DNA of 32,000 nt from Candidatus Heimdallarchaeota archaeon (lineage in GTDB: Archaea > Asgardarchaeota > Heimdallarchaeia > Heimdallarchaeales > Heimdallarchaeaceae), in assembly GCA_030668875.1 (NCBI GenBank), contig DAOVER010000003.1, positions 1 to 32,000 of the forward strand. Reading direction: 5' to 3'. How positions within the stretch are numbered: position 1 is the first letter of the stretch; every line of letters begins with the position of its first letter. The notes below the pieces were generated by a model. That model did not search any database. It had not been told where the DNA came from and saw only the letters and a program-made list of their open reading frames with translations. The position numbers were made by a program, and so were the translations under genes. This document shows positions 1 to 32,000 of the stretch, in pieces.

Positions 1-8
1 TTTATAAG
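1..8 (+). promoter_or_regulatory. Putative TATA box for (leaderless) tnpB
   Basis: TTTATAAG at 1-8, about 20 nt before the ATG at 29, the usual archaeal spacing. Confidence 0.4.
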
Positions 9-28
9 AATCTCTAGGTAAAGAAGAG

Positions 29-1285
29 ATGACGAAAGTTCCTAGGGTGGAATGTATAGAAGTAAAGTATCAGCCTAGTTTAAGCAAGCTTTGTCATCAA
101 GTAAAAAATCTCTATAATCGAGCGAATTTTCTGATAAAAACTTCATTGAACAAAAAGAACAAACTCCTCTTTTACATTGATCTCAACAAACTACTCAACC
201 ATGAAGAATGCTACCGTGTTCTTCCTGCTCACACTGCCCAACATACCCTCAAACTTCTTTGCAGAAATTGGAAGGGGTATTTCCGAGCGATGAAGGAGTG
301 GAAAGTCAACCCCGATGCTTTCTTCGCTATGCCCCACCCACCTAATTACAAAAAGAAGGATGGTGAAGTGGTAGCTATTTTCACTAACCAACAAGCGAGG
401 ATTGTTAATGGATGGCTGGTTTTGCCGAAAAAAGTGGGATACACTTACAAAACACGGTTGACCTCCCATACTGATTTACGAGAGGTGAGAATCATTCCAA
501 GAAGAGTAGGGTATACAATAGAATTAGTCTATCAGAAAACCTTACCTAAACTCCGCAAAAAGTTGATAAGAAAAGGCGGGGTAGATTTAGGGATGGACAA
601 CCTTGCAGCTTTTGTGGATAACCTCGGAGGGCAACCGATTGTTATCAAAGATGCAGGGAAAGGGATAAAATCCATAACCCAATACTATTTGAAAAAGCAA
701 AAACAATTACAAATTCAATATGCTCAACAACAAAGACAAAAACTGAAAGGAAAAAACCGATTGACCTATGGTCATACTTACTACAAACTCCGAGAAAAGT
801 GGAGGAGGAAATTGAAGGACGCCATCCACAAGCTCACCTGCTATTTACTTGACTTGTGGGTGGAAAGAGGTCTACACGAGGTCATCATCGGTTACAATGA
901 GAAGTGGAAACAAGGGGTGCAGTTCTGGAAGAAAATCACCCAGATGTTTGTCACCATTCCATTCTTGCGAATCATCAACATCTTGAAGTATAAAGGAGCA
1001 GAACGAGGGATAAAGGTAGAGATGATTCCCGAAGAATATACTTCCAAGTGTAGTTTCCTAGATAATGAATTTCCCCAAGCTAGGAAAAAGTATGCTGGTC
1101 GTCGAGTTACTCGAGGGTTGTTTCGAACCTCTCAAGGTCATCTCATTAATGCTGATGTCAATGCTGCATACAACATTCTACTTAAAAGCGATCCGAAAGC
1201 CTTGCCTAAACGCACGGTGAACGGGGTAGGAGGATACGTGATGTATCCACTCAGAGTGAGTATAGAATCTCTTCGTTCTACATGA
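29..1285 (+). CDS. tnpB: TnpB RNA-guided endonuclease (IS200/IS605 OrfB), RuvC-II-rearranged type
   Basis: N-terminal LCHQVKNLYNRANF; RuvC-I GGVDLGMDNLA; IIGYNEKWKQ; IPEEYTSKCSFLD; GRRVTRGLF; RuvC-III INADVNAAYNIL. Confidence 0.95.
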   Translation: MTKVPRVECIEVKYQPSLSKLCHQVKNLYNRANFLIKTSLNKKNKLLFYIDLNKLLNHEECYRVLPAHTAQHTLKLLCRNWKGYFRAMKEWKVNPDAFFAMPHPPNYKKKDGEVVAIFTNQQARIVNGWLVLPKKVGYTYKTRLTSHTDLREVRIIPRRVGYTIELVYQKTLPKLRKKLIRKGGVDLGMDNLAAFVDNLGGQPIVIKDAGKGIKSITQYYLKKQKQLQIQYAQQQRQKLKGKNRLTYGHTYYKLREKWRRKLKDAIHKLTCYLLDLWVERGLHEVIIGYNEKWKQGVQFWKKITQMFVTIPFLRIINILKYKGAERGIKVEMIPEEYTSKCSFLDNEFPQARKKYAGRRVTRGLFRTSQGHLINADVNAAYNILLKSDPKALPKRTVNGVGGYVMYPLRVSIESLRST

Positions 1286-1365
1286 TGACCTCTAAGCGCA
1301 CCATGAACCTTGCTTTGTCCAAGAGGACAAGAAGACAAATAGACATCATAAAGTAGAACATAATC
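1200..1365 (+). ncRNA. Predicted omega-RNA (right-end RNA) of the tnpB element plus flank-derived guide; boundaries approximate
   Basis: Hairpins GGATAC/GTATCC (1232-1248), ACTCA/TGAGT (1249-1261) and the terminal hairpin 1309-1334. TnpB omega-RNAs are known to overlap the gene 3' end and the right end. Confidence 0.5.
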
Positions 1366-1749
1366 ATTAACATTTTCATTTAGAAAAGTCATTCTTCTTG
1401 AAATTTTTACAGGTGTAACTTGGAACTTTTCTGCAAGATCATTGTGTGCTTGTTTTGCATTAATTGTCATTTCTCGTAATAATTTCAAATCTAGATTCTG
1501 GATTTTATTAAGAACGTTTATCTCTTGTTTAACTTCAGAAATAATGGTATCAGAAGCTTTTTCATACTTTTCTTTCCATGGCTGAATATCCCAAATCCAT
1601 TCACCTTTCTCATTATCATAAAATTCAAATTCAGGCGCAGAACTTGCTTTGAAATCCTTTCCTTGGATTTTCTCAAACTCCTCAATTAAATTCATATTTT
1701 TAATTTTAGGAACATTGCTTCTCTGTCTGGTACACTTCTTCCTTCCTTC
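1350..1749 (-). pseudogene. Internal fragment of a double Lrp/AsnC-type wHTH regulator, paralog of 2278..3384, truncated at both ends by IS ends
   Basis: SSAPEFEFYDNEKGEWIWDIQPW and LDLKLLREMTINAKQAHNDLAEKFQVTPVKISRRM align with ISYPDLERFNSETLSWNFSWDKW and IQFKILRELTSNA of the neighbouring 368-aa protein. Both ends of ORF 1138..1767 run into IS sequence. Confidence 0.8.
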
Positions 1750-1900
1750 TGATCCTCTCCCCCTCAACGCACGTGAGGGGACCCACCTAAACGACGGTTA
1801 GACCGCCTCTGGCAAGTTTGACCAAGTTTCATGACGTGCGTTATCTAACTCATTTTTACGTTCTCTAGTCCTACCTGCTACTTTTTCACACTAAACTTGT
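1750..1900 (-). ncRNA. Gene-less IS200/IS605 right end / stand-alone omega-RNA-like element
   Basis: GC-rich island. Minus strand ends CCCCTCA-CGTGCGT-TGAGGGG-GAGAGGATCA, typical of IS605 right ends. Second hairpin GGCGGT-CTA-ACCGTC; loop region 1766-1774 is perfectly complementary to 1834-1842. Confidence 0.65.
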
Positions 1901-1952
1901 TATGGAACAAATGGAAAAAACATTTATATTAGTTATTACAATGGTTCCATAA
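1900..1952. promoter_or_regulatory. 9-bp inverted repeat bracketing a BRE-TATA promoter
   Basis: TTATGGAAC (1900-1908) and GTTCCATAA (1944-1952) flank GAAAAAACA-TTTATATT (TATA 1923-1930). Confidence 0.4.
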
Positions 1953-1965
1953 GGGTGTTTGTCTA

Positions 1966-2265
1966 ATGTTATCAGTGAGAAGAAGCGCAAGAAATATGTC
2001 ACCTAAGTATATTGTTCCTGTTGATTCTAAAGAGGAAGAAGACGAATATGTCAAAGATATGTATTGCAAAAATTGTAAAGTGAAAGGTGGTGTAGAAATT
2101 GAGTTTCTCAGGGATATTGTTGAAGAGGGATACCACTATGAAGTTGCTAGGTGTATATGTGGTCGATGCAATAGACGTTTTGAAGTTAGTTTTTTTCCTA
2201 CATTTTCTAGTATCAATACAAAAATCGAAACTACTAATAACAGTATGTCAAATCATTCTTTGTAA
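1966..2265 (+). CDS. Small zinc-ribbon hypothetical protein
   Basis: CKNC ... CICGRC motifs; GGTG RBS upstream of 1966; promoter at 1923-1930. Confidence 0.7.
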   Translation: MLSVRRSARNMSPKYIVPVDSKEEEDEYVKDMYCKNCKVKGGVEIEFLRDIVEEGYHYEVARCICGRCNRRFEVSFFPTFSSINTKIETTNNSMSNHSL

Positions 2266-2277
2266 GACAAACTTACT

Positions 2278-3384
2278 CTAAATTTCTAATCCAAGTTTGG
2301 ATAGAGGTTCTTTTATCATATATCCGCTTGAGGTTTTCCAGCATTTGTTGTCAAAATCATAATTCTCATCGTAGAACCAATAATTGCGTGATCCCTTGTC
2401 TTTGGTACTTAATACATAAACCTCTACATTCTGAAGTGTGTTCCAAATTGAAAATGCAAATTCAGATGCTTGTGAAGCGCTTATATTTCCCCACATAAAG
2501 AGATTTGTCCCCTTTAGGATGTCCATTGAAACATGAAATGGTGGTGGATTATCTTTCATAAGATTGTACAGTTGGTTCTTTTTTTCTTTAGTGACTGATG
2601 ATGCGACAGCTATATATGTTTCAGTTAAATTGAATGATTTTCTGTCAATTAGCAATCTAACTTTATCTACATAGTTATCCATAACATAGTTGTAATGCCG
2701 GTGAGCATCAGTTTTACTAAGATTGAATTTCTCTTTTAACTCGCTTTGTTTCTTAGTAGCATTGGATGCATTTGAAGTAAGCTCTCTTAAAATTTTGAAT
2801 TGAATGGGTTTGTAATTTTTATAGGTGCTCTTATCTTCAGTAGTTGTTTCATGACTGGTGGGATATTTTTTCAATTTATTAAACCACTTATCCCATGAAA
2901 AATTCCAAGATAAAGTCTCTGAATTGAACCTTTCGAGATCTGGATAAGAGATTTGTCTTAAACCTGAACTTTCATAAATTCTGAAAGCATTGATATATTT
3001 TTTCTGTTTCAGTATCTGAAAATATTCTTTTAGCAAACCTAGTGTATTTGGTGGAATCTCGAATTGCATGTATAACCCAAATTTTCCCCCAAATGTTCTT
3101 GCCCGATATACCGTATATGGATGAATATCACATGACTCTTCCACTAATTTCATGGATTCTTTTGATGATACTTCCACTAAAACATGTTTTCTCTCTAATC
3201 CCAAAGTTTCAGGCTTATATAGCGCAATTGTTTTTCTAATCATCCCCCTTTCTTTTAGATTATCGAGTCTAACTTTAACAGTAGGTCTAGATAGCTTAAG
3301 TTTTTCAGCAAGTTCTGAGATAGATATGGTAGGATCTTCTACCAATGCTAGAAGTAGCTCCATATCTTTTATATTCATACCCAT
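2278..3384 (-). CDS. Transcription regulator with two Lrp/AsnC-type wHTH modules
   Basis: HTH1 ISISELAEKLKLSRPTVKVRLDNLKERGMI; HTH2 FKILRELTSNA..QSELKEKFNLSKTDAHRHY; each followed by an alpha/beta segment. Confidence 0.8.
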   Translation of the reverse strand: MGMNIKDMELLLALVEDPTISISELAEKLKLSRPTVKVRLDNLKERGMIRKTIALYKPETLGLERKHVLVEVSSKESMKLVEESCDIHPYTVYRARTFGGKFGLYMQFEIPPNTLGLLKEYFQILKQKKYINAFRIYESSGLRQISYPDLERFNSETLSWNFSWDKWFNKLKKYPTSHETTTEDKSTYKNYKPIQFKILRELTSNASNATKKQSELKEKFNLSKTDAHRHYNYVMDNYVDKVRLLIDRKSFNLTETYIAVASSVTKEKKNQLYNLMKDNPPPFHVSMDILKGTNLFMWGNISASQASEFAFSIWNTLQNVEVYVLSTKDKGSRNYWFYDENYDFDNKCWKTSSGYMIKEPLSKLGLEI

Positions 3385-3464
3385 AACTCTAACCTACATC
3401 TTCTAACTCCTTTATTCCAATAATCAATCTATCTGTTACACACTTATTTATTTAAGGTATTTTG

Positions 3465-3947
3465 TTAATAATACAAGCATATGCGAGGGATATCTTCATC
3501 GTCTCCACCAGGTGGATCAAATACACATCTATCATATGCTGTTATTCCCCATGCGCTTATGGATCCTCTGATAGATGTTTTATACCATCCCGATCCTGTC
3601 GCATGATTGAAGTAAACTAACATTGCTTCTGTTTCTTCTTTGGTAATTTTCATTTTTAGCTTGTATACATATGCTAGACCTGAAGGGAGTGTTAGTTCTA
3701 CTTCAAGATCGAGAATCAAAGTTGCTGTATCGGGGAAATCATCATTATCAAAATACAATTCTACTTCAAATTCAACAACAATGTCATTTTCTAATCCTGA
3801 ATTATCGAAGTCCATGTAGTATGCTTTTACGATATGTATATCCAATTCTGCATCAACATCACCTGCCAAAACTCCAACCGAGCTTATTGTTAAAGCAAAT
3901 AAGAAGACTGTACCAAATAAGTATTTTATTTTCTTATTGTTGTTCAT
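3465..3947 (-). CDS. Secreted/surface hypothetical protein (likely start MNNNKK at 3947; ORF extends to 4004)
   Basis: Basic then hydrophobic N-terminus (KKIKYLFGTVFLFALTISSVGVLA), beta-rich body, acidic DFDNSGLEND loop, FDPPGG near C-terminus. Confidence 0.7.
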   Translation of the reverse strand: MNNNKKIKYLFGTVFLFALTISSVGVLAGDVDAELDIHIVKAYYMDFDNSGLENDIVVEFEVELYFDNDDFPDTATLILDLEVELTLPSGLAYVYKLKMKITKEETEAMLVYFNHATGSGWYKTSIRGSISAWGITAYDRCVFDPPGGDDEDIPRICLYY

Positions 3948-4301
3948 TGTAGAACAATAGCTAACTTGTTTATTAAAAGTTGGGAAAAAAGACAAATTCT
4001 TCACGTTTTTATTGCCATTAATTTCAATTTATGCATTATCAACTAACGCAATAAATATTTTTCTTTTTCGTTATTTTGTAGTATTATGCTATTAGATACC
4101 TTTTTGTTGAATATTGACCTTGATTCACCTTCTTCCACGAGTTTTCTGTATTTACTATTCTATGTACTGCAAAGTAATACTGTTGTATTACATGTCACTG
4201 TAATTTTTCAAAAACAAACATTCTTTTCAAGTGAAATCATAAATTTTGTTCAAACGTTGGGTTTGATATCTTAAAGGTAAAAAATCAGTTAGGAGATTAT
4301 T

Positions 4302-5195
4302 TTGGTGCGACTGATGTTTAATGTTGCCAGTTTTTTAATCACATTGAGAGAAACAATTGAAGCTGTCTTGATTATCGGCATAGTATTGACTTATGTCATT
4401 AAAGTCAAGCAAGATGGACTTAAACGAGACATTTGGATAGGAACCGCTTTAGGAATAGTTCTTTCAATTGGATTTGGTATTCTATTCATTTTTGTATTAG
4501 GTAGTTTTGAAGAACATGAAAATATCATTGAAGGCTTTTCAATGATTCTAGCTACAATTTTAATGACCTTAATGATTATTTGGATGAGCGAAACTGGAAG
4601 AGATTACCAAAAGAATCTTGAATCAAAAATAGATGTAACTATTAAAAATGAACAGCTTTTTGGATTAATTGCTTTAGCTTTTATTACAGTTCTTCGAGAA
4701 GGTATAGAAACAGTAATTTTCCTTACTGGTGTTGAGGCAGTAAATGAAGTTCCAATAGACATTCTATGGTCAGGATTAACTGGGATTTTGGTAGCTTTAA
4801 TTATTGCATTGATTCTTTTCTTTGGTAGCAAAAAAATTAACTTGAAATTTTTATTTAGTGTGACTAGTGTTTTTTTAATACTCTTTGCAGCTGGAATGCT
4901 TTCTCATGGCTTCCATGAACTCCAGGAACTTGGATGGTTTGGAAATGAAACCCAGTTCTTGCAAACAATTGCATGGGATACGAGTTCATTTTTAGCTGAC
5001 AAAACAACAGAATTGGGGAAGTTTCTTAGAACACTCTTTGGGTATCAAGATAAACCAATATGGTTAGAAATCATCTCATATTTTGGCTACTTTCAATCAT
5101 TAGTTGGTCTTTTCTTCCTAGTGAAAATATTGAAAAAAAACCAGACAAAACATAAGGTAGAAACAACAGCTTTACTAGAAACTGAGGTTAGTTAG
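4302..5195 (+). CDS. FTR1/EfeU-family high-affinity iron permease
   Basis: Two RExxE motifs (LRETIE, LREGIE), multiple TM helices, GMLSHGFHELQE, LFGY motif. Confidence 0.93.
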   Translation: MVRLMFNVASFLITLRETIEAVLIIGIVLTYVIKVKQDGLKRDIWIGTALGIVLSIGFGILFIFVLGSFEEHENIIEGFSMILATILMTLMIIWMSETGRDYQKNLESKIDVTIKNEQLFGLIALAFITVLREGIETVIFLTGVEAVNEVPIDILWSGLTGILVALIIALILFFGSKKINLKFLFSVTSVFLILFAAGMLSHGFHELQELGWFGNETQFLQTIAWDTSSFLADKTTELGKFLRTLFGYQDKPIWLEIISYFGYFQSLVGLFFLVKILKKNQTKHKVETTALLETEVS

Positions 5196-5515
5196 TAATT
5201 CCTACGATAAATGCTAGCATATTTTGTTTTATATGTCCCTTCCTCCAATCTATCTGATTCTTTAGGCCATTGATAGACTTCTAGTGGAGTTTCACATTTT
5301 CCACAAACTATCTCTGTTTGTTCAGGAAGGCCACTGTCATTGTACAAAAATTTAATCTTTATTGAATGATCACAGATATAATCAGTCTTACAATAAGGAC
5401 AATGATAATAATCATAGTTGTTCGAAACCGTAGGTTTGAGTATTCCTACTGGACAGTAATAGGCATTCACAGCTTTTTTACAATCACATTTTAAATGATG
5501 TGCTATTTCTGTCAT
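5192..5515 (-). CDS. Small Cys8 zinc-binding hypothetical protein (paralog of 21516..21776)
   Basis: CDC, CP, HCPYC, C, CGKC; gapless alignment to the second copy. Confidence 0.8.
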   Translation of the reverse strand: MTEIAHHLKCDCKKAVNAYYCPVGILKPTVSNNYDYYHCPYCKTDYICDHSIKIKFLYNDSGLPEQTEIVCGKCETPLEVYQWPKESDRLEEGTYKTKYASIYRRNY

Positions 5516-5638
5516 CGAAAAGTCTAGAATGTTCCCATATTTATATTTAACTTAAAAATGAACAATAATTTTAGAAACTAATGGAATTCTAGACAAATTA
5601 TTGACCTTTTTAGTATTTATTTACATCAAAATCGCATT

Positions 5639-6247
5639 TTATAAATAAAACGCATTTATCTCCTCAAGAAGCCCATATGTTTTGGCAACCGCTTCATGAA
5701 CCTGTTCCTCGCTTTTCCCACCAGTACAAACTAAATTTCCAGATTGAAATAGAAGTAGAACATTCTTAGGTTTTTGTAAACGATAGATAAGTCCAGGGAA
5801 CTGTTCTGGCTCATACATACTATGGTCTAGCCAAAGTGCGATCAGCTCAAGATTTAATCGTTTATGGTTGAAATTACCTGAAGCAACAATATTTTGGATA
5901 ATGATTTCTGGTTCCTCTGTAATTACTACGCCCTTTCTTCTCAATATATCCGATATTTTTTTTACACCAATTTTTACATTTTCAGTAGATTTTGCTCCTG
6001 TCAGTACTAGTTTTCCTGAACTGAAAACTAGACTCGAAACTTTGGGTTTCTTAATCTTTAATATCACTCCTGGAAATTTATCTGGATAATAGCTTATGTC
6101 AACTGACTCATCATCTATTAGATTCTGATACGTTTCGACTAATTCAATAGATGTAAACAAGTCTATTGAAGCAACGATGTTTTGAATTGTTATATTGAAT
6201 TCGGGTTTTTTCATTTTAAATTGTTTTCCTTGTCCCTTTATACTCAT
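5639..6247 (-). CDS. tbp: TATA-box-binding protein (likely start MSIKG at 6247; ORF track starts 6322)
   Basis: Two TBP repeats: IQNIVAS..YYPDKFPG..LVFSSGKLVLTGAKS and IQNIVAS..YEPEQFPGLIYRL..LLFQSGNLVCTGGKS. GGTGA RBS precedes ATG at 6247. Confidence 0.96.
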   Translation of the reverse strand: MSIKGQGKQFKMKKPEFNITIQNIVASIDLFTSIELVETYQNLIDDESVDISYYPDKFPGVILKIKKPKVSSLVFSSGKLVLTGAKSTENVKIGVKKISDILRRKGVVITEEPEIIIQNIVASGNFNHKRLNLELIALWLDHSMYEPEQFPGLIYRLQKPKNVLLLFQSGNLVCTGGKSEEQVHEAVAKTYGLLEEINAFYL

Positions 6248-6441
6248 AAAGCAATTTTCACCTTGTGCATGTAAGTATTTTGATGTGTAATAAGAAATCT
6301 CACTTATCAATTGAAGCCACAAGATATCTTCAAATGAGGGCTTTTCTTGCTGTAGAAAAAAGTTTACAATAAGATAATTCAGTATCCATATTAATAATGG
6401 ATTCTGAGAAAAAACAATCTATGATGAATCCTTCTTCTCAA

Positions 6442-7128
6442 TTAGCTAATAATTTTCTCTGCCATTTCTTTATATTTTCCAGAATTAAGGGCAAAGTACA
6501 AAATTCGAAATACATAGAGGATTCTATCTGATTCTGTAAAGGTTACATCTCTAAATATCTCTTGAACCTCTTCTTCCCTTTCTTCAAATACTCGGAAGAT
6601 TTCAGTTTCAGAATCAGCGTCGATTTTAGTCATGATTTCTGCTAATTTTTCTGGTTTTGGAGGTTTTATTCCTTTAGAAAGTGATAATAATTCAGATGCT
6701 TTTGACAAATGTTTCATGCAGATTTTACATCTCCAATTGTCATCTTCCAGATTTTTTAGATAAAAGATTTTAGCTGTTCTTGCATACAGGATTTCTGTTG
6801 CTGTTTTTCCTATTACTACCCTACGGCTTGCAGGTGCTACTAAACCCACTTTGGTTAACTCTTTAATATACCTGTATATTGATTTGTCGGATCGTTCGAG
6901 CTTAAGATTCTCAATTTGCTCCTTACTTAAACCTCGTTCTTTAGCTTTTTTCAATACAATTTTATTGTAGCTGTCTTCAATTTCCTTAACTGTCTTCTGT
7001 CCATCCCTTAGAACCCAGAAGATGGGTGCATAGCTCTCATCATAAAAGATTTTCACTAATTTGGGATCGCGTACAACTCTTACTTCCTCTTGTACGAAGT
7101 CTTTATCTGGTATATCTGTGTAACCCAT
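6442..7128 (-). CDS. ArsR-like wHTH regulator with helical C-terminal domain (paralog B)
   Basis: YAPIFWVLRDGQKTVKEI..SDKSIYRYIKELTKVGLV..GKTATEILYARTAK. Confidence 0.8.
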   Translation of the reverse strand: MGYTDIPDKDFVQEEVRVVRDPKLVKIFYDESYAPIFWVLRDGQKTVKEIEDSYNKIVLKKAKERGLSKEQIENLKLERSDKSIYRYIKELTKVGLVAPASRRVVIGKTATEILYARTAKIFYLKNLEDDNWRCKICMKHLSKASELLSLSKGIKPPKPEKLAEIMTKIDADSETEIFRVFEEREEEVQEIFRDVTFTESDRILYVFRILYFALNSGKYKEMAEKIIS

Positions 7129-7263
7129 GTTATATTTCTCCTGTTCTTTTTGAATCTGTTATATTGTTGATTGAAATAAAGAAATAATTATATAAGATTA
7201 AAACTGGTGTAGAATAAGTGGAATAAGAAAATAAAACACTTCTTTGTAAATACTTTTCCTTTA

Positions 7264-7953
7264 TCATTTTTTAAGACACTTCATGAGACTTTCTTCTTTT
7301 GCTTCAGAATAGAGTGATGACACTATGCTGAGAACATATAATAGTTTCTTGCTCTCTTCAAAACCCCCTTCTGTGAGGATTTTTGAAACCTCTTCATATC
7401 TCTCATTCAGTGCATTGAAAACGTAATTATTTCCAGAATTCATTATATCAACAACTCGTTTGCTGAAGCAATTAAGATCAATTTCTTGAACATCCTCAAC
7501 AATTTGTAGTATTCTAGCAGCTCTTTGAATGATAGTTTGCCCCTCACTTTCTCTCCACCACTTATCTTCTCCGCTCTTTGGTAATATGACTTTAGCCACA
7601 CGACAATAAAGATTTTCTGTGACTGTCTTGCCTTCAACAAATCTTTGTCCACAATTAGCAACTATTCCCAAATCTGATAACTCCTTGATATAGCGATAAA
7701 TGGTTTTTTCAGAACGTTTTAATTTTTTTTCAAACTCATCTTTCGGTATATCCAGCTTGATAGCTTTATTTCTAACAATATCATTATACTTATCTGTTAT
7801 TTGTCTAACAGGCATTGGTCCTTCTCTGAGGGCCGATATTACTGGAATATATGCTGTGTCAGAAAATTTCTTAATCAGTTCTTTATCTTCTACTACCCAA
7901 ACTTCCTTTTGTTTAAAATTCTCGTCCATTATCTCCATTTTCTTTTTACCCAC
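7264..7953 (-). CDS. ArsR-like wHTH regulator with helical C-terminal domain (paralog A)
   Basis: YIPVISALREGPMPVRQI..SEKTIYRYIKELSDLGIV..GKTVTENLYCRVAK; tandem paralog of 6442..7128. Confidence 0.8.
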   Translation of the reverse strand: MGKKKMEIMDENFKQKEVWVVEDKELIKKFSDTAYIPVISALREGPMPVRQITDKYNDIVRNKAIKLDIPKDEFEKKLKRSEKTIYRYIKELSDLGIVANCGQRFVEGKTVTENLYCRVAKVILPKSGEDKWWRESEGQTIIQRAARILQIVEDVQEIDLNCFSKRVVDIMNSGNNYVFNALNERYEEVSKILTEGGFEESKKLLYVLSIVSSLYSEAKEESLMKCLKK

Positions 7954-8023
7954 TATTCCCTTACTAAAATTACCTAACGAGACTTAATAAACGTTTCTGT
8001 TTGCATAAGAACGTGCTCTCTTT

Positions 8024-8042
8024 GTGAGAACTATATTCTCAC
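8024..8042. promoter_or_regulatory. Palindromic operator candidate in divergent promoter
   Basis: GTGAGAA-CTATA-TTCTCAC, just upstream of the TATA-like CTTATATA (about 8057-8064). Confidence 0.45.
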
Positions 8043-8139
8043 GATGAGAGAAACGCTTATATATTTGTGAGAGTTGATGTATTTAGACACGAAAAAACAG
8101 TGTCTCTATCAATCAATAAAACAAAGAGGTAAAATCAAA

Positions 8140-8394
8140 ATGGCAGTAAAATATGAACAAAAAAATGAACTGTTAAAAAATTTCAATGCTCTGAAGGCAT
8201 TGTACGATCTCGAATTTGTTGAAGAAGAGAACTTAAGCAACATCTTAAACCAGCTAGCTGAGAACATGTATAGTAACGATCTCCGCAAAGCGTATCCTGA
8301 TATGAAACATTATCAGAACTATCGCCTCCGACAATCAGTAGAAAACGATAGGAATCGTTCTCTCTCGAAACTCGTGCTACACAGAGGTTCTTAA
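8140..8394 (+). CDS. Small helical hypothetical protein 1 (likely start MAVKY at 8140; ORF track 8074)
   Basis: GAGGT RBS before ATG 8140; similar to the following gene. Confidence 0.7.
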   Translation: MAVKYEQKNELLKNFNALKALYDLEFVEEENLSNILNQLAENMYSNDLRKAYPDMKHYQNYRLRQSVENDRNRSLSKLVLHRGS

Positions 8395-8510
8395 CTTAAC
8401 TAATTCTTTTTCATATAATGAAATCAGTAGGACGACTATCACAACTTGTGCTAACAAGTAGTGAGTTATCATTAATAAATATCAAGTGAGAAAAATAATG
8501 AGGTGGTTTC

Positions 8511-8774
8511 ATGATTAATAAAACCGAAAAAAAAGAAGAGTTAATAAGATTATTCCAAAATCTCAAGGAAATCAAACATTACGCCTTTGAGGATGAAGAC
8601 CTAATCTTGTCCCTCTTGGATAAATTATCTGCATCCTTGTTTGGATCAAAGTATGATTATTGTTCAACACCTGAATACAAAGAACACTGTAAAAACATCA
8701 TCAAAGAAGATCTAAAGAGAGAGAAAGAAAAAAATCTTGTTACAAAAGCATTGATGACTGGAACATTATTCTAA
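8511..8774 (+). CDS. Small helical hypothetical protein 2
   Basis: GAGGTGG RBS; EKKEELIRLFQNLK..FEDEDLILSLLDKLS resembles EQKNELLKNFNALK..FVEEENLSNILNQLA; T-tract downstream. Confidence 0.75.
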   Translation: MINKTEKKEELIRLFQNLKEIKHYAFEDEDLILSLLDKLSASLFGSKYDYCSTPEYKEHCKNIIKEDLKREKEKNLVTKALMTGTLF

Positions 8775-8940
8775 ATCAGTCAACTTTCTCTCTCCCACTC
8801 TTTCTTTTTTATTTTTCAAAAAATAATGGATTAATGTTTGTTATCAACTAGCTATTTTTTGTGCCTGTCTTTACTTTTTTCCCTTTTCCCCTTAAGTAAT
8901 CTTTAAAATCATTCCTATCTAATGTAGACAATATACTTCA

Positions 8941-9729
8941 ATGGTGAATACCGTGGGAAAGAAAAAATCTACTGAGCAACTTGACAGAGATATACAAAAC
9001 CTGGTGAAGAAGATTTCAGTTATTGAAAAATTCGTTAATGTGGAAAAGAATCAGCAAGATACTCGGGTTGGAAAACTTGAAAAATCCTCTGAGTCGATAG
9101 ATAATTACCTCAAGGCTCTTCGTATCGAAGTACAGGCTTTAAATCAGAATTTTGAAAAGGATATAATTGAACATGATGAAAAACTTGCTAAAATCCTCGA
9201 AGATTTTAGTTCATTCCAAAACACCTTAGATTCTGAGATAGAAAAAGTTGTAGAAAAAGATAAAGTTATGGAAGAACTTCGATCAACAGTTAAAGAAAAG
9301 ACTGCTTTGCTTGAAGAAAGAGAAAAAAACCTTGCAAATATGGAAGAAAAGTATTCTAAGGCTTTGGAGAAAATCGCTAAACTTGAGTCTAATTTAGCTA
9401 ATATTGAAATAAAATATGAACAAACAAAAACCCTTCAAGAAGAAATAAAGAAAAACTTAGAATCCATTGAAGGAGAATATAGTGATTTCAAATTGAAAGA
9501 AGAACCTATCCGTGCACAAAATGAGAGTATTCGACGTCTTTTAAATGCTCATGATCAAGGAAAGATCTATCTAGCTCTTGTTTCTGCTTCATCAAATAGT
9601 TTATCTCTCGATGAATTAGCTGATGTGACAGGTTCCACCGCTGTTATGCTTAAACCTTCCTTGCTTGCAATGGAAGATTTAGAAGTAATAGAATTCAATC
9701 CTAGTACGCGAGAAGTTAAATTAATATAA
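8941..9729 (+). CDS. Long coiled-coil protein with C-terminal winged helix
   Basis: About 190 aa of heptad-like E/K/L sequence, then GKIYLALV..LSLDELADVTGSTAVMLKPSLLAMEDLEVIEF..EVKL. Confidence 0.75.
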   Translation: MVNTVGKKKSTEQLDRDIQNLVKKISVIEKFVNVEKNQQDTRVGKLEKSSESIDNYLKALRIEVQALNQNFEKDIIEHDEKLAKILEDFSSFQNTLDSEIEKVVEKDKVMEELRSTVKEKTALLEEREKNLANMEEKYSKALEKIAKLESNLANIEIKYEQTKTLQEEIKKNLESIEGEYSDFKLKEEPIRAQNESIRRLLNAHDQGKIYLALVSASSNSLSLDELADVTGSTAVMLKPSLLAMEDLEVIEFNPSTREVKLI

Positions 9730-9797
9730 ACTTCATTTATCTACTTTTTTCTATGTCGTTAAAAGTTAATATTTTATATTAAGTTTAGAGATTCTAA

Positions 9798-10610
9798 ATG
9801 GTTACCATGGATAAATACTTTGAAACCAATCTGAAACATTGGAACGAGCTTGTATCTGTTCATACTGATAAGAACTGTTACAACCTTGATGATTTTATGA
9901 AAAACCCTAACTCTCTTCATTCTGTTGAATTGGAAGCTTTGGGAAATGTACAAGACAAAACTCTTCTGCATCTTCAATGTCATTTCGGAATGGATTCTTT
10001 GTCTTGGGCAAAACTAGGTGCCAAAGTTACTGCAATGGATTTTTCTGATAAAGGAATAGAGTTTGCAAAAACTTTGAGCAAAAAATTAAATATTCCAACT
10101 TATTTTATTTGTTCTAATATTTATGACTTACCTGATGTTTTAGATGAAAAATTCGATATAGTTTTCACTTCTTATGGTGCTTTATATTGGTTACATGATA
10201 TTCCTAGATGGGCAAAAATTGTTTCCAACTATGTCAAAAAGGGTGGTACCTTCTTCATTGCAGAATTTCATCCCGTGTTCGGTGTTTTTGATGATAACAA
10301 CAAGACAGATCTAGTTGTAAAGTATCCATATTTCGATATTGGTGAACCAATGTATTTTGATGAATGTGGTAGCTATGCTGATCCTAATGCTAAACTTAAA
10401 AATAATGAAACATATGGCTGGTCTCATAGTTTAAGCACTATAATTAACTCATTGATTAGTGCAGGATTAACAATACAAAGTTTTAATGAATTTCCTTTTT
10501 CCGTTGATTTTCTTCTACCATTTATGGTCAAAGGAAGTGATGGATATTATCGTTTAAGAGATACTGACCAAGAATTACCTTTAATGTTTTCAATTAAAGC
10601 AACAAAATAA
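9798..10610 (+). CDS. Class I SAM-dependent methyltransferase
   Basis: LLHLQCHFGMDSL, VTAMDFS, FDIVFTSYGAL, VKKGGTFFIAEFHP motifs. Confidence 0.92.
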   Translation: MVTMDKYFETNLKHWNELVSVHTDKNCYNLDDFMKNPNSLHSVELEALGNVQDKTLLHLQCHFGMDSLSWAKLGAKVTAMDFSDKGIEFAKTLSKKLNIPTYFICSNIYDLPDVLDEKFDIVFTSYGALYWLHDIPRWAKIVSNYVKKGGTFFIAEFHPVFGVFDDNNKTDLVVKYPYFDIGEPMYFDECGSYADPNAKLKNNETYGWSHSLSTIINSLISAGLTIQSFNEFPFSVDFLLPFMVKGSDGYYRLRDTDQELPLMFSIKATK

Positions 10611-10705
10611 AATGGGATAGATACGGACTACGGACTTGTTCTGACCAAAACTCAAAAAAACATCCGACATAAAGGTTAAAAACCCTATCTAACTCTTAGT
10701 ATTAC

Positions 10706-10730
10706 AATCACTTTTTAAGTGATTTATAAA
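10706..10730 (+). promoter_or_regulatory. Palindrome abutting the TATA box of the small-gene/parB operon
   Basis: AATCACTT-TTT-AAGTGATT (10706-10724) overlapping TTTATAAA (10723-10730). Confidence 0.5.
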
Positions 10731-10775
10731 TAATGTAAGTGAAAACAACAGAGTCACATAAAAACTGTTTACAAG

Positions 10776-11006
10776 GTGTATCAATTGAAATTAGATGACA
10801 ATATATTCTATTTATTGGATGCTGGAGAAAATAAATGGATTTTCACCAATCGCACTGAAGCTATCACTCAGATGAAAGGTGTTGTGAAAGATGGTAATAT
10901 TGATGCTATCAAGCTGCTGAGTATTAATGCTGAAGATGATAATTGGGTCATCCAACAATATCCGTGGAAAGAAATAGCTTTCGAATTAATTAAAGAACAG
11001 GGGTGA
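10776..11006 (+). CDS. Small hypothetical protein coupled to parB (alternative TTG start 10785)
   Basis: 76-aa ORF; its stop lies within the GGTGA RBS of parB, 6 nt before the parB ATG. Confidence 0.75.
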   Translation: MYQLKLDDNIFYLLDAGENKWIFTNRTEAITQMKGVVKDGNIDAIKLLSINAEDDNWVIQQYPWKEIAFELIKEQG

Positions 11007-11012
11007 GTTTGA

Positions 11013-12107
11013 ATGGAAATAGTTCAAATCCCAATAAACAAAATAAGTCCAAGTCCCTTCCAACCAAGAGAAACGTTTGATAAAGAAGCGATAGAAGAAT
11101 TAGCAGCTTCAATTAAAGAATTTGATCTTCTTAATCCTATACTAGTTAGACCAACTGGTGACGAAAGCTACCAAATCGTAGCTGGTGAAAGAAGATGGAG
11201 AGCTGCTCAATTTGCAGATCTAGACACAATCTACGCTATTGTAAGAGATATAGATGAAAGTAGACAGCGTGTTGAATCTTTAATAGAAAATATTCATAGA
11301 AAAGATCTTTACATGATTGAAAAAGGACGAGGAGTTTTAGAAATATTTAGAGCAGAAGGTATTATACAAAGTCCAAAAAGTTTAGCTAATATTATTAATA
11401 GTATTGAAAGGAAGAAATCAAAAAATCTTTCACTTATCCCAACAGAGGATAGAATTAATGAGATCTGCCAGAAAATTCACATTAAATCTAATACAATTAG
11501 GCTTTGGTTAGAATCTGCTTCAGTTAGTGAGGATATCATCAGTGAAGAATTCTCAAAACCTGAAGAAGAGAGAATTCCTGAAAGAATTTTATCAAGATTA
11601 TCTACAATAGCTGATCCTGATTTGCAAAAGAAAACTTATGCAAAAATAGTCAATCAAGACATGGGTAAAGATGAAGCTAGTAAATTTGTTTCTCAAATTA
11701 AAAAAGTACCCAAGGCTGAACGAGAAGCTATCTTAACTACTGGAATTCCAATAGAAGTAATAGGAGATGCAAAAGAAGGCTACAGTATTGAAATTCCTAA
11801 AGAGGAAATTGAATCTGTGAAGAAGGCAGTTGGAGTTGGCAAGAAGAAAGCAGCTGCAATACTAACCAAACCCATAATCGAAGAAAGAGGAAAACATCGA
11901 AGGAATCAACAAGCCCATAGTAAACTTCTTGATTTACTTAACGATCTTTTCTGTCCTTGGTGTGGTAAACCCGCTTCTACTCATCTTCGTTGGACCTGTC
12001 ATTCCGATGAAACTTTAGCTGAGGCCAAAGAACAAGCAAAAGAAAACTATTCTGATGCAAATAAACGAGAAGAAGTTGATTCTCGATTTATGAAGAAGAA
12101 GAAATGA
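11013..12107 (+). CDS. parB: ParB/Spo0J-family protein with C-terminal Cys/His motif
   Basis: PSPFQPRETF, LLNPILVR, YQIVAGERRWRAA, SLIENIHRKDL; HTH INEICQKIHIKSNTIRLWL; tail FCPWCGK..HLRWTCH. Confidence 0.9.
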   Translation: MEIVQIPINKISPSPFQPRETFDKEAIEELAASIKEFDLLNPILVRPTGDESYQIVAGERRWRAAQFADLDTIYAIVRDIDESRQRVESLIENIHRKDLYMIEKGRGVLEIFRAEGIIQSPKSLANIINSIERKKSKNLSLIPTEDRINEICQKIHIKSNTIRLWLESASVSEDIISEEFSKPEEERIPERILSRLSTIADPDLQKKTYAKIVNQDMGKDEASKFVSQIKKVPKAEREAILTTGIPIEVIGDAKEGYSIEIPKEEIESVKKAVGVGKKKAAAILTKPIIEERGKHRRNQQAHSKLLDLLNDLFCPWCGKPASTHLRWTCHSDETLAEAKEQAKENYSDANKREEVDSRFMKKKK

Positions 12108-12115
12108 TTTATTCC

Positions 12116-12134
12116 TATTCTTTCTTTTTATTTC
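12116..12134 (+). terminator. Oligo-T archaeal terminator after parB
   Basis: TATTCTTTCTTTTTATTTC just after the stop. Confidence 0.45.
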
Positions 12135-12195
12135 ATTTAATTGTTGATGTTGATAGCTAATCTCTTAAATACATTTTAGAAGATTTAGCTTTGAT

Positions 12196-13404
12196 ATGGT
12201 TGCAATCAAAGTAGTTTACGGTGCTACATGGTGTCCTGGGTGTTCACGATTAATGTCTTATCTAGATGAACACAAGGTTGAATATAAGTGGATAAACATA
12301 GACGATGACCCAGAAGCTCTAGGAATTGTTGAAAAAATTAACGATGGTAAAAAACGTGTTCCCACGGTTGAGTTTACAGATGGAGCTTTTATGGTACATC
12401 CAACCCAGGAGGAAATTGCTAAAAAGATTGGTTTGATCAAAGATATGGGATTAGATTTTCATGATTTGATCATTATTGGAGGAGGATTAGCTGGTTTAAA
12501 TTGCGCCCTGTATGCTGCAAGAGAAGGTCATGACATCGTCGTCATAGAAAAAAGTGGAATAGGAAGTCCTAATGCTTATATTGAGATTCTAGATGATTAT
12601 CCGGGATTTATTGACGCAATAGACGGAGTAGAGCTAACGAAAAGATTTTCCAAACAAGCAAAAGCAATTGGTGTTGAATTCCTTACATCTACTGAAGTAG
12701 TTGATATCCTCTTCAGAGGTTCTCATCTCATGGTTAGAACCACAGCTGGAAGAACTATTGGTGGAAAAGCAGTTTTGTCTGCAACTGGTAGAAAATATAG
12801 AATGCTTCACATTCCTGGTGAAAAAGAATTACTTGGATATAGTGTTCATTATTGTGCAACTTGTGATGGAGTGTTCTATAAAGGCAAAGAAATAGTGATT
12901 ATTGGTGGTGGAGTAAAGGCTCACGAAGATGCTATCTTTCTTTCTCGTTTTGCAAGTAAAGTTACGATTGTAGGTAGATCAGATATCTGGAAAGCCCCCT
13001 ATGAATTGAGACGTTTAGTCTCCGAAAAAGAGAATATTGAGCTGATAAAAAACCATGAAGCTATAGAATTCATATTTAAGGATAAACACGTTCTTAATGG
13101 TATTAAATTCTATGATAAAAAATCGGATAAGGAAGTAATATTCAAGGCTGATGGAGCTTTTGTTTCAATAGGTTATACACCAGATGTCGGTTTTGCAGTT
13201 GGATTGTTTAACTATAATGAGGATGGTTTCATTGAAACCAATACGAATTTAATGACAAAAACTCCTGGTTTGTTCGCTGCTGGAGACTGTAGAACATGCT
13301 GTACTCATCAACCAATTTTAGCTGCAGGTGATGGAATTGCATCTGCTGTTATAATACACGAATATCTATTAGAGAAGAAGAAGGAAAAAGGATTGAAGTC
13401 TTAA
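12196..13404 (+). CDS. trxB: Glutaredoxin/NrdH-like domain fused to thioredoxin reductase
   Basis: N-terminal WCPGC and RVPTV; IIIGGGLAG; YCATCDG; IIGGG; FAAGDC. Confidence 0.9.
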   Translation: MVAIKVVYGATWCPGCSRLMSYLDEHKVEYKWINIDDDPEALGIVEKINDGKKRVPTVEFTDGAFMVHPTQEEIAKKIGLIKDMGLDFHDLIIIGGGLAGLNCALYAAREGHDIVVIEKSGIGSPNAYIEILDDYPGFIDAIDGVELTKRFSKQAKAIGVEFLTSTEVVDILFRGSHLMVRTTAGRTIGGKAVLSATGRKYRMLHIPGEKELLGYSVHYCATCDGVFYKGKEIVIIGGGVKAHEDAIFLSRFASKVTIVGRSDIWKAPYELRRLVSEKENIELIKNHEAIEFIFKDKHVLNGIKFYDKKSDKEVIFKADGAFVSIGYTPDVGFAVGLFNYNEDGFIETNTNLMTKTPGLFAAGDCRTCCTHQPILAAGDGIASAVIIHEYLLEKKKEKGLKS

Positions 13405-13467
13405 CAACATATAGAAGGTTATTTTCCTTCAGAGAATGTTCATATATTATTAAGAATTGAGTATAGT

Positions 13468-15465
13468 GTGAAATCAAATAGTTCTCCCCATTCTAAATCA
13501 AAAGAAGTACATTTTTCAAAAATAACTATTACTGATGAGTTCTGGAAAACAAAGCAGGAAACAAATCGAAACTCAGCTATTTTACATCAATGGGAACAGT
13601 TAGAAAAGTCCAAAACAATAGATAATTTTAGGTGTTTATCCGGGGAAAAGGAAGGATTTAGGACAGGATATTTTTACACAGATTCTGATTCACATAAATG
13701 GGCAGAAGCTGCTTCTTTAATTCTAACCAATTCTAAATCTAGAAAACTTGAAAAATTAGTTGAAGATTATTTTAACTTAATTGACAAAGTGCAAGAAGAT
13801 GATGGTTATATTTTTACTTACAATCAATTTCACTTTCCGGAGCAAAGGTGGAAAAACTTCCAAATTGAGCATGAACTATACTGCTTAGGGCATCTTATTG
13901 AAGCTACATGTGCATATTATTTAGCAACTGGAAATAAAAGAATACTTGAAATTGGAGAAACAGCTGCTAAGCTTGTTATTAATGGCTTGTCAGATTTCAC
14001 AGCCAAGCACACACCAGGACATCCTGAAATAGAAATAGCTTTAATCAAACTTTTTAGAATTACAAAGGAGAAATGTTATTTAGAACTTGCTGAAAAAATA
14101 TTAGAAAAAAGAGGTCGAATGAAATTCTTTGTTTTACAAATTCTTAAGGAGAATTTTTCACAATCAAAACGAACAAAACTCGTAGAAAAACAAAGGAAAA
14201 CAGCATCTATTGATAGTATGACTAGTGAAACAAAGATTATGTCAGATTTATCAAAAGATGGTCCTTCTGGTCTATTTATACGAACCTATTTACAATTTTT
14301 GTCTGGTAAGTATTTCCAGCAAAATGCGCCCATAAGGAAACTTAACAAACCAATTGGTCATAGTGTAAGATGGGGATATCTTGCAACTTCTATTACAATG
14401 TTATTCCAAGAAACAGGTGATGAAAGTTTACTAAATACTCTCGAAGAATCTTGGGATCATATGGTTTGTAAAAGAATGTATGTAACTGGGGGAATAGGAT
14501 CTTTGCCTTTGTCAGAGGGATTTGGTAGAGATTATGAATTGAATAATAGACACGCATATAATGAGACATGTGCTGCCATAAGTTCAATCTATTGGAGTTG
14601 GGAAATGCTCATCGCAACAGGTCAAGCTCAATATGCAGATTTGATGGAGTGGCAATTATATAATGCTTTTCTGGTTGGAATGTCAGAGGATGGAACAACT
14701 TACTTCTATAGAAATCCGCTTGAAACCAATGGAAATTTTGAAAGAAAACCTTGGTACAAAACAGCTTGTTGCCCCTCAAATATATCTAGAACATTAGCTA
14801 AAATAGGCCAATATATTTACTCTATAGATGATTCTACGCTGTGGATACATCAATATGTAGGTAGCTCCTTCAATTATGATTTAGAAGATGGCAAAGTGAT
14901 TTCTGTATCAATGAAATCCGGATTCCCTTGGAAGGGCAATGTCAAAATAACTATTGACAATGGATCAGAAAAGAAATTAGCTATTAAGTTAAGAATTCCT
15001 AGCTGGACAAGAAAAGCGTTAATCCTTGTAAATGGAAAGGAAGAAAGTATCCCTGAATTCTGTGAGTTAGACGAGAGTACAGCTTCTGGATACTCTCCTT
15101 ACAATTCCTATTATCTACCTTTAGAATTAGATTCAGGAAAATCTGAGATTGAAATGAATCTCCCCATGGAAACTCTCCTAAGGAAATCTGATAAGAGGGT
15201 TAAAGGTAATAGAGGAAAAATAGCTCTTACTCGGGGACCTTTAGTTTATTGCTTTGAAAGTATAGATAATCTAACATCAGATATCCCAGATTCTAGAATA
15301 AATTCCAACATGGTCATTAAAAAATTATCTTCTGATTCAGAAGATAAAGTAGTAATTTTAGGAATAGAAGACCCAAGTGGAGAAGCCCTGAAAGCAATCC
15401 CATACTTTAGCTGGGGGAACAGAGGGAAAACAGCTATGCAAGTATGGATTGATTATGAAAAATAA
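13468..15465 (+). CDS. GH127 beta-L-arabinofuranosidase-like glycoside hydrolase
   Basis: DSDSHKWAEA, HELYCLGHLIEA, GHPEIEIAL, GHSVR, YNETCAA, CCPSN, AIPYFSWGNRG. Confidence 0.92.
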   Translation: MKSNSSPHSKSKEVHFSKITITDEFWKTKQETNRNSAILHQWEQLEKSKTIDNFRCLSGEKEGFRTGYFYTDSDSHKWAEAASLILTNSKSRKLEKLVEDYFNLIDKVQEDDGYIFTYNQFHFPEQRWKNFQIEHELYCLGHLIEATCAYYLATGNKRILEIGETAAKLVINGLSDFTAKHTPGHPEIEIALIKLFRITKEKCYLELAEKILEKRGRMKFFVLQILKENFSQSKRTKLVEKQRKTASIDSMTSETKIMSDLSKDGPSGLFIRTYLQFLSGKYFQQNAPIRKLNKPIGHSVRWGYLATSITMLFQETGDESLLNTLEESWDHMVCKRMYVTGGIGSLPLSEGFGRDYELNNRHAYNETCAAISSIYWSWEMLIATGQAQYADLMEWQLYNAFLVGMSEDGTTYFYRNPLETNGNFERKPWYKTACCPSNISRTLAKIGQYIYSIDDSTLWIHQYVGSSFNYDLEDGKVISVSMKSGFPWKGNVKITIDNGSEKKLAIKLRIPSWTRKALILVNGKEESIPEFCELDESTASGYSPYNSYYLPLELDSGKSEIEMNLPMETLLRKSDKRVKGNRGKIALTRGPLVYCFESIDNLTSDIPDSRINSNMVIKKLSSDSEDKVVILGIEDPSGEALKAIPYFSWGNRGKTAMQVWIDYEK

Positions 15466-15554
15466 ATACTTGAGAAAGATGATTTCTTCTCTCTTATATT
15501 ACCACTAATTTTATATTTAACTATGTTTCAGCTTTTTCGATTAGGTGACTTTTA

Positions 15555-16364
15555 GTGATAGAGAAGAAGACCATCTTAGTAACAGGTGCTGCAAATGGTA
15601 TTGGTAAGTCAATTTCCCTGTATCTTGCATCAAAGGATTATTTTGTTTTTGCAACAGATGTTGATGAGAAAGGATTGAAATCTCTTGAAAAAATAGAGAA
15701 TATCAAATCTATTAATCTAAATATTAGTAATTCATCAGAAATTGATAGAGCAGTTAACGAAATAACAAATATTACAGCAGGTTTAGATGGTTTAGTTAAT
15801 AGCGCAGGAATCTTTATTGGAGGACCCATGCTAGAAATTTCAATTGAAGATATGCGCGCAATTCTAGAGACAAATGTTCTTGGAATGATTGATTTGACAC
15901 AAAAATTCTATCCTCTTCTACAGAAAAGAAAAGGGAAAATAATCAATCTTAGCTCAGAGGTAGGTAGATTTTCCTATCCTTTTAATGGTCCATACGGTAT
16001 CTCAAAATATGCTGTTGAAGCCTATTCAGATTCACTTAGAAGAGAATTAATGTTTAAAGGAATGAAAGTTATTAAGATACAACCTGGTGCATTTGACACT
16101 CAATTTATGACAGAAACAGAAGTTGAATACAAAAAGCTTATTGAAAAATCAAAGTTTAAAAATCAATTATCACGAATTTTGCCAGTTCTAGCGAAAGAGA
16201 AAAGGAAAAGTTCCAATCCCATTGTTATAGCAAAACTTGTTCACAAGATCATGAAAAAGAAATATCCACGCAGCTGCTATAAGGTTAAGAACAACAGATC
16301 TAGAATCATTTTGGAGTATCTTCCAACATCTTTAGCTGATTTCTTAATAAAACATTTCATCTAA
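15555..16364 (+). CDS. Short-chain dehydrogenase/reductase
   Basis: TGAANGIG, LVNSAG, NLSS, YGISK catalytic motif. Confidence 0.93.
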   Translation: MIEKKTILVTGAANGIGKSISLYLASKDYFVFATDVDEKGLKSLEKIENIKSINLNISNSSEIDRAVNEITNITAGLDGLVNSAGIFIGGPMLEISIEDMRAILETNVLGMIDLTQKFYPLLQKRKGKIINLSSEVGRFSYPFNGPYGISKYAVEAYSDSLRRELMFKGMKVIKIQPGAFDTQFMTETEVEYKKLIEKSKFKNQLSRILPVLAKEKRKSSNPIVIAKLVHKIMKKKYPRSCYKVKNNRSRIILEYLPTSLADFLIKHFI

Positions 16365-16411
16365 TATTTTTGCTAATAACATTTAAAATAAACTAAAGAA
16401 ATTTTCTCTCT

Positions 16412-17197
16412 ATGGCAATGGAACATATTGTTGCACGTTTGTTTGATATGGATTTTATTTATTTTGATTTGCTTTTTTGTGCATTATGGATGACAATTCT
16501 TCTAATAAGAAAAAAGCGTTTACAATGGGTATTTGGTCTTTTTGGTGCAGTTATTGTATTCATTTCTGACGATTTAGTATGGTATCATTTGCAAGGAACA
16601 AGAGTATTAGAAACTGTTCCCTTTAACAATGATCTCTTCTTACTCTACTTTTCTTTCACTTATGGTATGATAGAGTTTTCATATGTTGCTACAATGATTT
16701 CTGCAAAGAATTGGAAGACTATGTTATCATGGTCTCTGTTTCTCTATGGTGGTTGGTTTGCAACGGGTTTTCTTTCAAATTGGTTGCATATAGATGATAG
16801 AATTATTGACATCCATAGGGAAATGACTGAAATTGGAAGATGGATTCAAATTGCGATGGTTGTAGGAGGCTATCTCCTCCTTATTTTATTCAAATATAAA
16901 TGGAAACCATTTAAAAATCTATCATGGTTAAAACTCGGATATCTATTTCTTGTTGGTTTTTTAGTCCATTTTGGAATGGAGATAACTTTACTTGCAGCAG
17001 GTATTCGACCTTTGGATGGTTCTCTTGTCATTCTCATTTTTAACAGCTTTCTTGAATTTAACTCAGGGGTACCAGTAATTTTTATCGCTTGGACTTTGTT
17101 AGAAAACAGAGGAAGTAGCATGGAATCAGATGATTTACATTTAGAATCAGCTGAGTTAAGTGTATCAACAACAATAAAAAAGAGTAAGATTGAGTGA
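16412..17197 (+). CDS. Multi-pass membrane hypothetical protein
   Basis: Seven or more hydrophobic segments; co-oriented with GH127 and SDR. Confidence 0.8.
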   Translation: MAMEHIVARLFDMDFIYFDLLFCALWMTILLIRKKRLQWVFGLFGAVIVFISDDLVWYHLQGTRVLETVPFNNDLFLLYFSFTYGMIEFSYVATMISAKNWKTMLSWSLFLYGGWFATGFLSNWLHIDDRIIDIHREMTEIGRWIQIAMVVGGYLLLILFKYKWKPFKNLSWLKLGYLFLVGFLVHFGMEITLLAAGIRPLDGSLVILIFNSFLEFNSGVPVIFIAWTLLENRGSSMESDDLHLESAELSVSTTIKKSKIE

Positions 17198-17225
17198 AAG
17201 AAACAAATCCATCTCTCTGCTATTT
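17088..17225 (+). repeat. Imperfect direct repeat, copy 1 (3' end of membrane gene plus intergenic)
   Basis: Aligns to 19829-19967, about 80% identical by manual count. Confidence 0.9.
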
Positions 17226-17283
17226 CCAGATTCTTAATCGCTAGTTTACTTAAACACAGGAATTTCTTTGACAGAGGTAGAAT

Positions 17284-18600
17284 CTATTTGTGTTGAGAAG
17301 AATTGCTTTTTACTTTCTTTTTAAACAAATAAACTAACATAGCAAATGTCAAAGATAAAATTAGAAGAATATATGTAGAATTAATTTTGCATATATAAGG
17401 TGAATTCGGAGGCTGAACAACTGTTATATTGTCATTCATTAAATTCAATAGGTCACATTCATAAAATGTCTCTAGAGCAAAAACTGTATCATCTACCCAT
17501 ACAAATGTTGTATAATTATCCCAAAATGTTGGAAAACCTCCATAGACTTCATCTTGTGAGTTTTTAATATCTATACACAGCTCTAAAGTTTCTGGGGAGA
17601 TCTCGCTTAAACTGAGGTTATTTTCCCATGCGAATTGTATAAAACCATGAATTGATCGCACACGATGTGAAAATCCCTCATAGAGATTATATTCATCGTA
17701 AACCATCAAATACATTTTTGTCAAATAAGGAATAAGTTCCTGAATAGTTGAAACATTAATTGTTTCTAATTGATTTGTGTAAGAAAGATATGTATAGGCA
17801 TCTAATGTTGAAATAATATTTAGCGAATCCGGTAAAAGAGGGTCTTGAAAGAAACCATTGCCTAGATATTGACTTAAAACGTATTGTGTACTTAATGTCC
17901 AATTTATTGAATCCAAACTTTCAAACTCTGAAAGGAGCAAATATGCAGATTTTACAGCGGGAATACTCGCAGGTACATTATCAAATGGACGAAATGAACC
18001 ATCTGGTAAAAAATCATCCAAAGTCCAAGATATAAAATCCTCAATATAAACAATGTCTGTAGCGTTCAATTTCTCTAGAAGGGAAAATGTTAACCATAAA
18101 TCACTTGGACCATGTTCATTCTCTCCTTCTTCCCCATGACTAGAATCATACAAATATCCCTCAATGTAATTAATTATTGAATTTGTGTCCAACTTGCTTA
18201 ACTCATTTAATAAAAATAAAGTTGAAACCGCATAATACGTCGAAAAAATATCTGATGCCATTTTAGTAGCTCCAAAAATTTGGTAAAACTGTCGAAAAGG
18301 AATTGGAGAAAAACCTCCATCTTTGTTATGTCCACTCAAGATATAATTAATTGCAGCTTCATAGCTACTCATTGTGACATTATTCAGAGTAAAATCATAT
18401 TCCAAAAAATTATTGCTTTCCCTAATTAATTTTGTTGTTAAAAAAATGGTTGAAATTATCAAAAATATGAAAACCAACGTTGCTATAAAGGTATATTTTC
18501 TTTTCCAAGTGATCTGTTTGTATTTTTTGATAAAAAAATTCTGGTTTAATGATGGTTTCTTATGTTCTTTAGAAAATGAAGTCTTTTTTTCCATCTTCAT
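17284..18600 (-). CDS. Membrane-anchored prenyltransferase/squalene-cyclase-repeat (alpha/alpha barrel) protein
   Basis: N- and C-terminal TM helices; repeats HNKDGGFSP..STYYAVSTL, LPDGSF, YGGFPTF..DTVFAL. Confidence 0.7.
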   Translation of the reverse strand: MKMEKKTSFSKEHKKPSLNQNFFIKKYKQITWKRKYTFIATLVFIFLIISTIFLTTKLIRESNNFLEYDFTLNNVTMSSYEAAINYILSGHNKDGGFSPIPFRQFYQIFGATKMASDIFSTYYAVSTLFLLNELSKLDTNSIINYIEGYLYDSSHGEEGENEHGPSDLWLTFSLLEKLNATDIVYIEDFISWTLDDFLPDGSFRPFDNVPASIPAVKSAYLLLSEFESLDSINWTLSTQYVLSQYLGNGFFQDPLLPDSLNIISTLDAYTYLSYTNQLETINVSTIQELIPYLTKMYLMVYDEYNLYEGFSHRVRSIHGFIQFAWENNLSLSEISPETLELCIDIKNSQDEVYGGFPTFWDNYTTFVWVDDTVFALETFYECDLLNLMNDNITVVQPPNSPYICKINSTYILLILSLTFAMLVYLFKKKVKSNSSQHK

Positions 18601-18639
18601 TAAACCTTTTCATACTTCTATAGCTAACTATTGTTTAAC

Positions 18640-19668
18640 TTATAGATATAATTTGTTATTCGGATCGAAATCCATCATGCCCATATAAAATTCTAAACTG
18701 AGTTCAAGAGATATTAATATAATGAGGATGCACACAAGAATAATTATAATCGCAATTGCTGCTAAGAAAGCTAAGGTTGTTGGAAAACCACAAAGGGATC
18801 CTAAAGCTTCTGCTGCAGTTTGAATCCAACCATAAACACCTAATGCTGCAACGTATAACCCTTGAGTTGCCACTGTAAAAAGTAGTTCTGTGAGAACTAT
18901 TATATTAAGACATATTAATGCCATATAGATTATAGCTGCCAAAGCTGTAGCTCTATTGAATTCATAGTGTGTCTTGGTAAAGGAATCTTCAACAGACATA
19001 AACTCATTAAATACATTGTTATAGAAAATATTGGCTAATTCTCTCTCAACTTCAATTATCTGTTCTCCTGAGTAACCTATAACAACTTTAGCTCCTAAAC
19101 TATTGAAACCTTGTGCTAATCGATAATCTAATGTGCTTTCTGTTCCAAAAGAGTAACAGCTTGAAAGATAAACGAAACGTAAATTCCTATCTGGAGTTGA
19201 CCTTGCTAGTTCTTCTAAGTTATACTTATTAGCTACTTCATAGTTACGCATTATTAGTGCTGGACCATTTGAGGTATAAGCTCCGTGTCCAATGAAGTTC
19301 ATTGTTAAATAAGTACTTTTGGAATTTGCATAGCTAAGATCTTCTATGAATGCACTAGTGGATGTTGCTGTTGATGCACGTCTGTAATAACCATCATTAC
19401 TGAAAAATGTATCTACTTCATAAACTTCACCAAGTCTAACATCATCTGTGTAACTGGATAAAAGTGTACCAAAATGATACTCAGGATCAGCACCTCCTCC
19501 TCCTCCACCTTCTCCAGGATCTAATCCTATTGGACCGGGTATTCCCCAAGTTTTGATATTCCCTCTAGCTTTATTCTTTAAGATACTAATGTATGTCTCA
19601 CTAAATATTTTTGGTGAAAAAACATAAAAACTTTTGCTAATATTTGTGTTTTCAAGTATAAATAGCGA
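18640..19668 (-). pseudogene. Clan CD (caspase/CHAT/gingipain-like) protease-fold protein with hydrophobic C-terminus; 5' end disrupted or non-canonical start
   Basis: FIGHG ... VYLSSCYS dyad. Frame is open 122 codons upstream of ATG 19302 with no ATG/GTG/TTG, up to TAG at 19669-19671. Confidence 0.6.
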
Positions 19669-19828
19669 CTAGATTTTTCGATAGTTTTGTTCTATGTTGT
19701 AACTACTAAGGAAGGAAAAGAGAACATCAATAATAGAGTAAGAGAAAATCATATTTTTGTTGGAGAAGAGCAGTCGAAAAGAAGATTTGACAAAACTATT
19801 GACTATTTATACCAGAGAATTCACCTAT

Positions 19829-19967
19829 CTTGGACTGTATTAAAAAACAGAGGAATCAGTACGAGATCAGATGATCTTCATATAAAATCAGCTGAAACAA
19901 GTGAATTAACGAAATTAAAAAAGGAATAAGATTGAGAGAAATAAACAAATCAATCTCTCTGTTATTT
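19829..19967 (+). repeat. Imperfect direct repeat, copy 2 (orphan 3' end abutting degV stop)
   Basis: Encodes SWTVLKNRGISTRSDDLHIKSAE versus AWTLLENRGSSMESDDLHLESAE in copy 1. Confidence 0.9.
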
Positions 19968-20849
19968 ATACGCATCTACAGCTGAATCAGGGATTTTCAT
20001 TATCCCTAATCCGAAGACATAGGGTCCTACATGGCATAGAATATTTGCTCCAATAGGTTCGTAGAAGAAATACAATGGTTTGAATTGCTTATTTATTTCC
20101 TCTGAAAAAGCCATGATCTCAGGATTATCAAGACCATACATAATAACCATAACATGGTTCACAAATTCTTTTGAGTACTGCTCTGCAATAGCTCGAAATT
20201 TATCCATACCCTCACTATAATTCTTGACTGTTCCAGCTGAAGTTATCTCTCCATCTTTCACAATAAGATGAGGTTTCAAACCCATTATAGTCCCCAATAG
20301 ACTCTTTGCAGCTCCTATTCTTCCTCCTCTGCGTAGATATTCTAATGTATCTACCATGAAATGTAATTGGATATTCTTTTTCATTTCATTAATTTCATCT
20401 ATGACAGTTTCAATAGGAATCCCTTGGTCTCTTCTTCTTATAGCATGATCAATCAGTAGGGATTGACCCCATGAAACAGTTTCGGTATCGACTGTGATGA
20501 AATCATCAGTCTTAAGACGTTTAGCAGTCATAATCGCATTCTGTAATGTTGCAGACATTTTAGCGCTGATTCCTAAATAGAGCACTTTCTCATATTTTTT
20601 CAAAGCTGCTCTTATCACTTGATCAAAATCTATAGGAGGAGCAACTGATGTTGATGTTTTAGCTTTAACATTAATCATTTTATCAATAATTTCTTCTCTT
20701 GTAATATTATCTCGATCTATGTATTCTGTATCTCCAATCATTATTCTTGTTCTGATTAGAATTAAATCATGTTTCTTCATATAATCAAGACTAAAATCTG
20801 CACCAGAATCAGTCATGATACCAAATTTGTGGGTCATAGCTAGAAACAT
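19962..20849 (-). CDS. degV: DegV/FakB-family fatty-acid-binding protein (start possibly 20837)
   Basis: IMTDSGAD, STSVAPP, ISAKMSAT, LEYLRRGGRI, CHVGP. Confidence 0.93.
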   Translation of the reverse strand: MFLAMTHKFGIMTDSGADFSLDYMKKHDLILIRTRIMIGDTEYIDRDNITREEIIDKMINVKAKTSTSVAPPIDFDQVIRAALKKYEKVLYLGISAKMSATLQNAIMTAKRLKTDDFITVDTETVSWGQSLLIDHAIRRRDQGIPIETVIDEINEMKKNIQLHFMVDTLEYLRRGGRIGAAKSLLGTIMGLKPHLIVKDGEITSAGTVKNYSEGMDKFRAIAEQYSKEFVNHVMVIMYGLDNPEIMAFSEEINKQFKPLYFFYEPIGANILCHVGPYVFGLGIMKIPDSAVDAYK

Positions 20850-20967
20850 CTTGGAGTAGTATAAAAATTATTACTTAAAATGTATAAACTAATCTGTCTT
20901 TTCTTCAGACATAACCTTTCCAATTTAACTGAAAACATTTATATCTCTGATATACACTTCATTCTAT

Positions 20968-21435
20968 ATGGGAAAAGGATTAACAGCATTTTTGATAATA
21001 TTTTTTGTTATTTTAGCAGCTGGGGGTGTAATTGGCGTTGACATTTACATGAGTTATAAGGATGTTGAAGTAAATTATGATCAATTCACAATTGGTACTC
21101 CTACGTTTGACATAAGTTCAGATAATACTACAGTTACTGTCACAGCAACGGTAGGGACACCTAAGCTAGGATATATCCCTAAATCTATTAGATTAGATAT
21201 ACAGTTGAAAAAAGGTGGAACTAACTACGGAGATCTCCAACAAATAACCATCAAACTAGGAGAATCTGCGCCTGTCGAATTCGTGTTTGTTCTTACATCA
21301 GCTGATGTATCAAATGTAGGCTCAGGAGGAACAATAACTATTACAATAGAAATTTCAGCTGTGCCAATCTATTTTGGTATTCCACTGACATTTCTAACTC
21401 AAGATTTACCTCCAACAGACATAATAATACCTTAA
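20968..21435 (+). CDS. N-terminally anchored beta-rich hypothetical protein
   Basis: Single N-terminal TM helix; Thr/Val/Ile-rich beta-strand pattern. Confidence 0.75.
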   Translation: MGKGLTAFLIIFFVILAAGGVIGVDIYMSYKDVEVNYDQFTIGTPTFDISSDNTTVTVTATVGTPKLGYIPKSIRLDIQLKKGGTNYGDLQQITIKLGESAPVEFVFVLTSADVSNVGSGGTITITIEISAVPIYFGIPLTFLTQDLPPTDIIIP

Positions 21436-21440
21436 GAATA

Positions 21441-21480
21441 GAACATTGTAATGTTCCAAACCTTCTTTTTTTCTTTTTTG
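21441..21480 (+). terminator. Palindrome plus oligo-T terminator
   Basis: GAACATT-GT-AATGTTC followed by CTTCTTTTTTTCTTTTTT. Confidence 0.5.
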
Positions 21481-21515
21481 AATAAGTTTTTAACTATATC
21501 TAATTATTTGCGATT

Positions 21516-21776
21516 GTGACTATTGTAGCTAACCATCTCAAGTGTGACTGTGCTAAAGTTGTGAAAATAGCTTCATGCCCCCGTCCCATTATTTCACCTA
21601 CACTAGAACAAGATAATTCCTATTTTCACTGTCCTTATTGCAAACTTGATTATACTTGTAGTCAAGCTGTAAAAACTGTTCATGAAAAAGATAAATATGG
21701 TTATCCACAATTGAAAAAGACAGTTTGTAGAAAATGTGGAACTGAAGTTGAAAGAAGAAAATGGCCTAATGATTAG
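21516..21776 (+). CDS. Small Cys8 zinc-binding hypothetical protein (paralog of 5192..5515)
   Basis: HLKCDC, CP, HCPYCK, C, VCRKC, WP at the same positions as in the first copy. Confidence 0.8.
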   Translation: MTIVANHLKCDCAKVVKIASCPRPIISPTLEQDNSYFHCPYCKLDYTCSQAVKTVHEKDKYGYPQLKKTVCRKCGTEVERRKWPND

Positions 21777-23229
21777 GGTTATTTTTATTTGAACCAATTC
21801 TTTCAAGTTTTATGTTAAAAACAGCTCCTGAAGGCTTATTGTCTTCAACTGAAATACACCCACCGAATTTTGCTAAAGTTAATTTTGCCAGATATAATCC
21901 CATACCACTTGTGCCTCCTTTATTCCCTTGAAAATTCTTCAAAAAGATTTGGTTTTTCAAACCATCTGGTACTCCTATCCCATTATCGATTATTTTTAGA
22001 ATTACAGTACTATTCATTTCCTCGACAATTATAGAAACTTGAACTGAATCTGAGTTTTGTTGGAATGCGTTTTGAACTACATTTAATACTATTGGAAAAA
22101 GTAATTTGTTAGCTTTAACATACACTGGTTCAGCTGGCAGAGTTAGATTTACACCATTAAAAGCTCTTTGAATTCCATCTAATATATTAAGATTAGTGGG
22201 TTGAATTTTTAATGAATTCAAAATATGAGTTGGTGTTTCAAATTTCTTCTGTCTCTCTTCCATCAAACCTACTCTATTATTGATCATATCCAGAAAACTA
22301 GTTTCTGAGGTTTCGTCATACAATTCCATTGCATTATTAATGACACTCAGATCATTTTGAAGATCGTGAAACCATAATTCAGTAACAGTAAGCAAATCTT
22401 TGGATAAATACTCTATCTCTTCATATCTTTGTTTGTAAAACTCTCTCTCCATATCGATATCTCTCATTGACTGAATTTTGAAATCAGGATTAAACGTAGC
22501 TATAAGCGCCGTTATCATTGTTGAATAGAAAATAAAATTCAGTACATCGGGTGTTAAAACCTGTAATTCTTCTTGTATCGCCATGGAATACACACTAGAA
22601 AGATCTCTGAAAAGCATAATTAGAAATCCTGCTGTTATAAATAACCAATGATAACCATATTTCATTCTAGAATATAACACCATTAGGATAATAAGTACAA
22701 CAAAGGAAATAAGTTCAACTATTATAAAAGTTACAAATACTGCTAATTCAGAAGTTGTGATATGTTGACCTAACTTTCCATAAGAATAGTAAAGTGTCGG
22801 GGATACAATGACTGTAGATAGGCTGACAATTGCTATTCCAATGAAAAATAATGCTTTTGTTATATACTTATAATCTTTGATTATTCTATCAATAGAAATC
22901 CCTAAGAAAGGGAAATACGCTGCAATGTGGAAGATTGTCCAGTAATTTAAAGTTAATATTGTTGGATTCTCATTTAAGTAATAATCGAAAAACTCGAAAA
23001 TAAGAAGCATTATCAATGAAAAAGTTATAGCAATACTAAAGATTCTTGTATCCTTGTTTTTTGCCTTGAAAATTGTTATTATACCTAAAATCCCCCCTAC
23101 AGTAGGCAGAAAGAAACTTAATGCGTATATATAGAGATAGCTGTATAAACCCCAAAGCCTAATTATCATAGGTATGACACTCATGATATACATAGTTGCC
23201 CATATTGAAGCTAGTACTCTAGTGCGCAA
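21766..23229 (-). CDS. Membrane-bound sensor histidine kinase
   Basis: Multi-TM N-terminus; H-box FHDLQNDL; N-box NVVQNAF; IIDNGIGVP; GMGLYL. Confidence 0.9.
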   Translation of the reverse strand: MRTRVLASIWATMYIMSVIPMIIRLWGLYSYLYIYALSFFLPTVGGILGIITIFKAKNKDTRIFSIAITFSLIMLLIFEFFDYYLNENPTILTLNYWTIFHIAAYFPFLGISIDRIIKDYKYITKALFFIGIAIVSLSTVIVSPTLYYSYGKLGQHITTSELAVFVTFIIVELISFVVLIILMVLYSRMKYGYHWLFITAGFLIMLFRDLSSVYSMAIQEELQVLTPDVLNFIFYSTMITALIATFNPDFKIQSMRDIDMEREFYKQRYEEIEYLSKDLLTVTELWFHDLQNDLSVINNAMELYDETSETSFLDMINNRVGLMEERQKKFETPTHILNSLKIQPTNLNILDGIQRAFNGVNLTLPAEPVYVKANKLLFPIVLNVVQNAFQQNSDSVQVSIIVEEMNSTVILKIIDNGIGVPDGLKNQIFLKNFQGNKGGTSGMGLYLAKLTLAKFGGCISVEDNKPSGAVFNIKLERIGSNKNNPNH

Positions 23230-23281
23230 AAAAACACCCTTACTTACCTCTCTTCAACAATATTTAAACCCTTATCATAAA

Positions 23282-23355
23282 GGCAAGAAACCTGATGGAG
23301 TAGCGACTAAACATATGAACATTGGGATGCTATAATGTGACAGGAGAAAAACCAG
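23282..23355 (+). pseudogene. Decayed copy of the last 25 codons of the downstream DAG kinase gene
   Basis: Aligns to 24410-24484; encodes GKKPDGVATKHM with synonymous differences, then a 1-bp deletion and TGG>TGA. Confidence 0.88.
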
Positions 23356-23431
23356 TAAACACTTATGCGTTAATCTCAATTTGAGCAGTAAATCTGTAAA
23401 GGTTTATTTACAACCTTTTTTTTCTTAAGCT

Positions 23432-24484
23432 ATGTCTGAAAAATGGAAATTTATAGTTAATCCTAACGCTGGTACTCAAAGGTGTATTGAAAGATGGGAG
23501 AAAGCTGAGCCAGTTATTAAAAAAAGTGGAATTGATTATGATGTTGTCTTCACAGAAGCTCGCAAACAAGGAAAGGAGCTAGTGACAAAGGCAATTAATG
23601 ATGGTTTTAACAGAATTATTATAGCAAGCGGTGATGGAGTTGTAAATGAGGCTATTAATGGGATAATGTCTTTTCCAGAAAAAAAGCGAAAGGAGATTGC
23701 TTTTGGAGTCTTACCTTTTGGAACTGGAAATGATTTAGCAACTTACATGGGCATCCCTTGGGAGCCAAAACATGCGGCTAAGACATTGATAGAGAAAACA
23801 GCTGTTTCACCTTCATCTATTGGTAAAGTAAAATATCATGATACAAAATTCGAAGTGTATTTTGGGAATATGTTTGATTTTGGGATATCATCTTTAGTTA
23901 ATCTAGGTAATATGGCTGGGGAAATGAATTGGATAAAGGGTCCATCAAGGTATACTTTCTTAGCAATCAAGAAACTAGTGACTGTTAAACAAAGAAAAGG
24001 AACAATTATTCTAGATGATGGAGATCCAATAGACTTCAAATTGATGCTTTTAGCTATTGGAATTGGAAAATCTGTAGGTGGAGGTATGTTAGCTTGTGTC
24101 AATGCTCATCCCCAAAACGATTTCTTTGATGTATGTATAACTCAAAATCTTACAAAACCTAGAACTCTATTAGGGATTCAAAAGATTTTCAAAGGAGAGC
24201 ACCTTAATTTAAAGGGAATGCAATACAAGCAAGCTAAGAAAATTGAAGTGACACTTGAAAGTCCAATAGGAATGGAGCATGATGGAGAAATCTATGAAGA
24301 AGACGTTAGCTCTCATGTAGAAGTAAATATTATGCCACAAGCTTACAATGTTCTCTACAATACTGAACATCCATCTATGCACTGGTTGACTGAAGAAGAG
24401 CTTAAGCAGGGTAAAAAACCCGATGGTGTGGCTACTAAACATATGAAACATTGGGATGCTAGAATTTGGCAAGAGAAAAATTAG
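23432..24484 (+). CDS. Diacylglycerol kinase-family lipid kinase (YegS/DagK-like)
   Basis: IVNPNAG, SGDGVVNE, PFGTGNDLA, GKSVGGG, HDGE. Confidence 0.92.
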   Translation: MSEKWKFIVNPNAGTQRCIERWEKAEPVIKKSGIDYDVVFTEARKQGKELVTKAINDGFNRIIIASGDGVVNEAINGIMSFPEKKRKEIAFGVLPFGTGNDLATYMGIPWEPKHAAKTLIEKTAVSPSSIGKVKYHDTKFEVYFGNMFDFGISSLVNLGNMAGEMNWIKGPSRYTFLAIKKLVTVKQRKGTIILDDGDPIDFKLMLLAIGIGKSVGGGMLACVNAHPQNDFFDVCITQNLTKPRTLLGIQKIFKGEHLNLKGMQYKQAKKIEVTLESPIGMEHDGEIYEEDVSSHVEVNIMPQAYNVLYNTEHPSMHWLTEEELKQGKKPDGVATKHMKHWDARIWQEKN

Positions 24485-24541
24485 TTGTACAATAATTGTA
24501 ACAGAAATAATATATACAACTTTTTCTTAATTTCTGAGTAG

Positions 24542-24904
24542 ATGAGTGATAAAAAGGAAAAATCCAAAGAAACTAAGATAAGTTATAAAATTGAAAATCT
24601 GCGAAGATTCTTGAAAACTCGAAAGATGTTTCTAATTATGCTTATTTTCTCACAATTGTGGGTTTCAGTATTATCCTTTATTACCACTCAATTTGTTTAC
24701 ATAGATTCATTAGACATTTATGCAAAAAGAATCATCGCAAGAATTATACCTGTATCCTTCTTTCTTGTACAAGCTCTGAATGCTGCGTTTATTATCTATT
24801 TATTCGAAAAGAAGCATATTAAAACAAAACTAGCTTTCCTCCTGCCCATAACCAATTTGATAGTCTCTGGAATAGCATTTGCTCTTTTATATGTTATCCC
24901 CTAA
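24542..24904 (+). CDS. Small membrane hypothetical protein
   Basis: Three hydrophobic segments. Confidence 0.7.
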   Translation: MSDKKEKSKETKISYKIENLRRFLKTRKMFLIMLIFSQLWVSVLSFITTQFVYIDSLDIYAKRIIARIIPVSFFLVQALNAAFIIYLFEKKHIKTKLAFLLPITNLIVSGIAFALLYVIP

Positions 24905-24938
24905 TGGTAACGAGCTGTTTTTATCTAGAAGAAATTTC

Positions 24939-26386
24939 CTACAATCCTATAGCTATTAGAATCATTGAATAGCCTATACTGAGAGCAGTAAAAGTCAGAG
25001 TCAAAGGTAGCATCTTTTTGACATATTGCAAAAATGACATAGGATATCTCTCTCTATTAAGAATTTCCAGCGCCATTAAAATTGTTATAGAACCTAAGGG
25101 CGTGAGAGCTCCTCCTATGTTGCCGGAGAGGACAAAACCTATCCATAAACCTGTAGTAATTCCTACAGGGAGAGATTTGAAAATGTAAGAGAAAATTAGC
25201 GAAACTGACGACCCATTTAGAAATCCTGTAATTGGTAGTCCAATAACACCTATAATGAGTGCTACCAGGATTTGTCCTCCTATTGTTGGATTTCCACTCC
25301 TTAAGTAAATATCTGCAACGGAAGATGGAAGAACGAGCACTGAGTTATTCCCTAAAACTCCTCCTAAGATGGTGTTCAGTGGAACTAGGGCACCTGCTGC
25401 TGTTAACACACCCATCAGAACAAATAAAGCTACGAAGAAAACAACAATATTCCATTCCACCCCTTCTTCGAGGTAATGTTTCAGATCAGCTCTAAACAGA
25501 AAAATCCCATTATCGTTGTTATTAAAGATACTAGTGCTACATCGATTGGATTCCCCTTAATACTAGTTAGTAAAAAGCCAACGAAAAGGATTCCAAGAAG
25601 AATTACAGATTTCCAGATATTCATGCGGTTTTCTATTCCATTCCATGGATTTATTCTCCCCAACTGTTTCTTCTTCTCTTCAGGGACTTCCTTAAAAATT
25701 TCTTTCTTGTAAATTAAGAAGAAGAAACCTGTTGCAAGACCAAAGAAAATTATTGCAATTGGAAGCATGTATGCCATAAAACGAATGAAGTTCATCCCTT
25801 CTCCTGCGTACAAGTTGAAAAATATAATGTTGGGTAGTGACGAAACTGGCGTTGGAAGCCCCCCGATTATGGTATTGATGCCTACGAATAGCACAAATGG
25901 TTTTGGATTTATCTCTAGCTGTTTACAAATAACTACTGTTAATGAGCCTAAAAGAATTATAGCACTTAGATTATCAAAAAACATTGAAACAAAAAAAGTT
26001 AGTGCGCCTAATGAGACAATAAGTTTTTTTGGATCTCCTTTAGTTAATTTGACCATAGATAATGAGATGAAATCAAAGAAACCCGCTCCTTTAGTCATTG
26101 CTACAATTATACTTACAGAGAAAATAATGACTATCGCTTCAACATTGACTGTTTTGGCTAAGGCTTCAAGAAAGTTATGCGGAACCACTTCATACTCTAG
26201 ATTTTAGATGAATCCTGCTCCCCAATCCATAAAAACCAAATAAATTATTGAGACAACAAGAGCACCAGTTACAGTGATCTTATTTGCATCCACCCCCTCT
26301 TTCATCAGTAATAGAATAGTGGTTAGTACAATTATAACAATAATAATTGTTATTATCCAATCTAGCTCTCCTAGAATACCAGCCAA
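24939..26386 (-). pseudogene. SLC13/ArsB/NhaD-type ion transporter split by one nonsense codon and one frameshift
   Basis: FFDNLSAI, NTIIGGLPTP..PN, GNIGGALTPLGS. In-frame TAA at 26204-26206; one extra base in the A5 run at 25500-25504 joins the other two ORFs. Confidence 0.88.
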
Positions 26387-26487
26387 CTGTTCACCTTTAC
26401 AAAATATTATTTTAATTCTGTGATGAAAATCACATTTCTATGGATGTTGCTCAGTTTATTTGAGCAGTGATATGGAATTTAATGTAC

Positions 26488-28170
26488 TTATTCAAATTCC
26501 ATTCTAGAGGAAACTTCTTTTTCTTCTTCTTCTTCAGATTCAGTTTTTTCTGTTTCTGCTTCCTCTATTATCTCTTCGATTACTTTCTCTTTCAGTTCCT
26601 TCTTAGGTTCTTTAAGATCACGTTTAAGTTCAAATTTAATCTCTTCCTTGATTTCTTCCTTGATTTCTTCAAGAATCGTTTCTTTGAGCTCTTCCATGCT
26701 TTCTTCTGTTTTCAGTTCCTTAGAGACTTCTCTCTTAACTTCTCTCTTTGGTTCTTCCTTGATTTCTTTTTTAACTTCTTTTTTGATTTCCTCAATAACT
26801 TCTTCTTTCACTTCTTCCTTGATTTCTTCAATATCAGTCATTTCTGTTTCCTTCTCTTCTTCTTCTTTTTCCAATAAATCTAAATCTTCAAGCTGTTTTT
26901 CAACTTTAGCGTCTATTTCTTTTTCTTTCTTTTTATCATCGGTTTTTTCTTCAGATATAACGTTTTCAGCTTGTTCCTTTTTCTCTTCTTCTGTCTCTTC
27001 CTTATGTCCAAGTATGTCTTGCTTAACTTCTTCTTTAATCTGTTCTTTTAACGATTCATCTATTGCTATCATTTCTTTTTCTTCAATTTCTTCTTCAATA
27101 ATATCTTCTTTTGCAATATCTTCGTCTTCTTTTTCATCGGCAGATTCATCAGTTTTTTCTTTGTCAATTATTTCTTTCTTTGGTTCTTCTTTGCGTTTAG
27201 CAATAAGTATTGGAAAAGTAATCTCACGATCTTCCAATAATTCAATAAAATATGAGTATAAACTTGAATGTTTGGTCGGCATATATATGATTAATATTCC
27301 AACATCTTTTCCAAATGATGTAATTTCATCTTTGAATACTTCCATTTTATTTGTTGTAATAAGAAGGTACTCAATGAATCTTGATGCTTCTTTAAATACT
27401 TCAGAATTAGCTCGGTCAAACCTATCTAAATCTTCTTTATTCTTTTTAACAAATTCTGCGAATTCTTCCTCACTCTTGTCTTCATGGTAATTCTGATCAA
27501 TATTAACTAAACAGTGAATCTCGCCTTTCTTTAGACTTAATGAGAGAGCTTTTTCAGTAAGATAACTCAATTGTAAACTGTTACTTGCCATAATACATGT
27601 ATTTTTCCAAAGTAATTCCACGTTGATTTTATCACTTTGAATCAAAAGAACTGGAATTTCTTTTACTTCTTCTAAAAGATATTCAAAAATATCTCCCATA
27701 ACGGTGATTCTGGCTTCAGATTCAATATCTCCCTCTTCGACTTGTGTTATTCCGATGAAGGATGAAGGCACAATTATTAATTCATAATCTCCTTCAGTCA
27801 AAATTGCATCTATGATGCTTTTCAGCATTTCCACACTCTCAATAACCTGTCCTTTTATCTCAAATTCCTCACTACGCAGATGTTCGTAAGCAAATGAAAG
27901 TGAATCTTCGTAACTTTCCTTTGATGTTTTTGATACAGTAGAGGTGTTTTCGGTGTAAAAACAGACTACATCGATTTTAGTGCCAAAATGATGGTTTAAT
28001 TGTTCTGCTACTAAGACTGAAGTTCTGGATTTTGATGTTCCATCAATTAATACTAGAGCCTTTTTAACAGGATCTTGTTGAGGTCTAACAGAAGGAAGTA
28101 ATTCTGTGAATTTTTGCAATGTCTTTTCTATTGCTGTCTTCTGTTTATCTCTATCTTTAATGCTCATCAC
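26488..28170 (-). CDS. Universal stress protein (USP)-domain protein with long Glu/Lys-rich tail
   Basis: KALVLIDGTSKS..LVAEQL, LIIVPS, IPVLLI; low-complexity C-terminus; lies upstream of the transporter. Confidence 0.75.
   Translation of the reverse strand: MMSIKDRDKQKTAIEKTLQKFTELLPSVRPQQDPVKKALVLIDGTSKSRTSVLVAEQLNHHFGTKIDVVCFYTENTSTVSKTSKESYEDSLSFAYEHLRSEEFEIKGQVIESVEMLKSIIDAILTEGDYELIIVPSSFIGITQVEEGDIESEARITVMGDIFEYLLEEVKEIPVLLIQSDKINVELLWKNTCIMASNSLQLSYLTEKALSLSLKKGEIHCLVNIDQNYHEDKSEEEFAEFVKKNKEDLDRFDRANSEVFKEASRFIEYLLITTNKMEVFKDEITSFGKDVGILIIYMPTKHSSLYSYFIELLEDREITFPILIAKRKEEPKKEIIDKEKTDESADEKEDEDIAKEDIIEEEIEEKEMIAIDESLKEQIKEEVKQDILGHKEETEEEKKEQAENVISEEKTDDKKKEKEIDAKVEKQLEDLDLLEKEEEEKETEMTDIEEIKEEVKEEVIEEIKKEVKKEIKEEPKREVKREVSKELKTEESMEELKETILEEIKEEIKEEIKFELKRDLKEPKKELKEKVIEEIIEEAETEKTESEEEEEKEVSSRMEFE
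26642..26830 (-). repeat. Coding 12-bp repeats (EEIK/EEVK tetrapeptides)
   Basis: TCTTCCTTGATT tandem at 26642-26665 and recurring near 26753 and 26814. Confidence 0.7.
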
Positions 28171-28426
28171 AAACTCTTTTCACCATTACCTAAAAAAGCT
28201 TACCATAATAATCACAACCTATTTTCTTCATAAATCGCTTCTAACTGCTAAGATTAACAAAACTGGGCGAATTTGCTCTTGATTTTAGGAATTGCCTGAA
28301 TAATTGTAATACTTGAAGAAATTTTGACTAAAAAATAAATTTTTTATTAAGTGAATTTATACTGTTGTCATGATTATTTTTAACTAAAAAATTTTTATAG
28401 GTATCCAAGAATACGATATACTGATA

Positions 28427-28933
28427 ATGTTTCATAATAAGCAGAGAAAAGAGAATATTCTTAGAGAAGGAGTTATTGTCACACTGTTCTTTGTCACTTT
28501 TGCAGCTTTTCTACTTATTTTAGATATTTTCTTCCCAACTTTTCTTCTCGTTGTTTTTTCAGTTGTATTCTTTGCAATTGGTGCAGTTGTTTTATTCATG
28601 ATACTCTTTATTCTAATAATTAAGGCAAGAGGAAGTGAAATTCTGTTTTATCTAGGATATGAATCATTATTTACATTTGTAGGGATTCCACTTGCTTCCA
28701 TATGCATTCTAATCCTCCCCGTTTCAATCTATCTTCTATTCTTCTCAGGGAATGCTTTTGAAATATTAATTTTTGCAGTAATTTTTACATTTAGCCTAAT
28801 GCTAAGCTCTCTAATTTATACAGGAATTAAATTATGGTTATCGTCTAGAACAAGTGGGATTTTGGTACCAGAGAAAGTTGAAAAAGAACCAATCGAGCAG
28901 CTGTTAGATTGTTTTCCAAATTTGGAAGATTAA
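28427..28933 (+). CDS. Membrane hypothetical protein
   Basis: Four long hydrophobic helices. Confidence 0.7.
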   Translation: MFHNKQRKENILREGVIVTLFFVTFAAFLLILDIFFPTFLLVVFSVVFFAIGAVVLFMILFILIIKARGSEILFYLGYESLFTFVGIPLASICILILPVSIYLLFFSGNAFEILIFAVIFTFSLMLSSLIYTGIKLWLSSRTSGILVPEKVEKEPIEQLLDCFPNLED

Positions 28934-28991
28934 AACTTTTATCCACAGCAAAATTCTTTTATGGTGTGTAAATCTAATAAATCGTAATTAG

Positions 28992-30077
28992 GTGATATTA
29001 TTGCACAAAAAATTATGGATTCCAGGACCGACTGAGGTCAAAGATGATGTTCTTGAACAGCAATCCAAAAAATTATTCGGTCACAGAAGTAACGACTTTA
29101 CTATATTATATAATAGTGTGTTAGATCAATTGAGAGAGTTCTTCAAAACTGAACAACACATTACAGTAATAACAGCTTCTGGGACTTTGTTTATGGATAT
29201 CTCAGGAAGAAATTTGATTCGACCTGGTAAAAAAGCACTATGTATGGTGAATGGTTCTTTTTCTGATAGAATGTACAAAACACTTGTTAATTGTGGTGTT
29301 GAAGCTGAAAAAGTTGATATTGAATGGGGTAAAGCGATAAAACTTGAGCATATCAAAGAAAAATTAGATCAATCAGAATATGATGTTGTAACAGTTTGTC
29401 AAAACGAAACTTCTACTGGAGTAAAGTTGGATCTCAAAGCAATTGGAGATTTGCTTAAAAACTATCCTGATACATTGCTTGTTGTAGACGCAGTTTCATC
29501 TCTCGGAGGAGATTTAATTTTGCCAGATGAAATGAGTACAGATTTAATTTTCGCTTCTACCCAGAAATGCTTTGCACTTCCTCCAGGACTTGCAATTGGA
29601 ATAGTATCTCAAAAGGCACTAGACCGGACTAATGATGTTCCTAATAGAGGTTCTTATACAGATCTTAACAGTATATTTGCATACTTCGAAAAGAAGAAGC
29701 AAACTCCTTCCACACCAAATATCTCTTTGTTATTTGCTTTTGATTATAAATTAAAACAAATGCTAGAAGAAGGAGCAGAAAATATTAGTGCAAGGTTAAC
29801 AGAACTTAGAGATTATACACACAAATGGGCCTTAGATCATGGTTTTGGTTTGTTCGCAGAAGAAGGATACAGCTCAGTAACTGTATCAACAATAGTAAAC
29901 AAATTGGAAAAGGATGTTGGAGCTCTCAATAAAGCTTTAGGTGAGAAAGGTTTTGTTATAGCAAATGGTTATGGTAAACTAAAGAATCAAACATTCAGAA
30001 TTGGTCACATGGGTGATCATACCTTAGATGATTTGAAGGAGCTACTTGCTGCTATCGAAGAAATCTGGGAACTCTAA
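28992..30077 (+). CDS. Class V PLP aminotransferase (serine-pyruvate/alanine-glyoxylate type; possibly phosphoserine aminotransferase)
   Basis: IPGPTEV, FGHRS, QNETSTG, VDAVSSLGG, STQKCFALPPGL, FRIGHMG. Confidence 0.92.
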   Translation: MILLHKKLWIPGPTEVKDDVLEQQSKKLFGHRSNDFTILYNSVLDQLREFFKTEQHITVITASGTLFMDISGRNLIRPGKKALCMVNGSFSDRMYKTLVNCGVEAEKVDIEWGKAIKLEHIKEKLDQSEYDVVTVCQNETSTGVKLDLKAIGDLLKNYPDTLLVVDAVSSLGGDLILPDEMSTDLIFASTQKCFALPPGLAIGIVSQKALDRTNDVPNRGSYTDLNSIFAYFEKKKQTPSTPNISLLFAFDYKLKQMLEEGAENISARLTELRDYTHKWALDHGFGLFAEEGYSSVTVSTIVNKLEKDVGALNKALGEKGFVIANGYGKLKNQTFRIGHMGDHTLDDLKELLAAIEEIWEL

Positions 30078-30079
30078 AG

Positions 30080-31021
30080 GTGAAAGAAATGCCAAAAATT
30101 ATACTAACAGATAAATTAAACGAAAAAGCAGTTGAGGTTTTAGAAGCAGCTGGTTTTGAAGTAAAAATTGCTTGGGACATTCCTAAGGATGAACTTCCAA
30201 AAATTATTGGTGAATATGACGCAATTATTGTTAGATCTGCTACAAAGGTTAGGGGAGATTTATTTGATGAAGCAGTTAATCTCAAAGTGATTGGAAGAGC
30301 TGGTGTAGGTCTTGATAACATTGATATGGAAACAGCACTTGCACGAAACATCAAAGTTGTAAACACTCCTGCAGCTACAACCAACTCTGTTGCTGAATTA
30401 GCATTAACAATGATTCTATCCTCAACACGTGATATAGTTAAAGGTACTTGTGAAATCAAATCTGATCCAAGTAGTTTCAAAGCTCTGAAGAAAGAATTAT
30501 TCTCCCGTGAAATTGACGGAAAAACTCTAGGGCTAATAGGAACTGGTAGAATTGGTACAAGTCTTGCAGTCAAATGCAAAGCTCTAGGTATGAATGCGAT
30601 CGGATATGATGCTTATGTTGCTGAGAATCCTGTTGTAGAAATGAAACCTACAATGGATGATGTCCTCAAAGAAGCAGATTATATTAGTCTCCATCTTCCT
30701 CTAAATAAAGACACCAAACATATGATTGGAAAAGAAGCTATTTCTAAAATGAAAAGTACAGCTGTTTTAATTAACTGTGCTAGAGGTGGAATAGTTGATG
30801 AGATTGCAGCACATGAAGCATTAGAATCTGGGGTACTAGGTTACTACTGTACTGATGTTTTCGAAATTGAACCTCCAAGCATCGATAATCCTCTACTTCA
30901 TCACGAAAACATAATAATTAGCCCTCATATTGGTGCTCAAACAGCAGAAGGTAACATGAGAGCTAGCGTTCAAGCTGCTGAAAGAGTTATTGACGCTTTT
31001 AAAGAACTTGAGGATCTCTAA
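30080..31021 (+). CDS. serA: D-3-phosphoglycerate dehydrogenase (short form, no ACT domain)
   Basis: VRSATKV, GRAGVGLDNID, GTGRIG, NCARGG, DVFEIEP, SPHIGAQT. Confidence 0.85.
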   Translation: MKEMPKIILTDKLNEKAVEVLEAAGFEVKIAWDIPKDELPKIIGEYDAIIVRSATKVRGDLFDEAVNLKVIGRAGVGLDNIDMETALARNIKVVNTPAATTNSVAELALTMILSSTRDIVKGTCEIKSDPSSFKALKKELFSREIDGKTLGLIGTGRIGTSLAVKCKALGMNAIGYDAYVAENPVVEMKPTMDDVLKEADYISLHLPLNKDTKHMIGKEAISKMKSTAVLINCARGGIVDEIAAHEALESGVLGYYCTDVFEIEPPSIDNPLLHHENIIISPHIGAQTAEGNMRASVQAAERVIDAFKELEDL

Positions 31022-31036
31022 TCCAAAGGAATAGTT

Positions 31037-31060
31037 TATTCCTTTTTTCTTTCTATTTTA
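31037..31060 (+). terminator. Oligo-T terminator after serA
   Basis: TTATTCCTTTTTTCTTTCTATTT. Confidence 0.45.
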
Positions 31061-31131
31061 TTATAATTGAAATCAAACTGATTAGAACATACAAGAAACC
31101 TTTAAGAGAAGTTTATTTTCCTATTTCCTAT

Positions 31132-32000
31132 ATGAAAATTGCTTTAGTAGGTTTAGGGGCTATCGGAGCTATTGTAGCAGCTGATATAGCAAAAAGTGGT
31201 CATCCTGTTTATATCCCTTGTAAATATCAAGAAACTTTGGACATAGTTAAAGAGCGAGGGATTAAAGTAACAGGTGTAAGTGGTGAATATTACGTAAAGG
31301 ATAATCTCCATCCAGTTTTGGCAATTGAAGATTTACCTACTGATCTTGATCTTGTTTTTCTTGTTACAAAGCTAAATGATGTAGAAGATGCTATGAAACG
31401 ACTAGAAGATAAGCTGAGTACAAACTACACTGTTGTTACAATGACTAATGGTATGATTGAGGAGAAAATATGTCCTAAGATTGGAAGTGATCATTTACTT
31501 GGATGTGTTACAAGTTTCGGAGCTACAAAATCTGGACATGCTGAAGCCATTAAAACGTCTTCAGGGGAGATGGTGATTGGACGATTAGATGGTCAGAAAA
31601 GAGAAGTTGATGATCAGATAGTAGAAATGTTGTCATCAACGGTTCCTACTACTTGGTCAGATAATGTGAAAAACGAAAAATTTTCCAAATTGCTTATTAA
31701 CCTATCAGTAGCTTCTTTTGGAGTTATAAGTGGAATGACTCTAGGTGAAATGCTTCAAAGAAGAATGACAAGAATAGCTTTTCTTACTGTTATGACTGAA
31801 GGAGCAAAAGTAGCAGATTTGAAAGGAATTGAACTTCAGAAACTAAATGGTTTGAATCTTAATTTCTTAGTACTAACGAAGAAGGAATTATATGGATTTT
31901 CGTTCAAACATTTCATGAAGCAGATAATCATAAAAATTATCAGATTAAAATACAAGGATTTGAAATCATCAAGTCTTCAATCAATTGAACGAGGAAAGAA
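31132..32000 (+). CDS. panE: 2-dehydropantoate 2-reductase-family protein, truncated by window end (not in ORF track)
   Basis: Manual translation: MKIALVGLGAIGAIV..LVFLVTK..TMTNGM..KFSKLLIN..GMTLGEML..SSLQSIERGK. Confidence 0.88.
   Translation, partial: MKIALVGLGAIGAIVAADIAKSGHPVYIPCKYQETLDIVKERGIKVTGVSGEYYVKDNLHPVLAIEDLPTDLDLVFLVTKLNDVEDAMKRLEDKLSTNYTVVTMTNGMIEEKICPKIGSDHLLGCVTSFGATKSGHAEAIKTSSGEMVIGRLDGQKREVDDQIVEMLSSTVPTTWSDNVKNEKFSKLLINLSVASFGVISGMTLGEMLQRRMTRIAFLTVMTEGAKVADLKGIELQKLNGLNLNFLVLTKKELYGFSFKHFMKQIIIKIIRLKYKDLKSSSLQSIERGK

Follow-up and report, generated by a model that had tools for sequence, protein, structure and literature searches.

A short GC-rich island near the start of contig C29 raises the question of whether a Heimdallarchaeota genome encodes a guide RNA there in its own right, or whether the island is a piece of a mobile element. 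The window analysed here is the whole 32,000-nt stretch, the first 32 kb of this contig, taken from a 3.23-Mb genome with 33.8% G+C. The island itself is real: G+C content is 47.7% over positions 1750–1900 and reaches 56% over 1756–1842, compared with 33% for the window. An initial annotation interpreted it as a gene-less, minus-strand omega-RNA locus of IS605 type that ends near position 1750 and could program a TnpB protein in trans. Our comparison with related copies indicates that positions 1711/1723–1841 are very probably the plus-strand right end of an IS607-family element, left behind by a deletion and still carrying an omega-RNA scaffold. Rfam searches of the window and of full and mini elements, at gathering and permissive thresholds, returned no family, group I intron, HEARO or other known RNA, and no tRNA or tmRNA was found.

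The contig starts inside an unrelated multi-copy insertion sequence (1–1353, plus strand) that encodes a canonical 418-aa TnpB (ORF 29–1285; Pfam OrfB_IS605 and Cas12f1-like_TNB) and has its right end at about 1352–1355. In the genome, 30 or more copies of it terminate at query positions 1294–1355. Many copies of this family are located at contig ends, and together with the IS607 family it therefore explains much of the assembly fragmentation. Adjoining the insertion sequence is an internal piece of a winged-helix regulator gene (1354–1710, minus strand; weak AsnC-type HTH match), cut on one side by the insertion sequence at 1353 and on the other by a deletion junction. The ATG at 1695 in this fragment is an internal Met codon, not a true start. 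At the junction lies the 12-nt microhomology AACATTGCTTCT (1711–1722, plus strand), identified in a three-way comparison of the window, the G021 regulator gene and the element copy C76; 10–12 of its 12 positions are common to the regulator gene and the 3′ end of a tnpB-like gene.

The island had been described as free of open reading frames, which holds for most of its length and fails for 1711–1752 (plus strand), where a deleted 635-aa TnpB-like gene has left its final 13 codons (N I A S L S G T L L P S F) and its TGA stop (1750–1752). This piece is 95% identical to C76:570–701 and 92% identical to C48 over 131–132 nt, and its encoded C-terminus is the same as that of L027:1154–3061. The 87-nt module that forms the core of the island follows at 1756–1842. 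The right-end terminus of the element (ACGTGCGT) is at 1841, and positions 1842–1861 make up the flank in which, on the model of other TnpB omega RNAs, a transcript of the scaffold would have its guide; a T5 run is present within this flank at 1853–1857. Further to the right, a 99-aa Cys-rich ORF with no Pfam match (1966–2265, plus strand) carries its own TTTATATT box at about 1921–1930. It adjoins a gene for a 368-aa winged-helix (HTH_24/AsnC-type) regulator (2281–3384, minus strand), which is a paralogue of the truncated gene at 1354–1710.

The module is repeated. BLAST finds 26 copies in the genome, and all of these, like all foreign copies, stop sharply at the plus-strand base that corresponds to window position 1841, beyond which the sequences are unrelated. 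Because every copy ends at the same base and then gives way to unrelated sequence, we place the transposon terminus at plus-strand position 1841. To the left of the module, similarity runs on into several different upstream contexts; for the window copy, homology to the parent element reaches to 1711–1723. Position 1750, which the initial annotation took for the end of the element, is therefore internal. The flank in the adjacent guide position differs in every copy. Among 47 related loci retrieved from other Heimdallarchaeota assemblies, the module lies directly after the stop codon of a homologous gene, or overlaps it by ~20 nt, in about 45, and it adjoins the 3′ end of a tnpB-like gene at four loci of the home genome. 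A BLASTN search had been proposed as a check on the guide-RNA reading, and homologous right ends next to tnpB genes are indeed what it recovers. The foreign modules are 84–96% identical in DNA, and the proteins encoded beside them are down to 59% identical. Related elements are also present in three cold-seep runs that are labelled RNA-Seq and are probably DNA.

The four tnpB-linked copies (C48, C37, C87 and C76; family A) are IS607-type elements in which a left end, a serine-recombinase tnpA, a promoter-like TTTATATA box, a TnpB-like gene and the module follow one another, the gene running into the module. The C48 tnpA (L027) matches Pfam Resolvase (1.3e-21) and MerR (1.9e-13). A serine recombinase with a MerR-like HTH, the order tnpA–tnpB and a GT shared by both junctions assign the parent element to the IS607 family. 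The earlier assignment to an IS605-type right end does not survive this, nor does it fit the position of the proposed terminal hairpin, which lies 61–81 nt inside the true terminus.

The TnpB-like ORF spans 620–650 aa across the family and ~635–645 aa in family A, and it is intact in C48 (635 aa) and C37 (~640 aa). The expectation that a partner for the scaffold would be encoded elsewhere is thus borne out by compatible effector genes on these two contigs. The unrelatedness of the neighbouring TnpB is likewise confirmed: BLASTP of the 418-aa protein against the 635-aa family detects no similarity beyond an NAAxNI motif. Only the last 55 residues of the large protein, comprising a Zn finger and RuvC-III, are recognisable from sequence as TnpB/Cas12f. 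The 635-aa ORF has a Pfam Cas12f1-like TNB match (24.8 bits), and a profile search of the PDB retrieves 8hr5 (6e-7) and 9nzp (9e-5), matching in the Zn finger and RuvC-III. We modelled the protein with AF2 from 29 homologues (pLDDT 68), and the model contains, in order, a strand, a large helical lobe, a β-barrel and RuvC. Its Foldseek matches with E ≤ 0.001 are without exception Cas12f, TnpB, Fanzor or Cas12, as are nearly all of the top 50. The motifs G[LIV]DIN and, in nearly all sequences, KIExL are conserved. The third RuvC residue is His instead of Asp in 37 of 37 sequences, within NTHxNAAxNI or a close variant (xNA(A/S) after the His), and the nuclease activity of the family is putative for this reason. 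A D-to-H change in RuvC-III is known in other TnpB branches, which are thought to be still active (PMC10691335). A distant paralogue at G000 C95:34170–35831 (40% identity over 566 aa) is not followed by the 87-nt module and presumably uses a different right end and scaffold.

Comparative analysis supports a defined RNA structure for the module. The 7-bp stem CCCCTCA/TGAGGGG noted earlier is present at 1760–1766 and 1774–1780, enclosing a loop at 1767–1773, and forms hairpin 1, the ‘nexus’ stem-loop (1760–1780). Positions 1766–1774 are, as reported, the exact reverse complement of 1834–1842, and six pairs from this complementarity (1768–1773 with 1835–1840) hold across 68 copies, forming a pseudoknot between the loop and the segment directly before the transposon terminus. 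A composite second stem-loop (1789–1829) consists of an outer AAAC/GUUU helix (1789–1792 with 1826–1829), a 7-bp hairpin stem GGUUAGA/UUUGACC (1796–1802 with 1817–1823) and a 2-bp CC/GG tip (1806–1807 with 1811–1812). We evaluated this plus-strand model, comprising hairpin 1, the loop–terminus pseudoknot, the outer helix and the 7-bp hairpin with its tip, on an alignment of 68 distinct module copies. Standard pairs form in 97.1% of the 1832 cells, compared with 17–43% when the partners are slid by 1–3 columns, and none of 500 shuffles matched the observed whole-structure measures. Ten pairs show double-sided changes, four of them in the pseudoknot. Covariation had been named as a check on the fold, and this result provides it.

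The individual helices contribute differently to this total. Hairpin 1 is paired in 98.9% of cells. The pseudoknot, counted as a seven-pair helix that includes 1767/1841, is paired in 93.5%; each of the six pairs 1768–1773/1835–1840 is standard in at least 66 of 68 copies, and the outermost pair, 1767/1841, holds in 42. Compensatory changes at its four covarying pairs include G-C to A-U (six copies) and C-G to U-A (three copies), and its G·U variants occur in the plus-strand sense only. In the second stem-loop, pairing is 100% for AAAC/GUUU, 97.7% for 1796–1802/1817–1823 and 94.7% for CC/GG, with compensatory changes in five pairs; pair 1801/1818 is G·U in 41 copies. The hairpin at 1793–1807 that had been proposed to pair fully on the minus strand does so in only 18 of 68 copies, and the conserved helix of this region is the plus-strand one. 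A further helix drawn to close the fold through 1893–1899 places those bases in the unconserved flank. Single-sequence folding energies are no better than those of shuffled sequences on either strand (z = −0.13 for minus and −1.02 for plus) and Rfam is silent, so only the comparative evidence carries weight.

Wobble pairs indicate which strand is selected. Read on the plus strand, the paired positions contain 81 G·U and 16 A·C combinations, a ratio that would be reversed on the minus strand, which points to selection on a plus-strand RNA, co-oriented with the tnpB-like gene. The strand call is based on these wobble pairs only. In TnpB omega RNAs, a nexus stem-loop that pairs with the 3′ end of the scaffold is conserved and essential, and is accompanied by more stem-loops and then the guide (10.1101/2023.11.20.567912). 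The module has this published layout, with a nexus hairpin, a loop–3′ end pseudoknot and a second composite hairpin. Covariation and gene association favour the initial annotation as to the kind of object, a TnpB-transposon scaffold of omega-RNA type that has a hairpin and a pseudoknot, even as its strand is the opposite of the one proposed.

Several derivatives of the parent element occur without an effector gene. Families B (12 right ends) and C (five right ends) have no ORF. Their elements are ~390 nt long, are present in at least 16 copies and possess both transposon ends, a TATA-like box and the scaffold; the family-A left-end motif and the box are followed by ~265 nt of non-coding sequence that ends in the module. 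The conserved TATA-like TTTATATA box lies ~25 nt before the first helix. These elements carry an extra 5′ RNA domain of ~170 nt that covaries, and a twelve-helix structure for the whole (21 sequences) is 96.7% paired, compared with 32–41% in slid controls, with 47 double-changed cells versus 20 ± 3 in shuffles. At least nine further genomes of the genus contain them, with 69–97% identity over ~290 nt, and promoter-bearing gene-less elements outnumber effector genes by ~4–5 to 1. On this evidence families B and C appear to be mobile, promoter-bearing, effector-less guide-RNA elements of a kind already described.

Other contexts of the module are more varied. At G000 C15:30709–31484, a tnpA-only derivative, a serine-recombinase gene is directly followed by the 87-nt module, the tnpB-like gene and its promoter having been deleted at a short TCTTC repeat. 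At G000 C88:71838–71902 a C-type left end is fused to the terminal 38 nt of the right end in a mini-element of ~100 nt, which has no nexus hairpin and hence no pseudoknot. A further gene-less context is found at G000 C13:24227–24313 and at L091 and L094, where the upstream ~150 nt weakly match the 5′ domain of families B and C (nhmmer E 0.1–1), and these loci could represent a fourth mini-element lineage that has diverged further. Only a bare fragment is present in the window and perhaps at C53. Elsewhere on the same contig, outside the window, an inverted C-type mini-element (G000 C29:51583–51972) is matched by another at C83:33629–34016, with flanks swapped relative to G021, G013 and G025. 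The swapped flanks, at sites that are both empty in these relatives, indicate a chromosomal inversion by recombination between the two C copies.

The full-length genes also contain an unusual internal segment. Over aa 242–346 of the C48 protein (~100 codons; L027:1898–2188 = G000 C48:37597–37887, and the homologous positions of L028–L079), third-codon-position identity is 0.72–0.88, compared with ~0.6 elsewhere. An overlapping ORF was rejected as the cause, since 36 of 37 sequences have no other open frame. Conserved hairpins lie within the stretch, and an in-frame A_AAA_AAG heptamer is located just downstream. The stretch weakly resembles the 5′ domain of the mini-elements, with a common hairpin followed by CCCTCAGTTA. 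Searches of that domain against tnpB by BLAST and nhmmer give weak matches only (E ~0.005–0.03), one at the 3′ end and one in an internal segment, so that a descent of the mini-element 5′ domain from the mid-tnpB stretch (~aa 242–346 of C48) is suggestive. It is conceivable, if doubtful, that the internal stretch is a second functional RNA module of the large His-type TnpB and that its guide RNA is built unlike every characterised omega RNA. Were this the case, the window relic, which has no such domain, would be non-functional for that reason. Toward their 3′ ends, full-length genes show lowered synonymous variation in the final 15–25 codons only, and these are largely kept by the window remnant.

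The junctions of the elements outline a candidate target motif. At left junctions in the home genome, the unrelated flank is followed by ACCGT in 23 of 24 cases and by ACAGT in the remaining one; right ends read GCGT. Empty sites in relatives carry ACTGT and TCCGT/TCCAC/ACCAC where occupied sites carry ACCGT…GCGT, and GT ends both the left-junction ACCGT and the right-end GCGT. In characterised IS607 elements, the recombinase target motif is also the TAM, the end of which recurs in the final bases of the scaffold, and self and empty donor sites are told apart a few bases further upstream (10.1101/2023.11.20.567912). By analogy, ACCGT would be the TAM and GT the crossover core of the present family, with the shares of target and element in the 5-mer not separable. 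When the 24-nt flanks of all 26 copies were compared with the genome for trans targets, only chance-length matches (14–16 nt) were found, and exaptation of the guides was rejected on this basis. The window flank (1842–1861) has no second genomic match longer than 15 nt, and its two best matches are not beside ACCGT. It matches its own site alone, where the TAM position holds the scaffold (TGCGT, not ACCGT), and the guide of the window copy is therefore without a target in the genome.

The history of the window copy can be read from its left boundary. The regulator gene in G021:C235, G020:C10 and G013:C352 matches the window up to …AGGAA-A-TGCTTCT and then remains coding for more than 330 nt; past 1722, the window continues as the 3′ end of the tnpB-like gene and not as the regulator. 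Because the twelve bases at 1711–1722 are common to both partners, we interpret the boundary as a deletion junction formed at microhomology. A single G013 contig carries both the regulator gene and a homologue of the ORF at 1966, separated by 2.9 kb that contain other genes. The module is absent from the orthologous site in both G021 and G013. Homology between G021 and the right side of the window starts at 1851, and nothing in this assembly matches the G021 sequence to the left of its counterpart of the ORF at 1966. No left-end match lies near the window copy, and no TTTATATA-like box (up to one mismatch) is present on the plus strand over 1281–1840. T5 runs occur at 1404, 1558 and 1697, between the upstream 418-aa TnpB gene and the remnant. 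Every paired position of the 87-nt module is intact in the window copy, which is ~5% diverged from its nearest full copy, C76; judged by its sequence, the relic is young.

The simplest course of events would have two steps. A full family-A element may have inserted just upstream of the 99-aa ORF at 1966, and a deletion between the 12-nt microhomologies would then have taken out its left end together with tnpA, almost the whole of tnpB and several kilobases of host DNA, including the 5′ part of the regulator gene. This pre-deletion arrangement is deduced only from the gene order in G013. In an intact element, the module would serve as the 3′ scaffold of the guide (omega) RNA and end exactly at the transposon terminus, so that the next ~16–20 host bases would become the guide. 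By analogy with IS607 TnpB systems, the nuclease–RNA complex would recognise the emptied donor site as an ACCGT-like motif followed by a guide match and cut it, after which the element would be copied back. Production of the RNA, its binding by the TnpB-like protein and a function in homing are all proposed on the strength of this analogy. The remnant in the window is unable to transpose and has no recognisable promoter, and it is therefore most likely inert.

Could the remnant nevertheless be a working guide-RNA gene, with plus-strand transcription by read-through or from a cryptic promoter, the C48 or C37 protein binding the RNA in trans and 1842–1861 as the guide? The intact helices and pseudoknot of the window copy and the intact effectors in the genome are compatible with this, and trans-acting stand-alone omega RNAs are documented (PMC10691335). 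The AT-rich segment at 1696–1709 could by chance act as a TATA-like element, and the T5 run at 1853–1857 would end a transcript 12–16 nt into the guide. Weighing against it, the remnant lacks the TTTATATA-type box that all promoter-bearing derivatives retain, and on its left it is bounded by a deletion junction in a broken gene instead of a transposon end. Its absence from the orthologous sites of G021 and G013 leaves no sign of selection on the piece, and its guide has no target beyond its own flank. We consider a working gene unlikely. Measured against a stand-alone omega-RNA locus, the window copy has a compatible effector elsewhere but neither both ends nor a promoter box of its own. The description of a gene-less locus is accordingly correct in that no tnpB lies beside the scaffold, and incorrect in treating a fragment bounded by a microhomology junction as an intact stand-alone unit.

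Another objection is that the module might be conserved merely as DNA, as the right-end site of the serine recombinase, with the covariation reflecting two inverted protein-binding motifs that change together. Every deletion derivative with a left end, including the tnpA-only C15, has kept the 87-nt module, and the tip of the left end, which reads ACCGTCGT in C15, matches AACGACGGT within the module in inverted orientation; part of the module is thus probably a recombinase site. As an account of the whole module this is very unlikely, since the excess of G·U over A·C has no meaning for a double-stranded DNA site, three separate helices covary instead of one motif pair, and the motif shared by the loop and the 3′ end is absent from the left end. 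The geometry also fits the published nexus–pseudoknot design of TnpB guides, and the gene-less derivatives place their TATA-like box ~25 nt ahead of a larger covarying structure. The original proposal, an IS605-type minus-strand gene ending at ~1750 with the guide GAAGGAAGGAAGAAGT, retains a vanishingly small probability. Its stem and 9-nt complementarity do exist on the minus strand, as they must, both being strand-symmetric. However, copy similarity passes leftward through 1750 into tnpB coding sequence and stops at 1841, the wobble pairs favour the plus strand five to one, its second hairpin is complete in a minority of copies and the associated transposase belongs to the serine recombinases. 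What had been proposed as the guide is the antisense of conserved codons (L-L-P-S-F) that close the deleted tnpB, and the guide position begins at 1842 instead. The preferred reading remains the plus-strand right end of an IS607-family element, kept as a deletion relic.

The window copy is an ordinary relic, and the module that it contains is a real, well-conserved RNA design. The locus itself is of minor importance. It preserves the trace of a single insertion and a single microhomology deletion in an Asgard genome rich in transposons, and it illustrates how easily a palindromic scaffold is read on the wrong strand. The family is of wider use. Its 87-nt scaffold is available in ~70 natural variants that covary clearly, share a defined boundary and come with a candidate ACCGT target motif. 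Heimdallarchaeota are the closest archaeal relatives of eukaryotes, and the partner protein found in them represents a little-studied TnpB lineage of 620–650 aa with His in place of the third catalytic Asp. The family is therefore suited to testing whether this His-type lineage is an active RNA-guided nuclease. Its abundant promoter-driven mini-elements provide a clean natural case of guide RNAs spreading without a nuclease.

Comparison with known systems places the family among the TnpB transposons and distinguishes it from each of their characterised forms. The logic is that of the ISDra2 TnpB omega/reRNA (PDB 8H1J, 8BF8), in which the 3′ end of tnpB and the right end encode a pseudoknotted scaffold and the guide comes from the flank; Foldseek matches the AF2 model of the partner protein to 8h1j and to Cas12f structures. 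ISDra2 differs in using a Y1 (HUH) transposase and single-stranded hairpin ends, whereas the Heimdall element has a serine recombinase and its hairpin operates at the RNA level only, and Rfam detects no sequence similarity to the ISDra2 omega RNA. The partner family shares an altered RuvC-III residue with TldR and other nuclease-dead TnpB derivatives that use guides in trans (10.1101/2023.11.30.569447). The Heimdall guides, however, match their own insertion flank only and not the promoters of host genes. A nuclease-dead reading of this TldR-like sort, which the initial annotation had allowed for, was set aside for this reason, and because the His is conserved in a multi-copy, transposase-linked and evidently mobile family.

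Stand-alone omega RNAs (Altae-Tran et al. 2021, as described in PMC10691335) resemble the present loci in having a scaffold without an adjacent effector and effector-bearing copies in the same genome. As far as that account describes them, families B and C fit this description well. The window copy, by the same account, is a fragment: it is not mobilised, it has neither a left end nor a promoter box and its left boundary is a deletion junction. The closest counterparts are the IS607 TnpB–omega RNA systems (CboIStron TnpAS/TnpB and ISXfa1; Zedaveinyte et al., 10.1101/2023.11.20.567912). The Heimdall family differs from these in the size of its effector (620–650 aa, with a much larger predicted helical lobe), in the His at the third RuvC position, in its Asgard host, in a core that is probably GT instead of GG and, according to Rfam, in having no group I intron. 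The two have in common the order tnpA–tnpB, a right-end scaffold on the gene strand, a nexus pseudoknot and a scaffold that ends at the element boundary, its last bases (CGT) being common to the target or TAM-like ACCGT.
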